From positions 392,872 through 456,871 of the forward strand of contig NW_013657658.1 in the NCBI RefSeq assembly GCF_000142905.1: a stretch of DNA of 64,000 nucleotides, in the 5' to 3' direction. Made by a program: the position numbers and the translations under genes. Within the stretch, counting starts at the first letter, position 1. Every line of letters starts with the position of its first letter. Below the pieces are notes generated by a model, which saw only the letters and a program-made list of their open reading frames with translations, was not told where the DNA came from and did not search any database. Positions 1 to 64,000 of the stretch are shown here, piece after piece. This DNA is from Thecamonas trahens ATCC 50062 (lineage: Eukaryota; Protista; Apusomonadida).

Positions 1-1
1 G

Positions 2-66
2 CCGCCATCGCCGCCGCCGCCGTCGCCGCCGCCGTCGCCGCCACCGCCACCATCGCCACCTCCGCC
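2..66 (+). repeat. Coding Ser-Pro(n) low-complexity repeat (extensin/pherophorin-like linker)
   Basis: CCG/CCA/TCG codon repeats translating to PPSPPPPSPPPSPPPPPSPPPP, in frame with the membrane protein. Confidence 0.85.
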
Positions 67-2764
67 ATACGCGTGTGAGCTGATACAGCCTCCGCCTAAC
101 GGCACCATATCGTTTTCTGACTATGGATACGCCGGCTCTGTGGCGGTGACAACCTGCATCGACGGCACGGATTTTGTGGCCGGTGATGCGGTGCGAACGT
201 GCACCGGGTTAACCTGGACTGGATTGCCGGCCGTGTGCGTCAGGGTGGCGTGCCCGGGCCTTGCGCCGCCGGCGTTTGGCTCTGTCAGCTGCACCAACGG
301 ATCGAGTACAGCCACGCCGGGCATCTTTGGCGAGATCTGCACCTTCGAGTGCTTGAACGGGCTGACCAAGGTCGGAGCCGACGCACTCGAGTGTCTTGGA
401 AGTTCAATGTGGTCGGCACCGGCCCCATTCTGCTCGGCGGTCAATGTCTCGCAGTCAACGGGTGCGCCTATTGGCATGCCGCTCAAGATCACGGCCGGTG
501 ACACGTGGGAGCTGCGTGTCTCGCTCCGTGACTCGGAGGGCAACGCTGCCGGAAGCGGCAACGATCTGCCGCTGGCAGTTGTGCGGGGTGGTGATGGGGC
601 CAACGCGGTGGCAGAGACGACGTACATCTCGACCGGCGAGTACAGCGCGAGAGTGGCGGTGCCGACTACGGTGGGCAGCTACATGTACGACATCGGGGCC
701 AATGGTGAGCTCTTTACCCGCGGAGTCACGAATGTTGCGGTCGAGGTGGTGCCCGGCGCGCCGGACGGGCGATCGAGCACGCTCGTTGATCTGCCGACCT
801 CGGGCGTGCTTCAGATCGAGACGTCTGCAACGACCGAGTACAATGTGGTGGTGACCGACGAGTTTGGCAATGTGCTGACGCAAGCGCTGGCCGCGTCCGA
901 GGTGAGCATCGCGCTTCAACGCGGAGCTGACACCTTTGCTGTGACGGGCGTAGAACTGGGGCCGGGCTCGATCAAGTTTGGCATTGTGGTGGTCGAGGGC
1001 GGCTCGTACACGCTTGCGGTCAAGATCGGTGGCGAGGACATTGTGGGCTCGCCGTTTGTGGTTTCAGCGTCTGCCACTTGTGTGCCTGGCACGCGGGTCA
1101 TCGATGGCGTCCGCTGCACGAGCTGCTCTGCGGGCACGTTCTCGGAGACCGTGAACGCGGTGGCGTGCAGCATCTGCCCCGAGTTTACCACCTCGCCCGA
1201 GCAGTCGTCATCGTTCCTCAACTGCACCTGCCTGCCGACGTTTTGGTTTGGGACTGGCGAGCGTGTGCGCGGCAAGCGATGTGAGCTGTGTCCGGTGGGC
1301 GCGATCTGTGCCGGCGGGACGACGCCGCCGCGAGCTGCGCCTGGACATGAGCCCTCGGACGATGGGCAAGCGTTTGTGACGTGTCCACAGCCTGCAGCGT
1401 GTATGGGCGATGGCAAGTGCGCTGCCGGATACCGCGGGCGGCTGTGCGCGCAGTGCTCGTCGGGCTACTACCGACTCGGTGATGTGTGCCGCGAGTGCAA
1501 GGGCTCGAACGTGGCGATCATTGTCGTGCTTGTTGTGCTTGTCTTTGCCTACGTCACCGGAGTGGTGTGGATCAACACGCGGAACACCAAGGTGTACGGG
1601 TACGCTGCGTTTGTCATTGCGCTCAACACGCTCCAGGCGGTGGCGATCTACGGGACGATCCAGCTCGACTGGCATCCTGTGGCGGAAGCGATCTTTGACG
1701 CGGTCTCGATGGTCAACCTCAACCTCGATCTTGCGTCGCCCGAGTGCGGGCTGGACGTGGGCGATGTGTGGATGTTCAAGTGGGGCATGACGATGGCGCT
1801 GCCGGTTCTGTTCCTCCTTCCGTTTGTGGTTGTGACTGCCATCCTCTGCGTGGTTTTCAATTTCCGCGAGTCCAAGAGTGCCATGTTTGCTGCCAACGGG
1901 CGAGTGGTTGGAGCCGCCGGACGTGGGTATCTGCAGACAATCCTGCTGTTGTACCTGCCTCTGATGTACGCGGCGCTGCGGTACTTTGACTGCACCGATG
2001 TCGGCGGTGGGATCGTGGTGATGACGACCAACCCTCAGCGGCGGTGCTACACAAGCGCGTGGTACGGGCTGCTCCCGTTGATTGTGACTGTGGCGGCTGT
2101 GTACGGGCTCTCGATTCCTGCGGGGCTGGCGGTCTTCCTCCGGCGCCAGGCTGCAGCGCTGGATGAGGTGACGTTCAGCAGCCGGTACGCGTTCCTTGTG
2201 GCCAAGTACAAGGCGGAGCTGTATTGGTATGAGCTGGCGATCATGGGGCGGAAGCTCGTGGTGGTGGTGGCGGTCTGCGCTTTTGCATCGCCGGTGGTCA
2301 AGGCCAGCGTGGTAGCGCTTGTGCTGTTTGTGGTTGCCATGGCCGGGATGGTCGGCAACCACAAACCATACACTGCCGAGTACCACAACCAGCTGGAGAC
2401 GTTCACCTTGGCGTGCAGCATTGCGGTGCTCTGGTTCGGAACCATCGATTCTGTTCCGCTTCTTCGCGACATGATTGTCGTTGCTGCGCTTTTGGTGCTT
2501 GTGGTTGGCCTTGCTGTGGCCGTAGGGTACGAGGTGTCGCAGATCCGTGCCCACGATAAGGCGGAGGTTGAGGCCGTATTTGCAGAGCATGGTGTGCGCG
2601 AGTTTGAGGTCTGCGACAACGTCTCGGACTTTGAAATGCGGACGTTTTCCACGAATGCTCAGCTTGGCATGGGTCAGGAGGAAGGCGAGGAGGTCATGCC
2701 CTCGACGCTCGCCATTGTTGACGACGAGCCGCTGTCGTTAATGACCTCGGTGTCGAGCGTGTAG
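2..2764 (+). CDS. Multi-pass membrane receptor-like protein, 5' truncated by the window edge: Ser-Pro linker, 2 sushi/CCP, 2 filamin-type Ig repeats, Cys-rich (ephrin-receptor-like/GCC2-GCC3) region and a multi-TM C-terminal module
   Basis: The frame of ORF 140..2764 is open back to base 2 (PPSPPPPSPPPSPPPPPSPPPPYACELIQPPPNG...). Sushi patterns: C..P.NG...C..G..C...W....P.C and CTFECLNG...LECLGSSMWSAPAPFC. Filamin-like end GSYTLAVKIGGEDIVGSPFVV. Cys-rich CSAGTFS...CSICP, CELCPVGAICAGG, CAAGYRGRLCAQCSSGYY, followed by about 8-9 hydrophobic segments. Stop TAG at 2762-2764. Confidence 0.85.
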   Translation, partial: PPSPPPPSPPPSPPPPPSPPPPYACELIQPPPNGTISFSDYGYAGSVAVTTCIDGTDFVAGDAVRTCTGLTWTGLPAVCVRVACPGLAPPAFGSVSCTNGSSTATPGIFGEICTFECLNGLTKVGADALECLGSSMWSAPAPFCSAVNVSQSTGAPIGMPLKITAGDTWELRVSLRDSEGNAAGSGNDLPLAVVRGGDGANAVAETTYISTGEYSARVAVPTTVGSYMYDIGANGELFTRGVTNVAVEVVPGAPDGRSSTLVDLPTSGVLQIETSATTEYNVVVTDEFGNVLTQALAASEVSIALQRGADTFAVTGVELGPGSIKFGIVVVEGGSYTLAVKIGGEDIVGSPFVVSASATCVPGTRVIDGVRCTSCSAGTFSETVNAVACSICPEFTTSPEQSSSFLNCTCLPTFWFGTGERVRGKRCELCPVGAICAGGTTPPRAAPGHEPSDDGQAFVTCPQPAACMGDGKCAAGYRGRLCAQCSSGYYRLGDVCRECKGSNVAIIVVLVVLVFAYVTGVVWINTRNTKVYGYAAFVIALNTLQAVAIYGTIQLDWHPVAEAIFDAVSMVNLNLDLASPECGLDVGDVWMFKWGMTMALPVLFLLPFVVVTAILCVVFNFRESKSAMFAANGRVVGAAGRGYLQTILLLYLPLMYAALRYFDCTDVGGGIVVMTTNPQRRCYTSAWYGLLPLIVTVAAVYGLSIPAGLAVFLRRQAAALDEVTFSSRYAFLVAKYKAELYWYELAIMGRKLVVVVAVCAFASPVVKASVVALVLFVVAMAGMVGNHKPYTAEYHNQLETFTLACSIAVLWFGTIDSVPLLRDMIVVAALLVLVVGLAVAVGYEVSQIRAHDKAEVEAVFAEHGVREFEVCDNVSDFEMRTFSTNAQLGMGQEEGEEVMPSTLAIVDDEPLSLMTSVSSV

Positions 2765-3329
2765 TCGTGCGTAAGTTGGACAATTTTGCTTTTTTTTTTT
2801 TTTTTGGACAACCGGGTAAGGTCGGGTCATCGGTCCCGTACCCAACGTCCAAAATTCAAAACCAAGAGCCGTAAAGTGGCTGACTAGATGAAGTAGAGTA
2901 GGGGTTGTGATCGTGTGCAGAGTATTATGCTGCTTGTGATGCGAGTGTCGCAAGGGGAGGTCTGCAGTGGTGGAGGAGGCGCGTGGGGAGAATTTTGGAA
3001 CCATGACCCTGAGCCAGTCTGCGTGAAATTTGTCGATTTAGCGGCATGATGCCGCGTTGTCCCCTTCTTTTGTGATTAGCATACCTTCTCTGAGCTGTCC
3101 TTGTTGTTTGATGTGAGTGGTTGTAAAGCAGAAGGTGTTGTGGGTGAGCTGCGGGAGGTTGACGCGGTGGCGGTGTATGCGATGGTGGCAAAAAAAAAGC
3201 GCCAGTTTGGCGTGTTTGGGCGGTGATTGTCAGCAAGGGTATTGATGAGGGGGAAAACGATTTCGTTTGCCGAGGACAGTAGCGGTGGCGGGCACAACGG
3301 CACCTCTCCCCCCCTCGGCACGTTCGACA

Positions 3330-5197
3330 ATGCTGAACACATTGCTGACGCTTGCGTCCAACCCGTATGTGGTCATTGGGGTTGTTGCGGCCATTCTTCT
3401 CTTTGTCCTCTTCATTGGCTTTACCGTATGTTAAGCATGCCCGGCTTGTCGCCATTCTCACTTGCTCCCGTTTCCCCCCACGTGGCGGTGTCGAGCGGCC
3501 AAACCAGCGGCGAGCCATCCACGGCATCCACCTGCAGAGTGACGAGAGAGCGAGGGGGGGGGGGAAGGGAATGGAGGGCAGGAAGGAGGGAGCGGGAGGG
3601 AGTGGGGGAGGTGGTTGCGGTAGGGAATGGGGGTGGTGGGTGGAGGAGGAGGTGGTGGTGGTTGGGGGCAGGGTGTGTGTGTGTGTGTGTGTGTGTGTGA
3701 GGAGCGCGCCCTACCTTTACGACCTTTTTCGTTGAAGTGGCGGTGATCGCGGGCGTGTGATCAAGAAGGCCGAGGCGGTGATGGGGAGGGGGGGGGGGGG
3801 GGGGCAGGGTGTGTGTGCGCGGAAACTCACAAGGGAGGGGACAGCCTGCCAATGCGCCGCCGATTGTGTCTACAGGGCTCCCTATTGTGGGCCCTATTCT
3901 TGCGTTTATGAAGAACCCGTACCAGCTTGCGCTCGACTCGTACCGGCGGTACGGCGAGGTGTTTACCATCAAGGTTGCGAACCAGCGGCTGACGTTCCTT
4001 GTGGGACCGGAGGCATCTGAGCCGTTTTTCAAGGGCAAGGATGCGGACATGTCGCAGAACGAGGTGTACAAGTTCTCTGTGTCGATTTTCGGCAAGGGTG
4101 TTGTGTACGATGTGCCGACGCCGATCCGGATTGAGCAGATCAAGTTCATGTCGTCTGCGCTGCGGTCTGACGTGCTGCGGTCGTACGTGGACGACATGGT
4201 GCTGGAGGCGCGGCAGTACTTTGGCAAGTGGGGCGAGTCCGGGACTGTGGACCTGGCCCAGGTCTTCTCTGAGCTTATTATCCTGACTGCGTCGCGGTGC
4301 CTGATGGGCCCCGAGGTGCGCGAGCACATGTTTGAGCAGGTTGCGGAGCTGTTCCGGGCACTTGACGAGGGCCTCCTCCCGATCACGTTCTTCTTCCCTG
4401 AGCTCCCGATTCCTGCGCACCGTGCGCGGAACGCGGCGCGCGAGGAGATGGTCAAGCTGTTTGCGGGGATCATGGAGGAGCGGCGGGCGAACCCGGACAA
4501 GATCTACACGGACATGCTCGACCAGTTTATGAACGCGCAGTACAAGGACGGGCGGACGCTGACGGACCGCGAGGTGACCGGGCTCATGATCTCGCTGCTC
4601 TTTGCCGGACAGCACACGTCGTCCAACTCGTCGGCGTCGACGCTGCTGCACCTGCTGCGGTCGGACTCGACGGTGGACAACACGGAGCACCTGCAGGCTG
4701 TGCTCGACGAGCAGCAGGCCATGATTGCCGAGTTTGGCGACGAGCTCAACTATGACGTGCTCGAGAAGATGGACCGGCTCCATGTGTCGATCAAGGAGGG
4801 CATCCGGCTCTGCCCGCCGCTCATCTTTGTCATGCGCAAGGTGAAGAAGGCGTTCAGCGTCAAGGGCTACACCGTGCCGGTGGGCGACCTTGCCTTTGTC
4901 TCGCCGCCGGTCTCGCACCGGGTGGAGTCGATCTTCACCAACGCCGAGACGTACGACCCGACGCGGTTCCTCCCGCCGCGCGAGGAGGACAAGAAGGCCC
5001 GGTTTGCCTTTGCCGGCTTTGGCGGCGGGCGCCACGGGTGCCTCGGCGAGAACTTTGCCTACCTCCAGATCAAGACCATCTTCTCGGTCCTGCTCCGGTC
5101 GTACAAGCTCAAGCTCGTCGATCCCTTCCCTGAGCAGGACTACACCGGCCTTGTTGTCGGGCCCAAGCCGTGCCAGGTTGCCTACGAGCGGATCTGA
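3330..5197 (+). CDS. CYP51: Sterol 14-alpha-demethylase (cytochrome P450 family 51); predicted exons 3330..3425 and 3845..5197
   Basis: I-helix LLFAGQHTSS, ExxR (KEGIRL), PxRF (DPTRF), heme motif FGGGRHGCLGENFA, B' region SQNEVYKFSVSIFGKGVVYD. An upstream exon from ATG 3330 encodes the anchor MLNTLLTLASNPYVVIGVVAAILLFVLFIGFT. Donor GTATGT at 3426, branch-like AACTCAC at 3824-3830 and acceptor CAG at 3842-3844 give a phase-0 join to PANAPPIV. Confidence 0.95.
3426..3844 (+). other. Predicted GT-AG intron of CYP51 containing G-runs and a (GT)n microsatellite (~3672-3699)
   Basis: GTATGT donor, CTCAC branch-like motif and CAG acceptor; splicing keeps the frame and restores the P450 membrane anchor. 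Confidence 0.75.
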
Positions 5198-5287
5198 GTT
5201 TTTAACAGCCCAGCGTTTGCACGGTGTTGTGTGTGAGGTGAGGGAAGTGTTGTGGGATGTGTGTGCGGTAGTTTGGTGGGTGGGAGG

Positions 5288-8183
5288 ATGGATGTCTTGG
5301 TGACGGACGACAAGGCGAGCCTTGGTCGTTGGTCGCCCAGGCGAGAGTCGGCCGGCTAGCCACCAACCAGGCGAGAGTCGGCCAACTCGCTGACGCCCGT
5401 CTCCTGTCTTGTGACGACCACCAAGCCACCTCACTCGCCCTCCCCCCCCTCCTCCCCCCCCCCCTTCCTCCCCCCCCCCCCCACCCCCCCCCCCCACCCC
5501 ACCCCCCATGCGACGCCCTCGGCCCAGCAGTCGGTACCGGCTCCCGCCGGTGTGTGGTGGGCTCACTCAGTTCGAGGTGTATGAGACACGGTCGCGGTAC
5601 TATGTTGTTGGGCGGGATGAAGAAGGAAGTGAACATCGAGTGCTCAAGATCGAACGTATGGAAGCAAGGGAACTGGTACTGGCTGAAGATGAGACGGGAT
5701 ATGGTGGAGAAGAAGTGGAAGAGTTGCTGGCAATGGTGGCGGATGGAAATAAGGCTTCCGGCGGACTTACTCATGTGGTTTCCGGTGTGGGTATTTTGGG
5801 CTTTGTGAGGTTTCTGGAGGGTTATTACATGGTGGTGGTGACAGAGAGGGAAGTGGTGGGCTACATCGGTCCGCATCGCATCTACAAAATCGCCGCTACT
5901 CAACTCGTCTACCTTCCGCATCCCTCGGTCCGCATCCACTCGCTCGACGAGGGCAGGTACACCTCCATCTTCTCCAAGATCGAGCTCGTCCACGACTTTT
6001 TCTTCTCTTACACCTACGACCTCTCGCACTCGCTGCAGTACAACATGAAGCATCCGTACTCGCGGACGGCGCTGCTCAACGCCGGCGTGGTGCAGCCGCG
6101 GACGACGTCATCGGACGGGTACGCAGCGTCGGAGCCGTCGTTTCCGCACCCTTTTGCGTCGATGCCCGACGAGCGGACGTGGATTTGGAACCTGTACCTG
6201 CTCAAGGACGTGTGGCCAGCCCTCACTCGCAAGGACTGGGTCCTGCCTGTGGTGCACGGCTTCTTCCGGCAGCGGATTGTGACGGTCTTTGACGCGCCGC
6301 TGGTGCTGACGCTCATTGCGCGGCGGTCACGGTTCTTTGCTGGGACGCGGTACCTCAAGCGCGGAGTCTCTGACCGCGGCAAGGTGGCCAACGAGGTGGA
6401 GACGGAGCAGATTGTGGCCAACATGGCGAGCGCGCACTTTGACTCGGGCTCGTTCGCGTCGTACGTCACGCTCCGCGGCTCGATTCCGCTCCACTGGTCG
6501 CAGGAGCAGTCGATTGTGACGCCCAAGCCGCCGATTGTGCTCCACGCGCCGGATCCTGCGTACTCGGCCACAGCGCTGCACTTTGAGGATTTGTATCGGC
6601 GGTACGGCTCGCCGCTGCTGGTGCTCAACTTGGTGAAACAGCGCGAGAAGGTGCCGCGCGAGCAGATCATTGGCATCGAGTTTGCGCACGCAGTGGCCAA
6701 GCTCAACAAGGCTATTCCTCCGGAGCACCGGATCCGGTTCCATGCGTTTGACATGCACCGGTCGGCCAAGACTAAGGACTCGGACGTGATTGCCGAGCTC
6801 ACGGCGCGGGCCAAGGCCATTGTGGCCACGACCGGGTTCTTCCACGCCGGCTACCGGCCGGCGCGGGTGGAGGCTGAGCTCGCGCGCAACCCTGTGATGG
6901 CGGCCGAGCTCGAGTACGAGGCCACGGCGTACGGGCGGGACAGGCTCGGGCTGGAGCAAGTTGGTGTGGCGCGGCAGAACTGCATCGACTCGCTGGACCG
7001 GACTAACGCGGCGCAGTTTGTGCTCGGCAAGGTGGTGCTCGGGCACCAGCTGTTTGCGCTCGGCCTGGCTGACTCGCCGGACCTTGAGTTTGACACGCTG
7101 CTGATGGACGCGGTGACGCTGATGTACGAGGAGATGGGCGACCACATTGCGCTGCAGTACGGCGGCTCGCAACTGAACCATCGGGTGGCGACGTACCGCA
7201 ACAACACATGGTCGTCGTACTCGCGCGACATGATGACCGCCATCCGGCGGTACTACTCCAACTCGTTCACCGATGCCGAGAAGCAGGAGGCGACGAACCT
7301 GTTCCTTGGGCTCTACGTCCCGCTGCCGGAGAAGAAGCACTTGTGGGCGCTCGAAACCGACTTTTATCTGCACAACGAGGTCATTCCGCGGTTTGTGGCG
7401 CCGCGGCTCAAGCTGCATCCGACGTCTGACGCGGCGCACCTCTCGAGCCTCCCGTCGCTCCTCGAGTGCATCCGGCACGAGGCCGCGTTTTGGTCACGCG
7501 GGCTGGCGGCGCACGACCAGGTTGCGGCACAGGTCGACGCGGTCGGGGCGAGTCTGCAGCTCGAGCCGGCGGCGGCCGACTCGTTCTATCATGCGTATGA
7601 GTGCTACAAGCTGACGCAGCTCACCGAGCACCTGCAGACGTACGCCAAGCTGGTGGTGTACAACGAGTCGGACTTTGGGTCGTCAGCGGTCGGTGAGGAG
7701 CCTGATGCGGGCAAGCGGCGGAGCGGCCTGTTCCGGCGCAAGCGCAAGGCCGCCGAGCCGGATAAGCGCTCGATCTACGTCTCGCCGTTTATGCGGTCCA
7801 AGGGCGCCATCTCGTCGGGCGGCAAGTCGACGATCGAGCGGCTTGGCGGTGTCTCGCGGTGGATGCGGGTCAATGCCTCGATCTCGTCGCGGAGCGCAAA
7901 GTACACGGCACGGTCGCGGATCGACGCGCCCGAGCCGTTCCCGGAGCCCGATGCGGAGCTCCGGCCGCTCCCGGAGGCGGATGCCGAGCTGTATGCTACG
8001 TACGCCTCGCTCGCCGAGACGGTGCTCACCCCGGCGACGGCGCTCGCGCCATGTGCGAGCTACGCGTGGGATGCGGCGTCGACGGCAGGCGTGGTGCTTG
8101 ACGTCGGCCATCGCGGCGACGAGTACGAGGCGTATGTGGGCTCGGCTGCCGAGCTAGGCGGCATCCACGACGTTTACCGGTGA
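5288..8183 (+). CDS. FIG4: Polyphosphoinositide phosphatase FIG4/SAC3 (Sac domain). The start is uncertain: either micro-exon 5288..5314 joined to 5571..8183, or the unspliced ATG at 5508
   Basis: FEVYETRSRYYVVG N-terminus, GILGFVRFLEGYY, FFFSYTYDLSHSLQYN, LIARRSRFFAGTRYLKRG, VANEVETEQI, RGSIPLHWSQ, catalytic CX5R(T) motif RQNCIDSLDRTNAAQF, GDHIALQYGGSQ and RYYSNSFTDAEKQ, which are the FIG4-type Sac phosphatase signatures. Confidence 0.92.
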
Positions 8184-9154
8184 GGAGGCGAGTAAAGGCG
8201 CGCGTTGTTGGTCGACCCGCCCGGGCCGATCGGGTGGACGGCGAGGCGCGGCGAGGAGAAGCGCGAAAAGAGCTCGGCACGGCGAGCGTCGACCGGCGAT
8301 GCCGGCGGCGGCGACGGAGAAGGTCGCGACGGCGGCGTCGGCTCGGTCCGGGGCTGCGGCGACGGCGTGGGTGGCAGCCGCTCAACAATCGGTGGAGACC
8401 ATGACGGGACACGGGTGGCTTGGGTAGCGTGCGGCGGTGAGACGTGGACCAGGAGGCGATGGTCTGAGGTCGGAAGCCTGCCGACCGAGGCTGCTGCTTG
8501 GGTCCGGGCCGGAGCGTATGGCGACGATGGAGTGGCAGCGGTGTGCTGGATGCGGAGCGGGGAGTGGGAGGGCGGGGCGGGGTGTGACGGAGAGGGGTGT
8601 GACGGGGTGGGTGCACTGATGGGAACGGCGGTGAGGCGGAAGGCCTGCGGTTCGTCGAGAGTGCGGTGCTCGAGGCGAGTAACAGTGCGAGTGACCGGAA
8701 TCTGGTCGACGACGAGGCGTGAGACTGGGATGGAGACCTGTGCAGTCTCGTGAACCTCCTTGACTCGCTTGACCGGGCGGGAGACACGGCGGGTCTTCTT
8801 GACCGGGACCGACTCGACGATTGTCTCGATGACTTCCTTGGGCACCCACTCGATGCGTGTCACGGTCCTTGTCACCTCCTCCATCTCGATGTACTCTTCG
8901 TCCTCCTCGATCATCTCCTCCACCTCGACCAGCCTCGTGTACGGCACGCTCCTCACCTCGACCGAGTCCTCGACTCTTGGCACGGCCTGTACCTCTGTCA
9001 CAGCCTCCTCCACCGGCACCACCACATTCCTCTGCACCACCCGAGTCACAATCTCCCCGTCATGCGGCAGCAGAGGCAGAGATTGAGCGCTTTGAGCCGA
9101 TTGCCGGGAGTAAGCATCCCCTCCCAAATTCAAGTTGCCCGACGTGAAATTCAT
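8174..9154 (-). CDS. Val/Glu/Pro/Arg/Thr-rich articulin/alveolin (epiplastin)-like low-complexity protein with a Pro/Ser-rich C-terminal tail
   Basis: ORF 8174..9160 (ATG at 9154). Its core, VVVPVEEAVTEVQAVPRVEDSVEVRSVPYTRLVEVEE...EWVPKEVIETIVESVPVKKTRRVSRPVKRVKEV...IPVSRLVVDQIPVTRTVTR, has repeated VPV/VP motifs and alternating V-charged residues. The family assignment rests on composition only. Confidence 0.6.
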   Translation of the reverse strand: MNFTSGNLNLGGDAYSRQSAQSAQSLPLLPHDGEIVTRVVQRNVVVPVEEAVTEVQAVPRVEDSVEVRSVPYTRLVEVEEMIEEDEEYIEMEEVTRTVTRIEWVPKEVIETIVESVPVKKTRRVSRPVKRVKEVHETAQVSIPVSRLVVDQIPVTRTVTRLEHRTLDEPQAFRLTAVPISAPTPSHPSPSHPAPPSHSPLRIQHTAATPSSPYAPARTQAAASVGRLPTSDHRLLVHVSPPHATQATRVPSWSPPIVERLPPTPSPQPRTEPTPPSRPSPSPPPASPVDARRAELFSRFSSPRLAVHPIGPGGSTNNARLYSPPHR

Positions 9155-9344
9155 GTTCACCTCTCAACGGACTCGGCCCACCAAGCGCAGCCAGGTGAAC
9201 AAGCAGCAGCGGAGAGGGGAGGGGGGGGGGGTGAAGACGGGAGGTGTGTGTGTGTGTGCGGTCGAACGGGGGTACGGGGAAGAGGTGAGGTGTGGGCCGG
9301 AGGTGAGGAGAGCAGCAAGGACCGAGGTGCTGGTGGCGAGGCGG

Positions 9345-9393
9345 TCGGTCGGGTCGGTTGGTCGGCGGGTTGGTCGGCGGGTTGGTCGGCGGG
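9345..9393. repeat. Short tandem repeat (GGTCGGCGGGTT, about 3 copies) upstream of the articulin-like gene
   Basis: ggtcggtcgggtcggttggtcggcgggttggtcggcgggttggtcggcggg seen directly in the sequence. Confidence 0.7.
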
Positions 9394-9621
9394 TGATGGT
9401 GGTGATCTGGCCAATGTGGCTTGAGGGCGTAGATGAAGACGAGATGGCGGATGGTGGGCATACTGTGGACTCACGGTGGCCGCTTGTTCTCAACCACAAC
9501 GATGATGGTGTCGTGGCCCTTCCCCGGGAGCAGCGTCGAGCTCGCACACTCCCGCGCCGTCGCCCGCGCCTCACCCATCATCCCATCCATTACCACCAAC
9601 CAATGCATCGCCACCAGCAAT

Positions 9622-9816
9622 GTCGAGAAGATGCAGCAGGTGGTGCGCGCGCGGGTGGACGAGGTGACGCGGCTCGGGCGGCGACTGCTCGTCGTGGTGG
9701 ATGATGTGTGGCCGACCAAGAGCAGTTTAAGACGATCGAAGGCGTCGTCGCCGCACCGGCGCGCTTCGACATAGCGTGTACTTTCTGTGTGGTAGCTGGT
9801 GCTGATGACCACAACA
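9622..9816 (+). pseudogene. Relic of an NB-ARC (STAND NTPase) gene: Walker B/kinase-2 segment plus a degenerate RNBS-B/sensor-1
   Basis: VEKMQQVVRARVDEVTRLGRRLLVVVDDVW (9622-9711) aligns without gaps to LNDLQPILAAKTRALAAAGTRILLILDDAW of the NLR-like gene at ~62367-62456. In the same frame, after two stops, LVLMTT resembles VLVTSR. No Walker A is visible. Confidence 0.55.
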
Positions 9817-10058
9817 TTATGGCTGGATCCGTAGTCGACTGCCCATGTCGGCTGTAATCGCCATCCCCAACACTCTGGTGTCGCGTCGGACGGCAGTCGA
9901 CGCAAGATCACTTGTTTTTCGCAGGCATGGGGAAACCGCGAAGGGATGCCTGACGGCAGACTCGACATCGCACGCGCTATTGTCATGGGATTGGCTACCG
10001 ACAATGCTCCCACACCCGTACGTGGTATGACACTTGGCCTTTACAGGTAGCTAGCTAC

Positions 10059-12620
10059 TCAGTCCAGCCGCGAGTCAATCGAGACGATCGACGCCGACGA
10101 CAACTGTGCCGTGTTGTCGGTGGTCTCGTCGGCGGTCTCGTCGACGGTGGCGGTCGAGTACACGGTCGTGTCTTGGTCTCGCCCGCCGCCGGCGACGGCG
10201 CGGGCATGATGGCTGCGCGAGATGGCCGAGCTGGCCGACGTTGACCACGGATCCGAGTCGTTTGCGGTGTCAACGAGCGCCGAGGTCTGGTCTGACGATG
10301 ACGACGCTGACGAGCTGCCGACGTGCCGCACTGCAGCACGCTCGGCTTCGCTCCGCGAGCCAACTGACGACATGGTCGAGTGCAGATGGCCGACGCGATT
10401 GGCAAGTGCGGCGCCCGACGATACTGAGTCCGAGTCCGATCCCGAGTCCGAGCAGGCACCGCGGCCAAGCTGGCCGTGCCCGCGGTGGATCTCCGACCGC
10501 GAGTCGGCCGATGCAGTCGACGACCAGGCGTGTGAGTCCGAGCTCGAGCCCGAGCCCGAGCCCGAGCCCGAGCTGGTGTCGTCGATGTTGCGTCGAGCCC
10601 GGCCGGCACTCATGTTGCGCGACCAGCGCGGGAGGCCCTTGCCAACCTCGGACTCTCGCGACATGATCGATGTCACCGAGGCTGAGACCGAGGCCGAGCT
10701 CTCTGGATCGTCAGCTTCGGTTGTTCCTGACGGCGCAGGCGCAACCGCGGGTGAGGTGGCGTTCTTGCCGGCGACTGTCCCAACACCGGCACCCGAAGCC
10801 GAGTCTGAGCTCGAGGCCGAGGCCGAGTCTGAGCTCGAGGCCGAGGTCGAGCTGGCACTGCTACCGCTCGAGCTTTCGGCGCTGCTCGACTCGAGTGCGC
10901 TCGTCCTGCTCGAGCTGTAGTCGATACTTGACATGGACTCGCTGATGCGGAGGCCTGAGGCCGAGCCAGCGACGTACCAGTGCGGCTTGCGCTCGCCGGC
11001 CATCTCTTCGAGGAGGAACTCGGCCTCGACTTCGTCGAGAGCGCCGGCAAACTTGGCGAGCACGTCGACGTCCGAGTGGTACGACGAGTAGCCTTCGTCA
11101 TCGGCCCGACGCAGGGCCTTCTTGATGGCAGCGAGCTTTGCGGCTGCAAACTCGCGGAAGGTGAGGTCCGAGAGCTTGAGCGCGCGGCGGAGGACGCCGA
11201 TGTAGACAAAGACAAAGAAGCCGATGAACGACATGATAACAAACGACTGGATGAAGAACACGTCCTCGGTCTCCGACTCGGGCTCGCCGAGAGCGGCGAG
11301 GAGGGTGAGGACGAGCAGCGAGAAGAGCTCCAGCCGGTTTGACGCCGTGTCCACAAACGGCATGTACACCATGTGGATAATAACAAGGAACGAGCACGCG
11401 ATCATGAGCACCAGCTGGCGGTTCTGGCCATCCTGGAAGAACGCCACGTACAGCGCAGTCATCAGCGTTCGTCGACCGATGACGACGGCCTCGAAAAAGT
11501 AGGCCGACGGCCGGTAGGCGCCAAAGAGCGCACCGAAGCGGCGGGTGACAACGGCGTCGCGGAGGCCGTTGGCCTCGAGCGGCCGCAGCGGGTCGCGGAT
11601 CCGGTTGCGGTAGTACCGCAGCAGGCCGGCGAGCATCGGCGGGAGCGGGAGGACAAGCAGCACAATAATGACAATGGCGAGAACCATCGGCACAATGTGC
11701 GCGCCACGGTAGCACGGCACGTCCGGCGCCACCTGCAGCCGCTGCTCGCCGTCGACTTGGAAGCAGTTGAGGAGCTGCAGCGAGGTCTTGGCCAGCGTCG
11801 AGTACGAAAAGCCGGCAATGGCTAGCGCGCCCGCCACGTACATGTCCAGCCGCATCCGCTTAAAGTACTTGACGCCGGCGATCCGGAGCACTAGGTGGAC
11901 GAGCAAGTTGGCACCGAGGAGTGCAAAGAGGACAAGCGGAATGACCAGGCTCGCCATCTGCTTCTCCAGCGGGGAGAGCGGGGCCAGACACGACGACGAC
12001 GACGAGTTCTCGTCCGGCTCGCCCACCACCAGCCGCTCGAGCACCTCGGGCGAGAGGAGAAGGACCGAGAAAATGTTGAAGAACGGCGAGATGGGCCCGA
12101 TGAGGAGTGGGCACGTCTGCGCCATGTACAGCACAATCTTGATGAGTCCACCGCCCTTGCCGGGCTTCTTGGCTAGGGTCATGATGACAAAGGCCTGCGC
12201 AGGCAGGAGCAGCAGCATGATGAGCGGCCAGTTGTACCCGTCGCACTTGACGCACTTGTTGGAGACCAGGAAGAAGCCCTCGGCGCAGTCGGCACAGAGC
12301 ACGCCGGCTCGGTTGCGCCCACAGACCCGGGCCGAGCCGGCGGCGCAAAAGCCGAGCCCCGACGGGGTCGGACAGCACGCGCCCGGAATGCCGCAGCGCT
12401 TAAAGACCGGGACCTCTTCGTTCGGGTCGGTGATCTCGTAGAAGCCCGGCGTCGAGCCTACGTCGTCACCACCGGCGCAGAGGCCACCGATCGGGCACGG
12501 CAAGCAGGTGATACTGCCTGCCCGCCGGTTAAAGGTTCCGTACGGACAGCGGATGCAGATGATAAAGCCGGCAATGTCGCGGTCGACGATAAAGCCTGGC
12601 CCGCACGTGCTCCGCACCGT
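10059..12620 (-). other. C-terminal module of the giant protein: Cys-rich juxtamembrane region, about 8-9 TM helices and a ~370-aa Ser-rich cytoplasmic tail
   Basis: CIRCPYGTFN...CLPCPIGGLCAGG...CGRNRAGVLCADCAEGFF...CVKC, then hydrophobic segments including YSTLAKTSLQLLNC, PCYRGAH, RFGALFGAYRPSAYFFEAVVIGRR and PFVDTASNRLE. The tail contains SSSDSAS and SGSGSGSGS repeats. Confidence 0.85.
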
Positions 12621-15600
12621 CTCGTTGACCAGCGTCGTCGTCTCGGGAATCGAGGTCCACTGCAGCGTGTACGGCTGCGAGAGGTCGAGTACCTTGAGGA
12701 GCAAGTTCTCAAAGGTGGCGAGGCCCTCGATGACCGGCACCGAGACCGTGCCCTGCAGAACGGCTGGCGGAGTGCCGAGGCCCTCAAACTCCGAGTAGGT
12801 GCCGTCGCCGTCAAAGTCAAAGACGACCTTGATGATGACCTGGATTGGCCGGTCGCCTTCGGTTGTCCGCGTCACGGTGTTCTCAAAGTAGTCCTGCAGC
12901 GCAATGACCGACCCGAACCGCTCGTTGGCTTCCTTCAGCTGCGGCCACTGCGAGATCATCGACATCTTGGAGACAACAGAGGCCTGGACCGGACCGTAAC
13001 CTTCGGCCACGTTGCCGGTGTAGGAGCACTCGACGCACCACGGGTCGACCACCGGGAAGGCTGACTCAAAGTAGACGCAGCCGCCAGCGATGTCCACCGA
13101 GTTGGAGTCGAACCGGCCTTCGGTGACCAGCGCCGCCGACGGGCCGGTCGAGTTGGGCAGAAAGTAGATGGCACCGCCAAAGGCGGCCACGTTGTCGCGG
13201 AACTCGGTGCCACCGCTCACTGCAATTTGGCCCGGGTTCGACGCAGTCGTCAGGGCGCCGCCGTTGTTGCCCTTGTTTGAGGCGAACACGCCGCCGACGA
13301 CCGAGGTTGAGCAGAGCGAGTACACTCCGCCACCGTCCGAGGCCTGGCACGACTCGATTGTCGCGCCCTCTAGCCGGATCTGCCCGCCCGAATGCCGGCA
13401 GTAGATGCCTGCGCCCTGGCCGGCCACAAAGTGGTCGGCGATGCGGGTGCCGCGGACCACAAGCAAAGAGTCGAACCGCATGTACACGCCGCCGCCGTCG
13501 AGCGCGTCGTTGCGCGAAACGACGCCGCGTTCGATGACCACAGTCCCGCCCTGGTCGATTGACACCGCACCGCCGCCCTGGTCGAGCGTCTGCCGCGCCG
13601 AGTTGAGGGTGAGGAGCGAGTCGACAATGCTGACGGACGAGGTCGAGGTGGCATAGACCGCGCCGCCGGTGTCGGCCACGTTCCGAGTCAGCGTCGTCCG
13701 CACAATTTCCACCGTCGACGAGATGGTGGCGAAAACAACGCCGCCTTGTCCGGCGTCGTCGACCGAGTTGGCCTCGATGACGCAGTCCAGAATGTGGACG
13801 CCCGACGCGCCAAACGAGTAGGTGACGCCACCGGCTTCGGCTGTGTTTCGCGAGAGCCGCAGTACGCTCTGCAGCGTGACCTGGCCGGCGTCCTTGGTGT
13901 ACACCACGCCGCCAAAGGCGCCGACGTTGTCGACAATCTCGCCGCCGACCACAAAGGCGTGGCCGCTCTGGTCCGACGAGACGACGCCACCCTGCGGCGC
14001 CGAGTTGAGCCGGAAGACGCAGTCCTCCAGCCGCGGGCTCGCGGTCCGTGACGTGGCCACCACGCCGCCGAGGTCGCCTCCGACGTTGCTCTCGAACAGC
14101 GAGTTGGTCACCTTGAGCACTGAGCTTCCACCGGCAAAGAGCGCGCCGCCGACCTGGGCCGAGTTGACGAGGAAGACCGAGTCGGTGACCAGGTTTGTGC
14201 CGACGATCGAGGCCCGCGCCGAGATGGCGCCGCCGATGGAGAGCGCCCGGTTGGAGGCGAACCTGCACCGCGACCAGCGAGTGTTGGCGTAGCGGAGCGA
14301 GACCGCACCGCCTTCGCCGGCCACATTGCGCTCAAAGGCACAAGAGGTGAAGAGGACTGTCGGCAGGTTGTCACCTGCCAGGGCCTCGGCCGTGGCTGCC
14401 CGCGACGCCGATGGCGGTGTGTCGTCGACCATCACCGCGGCGCCGACCACCACCGTGTTGATGTCGGTGACGTTGAGCCGGGTAAACTCGACGCCTGTGC
14501 TGTCACGGACGTAGACCGCCGGCCGCTCACCGCCGGTCACCTGGGTCACGATCAGGTCGTGGATGCTCGCACCAGTGGAGGAACTCACACTCAGCGAGCC
14601 CTCCAGGTTACCGGAGAGGACCGAGTGTGCGAGAACAAAGTCAAACGAGGACTCGATGTGGACGGCAGCGAGCGCGGCCGTGTTGCCGGTCACGCTCACA
14701 TTGACCACCTGGAGCCGGCGCGAGTTGAGCGTGGAGAAGAGCGCCGAGCCCGAACCGGCGATGGCGGTGTTGCCCTCAAGCACACAGTTCGAGATGGTGA
14801 CATCGGTGACCTGCTCAAACGCCATGCCGCCGCCGTTGTTGGCGGCCGAGTTGCGGAGCGCGGTGACGTCGTGGACACTGACGTTGGAGCAGCCCGAGAG
14901 CTGGAGGCCGGCGCCGGTCGACGGGAGGACAGCCACCAAGTTGTCCTCGGCAGTGACCCGGAGAATGCTCGCCGACACCACGCTCTGCCAAAAGACGCCA
15001 CCACCGGACGCACCCGAGTTGCCGCGGAGGATCACATCGGTGACATGAAGATCTTCGTCGCGCTCAGCGTAGAGCGCGCCGCCGCGTGCAGTGTCAGGCG
15101 AGACGACGGCGTTGGCCTCAAAGAGCGAGTTGGAAAAGTGCGTTGAGCGCCCGTTAAAGGTGTACATGCACCCGCCAGAGCGGGCGACGTTCCTGGAGTA
15201 GACCGAGTCCTTGAAGGTCGAGTTGTGCAGTGTCTCGCCAAAGAGGCAGCCGCCAAACTGCGAGGCACGGTTGGCGTTAAAGGTGGCGTCAGCAAGGGAG
15301 ATCTGCGAGGCGTAGGCAGCGATGCCGCCGCCGACCCCGCCGGCCGAGTTGGCCACAAAGGCCGAGTCGGAGCCGTCAAAGACCGAGCTGGTCATCCACA
15401 GGCCGCCGCCGTTGGTCACGGCGGCGTTGGCCGAAAAGTTGGACCACCTCAGCGTGAGCTTCGAGTCCTCCATGTACACACCGCCACCGAGCGTTGTCGC
15501 GGTGTTGGCCTCGACGGTCGAGTTGAGGAGGAGGGACTCGGCGGAGCGGATGGTGACACCTGCTGCACGCTGGGCGATGTTCCGCGAGAGCGTACACGAG

Positions 15601-18600
15601 ACAAAGGTCGAGACGGCGCCAGCGATGGTCGACACCGCCCCGCCGTCCTGCCCGGCGCTGTTTCCGCTCACCACCGAGTCCTCGAACCGGACCTGGGCCT
15701 GGGTCTCGAAGCTTAGCGCGCCGCCGTTGGCCAACGCTACGTTGTCTTCGACGGTGACTGCGGTAAAGACGGCAAACGACTTGCCGGCGACCACGACAGC
15801 GCCGCCCGATCCAGCGCGTGCGGTGTTGGCGGTGAGCTGACTGCGGAGTACCACCAGGGCGCGGCCGTTCACAAAGATGCCGCCAGCGCCGTCGGCGGTG
15901 TTGCCGGTCATGGTGACCGCGTCGAGCTCGACGTCGGTGACGTTGAAGGCCATGATGGCACCGCCGAGGCCGGTGGCCGCCTCGTTGCCCGAGAGAACGG
16001 TGCGGAGGACACGGGCGTTGCTCGACGAGTTAAGGAAGACCGCACCGCCGTGGTAGCCAGCAGAGTTGCCGTCAAAGACAAGGTCGACCAGCTGCGAGTA
16101 AATCATGCCGAGGGCCGAGACGGCGCCACCGCGATCGCCGGCCGAGTTGCCGACAAAGATTGAGCGCGACATGTTGAGCGAGCCGTCGACGACGTGGAGG
16201 CCACCGCCCGAGGCGCCGGCCTTGTTGTACTCGATCCTGGTGTCGTCGAGGACAAGGTTGGAGCCGGTGGCGACGACGATGCCGCCGCCGCTGCCGGCCA
16301 CCGCGGTGTTGTTGGCAAAGGTGGAGAAGGGGAACTCGGCGATGCCTGCGTCCGAGACGTACGCGCCGCCGCCGTCGATGAGACCGACGTTGAGGACGAC
16401 GGTGGTGCGGACAAGGATTGGATGAGCCTCGTCTGAGATGCCGAAGCCGCCGCCGTACGCCGCCGTGTTCCGTGCGAGCACCGCATCCTGGACTACCGGG
16501 TCCGATCCGCCGGTGAGCACAATGCCGCCACCGATGCCGATGGCGGTGTTGGCCTCGACAACCGTGGCCACCAGCTGGGTCTCAGCCTCGTCGTAGTAGA
16601 GGCCACCACCCGAGGCCGCTGCGATGTTGTCGCGGATGACCGAAAAGCCAAGGACCGACGCAGTCGAGTTGAGCGCGTACACCCCACCACCGGCGTGGGC
16701 CGAGTTGCCGGCGATAATTGTGGTGTTGAGCGCGGTGTAGACATCGGTGGCGAGGAAGACACCGCCGCCGCTCGCGCTGGCAGTGTTGAGCGTGACCTCA
16801 GAGTCGAGAACGACCAGGCGCGACGAGACGACGTGGACGCCGCCACCGCTGCCGGCCGCGGCGCCGTTCCGAGTGACGACCGAGGCGTGGACGGCAACGA
16901 CTGAGATGCGGCCGACAAGCCCACCGCCGTAGGTTGCAGCGGTGTTGCCAATGACCGAAACGTCGCTCAGCGAGAGATAGCCGTCGTCGACGATACCTCC
17001 ACCGCCATAGCTCGCAGCAGCGTTGCCGACAATCTGCGACGAGACAAGGACAACCGAGGCGTTGGTCTCGGCCATAAAGCCGGCGCCAAAAGCAGACGCG
17101 GTGTTGTTGCCGATCTCGACAAGCGAGGCCGAGAGGACCGACGAGGCGGCGAGGAAGACGCCGCCGCCGGCGACAGCCGCGTTGGCCGCAACCACGTTCC
17201 GCCCGCTCAGCACCGGAGCACTGGCGCTCAGCAGTGCCCAGCCGCCACCGTTCAGCTCCGCCGAGTTGCCCGAGGTAGTCAAGTCGACAAAGACAGCCGC
17301 CGAGCCGAAACCGGCAAAGCCGCCACCGTAGCCCGACGCATTGTTGCTGGCGATGAGGGTGCGCTCTACCCGGGGCGACGAGGCGTTGGCGTAGAGCCCA
17401 CCGCCGTCACCGCTAACTACGTTTGTCCGCACGATCGAGTCGGCAAAGGTGGCAACAACGTCGGCGGCAACGTAGGCTCCGCCGCCCGAGCCGGCGGCGA
17501 CAGCGTTGGCCTCCAGCGTCGAGCGAGAGACATGGTAGCTGCCCGCCACACCCGAGGCGAGGAACGCGCCGCCGCCGCTCATATAAGCGGCGTTGGCAGC
17601 GAGGTGCGAGTCGAGCATGTCCAGCGTCGACGAGATGGCGTACAGACCGCCGCCCGAGCCGGCGACCGCCAGGTTGTGGGTGGCGGTCAGGTTGGTGCCC
17701 CGAAGAGTGCGCTCGCAGCATATAGACCGCCGCCCGAGTCTAGCGCGGTGTTGGCATCGAGGCTACTGGCATCGACGGTCACTACCACAGCAGAGTCGCG
17801 GAACGCCAGACCACCGCCGGAGAGGGCCACATTGGCGTCGACAGTGCAGCCGACAAGAGTGTACGGAGCAGGGCCTGCCGAGAAATGGGCGCCGCCGCCA
17901 AAGCCGACCCGGGCCTCGTTGGCTCGGAGGGTGGTCGAGATGACCATCGGCAGAGCGTCGTCGACCGCGAGGCCGCCGCCTGAGCCGGTCACCGCCGTGT
18001 TGCTCTCAAGGCGCGAGTTGGCGACGCGCACCACACCGGGGCCACTGACCTGCAGCCCGCCACCGGAGCGACCGGCCACGTTGTGCCAGGCCCGGAGCGT
18101 GCGGAAAGAGCCATCGAGAGAGGCGCCGGTCGCGATGCCACCGCCGCCGTCAAGCGCGGCAGAGTTGTTGGCGAGCAGTAGATCAGCACCGTCAAGAGTG
18201 CCATTGGCGACAAAGATGCCTCCGGCCGACGCGGCGAGTGCGTCGTTGCCGAGGGCGACAAGGTGGCGGATAACCGAGGCAGACCGGACGGCACAAATGC
18301 CACCGCCGTTGCCGACGTTGGCGACGTTGAAGCCGACGATGGTCTCGTCCCAAACTCCGACCGGCCCGCCCACGTTGCCGTCGACGAGTGATGCGGCCTC
18401 GACGGCAGCCAGCGCGTTGGGCGACGCACCGTGAAGCGCAGCAGAGAGTTCATCTGCGAGGAGGGCACGAGTAGCGAGGCCGGAGGCGTCGGGCAGGGCA
18501 TGGAGCTCGAGGACGCTGTCGACGACCTCCAGGCCGCCGCAGGCATCGCGGCCCAGGTTGCCCCACAGGTAGGAGCCGTTGACAACAGCCTTGGCGCCAT

Positions 18601-21600
18601 CGACGGCGACACCCGCGCCGAGAGACGCGTTGTTGCCGACAGCGATGGAGCCAACGAGCTCAACAAGCGCACCCGAGTCGGCGTAGACGCCACCACCAGA
18701 GCCACCAGCGTCGGTCACAACGTTGGAGGAGACGATCGAGGACCTGAGGAGGGTCGAGGCCGAGCTGACGACAGCAATACCGGCGCCTCGGGTGGCGGCT
18801 GTGTTGGCCGCCACCCGTGAGGTGTGGACTTCAAGCACCGCCGAGGCCTCGCACATGACGCCACCGCCACGGGCGCCACCAGTGTTGGAAACGATGGAAG
18901 CGGCGATGATGCGCGAGACCGAGAGCGAGGAGAGGAAGACGCCGCCACCCTCGGAGCCAGCGGCATTGTCGTGGAGCTCGACCGAGTCCATGACCAGCTC
19001 GCCGCCGTCGCGGAGGTAGATGCCGCCGCCGCGATCGCCGGCGGTGTTGCGGACCACCGTCGAGTTGGTGACAAGCGCGTTGGACGAGCCAACGTAGCCG
19101 CCACCACCGAGGCTGCCAGCCGAGTTGTCAGCGACGACAAAGCCGGTGATGGCCGAAAAGGCGACGTCGGCAAAATAAAAGCCACCGCCGGCGTAGCCAG
19201 CAGTGTTGGTCCCGAGCTCGACGTCTGCGAGAACGACCCGGTCTGCGGCAGCGATCGAGAGCCCACCACCGGTCGAGTTGGCCTCGTTGGACGAGGCGAC
19301 GACCTGGTTGACGTCAAATGTGACCATAGCCTCGAGGCCGATGCCGCCGCCCGAGCCGGTGGTGGCGACATTGCGGACCACTGCCAGTCCGGAAGCGTTG
19401 AAGACCGCGTTTTGACCAAAGACGCCTCCGCCCGAGCCGGCACCCGCAGTGTTGGCCTCGACCACACAGACCGAGACCACCATTTGCGCGCCCGACTGCG
19501 AGGCGAGCCCGCCGCCCGAGCGGCCGGCGATGTTGGCGATGGCGCTCACGTTGGCCAGGACGACCTGGGCGCCCGAGCCAGCCAGCAGCCCGCCACCGTC
19601 GACTGCTGCGTCCGAGGCTTCAATCCGGAGGTCTTGGGCGGTGAGCCGGGCACCGGTGACGACGCTGGCGCCACCGCCCGAGGCGGTAGCAGCTGAGCAG
19701 TTGAAGACGACCAGCTCGTCGCTCTCAACCACAGAGCCAAGCGCGACGCTTAGGCCACCACCGTTCCCGGCCACTGCGCGGTTTGCGACAAGCCGGCCGG
19801 AGGCGAGGACCAGCTGTGCGGATCGGTCACCGCAGAGTCCGCCGCCGGAGCGGGCAGCCTCACACTTTTCAAAGAGATAGTCCGAGGCGACGAGAACGCC
19901 AGAGTCGCGGACTGCGGCGCAGCCACCGTCGCGCGCGGCGACCGAGTCGCGGACCACAACGTCGACCGCGGCGAAGCGGCCGGCGTCAACAGAGGCAAGG
20001 CCGCCACCGTCACCAGCCGAGACGCAAGAAGAGACGACTGCGGCTGTGAGATTGAGCTGCGAGGCCAGGCCAGAGACTGCGAGCCCACCTCCGTCCGACG
20101 CTGCGGTGCAGCCCGTGATGACAGTGTCGCGCACGACGACCGAGCCAGCGGCGCGTACACACACACCGCCACCGAGCCGGCCAGCGCGGCAGCTGTCGAT
20201 GACCGAGTCCGAGTCGAGGCGGGTGAGCGACGAAAGGACAGCGGCGAGGCCGCCACCGTCGAGACCGGCCTCGCATGCCGAGATGAGCAGACTCGAGAAG
20301 ACTGGAGCTGCGTTCTCGCCCAAAACAAAGAGCCCACCGCCGTCGCGGGCAGCGATGCAGTCGGCGAGCTTGGACGAGGCAATGCGCGGCGAGGCGTGCC
20401 AGACGCCCAGCGCACCACCCGAGAGACCAGCGTACGAGGCCGAGATGTTGGTGCGGGTGAGAGAGACTTGAGTGCCGTGAGCAACAAAGACACCACCACC
20501 ATAGGCATCGGCGAGACCAGCGACGCAGGACGAGTCGGAGATGTCGAGCGAGGTGGCAGCGCCGATAGCGGCGAGCCCACCACCCGAGCCAATCCACGGC
20601 TCTGCAGCCCACTCGCCGGCGCACGACGCCGAGCCATTGGCCGTGTTAAACTCCCAGAGACTGGTGTCGAGGACGGCCGAGCCGTTGGTAACGAGCCAGG
20701 CACCGCCGACGCCGCAGCTGACGACGTTGCGAGCGGCTCTGCCACCAACAGCGCGGACCGACGCGTCGCGGCCGACAAACACGCCGCCACCACCCGAGAG
20801 CGCCGAGTTGGCGGTGAGGAGGACGCGGGTCATGTCGACGAGAGCGAGCTCGCCGAGGCCAACGGCTCCGCCACGGCCACTTGGCGCGGAGCAAGCATCA
20901 AAGTGGACATCCTCGAGGGTGAGGTTGGCAAACGCGGCGTAGATGCAGCCACCGTCGCCGCTGGTCGCCTCGCACTCGGCGAGGAGAGTGCCTGCGAGCG
21001 CGAGCGATCCACCGACGTTGGCGACGCATCCACCGCCGTCACTAGCAGAGCAACCAACGAGCGACGAGTTGGTGGTGAGCAAGGAGCCAGGAGCGCCAAT
21101 GTAGACACAGCCGCCATGACCAGAGAGGGCGACGCAGTGTGCGATGCGGGCGCTGCGGTCGAGGCGGAGCTCGCCAAAGACGGCGGCACCGCCACCACGG
21201 GCGCTGGCGGTATCAGCAGTGATGGTCGAGTCGTGGACGAGCGCGTGCGCGTTCGCCGAGACGTAGAGCCCTCCACCGTCGCCAGACGCCGAGTTGCCGA
21301 CGACCGACGAGCTCGCGGCCAGCGTGAGGTTACCGAGCGGGCCGAGGCCAATGCCTCCGCCGTAGCCCAGAGCAAGCGACGAACCGGCGGAGTTGTCGAG
21401 CCATGCGACGCCCGAGGCCACCAGCTCGGCGCCTGCACCCTCAATCCATGCACCGGCACCGAGGCCGATTCCGCGAAGATCCGGGCTGGAGGCCGGACCG
21501 GCAACCGAGACAGAATTGTTGGCAACGATGAGGTTGCTGAGGATGGCGACCGAGCCGTTGAAGACAGCAAAACCGCCTCCAGCAGCGCCGGCGGAGCAAT

Positions 21601-24600
21601 TGCCCTCGGCAACATTGCCACGGACATCGACAGCCGCCATGATCAGCCTCGCCTGCTCGGACATCCAGACACCGGCGCCAGCACCCGCACCGGCACCAGC
21701 GACGCCGCCGACGCGATTGGCGTCAAAGGCACTCGCACCGGCAATGGTGACGTCGGCGCCGCGCCACAGCGCAAGGCCGCCGCCGCAGAGCGCAAGGTTG
21801 GCACGGAAGGTGACGGCTGTGAGCGTCGGGACGGCTGCATCGAAGATGAGCGCGCCTCCGCCACAGCCTGATGCGACGTTGCGCTCGAGAACGGTGTCGG
21901 CGATAACGACGCCGGCAGAGACGCCACCGAGCCAGAGCCCACCGCCACCGCCAACCGTGTCGCTAGCGCGCGCCGCGGCTGCGGCGGCCGTGGCCTCGAC
22001 GGCGGTGATGCTTACAGCGGTACTGCCGCAAGCGACCGGACCGGCGGCGATGTTGGCGGCGACGGTGCAGCCGGCCAGCCGCAACTTGGTGGCATGACGA
22101 GCAAAGAGACCGCCGCCGCGATCGGCCGTGTTGGCCTCGAGACTCGAGGCTGTGACAACGACGTCGGCCTCAGCGCCTGCAGCCGAGGCCAGCAGGCCGC
22201 CACCCGAGCCACCTAGGGCACGGTTGCGCGCAATGACTGCGGCGTCGAGCGAGACAAGCGAGGCCTCGACCCAAACACCGCCGCCTCCAGCGGCGAGGCC
22301 TGCACCAATGCAGCTGGCGACATTGTCCGCAATCGTCGAGTTGGTCAGCGAGATGTTGCCGTTTGAGGCGGCAAGCCCGCCACCCGAGAGGGTGGCGTTG
22401 GAAAAGACGACCGTGACGTTGGCGCCGACCAGCATGCCACCGGTGGCAGCAGCAGCACCACCGCCGATCCGGCCTGCGGTTCCGTGGGAGACGATGACCG
22501 AGTCGAACGCACAGTGGGCATCACCAAGGCAGCCGAGCCCACCGCCATCGAGTGCGGCAAAGCAGTGCGAGAGGTGCGCGCGGCGAACGTCCACGACGCC
22601 GGATGAGCCAGCGCCGAGCCCGCCGCCGGAGCCTGCGGCAGAGCACGAGACAACCGTAAGGTCTGCGGCCGCGAGACGACCAGAGTTGGCAGCCCAGAGC
22701 CCACCACCGTCAGCGGCCGAGGCGGCGCATGACTCGACGAGAACACGGGCGAGCTGGACGCTCGCAGCCGAGCCCGAGACAAGCAGGCCGCCACCTGCGC
22801 CACCACCTGCGGCGGTGCACGACTCGATGTGGAGATCCGAAGCCACCAAGGCGGCGTCCCACACACCGATGCCACCGGCGCCGGCCGAGGCGGCGACCAA
22901 GTGACGGAGGACGAGACCGGCCGAGAGCGAGACGTTTGCGGCGGCGGTGGCGGCGAGGCCACCCGCGCCGTTCGCGGCGGAGCACGAGGCGATGGAGCCG
23001 GACACGACTGAGGCTGCGCCACTGGAGCCCGTGCGGGTAAAGAGCATGCCGCCACCATCGCGGCCTGCGGTGGCGTTGGCCACAGAGACGCGGACAAGGA
23101 CAACCGAGGCGTCGCACTGGGCACACCACAAGCCGCCGCCATCCCGCAACGCAAAGCCGGCAACCAGCTGCGAGTCTATGAGCGTAAACGAGCCCGGGGA
23201 GACCGCTGAGGCATCAACGCCGATGCAACCACCGTCGATTGCCGAGTTGTCAGCGAGGAGCGAACTTGTGACCACAGCCGAAGAGCCTGGCCCAGCGAGA
23301 CCGAGGCCGCCACCAAAGGCCGAGGCGGGAGCGATTGCCGAGTTGTTGAGGAGCTCCGAGGCATGGAGGGCCAGTCTGCCGTCGCTGCCGAGCCCGATGC
23401 CACCGCCATACAGCCATGCAGTGTTGTTGGCGAGGAGGCAGTCGTCGAGGTCACAGCGCGAGGCGTTGGCGGCAAAGACACCGCCGCCTGCGCCCGACGC
23501 TGCGACGTTGGCGGCAAACTGAAGCCGGGTGCCGTTGAACTGGCCACCGGCATCGGCAGCAGCGCCGCCGCCGGAGCCGAGCACCGCCATGTTGCCGTCC
23601 CAGTACGAGTCCAGACCAACCAGGCCGGCACTCGCGCCCGAGACCATGCTCCCGCCGCCGTGAATGAAGGCTGTGCAATGGGCAATCCGGCTTGCCTGGA
23701 GGCTACCAAGCGAGGCCGGGCCAAGCCAGAGTCCACCACCAGAGGCCGCGGCCTCACAGTGCGAGACGAGCGAGGCGATGAGGGTAAGCCGAGCGTCAGC
23801 ATCTGCCACAGCGAGTCCACCGCCGTCGACAGCAGTGCACGAGTTAATGTGCGAGCTGGTTAGGGTGACGGTCGCGGCCGAGGTAACCGAGAGTCCTCCG
23901 CCATGGGCGGCGGCAGAGCAATTGGTGGCTGTGGTGGCGAGGAGCGAGGCGATGGCTGCGGAACCAGTGATGCTCAACCCACCGCCATGTCGTGCGGCGG
24001 AGCATCGGTCGAGAGTAACACTGACGAGCTTGGCGTCGCCGCCGGCGGCCGCGGCGAGCCCACCACCATCGCGAGCGGCGGTGTTCTCGGCGAGCGCAGC
24101 CGCTGCCATGACCAAGCGGCCGGAAGCGCCAACCCAGAAGCCTCCGCCGTCGTTGGCAGCATAGTTTGCGGTGACACTCGAGTCGTTGGCGTCAAGCCAC
24201 CCGGCATCGACACCGAGGCCACCACCGTCGTTCGCGGCGTTGCCGGTAACCACAGAGCCGTTCACAACGTGGGCGATGGCCGAGCCGTTGACGTAAAGGC
24301 CACCACCGACTGCCGTCGCGTTGTTGGCCGCGAGGCTGGCGGCGGTGACGACGCACAGCGAGTCGGAGCTGATCCACAGCCCGCCACCATTGGTGGCCAT
24401 GTTGCGGGTAAGCTGCGAGCCGTCCTCGAGCCGAAGGCTACCAGCGGTGACAACAGCGGCGCCACCACCGGCGCCGCCAGCGGTGTTGCCAGCGACCGCA
24501 ACACGGGCCAGGGTAACCGACGCCGCGTTGGCCAGGTGCAAGCCACCACCAGCAGAGCTGGCTGTGCTCGACGTGATCACGGTGTCGATGACGTAGACGA

Positions 24601-27600
24601 CGACCGAGTCGTGGGCGGCGATGCCGCCGCCGACGCCGGCCGCAGTGCAGCTGTCGACCAGAACCCGAGTAAGGAGGTTGTCGCTCGACGGAAGCGTGTA
24701 TGCGAGGCCGCCACCAGCCTTTGCGGCAGAGCAGGCGACAAAGGTCGAGCGCTCAAAGACCGAGCTTGCGTTGGTGGCCCACACGCCGCCACCGTCACCG
24801 TTGCTGGCGACAGAGAGCGAGACGTTGAGGCCGAGCGCGCGCACACTGCCGGAGACGATGCTGAGGCCACCACCGTTACTGGCAGGCCCAGCAGCAGTGC
24901 AAGCAGCGATCGATGACGAGACGAGGTCGAGCTCGCCACCTGCGCCAACGCCGATGCCTCCACCATGGCCGGTAAGCGCGACTGAAGTGATTACCCGTAG
25001 CTGGGTCGCGACTGCTGATGCAGCCGGCATGACGTACCCGCCACCACCATGGCGGGCGGCGGTCGAGTCGCTAACAAGCGTGTCGAGCAGGTTGACGGCG
25101 GCAACGGCCGAGGCGACAAATCCACCCCCATCGCGGCCAGCTGAGCAACGCGTCAGCTGCGAGGAGTCAAGCCAGAGGCCAGCTTGCGAAGCGCTGGAGA
25201 CGCAACCGCCGTCGAGGCCCGCGAGCCCGGCGTCAATGATCGAGTGGGTGACAGTGACGTTACCGACAGGCGCAACGTGAACCGCACCGCCATAGCTCGA
25301 CGCGGTATGGTTGGAGAGGAGACAGGTGATGAGATGCAGATTGCCGCCGTGTGCGACGTACACGCCACCACCCGAGCTCGCCGCAGTATCCAGCGCCATG
25401 GCGACGTCGGTAAAGACAGCGCGGGCGCCGGCACCGTGCGCGCTGGCGCCACCGCCATCACCTGCGCAAGCGTTCGAGTCAAAGACCGAGTCTGAGACAA
25501 GCGCGTCGCAGGTAGCGTTTGCCGCAGCCCAGACCGCAAGGCCTGCGCCGCGGCGGACAGCTTGGTTGGCGATCAGCCGCGAGGTGGCGACAGACAGGCG
25601 CGCCACCGACGACAGGCCGTCACCGCTGACAAGCATACCGCCACCGTCGCGACCTGCGATACAGCTGGTGACGTTGGTAGCGGTGACGACCACGTCGGCG
25701 CCCGCACCGACGCCGATGCCACCGGCATCCTGGGCGGCGGTGCAGGTGTCGACGAGGGTGTCGTTGACAACGAGCTTAGCGGCCGGACCGCTGGCCCAGA
25801 GAGCACCGCCGTCGCCAGCGGAGCATCCGCGGAGAACAGCAGCAACGAGGGTGAGACTTCCGTTCTCGACGCGGCCACAGCCACCGGCCCCAGAGCCGAC
25901 GACTGACGCATCGACGAGCGATGACCGCTGGACAAGACCGCTTCCACCTCCACGAACGTAGAGGCTCCCGCCCGTGACGAGCGCAACATCGGCGAGGGCG
26001 GTGACATCGGTCAAGGTAAAGACACCATCGTAGTCAGCCGAGACACCGCCACCATAGCTAGCGGTGTTGCTCGTCAGTTGCACAGCTTTGAGGAAGAGCG
26101 AGGCTGAGAGGCCGTGGGCAGCGGCAGCGCCGCCGTCGTTGCTCGCGGAGCAACCACGGATGTGGGCATTGGATACGAAAAGTGTGGCACCAAGGGCAGC
26201 GACGCCGCCTCCGGAACCACCGGCGGTACAGTTGACGAGCTCGGTCGCAGCCGAGAGAGTGACAGCCGAGCCTGCAACAGCAGCAAGGCCACCGCCCGAG
26301 TCGGCAGCGACGCAGCGGACAAGGTCCGAGTCGGCGAGATCGGCCACGCCGGCATCAGCAATCCAGCCACCACCGCCACTTCCGGATGCAAGGCAGTCCG
26401 AAGCGACGAGGCGGAGCCCATCCAGGCGGCCTGCGGTACCAACCCAGAAGCCGCCACCGGCACTTGACGCCAAACACTCCGATAGAGTCGAGTCAGAGGC
26501 CGAGACGTTGGCCGCGGCGAGACCGATGCACCCGCCGTTGACGGCGCGCGAGGTGACGATGGATGTCGCGGAAGTGAGCGCGACTCGACCGCCGTCGCCG
26601 GCACCAAGACCGCCACCGTAACCGGCAGCGACGTTGTTCTCGAGCAGCGCCGCGTCGAGGATTGGCTGAACACCCGAGGCGGCGTCCTCGATCCAGACGC
26701 CACCACCATGCAAAGTAGCGGCACAGGATGAGACGTTGGCGCGGACGATGACGGCGCGCGAGTGAGACCAAGCCATGCCGCCGCCGAGTGCCGCCGAGCT
26801 GGAGACAACGGTGACGTCGGTCCAGGCCGAGGACGTCTCGCGGAGGCCAAAGAGACCGCCTCCGCGAGCGGCTGCGTCGCAGTGCGAGACAAACAGGTCC
26901 AAGGCAGTGACGTGGGCGTCAACGACAGCGATGCCGCCGCCATCGGTGCTCGCGACACACGAGAGGACCTGGCTGCTGGTAAGCGTCGCATTGGCAGCCG
27001 ACGCCAGGTACAGACCACCGCCAGTGGCGGCAGCCGAGCAGTCGTTGGCCTGAGAGGCCGAGAAAACGAGGACCGAGCCGTTGACCGCAGCCAATGCACC
27101 GCCATTGTGCGCCGCAGAGCAGTTGCGGACGGTGATTTGCGAGATGTACGCCGAGGCGCAACCATCGAGACCGACGCCGCCGCCCGAGCCAGCCGCGACC
27201 GAGTCGGCGACGACCGCCCCGGCGGCAACGAGCACACCCGAGTCGGAGCAGGCCAGCGAGCCGCCAAAGGAGGCGCGGCCGACCAGGAGCGACGCACCAA
27301 GGAGATCAAGGCGCGAGCCAGCGTCGGTGACAGCGACGTTGCCGCCAATGTCAGCCTCGTTGTCGGAGAGGACGACCGAGGCGTGTAGGACAGCGACGGC
27401 ACCGGCGGCGACACTAACGCCACCCCCGGAGCTTCCGCGACCAACGTTGTTGGCGCGGATGAGCGTGTTGTCGGCCTCGACCAGCGAGCTGGTGTCGGCG
27501 ACACGGATGCCGTGGGCGGCATTGGCGAGGACCTGAGCGCCTTCGTCGAGGCGGAGACTCGCCCCAGCCTCGACGAGCACACCAGACTCGTGGTTGGACG

Positions 27601-30600
27601 AGACGACGGTGGCATTGAGGATGGCGGTCGTCACCGGGCCGACAATCCGGATACCGGCAAGCGCATTATCGGTCACCACGGTGGCGGCGGTGGACGTCAG
27701 GCGCGCGCCGCCGCTGACATGCACGCCCTCGGCGGCGGAGCGTGCGACCGAGCCGCGAACTAAGGAGGCAGCAGCGGTATCAGCAACGCACACACCGCGT
27801 TCGGCCGCGTCGAGCACATCGAGATCGGCAAAGTCCAGACTGCCCGAGCCACCCAGCCAGACAGCACAGCTGCCGTTGTTCCGGACAACTGTGGTCCGGT
27901 CAAGGTTGCACGAGCCGGCATCTGCGCAGAGCAGACCACCGGCGGTAATGTAGCCGATGCCGTCGTCAAGCTCCAGGGCGCTGCCAACAAGGAGACCGCG
28001 GCTGGTGGCGGCGACGCCACCGCCGCGCGGGGCGGCACAGCGCGAAAAGCGCGAAGCATGGAGCTCCAGCCGCGATCCGGCTCCCGAGACCGCGGCACCG
28101 CCTCCCGCACCAGCGCCGGAAACGGTGTTGTGGACAAAGCTGGCGTTGGTGGCAAGGGCAAGGCCGCCGGCACCGACGCCGAGGCCAGCACCGAACACAT
28201 CAGACGACGAGGCCGATGCGGAGCTCACAAGCACGTTACCCACCACTGTGCAATGGGTCATGTTGGCGCTTGCAGCCGATGAGTTGACACCGACGCCGGC
28301 ACCGAAAGCAGTGGCGACGCCGAGGATGTCGGCGGCGATGATGTTGTCGGCGACGGTGACGCCGCTCAGCTCAAGGGCACCGGCGACAATGCCGATGCCC
28401 GCGCCGTAGGCGGCCGGAGGCGCGCCAGCGCACGGCAGGCCGTTTGCATCGCCGATCCACGAGCCACGCCATGCGCCGCCATAGGCGGCCAGGCTGCCAT
28501 CGACGACGCCCGAACCGCCGCCCCACTCGCAGGCGGCAGACTCGGAAATGGTTGCGCCGTAGAGGTCGACGCGAGTGGCAGACGACGAGACGCCGATGCC
28601 ACCACCAAACGAGGCTGCGGTGCAGTGAGAGAGCTCCACGCCGACAGCGAGGACATGGCAGCCGTCATCGACGGCCAGACCACCACCAAAGCTTGCGTCG
28701 GCGACTGAGTGGAGGACTCGGGTGAGCCGGAGCTGAAGAGTGGTGCCTGGCGCGGCACAGCCGATACCGCCACCGTGGGCGGCAGTACATGCGTGGACGA
28801 CACCAGAAGAAGTGCCGATGGCGGCGGTAGCGGAAGCGTAGAGGCCACCTCCGCGGCCGACTGGGCCGAGCAGAACGAGATGTTCGAGGCGGCGGTCATG
28901 TTGAGGACGGCGCCGGCGCCAGCGGCGTAGAGACCGCCCCCGTTGCCGACACTTGCCGAGCAGCGTGTGACAGCGACCGAGTCGAGCTCGACCAACGAGT
29001 TGTTGAGAGCGGCAAAGCCGCCACCGCCAGCAGCGGTGGCCACACAGTCCGAGATGAGCGAGTCGAGCGCCAAGACGCGGCCGCCCGAGGTGGCGACTGC
29101 ACCACCGCCGGTCTCGGCCACACACTCGGTGAGTGAACTGCCGCGTATCTCGAGGATGCCGCCTGCTTCGGCGGCGACGCATCCGCCCAGCGGTGCCGTC
29201 GTGCGCGAGACGGCCAGGCCATCGACGACGACCGACGATCCAGTCGAGGCCACCAGGCCGCCACCCACAATGACAGCGGTCGCATCGGCACAAGTCGAGT
29301 CGGCGAGGACAATCGACGAGGCGCCGTAGCCAAAGCCGGCGCATCCTCCCGACGCCGCCGATCCGCGAAGAAGTTGCGAGCGGGTGACCGAAACAGCGGC
29401 AAAGCTGCCGTAGAGGCAGCCGCCGAGACCGCCGCGGGCGTGGTTGTCCTCGCAACGTGAGTTGACCATAATTAGGGTTGCCGGAGTGCCAGCCGAGCCG
29501 ACAGCAGCAAGACCGCCACCGCCGCGCCCGGCGGCGAGCGTCTCGCTCACGTTGTTGCGGGCGATGATGGCGGACGAGAGACTGAGCGTACCGCCAGGCC
29601 CCACAGCCGCGCCGCCGCCGGTGGAGGAAGCAACGCACATGGCAATGGTAGAGTTGCCCGTGACGTTAAAGGAGCAACCTGACGCACACCAGCTCCCACC
29701 ACCAGAGACGCCAGCGACGCAGTTGGTGACGAGCGAGCTGTCCGAGAGCACGACGGTGGCATCGGTCTCGGCGCCGATTCCGCCTCCGACTGTAGTGGCG
29801 TTACAGTCTGCAAGGCGCGAGGCTGCCAGCGTGAGGGAGGCGCCACCTTCGACCCAGCCGGCAGCACCCGCGTCGGCGCGTGCATTGGTGAGCGCGAGGC
29901 CAGTCGCCGACGCCGCCGCCGCGGTCCCGATGTAGAGGCCGCCGCCGCGGGCAGCAGCGTCACATCCGGTGACAGTGCCGTTGGCGAGCAGGAGCGAAGC
30001 GCCTTGCTCCGCACAACCACAGCCGCCCATGGCGGCTGCGGCAGACGCGACGACAAAGCCGTCGGCAAACTCGAGCCGGCCTGCGCGGGAGACGGCAAAT
30101 GCACCGCCGCAGCCGGAAGCGACCGATGAGATGATGCGGCCGCCCGAAACGACAGCGAGGCCGTCAACACCATCGACCAAGAGCCCTGCACCAGTCGTTG
30201 CCGAGTTGTTGCGGGCAAGGACGGAGGTCCAGCGGAGGGTTCCGTTGGCGGCGAGGCCGCAGCCAGCGACAACGTTCAACTCACAGACCGAGTCAAGCGC
30301 AACGAGCTCCCCAGCATCGACTGCGGCGAGAGCGCGGCCACCGGAGCGAGAGACAGTCGAGAGCGTCAGCTGGATGCGCGCGCCAACACCAACAGCCTGC
30401 GCGCCACCGGCAGTGTTGGCGTCGACAAGCGATGCGTTGACCAGAATGCTGCCGTTGACGGCAGAGACGAGACCCCACCCGCCGGAGCGGGCCACCAAAG
30501 TGGAGCTCTGGAGGTGGGCCACGCCACCGGAGCGAACCAAGATGCCACTGTCGACGTTGTCGGTGATGGCAGCGGCGAGGCCGAGCCAGACCGCGTCGAC

Positions 30601-33600
30601 ACCGTCAACCTGGACGCCAATGCCGTTGCGGGCGATGGTGGCGTTGTGGACCTGGGCGAGGCCGCCAGCCGCGAGCCGAACGCCGGCAAGAGTTTGGTTC
30701 TCGACCCGGGTGCTCGCGTCAGCGATGTACACGAGACCGCCCGTGGCGGCGACCAAGCCGGAGCCGGAGGCGCCAGCAACGACGGCGCCATCGAGGAGGT
30801 CGATGCGGCCACCGGTCTCGGCGTAGCCAGCGTCGCCATCGCCATCACGAAGCGCGGTGCCAACATGGTGGACTATGATACGGCCGCCGTCGACAGCGTG
30901 GACAGCTACGCCACCGCGGCCGCGCTCAACAACGGTTGCGTTCTCGAGGCGAGCGATGGAGCCTGCGCCCGAGACCAGCACACCGTCACCGCCGTCGGTG
31001 GCAGTAATGTGCGCGCCGGCGGCGACGGCGAGGCCACCGTCCGAGACGGCAATGGCCGAGCCTTGCGAACCGGTGAGGGCGACGTCGGCAGCGAGGACGA
31101 CGACGGCGCGTGAGCCGACGACGGTGAGCGCGGCGCCGGTGTTTGAAGTGACGTTGGCGAGGGTGACGTTGCGGAGCTGGAGTGAGCCGTTGGCGACGAC
31201 GAGTCCGGCCGGCGAGCCGGTAAGGGTGCCGCGCTCCAGGACGGCATCGACGCCGCTGCCGATCCAGACGCTCGAGTGCTGGGCGGTAAAGTCGACCATG
31301 GTGGCATTGAGGACGCCGTCAGCGACGCCGACACCGCCACCGGTACCCGCGCCAGCGGAGCACGAGGTAAAGGTGACGTCTGCGACAGAGAGCTGGCCAG
31401 CGCTGCCGACCCAGACGGCGCCACCGCCTGTGGTGGCGGAGCACGAATCAAAGACGACGTTGTCGAGATGCGGCGCGCCGTCACTGATAAGGATGGCACC
31501 GCCGTAGTCGACAGACGGCCCACCGCAGTTGCGGTAGGTAAAGCCACTGATCCTGATGGTGGCCTCGCCGTTCTCAAAGGTGAGCGCACGGCCGGCGAGG
31601 CCGCAGTCGATGATGGTGTTTGCGGGCGAGCCGACGGCCTCTAGGTCGAAGGCCTTGCCGCCAAAGCTGAGGCCGCGGTTGAGCGGGCCGGTGTAAGTGC
31701 CGGGGCGGACGAGGACGCGCGAGCCAAAGCAGGTCACACCCTGGATGCCGCAGTGGAGCGACTTGCACTCACCGACGCACTGGCAGTCGATGCCGTCGTC
31801 ACCGTTGACGTCGTCGACGACGATGTCGCTCAGGCAGGTGAGGTCACCGTCGATGCCGCAGAGCGCACAGCGGTTCGGCGGCGAGTTGCCCGAGTACACG
31901 TTGCCCGAGCCCAAGACGGTGCCGAAGCGGTTGCAGTAGATGGCACCACCGAGGGCACCGGCAGTGTTGTCATGGATGGAGGTGTTGGAGATGCTGAGGG
32001 TGGCAAACTCAAAGAGGTAGAGGCCACCGCCCGAGATGCCGGTGTAGCCGCCGGCGATCTCGGCAAAGTCAACTAGGACCTGACCGTAGTTGACTGCGTA
32101 CCCGTTTCCACCGTAGACCAGCGCCGAGTTATAACGGAGGACCGAGGATGCATTAAAGGCGACGATGCCGCCAGCCGAGCCGTTGACGGCAAAGCCGCCA
32201 CCGACGGTGGCGTGGTTGAGCTCGACGATGCCGCCAGCGACGACATCGACGCGCCCGCTGTCAGAGACAGCGACACCGCCGCCGATGGTGGCATTGTTGC
32301 CGGCGAGTCTTGTCTCGCCCACTACCAGAAGCGAGCCCGCGCCGGTGACCGAAGCGGCACCGCCCGAGCCGCCTGGAGCAAGACTCTGCAGGATTTCAGA
32401 GCCGGACGCCAGCTCGACGACGGCGCCGCCGCGGACGGCGATGCCGCCGCCGTCGCCGCCGGCGCTGACGACGCAGCTGGCCAGCGCCACGTCTTGGAGC
32501 CGCACGCTTGTGGCGGCCCCCGTGACGTAGACGCATCCGCCTGCTGCAGTGGCAACCGAGCTGGTGATGTTGACGCCGGCAATGAACGAGCCCTCGAGGC
32601 CGTCTATCCAGAGCGCACCACCGGCCGACGCCGAGGTGTCGCGGATGGCGAGGTCGACGAGCGAAACGTTCACCCGCTCACCGAGGGCGAGGGCGCCACC
32701 AACAGAACCAGCTGAGCAGCGGGAGACGACGACCGAGTTGATCGAGACCGCCGGGCTGGGGTCTGCGGCTGAGCCCGGGGCGGCGTACACGGCGCCGCCG
32801 TCGCCGGAGGTGGTGCAGTCTTCGACGACAACGTTGGCGAGGACCGGGCCCGAGGTTGGGCCGATCCAGAACGCACCGCCGTCGCCGGTCACATCGGCGC
32901 CGCGGACGGTGAGGGCGGCTACGATGACGTCGCGGCCGACGCCAGTCAGGTTGAACGCGCGGTGGCCAGACGCGACCGAGAGGTCGAGGACGACGCCGGC
33001 GGCGTTCTCTGAGTGGGAGACGATGCGCATCGGCTTGCCGTCCGGCACAAACAGGTCGCGGTTGCCGTCACCGGTGTAGACGCCGTCGCGGATGCGGACC
33101 TCGAGGCCAGGCGCGACCAGGTTGAGCGCGCACTGGATGGTGCGGCAGTCGCCCAGACACTTACAGTCTTCGCCGTCGTTGCCGTACACGTTGTCAACGT
33201 AGACACGGTCCTGCGAGAACACACATGGCGAGTCGCCAGACTCGGAGACACACCCAGAGCACACGGCGTCGCCGCCCAAGTTGCCGGTGTGAACGATGGA
33301 GGCTGTGGTGAGGTACGACTGCCAGCAGAAGATGCCGCCGCCCTCGAGCGCCGCCGAGTTGTGTGAGAAGCTGGAAGCGGTGAGGGTGAGAGTGGCGAGG
33401 TGGATGTGGATGCCACCACCAAAGTAGGCGGCTGCGGTGTTGTTGTCGAACGAGATGCCCGAGGCGCCGAGCGAGACGTCATCGCGGATGTACCAGCCAC
33501 CGCCAGACTCGGCTGAGTTGTGGGCAAAGTGTGAGTCGGCCACGTAGCCGGTGCTCCCGTTGTAGAAAGCGAGGCCACCGCCGACTGATGCCGCGTTGCG

Positions 33601-36600
33601 CGACACGTTGACCGACGTGGCAATGACGGTTGCGTTGTCAAAGAGCGCACCGCCGCCAGCAAGCACGTTGCCGGGGTTGAGCTCGCGACGAGTCGGCTCG
33701 AGCGCAAAGGAGTTGGTAGAACCCGAGCCGCCGTCGTTGCCGACAAGGGTGACGGCGTCGAGCGTGACGGCACCGGCGTTCTGGCCGCCGAATGCCCACA
33801 CCCCGCCACCACCAGCGCCGCCGATGCAGTCGACGACGAGCGTCGTGTTGAGCGTCGCGCCCGCCGCCGACTCGATGCCAATGCCGCCGCCGCGTCCTGT
33901 CGCGACGCAGGCGACGACGGAGACAGCGTCGGTGGCAAGGAGCGCACCAGGGCCGACCCACAGACCACCGCCGTCGCCAGCAGTGGCCGAGCAGCTATTA
34001 ACAACAGAGTCTGCGCCCAACGAGAGCAGCGAGGCGCTACCGCTACTGGCCAAACCGCCACCGGAGCTGGCGCTGCACGAGGTGACGTGCAGCCCGAGGC
34101 CATCAAGCCGTGCGCCGTCGCCGACAAAGGCACAGCCACCTGAACCGGATGCGGTAGCGCCTGAGGCAAGGTGCGCGTCGACGAGCGTGAGCAGAGAAGC
34201 ACTGCCCGAGACACTGACGACGCCACCGGCTCCGCCTGCGCTTGCCAGCGTACCGTTGAGCCGAGTAGCTGAAACAGTGGCGTTGACGACAGCGAGTGCG
34301 CCGCCGTACGCGGTTGCCGAGCAGTTGAAGAGCGAGACGTCCGTAAAAACGACCGAGCCCGGAGCGGCAACGTGCGAGACCAGGATAGCACCACCCGAGC
34401 CGATGACATGCGCGTTGGAGAACGCAACCGAGTCGAGGGTGGCGTAGCCAGCGTCGACGACGAGGCCACCACGAGCAACGGTGATCTGGGTGAGGAGGAG
34501 CGAGCCATGCGCGAGGGCAGCAAAGGCGCGGCCGCCCATGTCGGTGACTACCACATCGCAGGAATGGGCGTCAACGACCGAATCGGTTCCAACAACCGCC
34601 ACGGCTCCCTCGGAGCCGGCGGGGTTTGCAATGACGACATCGACAAGCTCGAGTCGACCAGCGTCAATGGCGAGCAGAGCATGCCCCGGATCGCTTGCGG
34701 AGCAGGCCACGACGCGTGTACCGACAAGGCGGAGAACCGAGGCCGACCCGCCAACGGCAGCGGCGCCGCCGCCACCACCACTGGTAGCAGTGCTCGACTC
34801 GATGGCACCGCCAATGAGAATCAGCGGCGCCGGCGTCACACCTAGTGATGCCCACACACCGCCGCCAAAGAGCGCGGAGCAGCTGGTGGCGGTGAGGTCA
34901 GTGATGTTGGTGGCCGAGCCGGCGAGGGCGCCTCCACGGACCGCGACAGAGCCGGAGACGTCGAGGGCTGCGATGGAGCCGGCGTAGCCGTCGAGGATGA
35001 CGACGCCGCCACCCGAGTCTGCGGCGGTGGTGTTGACAAGAGTGGTGTTGACGAGCGCACCGGATGTATCTGCGAGCGCGATGCCGCCCCCGTGGCGGCC
35101 GGCCGACGACGCGACGACGACGAGAGCGTCGACATTTGCCGCAGCTGCGCCTCCAAGCCACATGCCGCCGCCATCGCCTGCGGTGGCGGTCGAGGATGCG
35201 ATGCTGAGACCGGTGACGTTAAAGGCGCCACCCGAGGCCCACACACCGCCGCCGTTGCCGGCAGCAGTACAGTGGGAGATGGTGGCTCCCGACGAGATGA
35301 CAGAGGAGATGGAGACGGTGGCAAGCAGCGCAATGCCACCACCGTTTGTGGAAGCAGAGCAGCCGGTGATGGCCACACCCGAGCCCAGGTCAAAGTCGAG
35401 GAGGCCTTCCAGGCTCACGCCGCCACCGTAGGAGGCGGTCGATTCAGAGATGGTGACGTCGTTAGCAGAGCCGCGAGCGCCGGCAGCGATGGCGAGACCA
35501 CCGCCGCTACCGGCAGCGGCGGCTCCACCACGGATAGCAGCGCCCGAGGTGAGGATGATCGATCCAGCGGCCCAGATGCCGCCGCCATTGCCGGCGGCAA
35601 CGCAAGACGGGCCGACAACAGCACCGTCGCGGAGAGTGGCCGAGCCGGAAGCGGAGATGGCGATGCAGCCGCCATGGCCAGCCGAGGCCGACCACGAGAT
35701 GTTGGCCCCGTGGGCGAGGTCAACGAGCGCGTTGTCGATCCATATCCCGCCGCCGTCACTTGCGGCATCACCCGAGACAAGCACCGAGCCATTGAGCAAG
35801 GCGTATCCACCCGAGGTGACGGCGAGAGCGCCACCGAGACCGTCACTCACACAGCCACGAAGCGTAGCCGAGGTGAGGAGCAGCGTCGAGCTTTCGCCAT
35901 CGACGAGGACGCAGCCGCCGGCGCTGGACGCGCCGCGGGCGCGGCCGTCGAGCAGCGACGAGCCGCCGGAGACAGTGGCGGCAGCGCCAGCACGCACAGC
36001 AAGACAGGCGCCGGCGGCCTCGCCGCCCTGAACGACCGAGGCGTGAAGGACCACGGTGGCGGACGGACCGTAAGCGAGGATGCCTGCACCGTACGCGACC
36101 GGACCGTTGTTCACGATGTACGCACCGCGGACGTCGGCGGAGCCGTTGACGGCGATGCCCGAGCCGGCGTTGGCCTCGAGGCGGCCGCCGGTCATGATGA
36201 GCGAGGCGTTGATGGCGACCTCGATGCCATGGAGAGCCGAGCCAGCAATGTAGCCACCAGCGGCGACAGTGACGGTTGCGCCTGGGTTAATGACGAGCCC
36301 GCTAGAGGTAGAGCGGATGAGCGCACCTGCAATGGTGGCATTGGCCGACTCGCCGAGCCAGAGGTTGGTGTGAGCCGAGTCGGCGACCTCGCCGCCATTC
36401 CCCAGGACGACAATCGACGCGTTCTCGCCGCGGATGCCGTAGCGCGCCGAGAAGAGAACGCGGCCGCCGGCGGCGACGGTTGCATCGGCACAGCCGTCGG
36501 CGACGAGGCCGTCACGGCCCGAGTCGACAACAGCCGCCGAGCCGCGGACGGCGACGGCGGCGGCAGAGTAGCAGACGATGCCGTCACTACCGCTGGCTGT

Positions 36601-39600
36601 CACGTTGCCGCCGTAGAGCGTGATGCGCCCGGCGGTCCCAGCCCAGATGCCATGCCGAAGGTTGGCAGCAATGGCGGCGTCGTCGTGCACCTCGAGCGCA
36701 CCGCTGGCCAGGACGACAACGCCGTCGAGCCCGTTTCGCGTGATGAAGCTGCTCGGGCCGGCGACAAGTGTGGGCGTGCCGGAGGGACCTTCGACCACCA
36801 GCCCGTTGCGGGCATTGGCTTCGATGGTGCCCGCGGTCATGTTGAGGAGCGCACCGACGCCGACAACGTAGAGTCCGTCGCCAGTAGCGCCAGAAACACG
36901 GCCGCCAGCCAAGTCAAAGACACTGACAAGACCAGCGGTGCCATCGACGGTGACAGCGGCGCCGCGGACGGATCCAGACGAGGCCGAGACGCTGCCGAGT
37001 AGGCCGAGGACGGCGCGCCCGCCGCGGACGGCGACGCCACCACCCAGACCCCCAGCAGTGGCGTTGGTGAGCGCAGAGTTGATGACTGCATAGCCGTCGG
37101 GACCGACGGCCACACTTCCGCCGTCGGCGCCGGCGACGTTGGCGTGGATGGCAGCACTACCGGACGAGCCAAAGGTGGCGTCGGCGATAAAGACGGCACC
37201 GCCATGTCGGCCGGCAGTGTTGGCCGTGACCGAAGCAGAGGCTTGGACGGATATCGCGCCACGGCCGATGGCGCAAAGGCCGCCGCCGTCCTGTCCGGCG
37301 GTGTTGGTCTCGATCGCGACCGAGTCGGTAACGAGCACGGCACCGGCGGCAAGGACTGCGATGCCGCCGCCGTCGGCGGTTGCGGAGCAGTTGGTGACCA
37401 GAGCGTTGTCGCGGAGCTCAAGCATGCCACCGGCAGCGGCGACCGCGAGGCACCCACCACTGGCGGCAGAGCAGTGAGCGACAACGACGTCAGTGCCGAG
37501 GACAATGAGGCCCGAGGCCGCCGCGAGGCCGCCTCCAGCCACCGCAGCCGACGAGTGAGTGACTGTTGATGAGACCAGCTCCATTCTCTGGCCAGCTTCG
37601 GTCGAGGCGTTGGCCCAGAGGCCACCACCAGCACCGTTGCTGGAACAGTGAGTGACAAGCGAGTGCGAGAGGCTGACGAGGCCTGGCCCGTTCTGGGCCA
37701 CTCCACCGCCACCCAGACCGGCGGAACATGCCGAGATGTTGGTGGCGGCAGCGACCGAGATCGAGGCACCAGAGTCAGCGTAGAGTCCACCGCCATGGCC
37801 TCCAGCCGAGCAGGAGACCACGGTGGCGCTGACGAGCTCAATGAGCGCCGACGAGCCAGAAGCAGCACCGCCACCACCGACAGTGGCAGAGCAGGCAGTT
37901 ATGGTGCCGTTAAAGGCGACGGAGCCGCCGGCGGCGGCAAAGAGGCCACCACCGGTGCTCGAGGCGGAGCACGACTCGATGCGGGTCGACGAGGGTGCCA
38001 AGATGGAGCCGGAGGTACTGGCACCGATGCCGCCGCCGCGGACAGCCGAGCAAGCATCGATGGCGCCTGCGACGTTGATGATACCGGATGACTGAGCCCA
38101 GGCGGCGCCTCCGGCGTCCGAGGCATGGCAGTTTGTGACGCGGGTTGTCGCGACGAGGTGGACGACGCCAGCGTCCGTGGCGCCGGCACCACCGCCGCGC
38201 GCGGCAGAGCAGTCTGAGATGACGACGCCAGCTGCGAGATGGACAGAGCCGGTAGATGCGGCGGCGACGCCACCGCCGAGGCCAGTTGCAGCAGAGCAGT
38301 TGTGGACAGGTCCAACAGAGAGAACGACCGAGGCGGACAGTTCAGCGTAGGCTCCGCCGCCGGCATACACGGCCACGTTGGCTTCCAGCGATGCGTCCGG
38401 ATGACCGGCAAGCCACAGCAGGGTCGAGCCCGAGCCCGAGGCATAGAGACCGCCGCCATAGTCTGCGACATTCCGGATGACACGAGTGGCGTTGGTGGCG
38501 CGGACGAGACCACCGCTGAGGGCCTGCAGACCGGAGCCGGCGTTGTCCATGATCCACGACGAGCCTCGGAGCTCGACCGAGGCGCCATCGGCGGCGACGA
38601 TGCCGCCACCGGCGACCGAGTCGCGGACGACGACGTCGACGAGGACGACTGAGGCGGCATTGCCTGCGGCGAGGCCTGCGCCGGCGGTGGCGTTGTTGGC
38701 GGCAAAGGTGAGCGCGGTGGCGTTGAGCTCGCCGGCAACGTAGACGCCGCCGCCGAACGACGCGTTGCGGGCCTCGTTGGCAGAAAAGGTCATGTGAGTC
38801 ATGACGACGGCTGCACCTGGGGCGATGACCAGCCCGCCGCCGTGGCTCTCACTCACGCAACGGGTGATGGTGAAGCCACTGACGTCCTCGCGGCCAACAA
38901 GGGTGAGGAACGGACCATCGGCACCAGTACAGTCGACGACAACGTCGGCGACGTCTGGCTCGACGGAGCGGAGGACAACGTCCAGGCTTGCTGGCGATGA
39001 GAGACGAGCATTGCGCGGGCCCGAGTAGGAGCCAGCTCTGGCAAAGATGCGATGGTGCTCAAAGTATGCGTTAGCGAGCGCGCAGCCAAAGGAGGCACAG
39101 CCCGGCGACGAGGGCGAGTAGGGCGGCGACTGGTTGCAGACGCACGAGCCGTCCTCTGAGCCGGCAGCGGCGTCGACCCAGATCGGCTCGACAAATTTGA
39201 AGATACAGTCTGCGGCGGCATCGTCAATGCACTCACTGGTGGCAGCGAGGCCGTTGACGTCGACGACGGTGACGACGACCGGGTGCGACGCGTTGCCGCC
39301 GGCGACGTCGCACAGGATATGGGTCTCGTTGGCCGAGGCGACGATGCACGGGTGCGGGCCGAGGTCAACGGTGGTGTTGACAGGGGCGGCAGAGAAGCCC
39401 CGCCCGGCGATGGTGAGGCGGGTGGTGAGGTCGTAGAGTGCGGCGCGTGGCTGGATGGAGTGAATCTCGGGGACACGTGCGAGGCCGCAACCAGAAGGGT
39501 TGATGCACTCGGCGGTGATGCCCTGGACGATGACGATGACGCTGCCGACGACAATGGTGGCATCGGCCTGCGGCGGAAGGCAGACGAGCGTCGTGGCGTT

Positions 39601-42600
39601 CGCCTCTTGCACGGGGCACGGCACGCCGCCGAGCCAGGCCTCGAGCTCGGAGAGCGGGGCATCAAAGCCGGCGCCGTCGACCACAACGACCACACCCGGG
39701 CCGGAGCCAACCGGGACGCGGGCGGTGACGCTTGCGATCTCGGGCACGACGGTGATGTTGCAGGCGAGCGAGGTGTTGCAGACCCAGGGAAGCGAGTCCA
39801 TGCCGCCGGCGAGAACGTACTCACCGCCGGTCACATAGCGGGTGGCGGCAACGAGGACGGCGATTGAGTCGGCGCCATCACGGAGGTCCCAGGCGACGCC
39901 GCCGACGGAGACCAGGGTCGGCACATCGGTGAGGTTGGCGGCAAAGCCGTAGCCTGCAAGGGTGACGTTGTCGCGACCAGAGGCGTAGACACGGGACGGC
40001 GCGACTGACGAGACGGTCGGGTGCGCGTTAAAGCCACACCCCAAGGCCGAGGCGTCGCACACGTACGGGCGGCCATGGGTCTCAAGCTGTAGGGTGCGGA
40101 CGCGGGCGAGGCCCGGTGGAGTAAGACAGAGCAGAGAGGTAAAGTTGACCGAGATGATAGCGCACGACAGGTTGGGGCGAGGACGACCGAGTGGCGGCTT
40201 GGATCGCTGGCAAAGCCGGTGCCGCGGATGTCGATGGTGACACCGCCCGAAGCGAGGCCGACAGCCGGAGTCATGGATGTGACGCGGGCGAGGACCTCGT
40301 AGCTGCAGACCCCGGGAGGGCAGGCCCAGGTGGCGTTGCGACCGGTGATGCGGACATCGTACGCGCCAGCCACGGCGGCGTCCGGCACGCAGGTGAGGTG
40401 GGTAAAGTTGGCGGCAGCGACGATGCAGGCGACCGATTCGGGCCCAGGGCCGCCGAGGAGGTCAAACCAGACTGCAAAGTCGGGTGCAAAGCCGCGGCCG
40501 GTAAAGACGACCGGGTCGCCGCCGGGCGCCTCGCCGACGCGCGGGGCCTGGGCATCGACGACGAGCGCGATGGTGAGGTTGCAGCCACCGGGGCAGGCGT
40601 CGACGGCGGCGATGCCATGGACCTCGACCGCAACCATGTAGTGGCCAGCTGGCCACTGGGGGTGACGCAGCTTGCGTTGACGAGCGAGGACGGGGGCGCG
40701 AGCGGCAGACAGGCGACAGCGTCTACAGCGGCAACACCGCCACTCGAGTCGAGGCCGTGGAAGGCAAACGCGTTCGGAGAGACGAGCGTGGGGTCAAAGC
40801 CGGTGCCGAGGAGTGTGACCAGTTCGCCGCCGGCCGGGTCGATGGCGGCCGGCGTGACAGCCGTGAGCGAGGGAACGACAACAAAGGCACAAGCGGCGTC
40901 CGAGACGCAGCGCGCGGGGTAGTCGGCGGCGACAACGACCGAGGCGTTGGTGGCGACACCGCGGGCCGGAGGCCGGATGCAGACGATGGTGGTCTCGTTG
41001 GCAGAGACGAGGCTGCACGGCAGCCCGTCGAGGCTCACGGCGTTGTCGCCGACGGAAGGGACAAAGCCGGCGCCGTCGACGACCAGCGCGTCCGAGCCTA
41101 CAGCGGGCCCAGAGACCGGCAGCAGTTTGTCGACGAGAGCGACGACAACGATGGTGCAGTCGGCGCCGACTGAACACTCGGCCTCGGCGCCGACTAGGTT
41201 CATGTAGACCTTGACGACATAGTGGCCGACGACCAGGGGCGGCGAGGTGCAGTTGAGCTGAGTCTCAGAGGCGGCGACAACGGTGCAGTTGCCGGTGGCC
41301 GACGGGACAGCGGCAGCGGCCGGACCAGCCAGCGGCTCGAATGCGACATAGGCGACACCGGAGCCGGAAGCGCCAAAGCCGCGACCAGTGATGCGGACGA
41401 GCTCGCCGGCGCGGACACCGACGTCGGCCGGAGCAACGTCGTCGATGACAGCCACTGCGGTCCAGGTGACTGGCAGCGCGGCGGGGGTGAGGTAGGCAAA
41501 GGGCGGCGCGTTTGTAGCCGGCAGCGAGACCGAGACGTTGTAGACGGCCGGCTCGACGGTCCCGACAATGTCGCAGGTGAGGGCGCCGAGGGTGATGTCG
41601 CTCGTGTTGGCGACGACGCACGAGACGTTGGCCAGAGTGTTGGCGTGTGGGACCAGCCAGATCTCGACGCCTGGTGCAAAGCCATGGCCGGCGAGCGAGA
41701 GTGTGAGGTTGGCGTTGGCAGACGAGATGGCAGGGACAACGCTCGCGACGCCGCCGATGCGCTGGTAGCTACAGGCTGGAGTGATGGCGCACGGAACGCG
41801 CGTGCCGCCGTTCCACATCTGCAGCTCGAAAACGCCTGCGCGGCCGGGCGGGACGATGCAGGAGACTTCGTCTGGCGAGGCGTTGCCGTATCCGTCGAGG
41901 GCGGAAAAAGCAAGGTAGTCAACGGCGACGACGCAACGGGAAGCGTTGCCGACCACCCGCACTTCTAGCAGCTCACCACCTGTGACGAGCACTGAGCTTG
42001 CGGTGGCGAGAAGGTTAGCGGTGTCGAGCCAGGCGCCGGCAAAGTCGGCACTGAGGACGACGTTGCCGCCGATGGCCAGGCTGACGCTGCAGCTTGCGTC
42101 AGTCTCATTGCCTGCGGCGGTGACCGAGTAGCCGAAGGAGATGTTGTGGGTGCCGTAGTAGAGGTCGGCGTCGAGGTACTCGGACCATGCGGCGTCGGCG
42201 ACGAGGATGTTGTCTGCGTACGAGGTGTTGCGGACAGTGGCGGAAGAGGCTGCGGTCGGGAGCGGAGCGCATACCTCGCCGTCGATAACAATCTGCGACC
42301 GCGGGCCCGAGGTCATGAGCGGCTGGAGGCCGTCGCCATGGACAACAAGGGTGTTGCCGCCCGAGGCAGGCGCGGCTTGAGGCAGGAGCGCGGTGATGTT
42401 GTGGGTAAAGTCAAAGACGGCGGCGGACGAGTCAACGACAAAGCTGAGCGCGTCGGGCCAGGAGACGGCGAGGTTGAGCGGGCCCGAGTTGGGAAGCCCT
42501 GGGCCAACAACGACACACTGCATCGGGCCGGTGAGGCCTCCCGAGACAACCGGGCGACAGGTGAGCGAGCCAAGAGCAATGACCACGTCTGCGTAGGCCG

Positions 42601-45600
42601 CCGACGAGATGTTTGTCGGCCAGCCGATGCCGTCGAGGGTGACGAGAGTGCCGACACCGCCAGAGGAGGGAGTGAGGGCCGAGATGGCACCCGAGTACAC
42701 AAAATCGCAGGAGGCGGCGTTGCAAGTTGCGGCGGCGCCGTAAGCGACGGTGAGTGAGACGCCCGAAAACGGGCCGGCCTGGTGGTGAGCGAGCTCGCAC
42801 TCGAGGGTGGTGGCTGCCGAGGCGATGACGGTGCACGGCAGGCCGTGGGCGACGACCGCCAGCTCGGAAATGACAGGTGAAAAGCCTGAGCCAACGAGGG
42901 TGAGGATCGCGCCGCCTGCCGACGATCCGACTTGCGGGATGATCGAGTCAATGCGCGGGAGGGTGACAAAGGCACATGCGTAGCTCGAGGAGACGTTGCA
43001 GGTGGCGTTGGCGCCAAATGCCGCGCCGTGACCAAAGGCCTGGACCTCTACGGCCCGCACACGGCCGTCGAGGCCGGGTGGGAGAGTGACGTTGAGGGAG
43101 GCGTCAGCGGTGGCGGTGATGACGAGGTTACCGACGCCGGCGAGGGCGACACGGAGGCTTGACGGCGAGGTACCAAATCCAGCACCGACAATCTGCAGCG
43201 TGTCGACCGAGGCTTCGGCGGCCTGTGGGAGGAGGGCGTCGATGCGCGGGAGGTAGGCAAAGTGACAGGCCGGGATGGCGGAGCTCGACGGGGCCGAGGC
43301 GGCACAGAGCGAGCCGGCGCCACCGTCGTTGAGCTCGACGGCGACCGGATAGACACCGCCTGCAACGTTGCCTGCAGTGATGCAGGCGACAGCGGCGTGA
43401 CCGACTGAGGCGAGCTCACAGGCGATGGAACCGATGCGAACGCGCGTAACGCGCGGGGCCTCAAAGCCGACACCAGTGAGGTTGAGCAGGGTGCCGCCGT
43501 CGACGCCACCGGACGAGGTCGACAGCGAGAGAACCTCCCCGACATAGTACGGTGAGCAGGAAGAGGCGTAGCCTGGCGATGCAGAGACGTTACAGGCAAA
43601 GGAAGCCATACCGTTGTTGGTCATGGTGAGCGTGCCGAGGCCGCCGATGCCGCCGACAGCGGCGGGCACGGTGCAGACTGCAGTGTCGCCGGCGGGGGTG
43701 ACCGAGAGTGCGGCGCAGGCGACGCCGCCGAGGCGAACGTCTGCACCGGCGACAAAGCCGGCACCAGTGAGGGTGAGCTGGCTCCCACCGGTAACGCCGA
43801 GCAGGACCGGATCGAGGGCGGCGACAACCGGCTCAAAGTCGACGGTGGACGACGAGCGGATGGCTGCGGCGGCACCACGGACCTCGACGGCGGCGAGGCC
43901 GACCGCGAGGGCAGCACGGCCAGGCTCGACCCTGCAGATGACGGCGGTGTTGTTGGCGGAGAGCGGGGTGCAGCTGACACTGCCGTCGAGCGGGTGGGCG
44001 AGGGTGATGTTGATGTCGCCCAGGATGGAGCCAAAGCCGATGCCGGTGAGGACGATGGACGAGTCGCCAGCGCTGGAGACGATCGAGCCGCCGCCGACGA
44101 CGGCGAGGGCGTCAACGACGGCCTCTGCGTAGGTTACGGCGCACCCGGGACCCTCGCAGACGGCAAGGAGGCCCGAGATAGCGAGGCTGAGCGGGGCGGC
44201 ACCGTTGGTTGGCGACGGCCCGGAGGAGCAGAGCAGCTGGGAAGGCGAGACGTACGTGACGTTGCATGCCACACCGCCGAGGGTGAGGTTGTAGGCCGCG
44301 AGCGGGAGGCTCGAGTCAAAGCCCTCGCCGGCGATGCTCAGGACCTCACCGCCCTGGGCGACGATGTGGGCGGGGGCGATGGCAGTGATGACCGGGAGGA
44401 GGGCGAGCGAGAGCGCGGCGTCGCCGAGCGCGCGGCGGGAGTGGACCTCGAGCTCGAGGCCGTAGTTGCCAACGACGTAGGTGGCGTTTGCAATGGTGCA
44501 GTGGAGGGTGTGCGGGCCAATGACGGAGAGCGAGGCGCAGGGCGAGCCGCCGAAGCGGGCGGCGTGCGAAGCGTTGACACCGGCCTCAAAGCCAAAGCCG
44601 GAGATGGTGATGGTGCCGCCACGGACAGTGATCGAGGCGGGCGCAATGGACGAGGCGACTGGGTCGACGTCGACGACACAGCCGCCGGCGACGAGGCAGT
44701 CGGCGGCCTGGCCGCCCTCGTCGTACTCAACAGTGTAGCCAGCTGATCCGACGGCCTCGTCGCAGAGCACGACGAGGGAAGTATCGGTGGAGAGGCCGCC
44801 GTTGACGGTACAGGGAATGAGGTCGGCCGGGGCGGCGACGATGCCAGGCTCACGGATGCCGAGGGTGGTGACGCCAGTAAAGCCTTGACCCGCGAGGGTG
44901 AGTGCGAGCGAGCCGTCGGCGGCGATGGCTGTCGGCGCGACGGCCTCGATGAGGGCGACTGAGCTCTCAAACGAGCAGGCGAAGCAAGTGGCATCGACGC
45001 CACGGGTGACGACATACACGATGTAGGTACCATAGAACGAGCGCGGGTAGTCTGGGCGACAGGAGAGGGCGGTGCCGTTGGCGGCGGCGGCCGAGACAGA
45101 GCAGTTGAGGCGCTCGCCGCTGGCAACCGAGACGATGGTGACGTTCGAGACAGTACCAAAGCCGTAGCCAGAGAGCAGCAGAGAGGCGGCTGGGTCGTTG
45201 GCGACGAGCCAGGGCGGGGAGACGGATGCGAGCTCGCCGCGACCGATCCAGGAGCATACAGGGTCTGAGCAGCGGGCGGCGCCAACGCGAACCTGACCGA
45301 GCCCGGCAACGAAGCCGGTGCCCATGGTGCAGGTGAGGTGTGTACGGTTGAGTGCTGCAACGTCACATGTCTGCGAGGTCTCTGCGACTGTGACACCCCC
45401 GAAGCCGCGGCGATGTCGAGGCCGCAGCCTGTGATGGCGACGGCGACACCGCCAGCCATGGAGCCGGAGCCGGGCAGGACCGAGGTGACTTCGGCGACGA
45501 CTGCGAGGTCACAGGCACCGGGGCTGACGCAGGTGGAGTTGAGGCCAGAGACGGAGACGTAGAGCTGGCCGGCCCAGACAGCAAGCGCGTCCGAGACAAC

Positions 45601-48600
45601 ACACTCAAAGGCTGTGGACGAGAACGAGCCGGTGTCGATGACGCAGCCATCGGGCGAGCCGCCGAAGATGACGGCGACGTCAGCAGGATCGGGGCCAAAG
45701 CCAAAGCCCTCGAGACGGAGGCGCTCGCCGCCGCAGGCGGAGACCTGGCGGTCTGTGCCGGCCAGGACAGCGACGCGCTGGAGGAGGACACCAAAGGTGT
45801 CGACCGAGGCGGAGCCGGATGCGGCGACGGACTCGGTGAAGATCTCGATGGGCTGGGAACCAACCGGGACGGCCGGCATGACGGCCTCGATGGTGGTAAA
45901 GTTGGCGGCGGCGACGGTGGCATTGACGCCACCGATGACGACGGTCAAGTTAGTCGAGCCGGCGCCGACAAAGCCGGCGCCAGAGATGACGACAATCTCG
46001 CCGCCGCCCGACCAGGCCCTATCGGGCGTCGAGGCGTCGACAACGGCCGGCAGCGTAATGGAACAGGGGAGCGCCGACGGGCTGCAGGCAAGGTTAGCAA
46101 CGCCAACAGCGCCGATGCCAAAGATGCCGCCGCCGAGGTTGGCAGGAAGCTCACAGACGGCATACGAGTCGTTGACAAATGTCGACGAGGCACAGGGAAC
46201 GGCGTCAAGGACGAGGTCAGTGAGTGCGGGCGCAGCAAAACCGATGCCCGAGACAACGACGGACCGCGGCGACGAGGCGGCATCAAAGAGGATGGCGTGG
46301 ATGGCAAACTGGTAGTCAAAGGCGGCGAGAAGCTCGCCGCGTGCAGAGCCAGTGATGTTGACGTCGACGAGGCCGGCGACGTTTGCAGAGCCGACAGTGC
46401 ATTCGGCGGCTGTGTAGGAGACGGCTGTGACGGTGCATGCGACGCCGCCGACGGTGATGTTGAGGTCGGCGAGCGAGTCGACAAAGCCCTCGCCAGAGAC
46501 AGTGAGGGTGTAGCCGCCCGAGACAGAGCCTGCGGTAGGCGCGATGCTTGTGATGAGGACGTCGACGGCCTCAATCGAGCAGGCACCCACGCAGATGGAA
46601 GGGGTATCGTGAACGGTGACAACCACGTCTCCGACGGTCCCGACCGAGAGATCGGCCGCGAGGGTGCAGGTGAGGAGCGTGGCGTTGATGGCGACGACGG
46701 TGCACGGGGCGGCGGCGACCGAGACGGCGACGGCGTCTGAGACATTGCCAAAAAGCGAGCCAGAGACGAAGAGAGTGTCACCGGCCTGGGCGTGGACAAA
46801 GCGAGGGAGGACGCGCTCGACTTGCGGGACGAGGTACCAGCCGACGCCGCGGGCGCCGCCGACGAGGCGGCATCGGTTGGCGAGTTGTAGCGGATGTACG
46901 TCGAGTAGTTACCGGCGATCTCGATGGGCGGAAAGAAGGCAGTGCAGTTGAGTTCGGAGCCGTCCCCGGCGACGGCAACTGCGGTGCAAGCGTGGGCGAG
47001 GCCTGTTGGCCCGGAGACGTCCAGTGTGTGCTTGCCGGGCTCGAGGCCCTCTGCGGCAGCGGCAAACGAGGTGACATTGCCGGAGACGGCGTGGACAACC
47101 ATGGGCGTGACATCAAAGTCGCAGCCTCCGGCGCGGCCGCAGACGGCCGAGACGCCACCCGAGATAACGAGGTCGATGGGCTGACCCAGGCCGACGACGG
47201 CGTCGATGGCCATGACGCAGACGAGGTCTGCAGCGCCGTCGGGGCGGGGGTGGCGGACGAGACCGGGCAGGACCGGCCGGCCAAGGTGACGACGTTGTTG
47301 GCGGCGACAGAGGTGTCAAAGCCGCGGCCGACGAGCGTGACTCGAGTGCCACCGATTTCGGCAAAGGTGATGGGGGCGATGTCGATGAGATAGGCGTCGA
47401 CAACGCCGACGACGAGCGCCGGGCGCCGCCGACGACGTCGAGGGCAGCGGCGAGGTTGTGGCTCCCGCTGGCGACGGAGCAGGAGACATGTGTGTCGTTG
47501 CCGGCCACGGCGGTGCAGGCGCGGCCGTCGAGCGAGACCTGCAGGCCGGACGGGTTAAAACCGATGCCGACGACGGTGATGTCGTCGCCGGCGCTAAGGA
47601 CCGGGGTGGGGAGGACGTAGTCGAGGCGGGCGGTGACATTGACGGCGCACTCGCCAAAGCAGAGCGAGTCGAGGCCGGCGTCCTTGACGACGACGCTCCG
47701 CTCGCCCATGACCATCTGGGTGGTGATGCAGAGGAGGGCGGTGTCGTTGTGAGAGAGGTAGCCGCAGGGGTAGGGCCCGATGTAGGCGATGCTCGAGGGC
47801 GAGAACGAGGTGGCGGCGCCGGTGATGGTGAGGGTCTGCGAGCCGGCGGCCGAGAGTGTGCGCGGGGCGAGGCCGGTAAGAGAGGCAACGACGTCGACGG
47901 CGGTAGCTTCGATGAGGAAGGAGTCGATGTCGACGGCAGCAGCGGGCACGACGCCCGCGCCGCCGTACGCGCATGTGAGCCGAGTGGTGGAGACGAGGAC
48001 GACGTCTTTGCACGGGGCGGCAGCTAGCGAGACGTTGAGGAGGGAGAGGTCGGAGCCAAAGCCGTAGCCGTCGAGGGTGAGGCGGATGTTGCCGGCGATG
48101 TCGACGGCGGACGGGGCGGCGGACTCGACGACGCCTTGGACGTCAACAACGCAGCCGAGGCAGGAAAAGACGTCGAGGGCGTTGGCAGAGACGGAGAGAG
48201 GGAGACCAAGGCCAAAGCGAGGGAGCGGGGCTGTGAGCTGGAAGACGGCATACGAGGCGTTGGACGAGAGGTGGTTGAGGGCAACGCCGTCGAGGGAAGC
48301 AGCGAGACCGGCAGCAAAGCCGGAGCCCCAGATCTGGATGGAGCCTCCGGGACGGGCCTCGATTGCGCCGACGACGGAGGAGACGGTGCCGCGGTAGGCG
48401 AGGCCGGAACAGATGGTGGCGTGGCATGAGGCGTTGGCGGCGCCGGTGATGACGAGCTCGAGGCCTGGGGCGGCGGCAGAGCGCGGGCCCGGCTGACAGG
48501 TGAGCGAGTCAGCGGCGCAGACGAGGGCGTCGCAGGCGGTGCCGCCGATGGCGACTGCGTACGGGGCTGAGCAGTTGAAGTCACCGGAGACGACGAGGAG

Positions 48601-51600
48601 CGGAGAGGAGCCGTCAGTGGCAAAGTCGCGGGCGGAGAGGCCAGTGACGTTTCCCTGGACATCGACCTCACAGCCGGAGACGCAGAATGCGGTGGAGGCG
48701 ACAATGCCGTTGACAAGCATCTCAACCTTGGCGTCGTAGACCGGGCTAGAGGTGTCGATGGAGCAGACGATAGACGAGGGCGACCATGCGGCGTTGTCGA
48801 CGGCGCAGGCGTGGCCCTCAAAGACGATGTCGATGGAGGTGCCGGAGGCGAGCGAGCCAAATCCGGCGCCGGTGATGGTGACCGGCTGCGAGCCGTGAAG
48901 GTCGACGATGCCCGGGGTGAGGTCGAGAATCTCAGGTACGACGCGTGCGGTGCAAGAAGCGCAGACGTGCGGCAGGTCGGTGTTGGGCGAGCCCGAGACG
49001 ATGTCGACGGCGACGGCCGCGCCAGCCTCGAGCAGGTCGGAAGTGACTGCTGCTGAGACGAGGGTCTCGTTGGCCGGCGTGACAACAAGGGCGACCGAGT
49101 CGATGGCGACGGCGACGTTGGTCATGCCGACGCCGTTGACGACGAAAGAGGAGGCGACCGAGGCGAGGGCGGAGAGCTCCAGATTGTCCGGGAGGTAGAC
49201 GTCGGCGCGGTAGCCGACCCATGGCCTACTCACGGCGGGGGTGCCGGCGTCGTCGGTGACGGCGATGGGATAGGGCCAGCCGGAGGTTGCGGGATCGGCG
49301 GCGCAGGAGAGGGAAGATGCGGAGCACGAGACGGCACCGGAGCAAAGCGAGACGGTGTAGGTGTGGGCGCAGTCAAAGATGCCCGAGAGGGTGAGGGTGG
49401 CGCCGCCAGACGACGACAGGTACTGGGGCGAGGCGGTGGAGACGTTGGCCGCGACCTTTGTGGTGCAGGTCCCAACGCATGCCGCCGGGATGCCGCCAGA
49501 GAGGACGGTGACGGTGAGGGCGTCGCCTAGCGCAGCGCGGGTGGGGGTGGTGAGGCACGAGACGGACGACGGCGAGTACCAGGCGACGAGCGGGCAGAGC
49601 TCGCCGTCGACCTGGATCTCGATGTCGCCGGGTGCGGCGCCGAGGCCGCCGCCGGTAATGAGCAACTCGACATCGCCGTCGACGGAGATGAGCGGGGAGA
49701 CGGTGGAGACGTTGCCGGTGACGGTAAAGCCAGTGCAGTCTGCACAGGCGAGGATGGACGAGCCATCGCTCACGGTGAGGTTGTAGTAGCCAGCGGCAGC
49801 AAACGGCGAGGCGGTGCAGGAGAGGTGTGTGGCGTTGAGCGCGTCGACAACGCAGGGCGAGTCGGCGGTATCGGTGGCAAACCAGGCCGTGGTTTGACGG
49901 GCAGGGTCAAAGGTACCGGTGAGGAGGAACTGAACACCCCCTGGCGGGCTCATGGCCTTGTTGCCGGCGACGGCGTCGATGATGCCGAGGTAGCGGACGT
50001 CGATGGGAGCGGTGGCTGCGACGGAAGCGGCGGTGAGGCTCAGGGTGACGTTGGTGGCGAGCGAGGAAGCGGCCATGGTACAGGTGGCGGACGAGTCGGA
50101 GGTCCACGAGACCGAGTCACAACCAGCAATGACGAGGCCGAGGTCAGTAGCGCCAAAGCCCGCGCCTGTCAGGGTGACGACGGGAGAGCCGTCGAGGGCG
50201 ATGGCGCTAGGATTGGCGGAGGCGATGACCGGCCTAAAGGTGAGCGAGTCGAGCGCGCATGCAGCGCCGGTGCACTCGAGGTCGGCGTCACCGTCGTTGA
50301 CTGTGGCGAGCTCGGCGGCGGCGGTCGGGGTGGCGACCGGGGCCACGGTGCATGTGAGGACAGCCGGGGCGCAGCCGAGGGTAGAGCAGGAGGAGCCGGT
50401 GGAGAAAGCGACAGTGAAGGTCTTGGCGCAGTCAAACTGGCCGCCGAGGGTGGCGACGGTAGAGCCGTCTGCGGCAAAGGTTGTGGTGGACCAAGCGCCG
50501 TCGACAATGGAGGCGACGTCAAAGACGCAGCCGCCAGGGCACTTGTAGGCAGCGGCGCGGGCGTCAGCGGTGACAGCAACGGCGACGGCCGATGCCGGCG
50601 CGGCAGCGACGGAAGCGCAGGTGAGCTGGGTACCGTTGGCGAGGGCGGACTCGCTGGAGCAGACGTCGACGGCGGCGCCGACGAGACCAAAGCCGTGCAG
50701 GGTCATGGGAGTGGCGCCTGCGGCGGCGACACGGGCCGGGACGACGTCAGTGACGACGGCGCGGATGGCGAGCGAGGCCGAGGTGACCGAGGGGGCGAGA
50801 AAGATGGCGAGGTCGTCGGCGTCAAAGCCTGCGGTGATGGAGATGCCCGAGGCGGCGGAGGCGACGGCCGGGATGGTGCAGGAGAAGGAGGCGGACGAGG
50901 GCGCTGAGCCAGTGCAGTTGATGCCCGAGCTGAGGACGAGGGTGTAGTCGGCAGCGTTGGCTACGATGCCTGAGAAGACGAGGGCGGTGGAGCCGTCGGC
51001 GTCAAGGACGGAGCCCGAGGTGAGGGCGCCAAGCGAGGGGAGGACGAGAAGGTCACAGGTGGCGATGCATGTGGCCGGAACAGACCAGGTGGTGACGGTC
51101 ACGGTTCTGGCTCCGATTGCTGGCTGTGCAGCGGACGGGGTGCAGACGATCTGCGAGCCATCCGGCGCAACGTACGAGGTGGAGCAGGGGACCGAGCCGA
51201 GGGCAACAACAAGGCCGGCGAGGTCGACATTGAAGCCGGAGCCGGAGACGGTGACGGCGGTGGTGCCGATGGCGTCGAGTGAGGCCGGGGCGACGGCGGA
51301 GATGGTGGGCGCAAAGACGAGGGCACCGGGGGCACAGGCCGGGCCGGTACAGGGGATGGCGCCGAGAGCGTCAGAGACGGTGGCGATTTGGGTGGCGTTG
51401 GTGGCCGAGGCGACCGGCTCGACATCGCAGGTGAGCTGCGAGGAGGAGCAGGCTGTGACCGAGCAGTTTGAGCCGGACTCAAAGGTGACGGTAAACGGGG
51501 CGAGGGCGCAGTCAAAAGAGCCGCCGAGGGTGACACCAGTGGTGGAGCCGTCTGTGGCAAAGGTGGTGAGCGAGAAGGCGCCGTTGACCGCGGCACGGAT

Positions 51601-54593
51601 GACGAGCACGCAGCCGCCGGGACAGCTATCCAGCGCCGGGCGGGAGGCAATTGTAGCGGTGACGAGTGCGTTGGAGGTTGCCGAGTTGGGCGCCGGATCG
51701 CAAATGAGCTCGGTGCCGCCGGCATTGGGCGTTGTCGACTCGCAGTTGACGCCTGCGATGGCGGCAGTCGGCGAGGCGCCGGCGAAGCCAGCTCCGGTGA
51801 GGGTGAGAAGGGTGGAGCCTGCGACATCGAGGGTGGCCGGCGAGAGGCTGGCGATGACGGCGTCGTAGGCGAGCGGGGTGGCGAGGGCTGAGTCTGCGGT
51901 GAGATTGTAGGAGCCGTCGGCGACAAAAGCGATGGCGACGGCAGGGTCTGCGGCGATGACCGCGGGCGCAGTGCAGTTGAGCTCGGTGGTGGTGAGTGAG
52001 GAGAGCGGACAGTCGAGTCCGCCGTAGGAGGTGGTGAGATGCAGGGTGTAGGAGGCGAGCGGAATGGCGGTGTCAAAGATGCCGGAGAGCGAGAGCGTTG
52101 ACAAGCCGTCTGCGCGCAAGGCGGTTGGTGAGGTGACGGCATCGAGAGCGGAGATGACGTCGCGGACGCAGCCGCCGGGGACGGAGCATGCCGGAGGAAC
52201 AGCGTTGACGGTGAGGGCAACGGAGGCGGCCGAAGCGGGAGCGGGATGCGGGCCGGGATCGCAGACAAGCTGGGTGGCGGGGCCGTTGACGGTTGGCGAG
52301 GTGCAGACGATGCCTCCGACAGAGACTGCCGCGGTGCCAGCAAAGCCCGAGCCGGTGAGGGTGAGCGCGGTGAGGCCAAGGGCATCGAGGCGTGGCGGGG
52401 CGATGGCCGTGAGCGTCGGCTGAAAGGTGAGGATGTCAGTCGCGCAGGCGGGGCCGGAGCAGGTGAGCGCGGCTAGGTCGTCGGAGACAGCGGAGATCTC
52501 TGCGGTGGAGGTTGCCGAGGAGTGCGGGGCGACGACGCAGGAGAGGTGGTCCGGGGCGCAGTAAAGGTGGGAGCAGCCTGTGCCTGTGGAGAAATCGATG
52601 TCAAACGAGCGGGCGCAGTCAAAGGTGCCGGCAAGGGTGACGTTGGACGAGCCGTCTGTGGCAAAGGTACGGGAGGAAAAGTCGCCGGTGACGACCGAGG
52701 CAAAGGCGATGGCACACGGACTCGACGCGCACTTGTGAACGGCGGGGGAGCCGGCGGCGGTGATTGCCAGGGCTGCGGCCGAGGTCGGCGATGCCGAAGC
52801 CGGAGAGCAGGTGAGCGAGAGACCGTCACCGGCGGCGAGGGGCGAGGTGCAGGCGACGCCGTCGATGGAGACCGAGGGCGAGGCGCTAAAGCCGGCACCG
52901 GAGATGGTGATGACGGCAGGCGCGATAGCGTCGACGCGAGCCGGCGCGACGGCGGTGATGACAGCACGATAGGTAAAGGTGGTAGCGACGGCGGCCGGGG
53001 CCATGTCGAGAATGTAGACGCCGTCTGAGACGAGCCCGAGTGGGACCGAGGTCTGTGCGGCGGTGACGGCGGCGGCGGTGCAGTTGAGTTCGGTCGAGGA
53101 GACGGCAAAGCCAGTGCAGGGCGTGGGTCCCGGGGAAGTATCGATGTCGACGGTGTAGGTTGCCGGAGCGATGGCGGTGTCAAAGATGCCGGAGAGAGTG
53201 ACGATAGACGAGCCGTCTGCGTCGAGAGTGGTCGACGAGGAGACGGCGGCAACGGCGGAGACGATGGCGACGGTGCACGCGTCGACGAGGTCGTTGCAGC
53301 CCGAGGGACGCGAGGCCGAGACGAGGGCGACAGGCACCGAGGGCGAGGCGGCCGACTGCGGGCCCGGATCGCAGGTGACTGAGGTCTCGGAGATGGCGGA
53401 GAGGGCTTCACAGGCAACGGCTCCGACGGTGAGCTCCGAAACACCGCCGAGGCCATTACCGAGCACGGTGAGGGCGACGAGGCCAAGGCCATCGAGCTCT
53501 GCCACGGAGAGGCCCGTAATGGTGGGATCGATGGCAAAGTCATCGCAGATAGGACAGACGACAGGCGTGCCCGCTGTGTGTATGTGGGCGGTAGTGATGT
53601 CGAGCGAGACGTTTGACGGTGTGGCAAACGAGGTAAACTCGATGTGCGTAGAGTTGCAAGCATCAGGCGATGAGTCTGCCAGGGTAGAGTCGTCAAAGGT
53701 GACCGAGACATCGATGCAGGAGAAGCCTGATCCAGAGAGAGTGAGCCCGTATGAACCATCTGCGAGGAGGTCCTTGCTGGAGGAGATGGTGGTGACGGCT
53801 GGAGGAGGGTGAGGGTGAGTGGGTGGAGGGGGGGGGGGTGGGTGGGGAGGGTGAGGGTGAGGGAGGGGGGGGTGGAGGGGGGGGGGGGGGTTGGTGGAGG
53901 GTGTGNNNNNNNNNNNNNNNNNNNNNNNNNNNNNNNNNNNNNNNNNNNNNNNNNNNNNNNNNNNNNNNNNNNNNNNNNNNNNNNNNNNNNNNNNNNNNNN
54001 NNNNNNNNNNNNNNNNNNNNNNNNNNNNNNNNNNNNNNNNNNNNNNNNNNNNNNNNNNNNNNNNNNNNNNNNNNNNNNNNNNNNNNNNNNNNNNNNNNNN
54101 NNNNNNNNNNNNNNNNNNNNNNNNNNNNNNNNNNNNNNNNNNNNNNNNNNNNNNNNNNNNNNNNNNNNNNNNNNNNNNNNNNNNNNNNNNNNNNNNNNNN
54201 NNNNNNNNNNNNNNNNNNNNGAGGGGGGGGGTTGGGTGGAGGGTGTGCAAGTGTGAGAGTGTGTGTATGTGTGTGTGTGTGTGGGATTGTATGTATGTAT
54301 GTGTATGTGTATGTATGTATGTGTATGTGTATGTGTATGTGTATGTATGTGTCCGTGTGGGTGCGGGTGGGTGTGGGTGTGGGTCTGTGGGGGTGGGTGG
54401 AAGATGACCCTTCGGCCTGACAACATGGGTGGCAGGTATGGGCAATGGTGTAGGTGGGGGGCGGGGGGCCGGGGCGAGGAAGGGTGGAGGGGCTGTGGCG
54501 GTACGTACTGCCGGTAGCAACCGCAAGGGGGATGAGGATGGAGAGGGTAAGGGCGAGGATGGCAGGTGGTGGGAGCAGGGGATGCGATAGCAT
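10059..54593 (-). CDS. Giant (~14,600 aa) cell-surface protein: signal peptide, IPT/TIG array, polymorphic-membrane-protein-like beta-helix, Cys-rich, multi-TM and Ser-rich tail. Exon 1 is 54593..54509 and exon 2 is 53798..10059, with 8 apparent 1-nt frameshifts
   Basis: Nine consecutive minus-strand ORF segments (in ORFs 47113..54426, 46778..47284, 45945..47213, 44338..46626, 40271..45325, 39831..40637, 28366..40062, 17687..29638, 10059..17618) have frames cycling 0,1,2,0,1,2,0,1,2. At each junction the repeat motif continues once one base is added (~47422, 47242, 46884, 45398, 40660, 40175, 28864, 17709). Signal exon MLSHPLLPPPAILALTLSILIPLAVATG has a GTACGT donor at 54508 and a phase-matched acceptor (CCAG|CC at 53798). 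85+43740+8 = 43833 nt = 14611 codons. An N gap inside the intron could hide further exons. Confidence 0.8.
13000..39190 (-). repeat. Right-handed parallel beta-helix region (GG(A/G)(I/L/V) plus FxxN/xxC repeats, Chlamydia Pmp-like/pectin-lyase fold), about 8,700 aa
   Basis: Hundreds of ~25-30 aa units such as FANNTAVAGSGGGIVV, FSANAAVTNGGGLWM and ISDCSAARGGGAGA, plus three Cys-rich cap modules with a V.(V/I)R.G.Y(T/S)G..N..L motif. Confidence 0.88.
39190..53798 (-). repeat. Tandem IPT/TIG (fibrocystin/PKHD1-like Ig) domain array of the giant protein, roughly 50 domains
   Basis: Recurrent ~85-100 aa unit P.I..I.P..G...GG..LTI.G.GF......V.(L/I)GG..C.......T.L.C......, e.g. PRIDSIIPQVGSSAGGAILTLVGSGF and ITSIAPTAGSVSGGYTLTVSGEGF. 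The count is an estimate from length. Confidence 0.85.
53799..54508 (-). other. Predicted first intron of the giant gene, with a (TACA/TACACA)n microsatellite, C-runs and an assembly gap (N 53906-54220)
   Basis: GTACGT donor, CTCAC branch-like motifs and CCAG acceptor on the minus strand; low-complexity repeats at ~54240-54395. Confidence 0.7.
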
Positions 54594-55148
54594 GGTGAGG
54601 CGCCCTGGTCTCTGTCGGGAGAGGGAAAGAGAGAGAGAGAGAGAGAAGAGCGGCAGAGAGAAAACGTGGTGTGTCAGACGAGTTTGGGCGGTTCGGGCGG
54701 CATCAAGGTTGGCGTGAGGGTTGGCCACGCGAGTGGTAGCATCTGCTTGCGATCGGGATTTGAAGGTGATGTGCGCGTGTGATGGGTATCGGGGCCGTTG
54801 TGCTTGGGGGTGTAGGCGGCAGCGATGTGTTCGGGGCGATGTAAGTGGGTGCATGCTGTGGGTGCCGGCAGAGCGCGCAGTGCTCGGCATGGTCGGACGA
54901 CAAGGGCGAGCGACCGTGTTGTTGCGGACTTTGCACTCTGGATTCGCCATGTCGATGGCGGGAGATGGGATGATGGACCACCACCTCACCCACACTCGCC
55001 GCTTTGAGCTATCATCCGAAGAAACAACAGGAACGAGTGCAACAGCTTTGTGATCGAGCCTCCCCCCTCCCCCTCCCCGCGCCGCCTGCGATAGCCATCA
55101 CACCATCGCTAGGCCAGCATGATGTTTATTGTTTAGCGATGCAGGTTG

Positions 55149-56905
55149 TCAGAGAATGTACATGTAGATGAGAAGAGACACAAGCGAGAGCGATGCGCCG
55201 GCAGCAATAATGGTCGGGACAGAGCTGGCGGACTGGCCCGACGGCTGAGGCACGACTGGCTCGGCCGCGATAGGGGTCTTGGTTGTGGCTTTTGGGGCGG
55301 CCGAACTGTTGCGCCTGCGCAATGTGGCCTCGAGCTCTGCAAGATGGGGGCTTGACTTGCGAGTCGCGCGTATCGGGGAAGTCGGCGAGTAGGGAGCTGT
55401 GCGCGACTGCGAGGGAGCTGGCGGCGGCGTGCTGGGGTCCAAGTTGGCGCTCTGGAGCTGGCTGGCGGTGTCGTGGATGGCCGGAGCGACGGATCGGGAG
55501 AGAAAGCCATCGAGGGTGACGGACATGTCCTTGATGGCTCCTGTGACAAAGCAGTCTCCCGCATCGGCTGCTGGCAGCTGAGTCTCGTAAACGCCGGCAG
55601 TGTGGAGGAGGCAGCGTGTGTCCGGAAGCGAGGCGGCGCTGGCGGGCGCAACGAGAACGGCGTCTAGATCGTGGCGGAGCGAGGTCTCCAGTGGAGTTGG
55701 GCGCGACACGACACCAATATCTTTGAGCGTGTCGACAGCAGATTGGGTGTTGGCGAGCGAGCAGTCGGCGGCGAGGCCCTTGAGGGTCTTGACCGTGAGC
55801 AGGCGCGCGCGCTGCGATCGGGCGCTGGGGCTGTCATCGTCGCCAACCTCCAAGGACTGCGGGATAGCCGCCGACGAGGTGGCTGCTGGCTTCCAGGTTG
55901 GGGCCATGGTGGCGGTAGCTGTGACGATTTCCAGCGGGAACAACGACTGCGCGCCTTCAGCGTTGTCGGGGCGGCCAAGAGTGGGCGGACAAAGACCGCG
56001 ACGACCAAACGCTGCTCCGTGCCAAGCATGCCGAGAGATGCGGTCCAGACAGGCTTGCTCGCTCCGGTCGGGTTGGAGATGGTGAAGCCAAAGGGAGCAA
56101 CCATGTCCTCGATGATCCAGCCGTCGCGGGCGACGACGTCGAGCGTCGTCTTCATCGACACGATGGACGAGACGTGGCCGAGGATGTGGCCAAACTGCTG
56201 AGCAAAGACGTCGACCTCGTCGGCGGACGTACCAGCCACATACGTGTAGCGCCCAGAGGCGATGTTGGCAAGATGCTGCAAAAACGTTGCATTGTGCTCC
56301 GATGACATACCCACGGTGTGGAGCGAGAGCTGATGGCCGGCCGGCAGGCAATCGATCGTGGTGCGGAGGACGCTCGTTGTTGCGTCGGGGTCGTGGGCCT
56401 CGCCATCGGTAAAGAGAATGATGGTGTGGAGGCGCTCTTTGTTGACGCTTGCCGCCGCCAAGTGAAATGCGGTCTGTAAGGCGGCACCCATGGCGGTTCC
56501 ACCTGAAGCTCGCAGCTTCTCCACTGCTGCAGTTGCCAGCTTGTATGCCTGGCCGGTGCGGACAAGGATGCGCGGTGACGAGCTGAACTCGATGAGCGAG
56601 AACGTAATGCCGCGCTCCTCCAGCAGCAGCAGGACCTGCTTCATGGCATCCTTCAGCAGCTGCATTCGCGAGCCGGCCATCGATCCTGACGAGTCGAGCA
56701 GGAGCGTCACCGCCGACGATGCCACCGGCGCAGAGGCAGGTGCCTCCACCGTCACGTCGACCCGGAACATGTCATCAGAACCGACGACTCGGTCGACCGA
56801 GCGGCTGACGCTGGCGGTGGTGGAGGCATTGGCATCTACCGGGTTTATGCCGTTGCCCATGCCCTTCACCACGCATGCCGTCTGTCCTGTACCGCTCGCA
56901 GCCAT
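55149..56905 (-). CDS. von Willebrand factor A (vWA) domain protein with a C-terminal hydrophobic tail; one apparent 1-nt frameshift at ~55970
   Basis: MIDAS motif LLLDSSGSM, GGTAMGAAL, IILFTDGEA, LHTVGMSSEHNATFLQHLANIASGRYTYV. The frame changes at GCC CC GAC (minus-strand C-run 55968-55971) into ORF 55149..56351, which ends IIAAGASLSLVSLLIYMYIL. The 5' end lies next to an N gap, so upstream exons are possible. Confidence 0.8.
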
Positions 56906-56968
56906 ATCACCTTTACACTCTTATGATGTTAACTCGAGAGATGTATGTCCCTCCCTCCCCCCCCCCCC

Positions 56969-57214
56969 NNNNNNNNNNNNNNNNNNNNNNNNNNNNNNNN
57001 NNNNNNNNNNNNNNNNNNNNNNNNNNNNNNNNNNNNNNNNNNNNNNNNNNNNNNNNNNNNNNNNNNNNNNNNNNNNNNNNNNNNNNNNNNNNNNNNNNNN
57101 NNNNNNNNNNNNNNNNNNNNNNNNNNNNNNNNNNNNNNNNNNNNNNNNNNNNNNNNNNNNNNNNNNNNNNNNNNNNNNNNNNNNNNNNNNNNNNNNNNNN
57201 NNNNNNNNNNNNNN
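56969..57214. other. Assembly gap flanked by poly-C runs
   Basis: Run of N characters. Confidence 0.99.
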
Positions 57215-57482
57215 CCCCCCCACCCGCTACCGTGTCCATGTGTGGGTATATTCCATGAGCGACATCGGCTTGTGTGTGGGGGTGGGTATTGGTCGAGTTC
57301 CAAAGCAGGCCGCGGGTGTTCCAGTGCGAGTGCGGGGAGGGAGGTTACACCGGCAGACGACGGAGCAAATCGGGCCGGCGCTTTGCCGTCGATGCGCTCG
57401 CCCACCCATGTCATCGACCGACAGGCGGCAATTATGTTGGGGTGTACTTATTCAGGATTCGCTACGAGGGCCTCCAAGGTGA

Positions 57483-58490
57483 CACTCATTAGGTGTCCTC
57501 GTTGAGGATCAGCTTGCGAGCAGTGCCGACGCCGTTGTACTTGACAAGCTTTCGGGCGAGGGCGGTGTTGATCACAGACGCGCCAAGACCCTTTCGCCAC
57601 ACGTGATCTGGGAGCATCATCTTGATCCTGGAGCCGCAATCGGCCTTGGACATACCACCGACCGACTTGGCCTCCTGCAAGGCCATGGCCAACTCTTCCA
57701 GCCCGAGCTCGACGGCGTCGGTGCGGCCGTGGCTCTCATCAGACTCACTAATGGAGCCTGTGGAGCTTCCAGCGCCACACCAGAGCGCGTTGCTGCAGCC
57801 ACGTTTGCAGACGGACTCGACTCGGACGTGGCCGCCGTGCTTGCCTCTGGTCACAACGTGGCTGGTCTGGACTGCATCGGCCAGCGCGAGGTTAAGGAAG
57901 GCGGGTTGGAGCTTTGCACCCCCGTGCATCGCGCGCATCTCGTCGCCGATGGCCTTGAGCGTGGGGAGGGAGCCGCTGTTGCCCTTCTTGACCACATTGG
58001 CGAGGGCAACGGCGGAGTGAGCGGCGTCGGCGGGTTGGCCGGGCTCGACGAGGTGAGCTCGGGCTCGGGCCTCGATCACGTGCGGGCGCTGAGCATCGGG
58101 CTGGCGCTGGCGCGTGCGCTCGCCGAGGTCCACTCGATCACGGGCGACGGGCACGGCTCGCTCAAGCCATCCAACGTGGTGGTGGACACAAGAGCGGACG
58201 GATGGTCATCAAGAGCAACCAGGGGACGATGGCGGTGGTGCCATCGGTGGCGTGCATGGCGCCGGAGCAGCTGCGCGAAGCCGACGAGGGTTTCGAGGGC
58301 GGCATGTTCACTTTTGGCATGCTCCTCTACGAGATGCTCATACGAGCGCCGGCGTTTGATGGCAGCAACGCCATGGAGGTCGGTCGTCAGGTCCTCACCA
58401 GCAACGCTGCTAGTGCGATGGCGGGTGATTCATCCGGCGGTGTTGGTCGGTCGATCTGCTGGTGAGGCCCATGGCGCAGGAGGCTGCGGA
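57483..58490 (+). pseudogene. Degenerate Ser/Thr/TKL-type protein kinase (pseudogene or pseudokinase)
   Basis: Eroded subdomains: LGLLQGHGQLFQPELDG..AVALIRL (I-II), ALSIGLALARALAEVHS..GHGSLKPSNVVVD (HRD replaced by HGS), no DFG, MAPEQL (VIII), MFTFGMLLYEML...AFDG (IX), and ICW*GP (XI with a stop at 58463-58465). Frameshift at ~58200. Confidence 0.65.
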
Positions 58491-58547
58491 TGTGCTGGCG
58501 GCGGCGAGGATGCGGGCGCGGTGCTGGGGGAGTAAAGGCGGTGGGTG

Positions 58548-61500
58548 TTATGGGTGGCGGCGGAGGATAAAGGGGGAGCGATTGGAGAATACAGCGAGGA
58601 GGCAATCGGTATCAGAGGGGTGGGGGGTGGAGAGGCCGGTTTGGTCGGCAATGGTGATGCGGGTGGAGTTGTTGCGTGGGTGGGTGGAGGTGGAGTGGGG
58701 GGCGTGGAGCCAGAAGGAGGAAGGGTGGCGGGCGTGGAGGGTGTAGCCGGTGGGGGAAGGGTGCCACTTGAACGTCTCGTCTGCGTCTGAGTGGGAGACC
58801 AGGTCAGGCAGCTGGCCATCCGCACTCGGCAGCGCAATCACACCCTGCACAGACTTGGTGTGGCCCCCCAGAACCTCACACGAGGCACTGTCCGCGGTGT
58901 ACCGCATGGTACCCGTGCCGTCGTCCGCAGGATGCCACACCCGGATCGTGTTGTCCCCGACCACGAGACCAGGACGGGCAGCTGGCCATTCGCACTCGGC
59001 AGCGCAATCACACCATTCACACCGCTGGTGTGGCCCTCCAGCACCTCACAGGAGGCACTGTCCGCGGTGTACCACACGGCGCCTGTCCCGTCGTCTGCAG
59101 CATGCCACACCCGGATCGTCCTGTCCCACGACCACGAGACCAGGACAGGCAGCTGGCCATGCGCACTCGGCAGCGCAATCACACCCTGCACACCGCCGGT
59201 GTGGCCCTTCAGAACCTCACAGGAGTCCCTGTCCGTGGTGTACCGCATGGCGCCCGTCCCGTCGTCCGCAGGATGCCACACCCGGACCGTCTTGTCCTCT
59301 GACCACGAGACCAGGACAGGCAGCTGCGCAATCACACCCTGCACACACTTGGTGTGGCCATCCAGCACCTCACAGGAGTCCCTGTGCGCGGTGTATCGAA
59401 TGGCGCCCGTCCCGTCGTCCGCAGCATGCCACACCCGGATCGTGTTGTCCCACGACCACGAGACCAGGACAGGCAGCTGGCCATGCGCACTCGGCAGCGC
59501 AATCACATCCCGCACACCGTAGGTGTGGCCCTTCAGCACCTCACAGGAGGCACTGTCCACGGTGTACCGAATGGCGCGCGTCCCGTTGTCCGCAGCATGC
59601 CACACCCGGATCGTCTCGTCCCCCGACCACGAGACCAGGACAGGCAGCTGGCTGTCCGCACTCGGCAGCGCAATCACACCCTTCACATTGCCGGTGCGGC
59701 CCTCCAGCACCTCACAGGAGGCACTGTCCGCGGTGTACCGCATGGCGTCTGTCCTGTCGTCCGCAGCATGCCACACTCGGATCGTGTCGTCGCTAGACCA
59801 CGAGACCAGGAAGGGCAGCTGGCTATCCACACTCGGCAGCGCAATCACACCCCGCACAAGGCTGGTGTGGCGCTTCAGCACCTTACAGGAGGCACTGTTC
59901 GCGGTGTACCGCATGGCGCCCATCCCGTTGTCCGCAGGATGCCACACCCGGATCGTCCCGTCGGCCGACCACGAGACCAGGACAGGCAGCTGGCCATCCA
60001 CACTCGACAGCGCAATCACCCCCCCCACATTGCCGTCGTGGCCCTTCAGCACCTCACAGGAGTCCCTGTTCGCGGTGTACCACATGGCGCCCGTTCCGTC
60101 GTCCGCAGGATGCCACACCCGGATCGTCCCGTCGAACGACCACGAGACCAGGACAGGCAGCTGGCCATCCACACTCGACAGCGCAATCACCCCCCCCACA
60201 TTGCCGTCGTGGCCCTTCAGCACCTCACAGGAGTCCCTGTTCGCGGTGTACCGCATGGCGCCCGTCCCGTCGTCCGCAGCATGCCACACCCGGATCGTGT
60301 CGTCGAGCGACCACGAGACCAGGACAGGCAGCTGGCCATCCGCACTCGGCAGCGCAATCACACCCTGCGCACCGTAGGTGTCGCCCTCCAGCACCTCACA
60401 GGAGTCCCTGTTCGCGGTGTACCGCATGGCGCCCGTCCCGTCGTCCGCAGCATGCCACACCCGGATCGTCTTGTCCTCCGACCACGAGACCAGGACAGGC
60501 AGCTGGCCATCCGCACTTGGCAGCGCAATCACACCCTTCACATACATGGTGTGGCCATCCAGCACCTCACAGGAGTCCCTGTTCGCGGTGTACCGCATGG
60601 CGCCCGTCCCGTCGTCCGCAGCATGCCACACCCGGATCGTCCCGTCGAACGACCACGAGACCAGGACAGGCAGCTGGCCATGCGCACTCGGCAGCGCAAT
60701 CACACCCCGCACATCGCCGGTGTGGCCCTCCAGCACCTCACAGGAGTCCCTGTTCGCGGTGTACCGCATGGCGCCCGTCCCGTCGTCCGCAGGCCACACC
60801 CGGATCGTCTTGTCCTCCGACCACGAGACCAGGACCGGCAGCTGGCCATCCGCACTCGGCAGCGCAATCACACCCTCCACATCGCTGGTGTGGCCCTCCA
60901 GCACCTCACAGGAGGCACTGTACGCGGTGTACCGTATGGCGCCCGTCCCGTCGTCCGCAGCATGCCACACCCGGATCGTGTTGTCTCTCGACCACGAGAC
61001 CAGGACAGGCTGCTGGCCATCCGCACTCGGCAGCGCAAGAACACCATTCACACAGTCGGTGTGGCCCTCCAGCACCTCCACGCGTTCACCAGTTAGCACG
61101 TCAAGTACGTCCACATTATCCTTACATCCACCAGCAACCAGTGAGCCACCGATGTTGATGACTTTTTCGTACGAGCCAACAAAGCGAAAGCGCTCAGCAC
61201 CACGATGCGTGACAGGGTCCACGGCTCTCGATGGAATGAAAGCCTTAGACGAGGCATCTTTGCTCACAGCAGCAACCAGGTCCTTCACGGCTTTGGACGC
61301 CTTGCCATAGGCAAGTCGGGCGACAAGCTCGGTCTCGACGTGCGACGTACCGCTCTCAATGATCTCGCGTGAGAGCGACAGCGCACGCTCAACCTCGTCA
61401 ACGTCTTTGACTCCTTCACAGCCAAGGCGCACAACACAACGCAGATCATTGAGGAGGCCACCAAGCGAGTCGTCTGCGCGGGCTTTCATCCACGGCCAGG

Positions 61501-63619
61501 AGAGAGCAACCGCAACGGCAGCATGGTTCGCTCCGGCTGCAATCAGGTGTGAAATACCGTGGGTGACGATCCAATTGGAGGCAGTGCCAGAGGTCATGGT
61601 CTCCCTAGCGGACTCTGGTGTGGCGCCAGGCGGAGGCACCCCGGCGACAACGGCGAGGTGACGGGCAGGAAGGGAAGGGATGTCGTCAAAGCACACCTCT
61701 AGCCGATGGCGAATGTACTCGAGGTGCAGATCGTGCAGCTCGACTACGGTTATGGAGCCGCCATCCGCGGCAACGACGCGCAGCAACGACGTGTTGGCGA
61801 GGGCATCGAGGGCCCTAGCAAACTTGATATTGCTTGCGTCGATCGCGGAGCGGAAGTTGGCGACGTCGATGGGCGCGTCTGATGGAAAGACGGCGAGCAT
61901 GGCGTAAATAGCCCGCGCCACCTTGCGGACACGCTTGAGGATGGCACCGCCGAGGGTCCAAGTGATGATGTCGAAAATGTGGGCGTACTTGGCGTCCGAT
62001 CCGCCGCAATCATCGCGGTGCTCATCCATGGCAAGCTCAGTTGCATCTGCAGCGTCCTCAAAAGCGTCGTCAAGCGCAGCCTCGCCAGAAATGGACGAGC
62101 CAAGGACGGCGAGGGCGAGGGCATGGCCACGGCAAAAGGTCGCGAGGGAGACGATGCGGGGATCGTCGAGAGCAAGGGTGATTGCCCACTCAGGTGAGCC
62201 CTTGGCGAGGTAGTTGCGAAGGACAACAGCAGCGTCGTCCGGGGCAAAGGTACCAAGCTCGATGGAGGAGGCGGAGTTGGTAGCAACAGCGGCGTTACGC
62301 GAGGTGACGAGGACGGCATGCGGGGCTGCGATGTGGTTGGTGAAGACGGAGGCCTGGCGGGTGGTCCACGCGTCGTCGAGGATGAGCAGGATGCGGGTGC
62401 CGGCGGCGGCGAGGGCCCGGGTCTTGGCAGCAAGAATGGGTTGGAGGTCATTGAGGCCAGCTTGTGCATCGATTGCGCAACCGAGGCCTTGCTTCAGGAA
62501 GTAGGACATGCGGCTGGCAATGGCGATGGGAGATGTCTTGTCCTCACCGAGAGGGAGCCAGAAGACGGAGAAGACCGAGGTGATGGCGGGGTGGATGGCG
62601 ACATCGGCAGCGAGTGACGACTTGCCGACGCCACCGAGCCCGTTGACACCGACGACTGAGACGTTGTTCGCACCAAGAAGGACATTAATGACCGCAGCGC
62701 GAGTGTCAGGGAGCGGGTAGTACTCGGATGGGTTAGGTGGCGGCGGCATGAGTAAAGGCAAACGCTCAATAGAGCAAGAGTCGCGCAAGACATCGACGAC
62801 AGCGACTGCAACGCGGGAGACGAGATCGGAAAAGCTGTCGTGGCCGTTACGGTCGCCCTGGACGCACCCCCACTCAAGCAGCGAGTGTATGAGCTTGACT
62901 CGTTCACAGCGCGAGTAGTACCATGCTTTCACGTTCGGGTCCTCAGAGTGTTCAGCCTTGTGGACAGCACCCTTGGCGTGAGCAAGATCACCAAAGGCAG
63001 CGATAAGGTCAGGGCCAATCCAAGCCTTAGCCTGCTCCTCATGCACGGCGCCGGTGACACGCTCAATGATGTCGGCGTCAGCGAGCCGGGCATCCCCCCA
63101 AACGCTATTGAACGGCAGGGCTTCATGCATGAAGACAGGGATGATGACGGGGTTATTGTCGAGGGCAAAGCGCACCTCTTCCATGGCAAAGCCCGAGGCG
63201 AGGAGATAGGGCGAGACTGAAATAACAATGATGCGTGAGCCCTCAAGAAGGGCATGCACGTCGTCCATGCCACTGCACCTGACGCCGAACCAGTCCAGCC
63301 TGTCCACAAACGCCCTGACACCACGTTGTAAGAGCTCCCGCCGAACGTCGATCATGAAAGCCTTGTCGTGCGAGCCATGCGCGAGAAATACGTCATACTT
63401 CTTGATGGGGGGCGGCTTGATCGTAGAAGATGGACCGGCTGGTGACGATGACGTCGCTTCAATTAGCATGTTCTGGGGGACTGCGGAGGAAGGGGTGGCC
63501 GAGCTGGCCGAGCTGGCGTTGGCGGTGAGCAGCGGGCGGGGGCGCTTGGCAGAACCCTGCTGCACTGGTGCGTGTGCAGGGCGCGGGGGGTCCCCTGTGT
63601 TCCCTGGGGCGGGGTCCAT
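58548..63619 (-). CDS. TIR - NB-ARC - WD40 (NLR/Apaf-1-like STAND) protein, intronless, about 1,690 aa, with one apparent 1-nt frameshift at ~58956
   Basis: TIR: YDVFLAHGSHDKAF...GVRAFVD...SRIIVISVSPYLLASGFAMEEV...IIPVF. NB-ARC: Walker A GLGGVGKS, Walker B ILLILDDAW, VLVTSRN, GLPL-like CRGHALAL, MHD-like LHDL. An Apaf-1-like helical segment (HGISHLIAAG...SWPWMKAR) is followed by 14 WD40 repeats. The last 1.5 repeats and tail continue in ORF 58548..58964. Confidence 0.9.
58760..61080 (-). repeat. 14 near-identical 171-bp (57-aa) tandem WD40 repeats
   Basis: Consensus EVLxGHTxxVxGVIALPSADGQLPVLVSWSxDxTIRVWHAADDGTGAMRYTAxxxSC. DNA-level identity is obvious (e.g. ccacgagaccaggacaggcagctggcc recurs every ~171 bp). 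Repeat 2 has a 3-nt in-frame deletion and repeat 11 an 18-nt in-frame deletion. Confidence 0.95.
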
Positions 63620-64000
63620 GGGCACAGTGAGAGGGGTGTGCGGAGTGTGCGGAGTGTGCGTTGCGTGTGACGGCGAGTGCGACAGGCGGCGTTTGGGCGA
63701 TTTTTTGGATATCGGGCGAGTGCCGGGGGAAGGGCCGGGGGAGAAGGTATGATTATTTCAATGAGAGTTAATTGATGGGGTTGGGCATGATTAATTGAAC
63801 GAGAAATGATTGATGTGGTGATGGTGGGGTCAGGGGGTGGGTGCATGCATGCAAGGAGGGTGTGTAGTTGGGCAAAAAGAAGACAGAATGCGTTACTCGG
63901 TATTCCCGTGTGGTCCCCCACCACAGTACTAACCAAGCCTCATGCTGCTTGACTTCCGAGAGCGAGACGGGATCGGGTATTTTCAGCATAGGATGAACGC

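Follow-up and report, generated by a model that had tools for sequence, protein, structure and literature searches.

A TIR-NB-ARC-WD40 gene of Thecamonas trahens that looks like a non-self receptor from an expanded, recombining NLR-like family

It is established that plants and bacteria possess TIR-NB-ARC receptors signaling by NAD+ cleavage, and SARM1 is used by animals. The catalytic Glu of TIR NADases, whose NAD+ cleavage depends on self-association, is located on the alphaC helix, in the WCxxEL motif of plants and as E642 in SARM1. Thecamonas, an apusomonad, branches next to Opisthokonta, the apusomonads being sister to animals and fungi. To our knowledge, the spread of such receptors among other eukaryotes is largely unexplored, and the literature searched contained no paper tying Thecamonas or apusomonads to TIR, NB-ARC or NLRs. 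Among the described systems, the plant TNLs (RPP1, ROQ1, RPS4, RUN1) begin with a TIR carrying the WCxxEL Glu, followed by an NB-ARC switch, and end in a repeat sensor composed of LRR and C-JID. Apaf-1, Dark and CED-4 have CARD together with an NB-ARC-WHD-HD2-WD40 layout, and the fungal HNWD/NWD proteins (HET-E, HET-D, NWD2) join HET or other fungal effector domains to NACHT and WD40 units of 42 aa. In non-plant eukaryotes, the TeTIR-NACHT-WD40 proteins (TEP1, NWD1, NWD2) join a TIR-like NADase effector, remote from canonical TIRs and extended to 200-350 residues, to a STAND ATPase of the NACHT type and WD40 (bioRxiv 10.64898/2026.09.21.753143).

The window analyzed here is a 64,000-nucleotide stretch of Thecamonas trahens ATCC 50062 (C22:392872-456871), the end of which coincides with the contig end (456871). 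The ORF listed as 58838..63625(-) has its first ATG at 63619, giving 1,593 codons (58838..63619, minus strand; assembled stop codon at 58838-58840) for a TIR, a linker, NB-ARC, WHD/HD2 and a WD40 array. This architecture, as well as the protist origin, had been proposed in a preliminary description from the sequence, and both were confirmed: Pfam TIR_2, NB-ARC and WD40 all matched in the ORF, the expected motifs could be located, and the helical WHD/HD2 part was modeled by AF2. The proposed single exon held as far as the TIR-NB-ARC part and 12.5 of the repeats are concerned; it did not hold over the entire interval 58548-63619 because of a 1-nt deletion around 58957; the in-frame ORF already stops at 58838, and 58548 is reached only through this frameshift. 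The ORF was 100% identical to the NCBI entries 'WD repeat protein, variant 1/2' of T. trahens (P0001, P0002). These public models begin at the internal Met118 (63268), lacking the first half of the TIR, and also splice across the repeats, so that such genes will be under-counted in database surveys. No Pfam match was obtained in the neighboring ORFs 56490-57482(+), 57603-58535(+) and 57489-58154(-), where a 'dead kinase' had been suggested. We consider it reasonably likely that the gene belongs to a species-specific expanded family of NLR-like STAND receptors, the ligand-gated NADase mechanism included.

The in-frame WD40 beta-propeller region (58958..61279, minus strand; TRF and the unit list) consists of a leader blade and 12.5 near-identical tandem repeats, each 171 nt (57 aa) long, for which TRF gave a period of 171, 13.5 copies and 87% matches, and Pfam WD40 gave 128 bits over eight stretches. 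When unit 13 was aligned to units 10 and 12, one base was absent at hypervariable codon 32. This deletion, defined relative to the other repeats and lying in a G run, throws the final 1.5 repeats out of frame, and the ORF 58548..58964(-), containing by repeat alignment the end of unit 13 and the following unit 14 as well as a Pro/Ser/Thr-rich tail, continues the array only by way of it. The repeat pattern suggests that the protein probably has two WD40 propellers, comprising 14 units given read-through at the 3' end; the in-frame ORF and the pieces beyond the frameshift and the putative intron were examined separately. An uncertain 3' intron (GT..AG, 276 nt; 58524-58799, minus strand) followed by an uncertain terminal exon (58409-58523, minus strand; ...MNHPPSH*) is possible, as the annotated paralogue P0005 uses the same junction and tail. 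Against this intron, a contig of the RNA library X1 crosses the donor unspliced and one of X5 crosses the acceptor. The T. trahens runs X5 and X6, of unspecified kind, behave like DNA, with no joints and with contigs spanning the putative intron; they bear neither on expression nor, since they may be the source data of the assembly, independently on the frameshift. Matches in metatranscriptomes amounted to only two short contigs per set, in one or two metatranscriptomes.

The frameshift in unit 13, as assembled, means that this copy may be decaying with a truncated sensor, or may be a pseudogene. If the deletion is real, the second propeller is broken and any function would reside in other paralogues, a reading which we regard as somewhat unlikely for the following balance of evidence. 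No indel variant was reported around 58957 in the contigs from X5 and X6, many paralogues are plainly broken or fragmentary (C57, C39, C38, C71 and C79, with open frames of 202-881 aa), and the fungal NWD families likewise have pseudogenes with intact repeats (PMC1805685). On the other hand, the 1,550 upstream codons are open with every motif intact, and a deletion within a G run is a typical homopolymer sequencing error.

The favored reading, a receptor of a non-self repertoire, draws in part on the pattern of variation in the array. Each 57-aa unit has five hypervariable codons (9, 10, 12, 32 and 34), which are top-face codons arranged as pairs flanking the conserved V11 and D33, and the nucleotide identity of the repeats was 92% outside these codons vs 51% inside. 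In a crude Nei-Gojobori tally over 34 units, which on recombining repeats is neither a formal test nor a site model, the five codons showed pN of 0.59 and pS of 0.24 (ratio about 2.5), and the remaining codons showed pN of 0.061 and pS of 0.094 (ratio 0.65). Genome-wide, the 171-nt unit is present at least 180 times, spread over at least 17 loci, and the closest match of a unit often sits in a different locus. By this crude count, the WD40 units are highly conserved apart from a few hypervariable face positions and are exchanged between loci, as in the HNWD type. The fungal HET-D/E proteins have the same paired hypervariable arrangement around conserved residues, and the fungal families are also alike in WD40 units that are nearly identical at the DNA level and common to many loci, and in the pseudogenes within the family (PMC1805685). 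The Thecamonas gene is unlike them in having NB-ARC instead of NACHT, TIR instead of HET or other fungal effector domains, units of 57 aa instead of 42 aa, and an apusomonad host.

The genome-wide profile search gave 21 NB-ARC and 27 TIR_2 matches, and the paralogue count reached at least 12 close paralogues, several of them fragmentary and mostly at contig ends; the family analysis covered 30 partial paralogue loci and one extra stretch. Comparison of these loci indicated that the TIR and the helical linker (residues ~67-290; 62751..63422, minus strand) form a cassette. In blastn against the copies at C59 and C64, the identity up to CDS nt 197 was 92.6% and 85.5%, respectively, no match was found for CDS nt 198-869, and the identity beyond it was 96-97.7%. 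Judged from these alignments, the cassette was exchanged between genes that share 96% identity elsewhere. It was 41% identical over 211 aa to the metagenomic protein P0013 and 35% identical over 122 aa to the paralogue P0004. Expansion, fragments, repeat homogenization, five hypervariable top-face codons and cassette exchange are hallmarks of a non-self repertoire. The signature shared with the HNWD genes, in which homogenized units with paired hypervariable codons are exchanged between loci and pseudogenes occur, would also suit allorecognition between conspecific cells, as in HET-D/E, instead of pathogen defense. We hold this to be quite unlikely, as pathogen sensing predicts the signature equally and bacterial TIR-STAND proteins are found in defense-island contexts. 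We also know of no cell fusion or heterokaryosis in Thecamonas, which counts against it as well.

As a switch for the favored receptor, the NB-ARC nucleotide-binding domain (62081..62698, minus strand) was identified by Pfam (residues 308-513; 50.4 bits, cut-off 23.5), PDB sequence matches and motifs. The Walker A (GLGGVGKS, 62618-62641), Walker B (LLILDDAW, 62366-62389) and LHD (MHD-like, 61730-61738, aligned to LHDM of NRC2) motifs were intact as claimed previously, and a sensor-1 Arg motif (LVTSR, 62297-62311) and a GLPL-like CRGHALAL (62111-62134), degenerate as RGHALAL, were also present. The G, K, DD and TxR of NB-ARC were nearly invariant across 61 aligned sequences. Walker A, Walker B, the sensor-1 Arg and, in the winged helix, the MHD-type His-Asp are those of a STAND/NB-ARC NTPase, and the NACHT profile scored 14.3 bits, under its cut-off of 26.7, so that NB-ARC fits better. 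The PDB sequence search with NB-ARC gave NRC1 and NRC2 as the best matches (E 6e-8). The winged-helix and HD2-like helical domains (61280..62080, minus strand) were assigned by the AF2 model and Foldseek. The NB-ARC/WHD/HD2 model (pLDDT 83) was nearest to ADP-bound Apaf-1 (1z6t, E 1e-14), followed by RPP1, NRC2, CED-4 and Dark, with a probability of 1.00 for Apaf-1, RPP1 and NRC2. The match to full-length Apaf-1 (3sfz) extended over 500 columns with an rmsd of 5.7. The superposition on ADP-bound Apaf-1 bears out the Apaf-1 layout proposed earlier, as the part matching 1z6t/3sfz is followed by 13 units and a 14th in the other frame, although Pfam APAF1_C was undetected in the ORF and the sequence match to Apaf-1 fell under the phmmer threshold. 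The Thecamonas protein is thus like Apaf-1, Dark and CED-4 in the NB-ARC-WHD-HD2-WD40 layout with Apaf-1 as the best structural match, but has a TIR where they have CARD, and belongs to a multi-copy, hypervariable family with homogenized repeats; no match to the caspase-recruiting CARD was found in the ORF by Pfam.

The TIR domain (residues 75 to ~170; 63110..63397, minus strand) was supported by Pfam TIR_2 (residues 77-169; 37.3 bits, cut-off 28), Pfam TIR (22.0 bits, cut-off 21.3), alignment to 3jrn and Foldseek, and its strand A is YDVFLAHG. The motif SGFAMEEV at 63173-63196 was aligned by HMMER to SSWCLDEL of Arabidopsis AtTIR (3jrn, E 3e-4), placing its second Glu, Glu148 (63176-63178), opposite the Glu of the motif, exactly where it had been claimed. 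This position was invariant in 25 aligned sequences including three Thecamonas TIR types and outside relatives, while the TIR type of this ORF has Phe where SxWC has Trp. The TIR-only model, of modest confidence (pLDDT 66), matched best the TIRs of RPS4, RPV1, SNC1 and RUN1 in Foldseek (E 3e-5); the plant NLR TIRs (RPS4, RUN1, RPP1) were nearest, followed by SPARTA, AbTir and SARM1. The TIRs of RPS4, RUN1 and RPP1 are NADase-competent, and the motif and the model suggest that the TIR of the ORF is probably an NAD-cleaving domain. A non-enzymatic scaffold TIR (TLR/MyD88-like) or an Apaf-1-type apoptosome with an endogenous ligand, in place of an NADase receptor, is very unlikely. In its favor, the scaffold TIRs of Hydra TRR-2, MyD88 and TLR1 are also among the matches of the TIR model, the SxWC motif has lost its Trp, and the ATPase part matches Apaf-1 best. 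Against it, the Glu is invariant over all family types and outgroups, the top matches are the NADase-competent plant TIRs, and one would not expect a sensor of an endogenous ligand to exist in 12 or more copies whose binding faces are hypervariable. The protein resembles the plant TNLs in these TIR matches, in the NRC1/NRC2 matches of NB-ARC and in the order of TIR, NB-ARC switch and repeat sensor, but differs in the WD40 sensor, the helical linker of approximately 130 aa between TIR and NB-ARC, the Apaf-1-like HD2 and the Phe in the TIR motif, and no LRR match was found in the ORF by Pfam.

For the NADase-receptor reading, we infer ligand binding, oligomerization, NADase activity of the TIR, expression and an immune or allorecognition role, and the gene looks like an innate-immunity or self/non-self receptor. 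The closed, ADP-bound NB-ARC would be held by the two WD40 propellers (14 blades in all, given read-through at the 3' end), the top face of which would bind a non-self or altered-self protein. Binding would free the switch, and nucleotide exchange would lead to oligomerization into an apoptosome- or resistosome-like ring, where NAD+ would be cleaved by the clustered N-terminal TIRs, in composite active sites built around Glu148. The outcome might be NAD+ depletion and/or a nucleotide signal, then cell death or growth arrest. Diversity arises from repeat units exchanged within and between loci and diversifying at the five surface codons, and from whole TIR and linker cassettes swapped between chassis.

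A bacterial counterpart, the TIR-NB-ARC-WD40 STAND protein P0021 on a metagenomic contig, likewise contains TIR_2, NB-ARC, WHD and WD40, together with APAF1_C, and adjoins a transposase as well as further TIR and nSTAND genes, a defense-island-like context. It is unlike the Thecamonas protein in sequence (27% identity in the stretch that matched and 24% across the multiple alignment), in its canonical, non-homogenized WD40 units of 40 aa and in the absence of the helical-linker cassette. Compared with the TeTIR proteins, which share the combination of NADase effector, STAND ATPase and WD40, Thecamonas has a canonical Pfam TIR_2 ahead of NB-ARC. The metagenomic protein P0013, a probable relative, carries LRRs in a plant-TNL-like layout. 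We tentatively propose, as a possibility, that apusomonads run a combinatorial NLR repertoire in which at least three Glu-keeping TIR cassette types are combined interchangeably with a common NB-ARC chassis and with WD40 or LRR sensors (the latter from P0013), the WD40 face diversifying by fungal-style repeat shuffling. If true, TIR-NB-ARC receptors with NADase output would be no plant specialty, but an ancient eukaryotic device or one repeatedly built from bacterial parts, and the Thecamonas family would inform the debate on whether eukaryotic TIR-STAND immunity was inherited or repeatedly acquired from bacteria. It would also bear on whether very distant lineages use the same genetic tricks for the origin and diversification of NLR-type repertoires. 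Thecamonas would further offer a tractable single-cell system for TIR signaling without EDS1 or Thoeris-type partners. Plant TNLs signal through heterodimers of the EDS1 family; the EDS1_EP profile had no match in the T. trahens genome, the control genomes being equally without a match.

A subtelomeric location was considered for the contig-end position and rejected: TTAGGG arrays occur at the contig ends of C1 and C2, and none was found at the contig end of the window or at the examined family loci, so that an assembly break in repeats is the simpler reading. The 5' flank (63620..64000, minus strand; promoter/5'UTR region) was duplicated with the gene, as at least eight paralogues are preceded by copies of its 381 nt, 93-98% identical. 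The distal part of this flank (~63840-64000) was present at at least 15 further loci, and is therefore a dispersed repeat.

In the apusomonad Thecamonas trahens, the receptor locus encodes an NLR-like STAND protein whose effector is a TIR and whose sensor is a WD40 array, a kind of receptor already known but here in a new variant. The gene was located in the final 64 kb of contig C22 (456,871 bp) of the 28.7 Mb genome, and its minus-strand open reading frame extended from an ATG at 63619 to a stop codon at 58838, corresponding to 1,593 codons. Pfam analysis of this frame detected TIR_2 at residues 77-169 (37.3 bits against a cut-off of 28), TIR (22.0 against 21.3 bits), NB-ARC at residues 308-513 (50.4 against 23.5 bits) and a strong WD40 signal (128 bits). 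The tripartite TIR/NB-ARC/WD40 organization given in the preliminary description was borne out by these matches, apart from a frameshift near the 3' end. The helical linker of about 130 residues between TIR and NB-ARC showed no Pfam match. PADLOC detected only weak matches to ThsB-like TIRs.

The public models of this gene, P0001 and P0002, are 100% identical to the locus; NCBI and UniProt list them for Thecamonas trahens ATCC 50062 under the name "WD repeat protein, variant 1/2". Their start at Met118 (MDDVHALL, 63268) removes TIR strands A-B, and no TIR appears in their Pfam lists for this reason. The reading frame was open as far as 63625, the TIR_2 match began at the first position of the Pfam model (residue 77), and the start Met of annotated paralogues was the equivalent of Met50 in the receptor. 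Taken together, these features suggested that the TIR domain most likely belongs to the gene product. The two public variants omit WD40 units as supposed introns, a different block in each, and the splicing of variant 2 joins it to sequence downstream of 58838; each model seems to be an artefact of read alignment to near-identical repeats. The receptor locus was covered by X5 and X6, two sequencing runs labelled as T. trahens that both behaved like DNA, and one contig spanned the whole TIR (62667-63495). Two contigs from the subsurface metatranscriptome X1, 100% and 99.5% identical to 61970-62168 and 58647-58830, respectively, were at best a weak sign of expression.

Walker A (GLGGVGKS), Walker B (LLILDDAW), LHD and SGFAMEEV, the motifs originally named, were all confirmed, together with the sensor LVTSR and a degenerate GLPL motif (CRGHALAL). 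The Glu residue highlighted for the TIR was likewise in place, as the second Glu of SGFAMEEV (residue 148, codon 63176-63178). When PDB sequences were searched with phmmer, Arabidopsis AtTIR (3jrn) aligned to the receptor TIR (E 3e-4) with SSWCLDEL opposite SGFAMEEV, so that Glu148 coincides with the catalytic Glu of plant TIRs, and with Phe in place of Trp. The Glu148 column was one of only four invariant columns in an alignment of 25 TIR sequences, drawn from the Thecamonas family with its three TIR types, from further TIR proteins of Thecamonas and from metagenomic relatives. The AF2 model of the TIR alone (pLDDT 66) matched best the TIRs of the plant NLRs RPS4, RPV1, SNC1, RUN1 and RPP1 (E 3e-5 to 1e-4), followed by SPARTA, AbTir and SARM1. 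The AF2 model of residues 60-760, built on 61 sequences (mean pLDDT 83, pTM 0.69), was most similar to ADP-bound Apaf-1 (1z6t, E 1e-14) and full-length Apaf-1 (3sfz, 500 columns, rmsd 5.7 Å), and then to the RPP1 tetramer core, NRC2, CED-4 and Dark. The closest solved relatives by sequence were the NB-ARC domains of plant NRC1 and NRC2 (E 6e-8), and the receptor LHD was opposite the MHD of NRC2 in the sequence alignment.

The WD40 sensor was formed by 13.5 copies of a 171-nt unit at 58795-61078 (Tandem Repeats Finder), translated into 12 complete units of 57 residues, except that one has 56 and one 51. Ten full-length units were 88% identical in their DNA; identity was 51% in six hypervariable codons and 92% in the remainder of the unit. 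A set of 34 distinct in-register units, taken from the receptor gene and from paralogues at 13 loci, gave pN of 0.59 and pS of 0.24 (ratio 2.5) for codons 9, 10, 12, 32 and 34, and pN of 0.061 and pS of 0.094 (ratio 0.65) for the other 52 codons, in a crude count that ignored recombination. Codons 10 and 12 were on either side of the conserved Val after GH, and codons 32 and 34 on either side of the conserved Asp of SWSxDxT; in WD40 structures, these positions are on the top face. The unit was present in at least 180 copies at no fewer than 17 loci genome-wide. Units of the receptor gene were often nearer to units elsewhere (95%) than to their own neighbours (84-94%), a similarity that would be expected from exchange between loci.

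Unit 13 was one base short when compared to its neighbours, at a G run in hypervariable codon 32 (around 58957). The assembled frame continued into an out-of-frame tail of 38 residues before the protein end, and the alternative frame contained the rest of unit 13 and then a 14th unit. The other frame ends at a stop at 58548, the start of the interval assigned in the preliminary description, and the in-frame ORF ends at 58838 owing to the one-base loss. With 14 units, the array would fit a pair of seven-bladed propellers. A candidate 3' intron (58524-58799, minus strand, GT..AG, 276 nt), followed by a tail ending in MNHPPSH, had the same splice and tail as the annotated paralogue P0005; against its splicing, one contig of the RNA library X1 continued unspliced through the donor, and one of X5 crossed the acceptor.

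The preliminary description had proposed a genome-wide count of paralogues, and 21 NB-ARC and 27 TIR_2 matches were found in the T. trahens genome. A genome search with residues 1-760 identified 12 or more closely paralogous loci, whose NB-ARC part was 76-91% identical. The paralogues on C97, C64, C59, C67 and C17 had long open frames of 1,271-1,733 residues, and those on C57, C39, C38, C71, C79 and C49 were broken or fragmentary. By blastn, the 5' flank and CDS nt 1-197 of the receptor gene were 92.6% and 85.5% identical to the C59 and C64 copies, respectively, CDS nt 198-869 (TIR and linker, 62751-63422) had no match to either copy, and identity from nt 870 on was 96-97.7%. At the protein level, identity was 53-57% in the TIR part and 88-89% in the common chassis. 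The TIR-linker cassette of the receptor was 41% identical over 211 residues (E 5e-48) to P0013, a metagenomic TIR-NB-ARC-LRR protein, and only 35% identical over 122 residues to the paralogue P0004. At least three TIR types were found on the common chassis, all keeping the Glu. The TIR cassettes of the family appear to be exchangeable, and this mosaic is a new result here. A more distant paralogue with N-terminal ankyrin repeats (ANK-TIR-NB-ARC; L014 1285-4407, C70 68811-71935) was 40% identical to the receptor over residues 30-671. Contig C22 itself carried a second TIR and NB-ARC protein, P0016 (AMSG_05240, 116642-118585), 274 kb upstream, with Pfam matches to TIR_2, TIR and NB-ARC and none to WD40 at E <= 0.001.

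Most paralogues were no more than about 3 kb from the edge of a contig and were oriented with the 5' end towards it, and the 381-nt 5' flank of the receptor gene was found upstream of at least eight copies at 93-98% identity. No telomere repeats were seen at the ends of the family contigs, and we read the contig-end position as more probably reflecting assembly breaks in repeats than a subtelomeric location. Long TTAGGG arrays at the starts of C1 (23-598) and C2 (19-420) showed that the telomere repeat of this species is of the vertebrate type and that some contigs extend to chromosome ends. The distal 5' flank (63840-64000) was a dispersed repeat present at 25 or more loci, many without an adjoining family member. 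This repeat is possibly a small mobile element from which the promoter comes, and the break of the contig at this point is probably due to it.

An exhaustive HMMER scan over 1.84 billion representatives ranked the Thecamonas family first and P0013 next (E 1e-75), followed by a fall to E 8e-26 at about 30% identity. The closest outsiders were metagenomic proteins with TIR-NB-ARC-LRR, -TPR or -WD40 layouts. As one of them, P0021, is itself a TIR-NB-ARC-WD40 protein, the layout as such is not unique to Thecamonas; it was accompanied by a transposase and by further TIR and nSTAND genes, a bacterial-looking context. P0013 (L032 2251-5478, contig ERZ27290035 k119_959857) was 37% identical to the TIR-NB-ARC part of the receptor and had the TIR_2-NB-ARC-LRR layout of plant TNLs. 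Both of its contig neighbours had a single Thecamonas homologue each (53% and 44% identity), suggesting that the contig is probably from a protist related to Thecamonas and that a TNL-like architecture probably exists in such a relative. Full-text searching found no literature linking Thecamonas or apusomonads to TIR, NB-ARC or NLRs. A 2026 preprint (bioRxiv 10.64898/2026.09.21.753143) described TeTIR-NACHT-WD40 NADases (TEP1, NWD1 and NWD2) from animals and a small number of protists, whose domain combination is related to that of the Thecamonas receptor but different from it. An NADase acting as an immune or death receptor, as initially proposed, is the best-supported reading of the locus, based on homology and the evolutionary signature, in a family whose repeats diversify in the fungal manner and whose TIR cassettes are exchangeable.

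About 2 kb downstream of the receptor gene, the minus strand at 55664-56905 encoded a protein with a von Willebrand factor A domain (VWA, 69.5 bits). The ORFs between the two genes (56490-57482 and 57603-58535 on the plus strand, 57489-58154 on the minus strand) had no Pfam match and gave no support for a dead kinase beside the receptor. About 44 kb (10059-54426) was occupied by successive, very long ORFs on the minus strand, of 2,437 to 3,983 residues each and with a strong AT skew.
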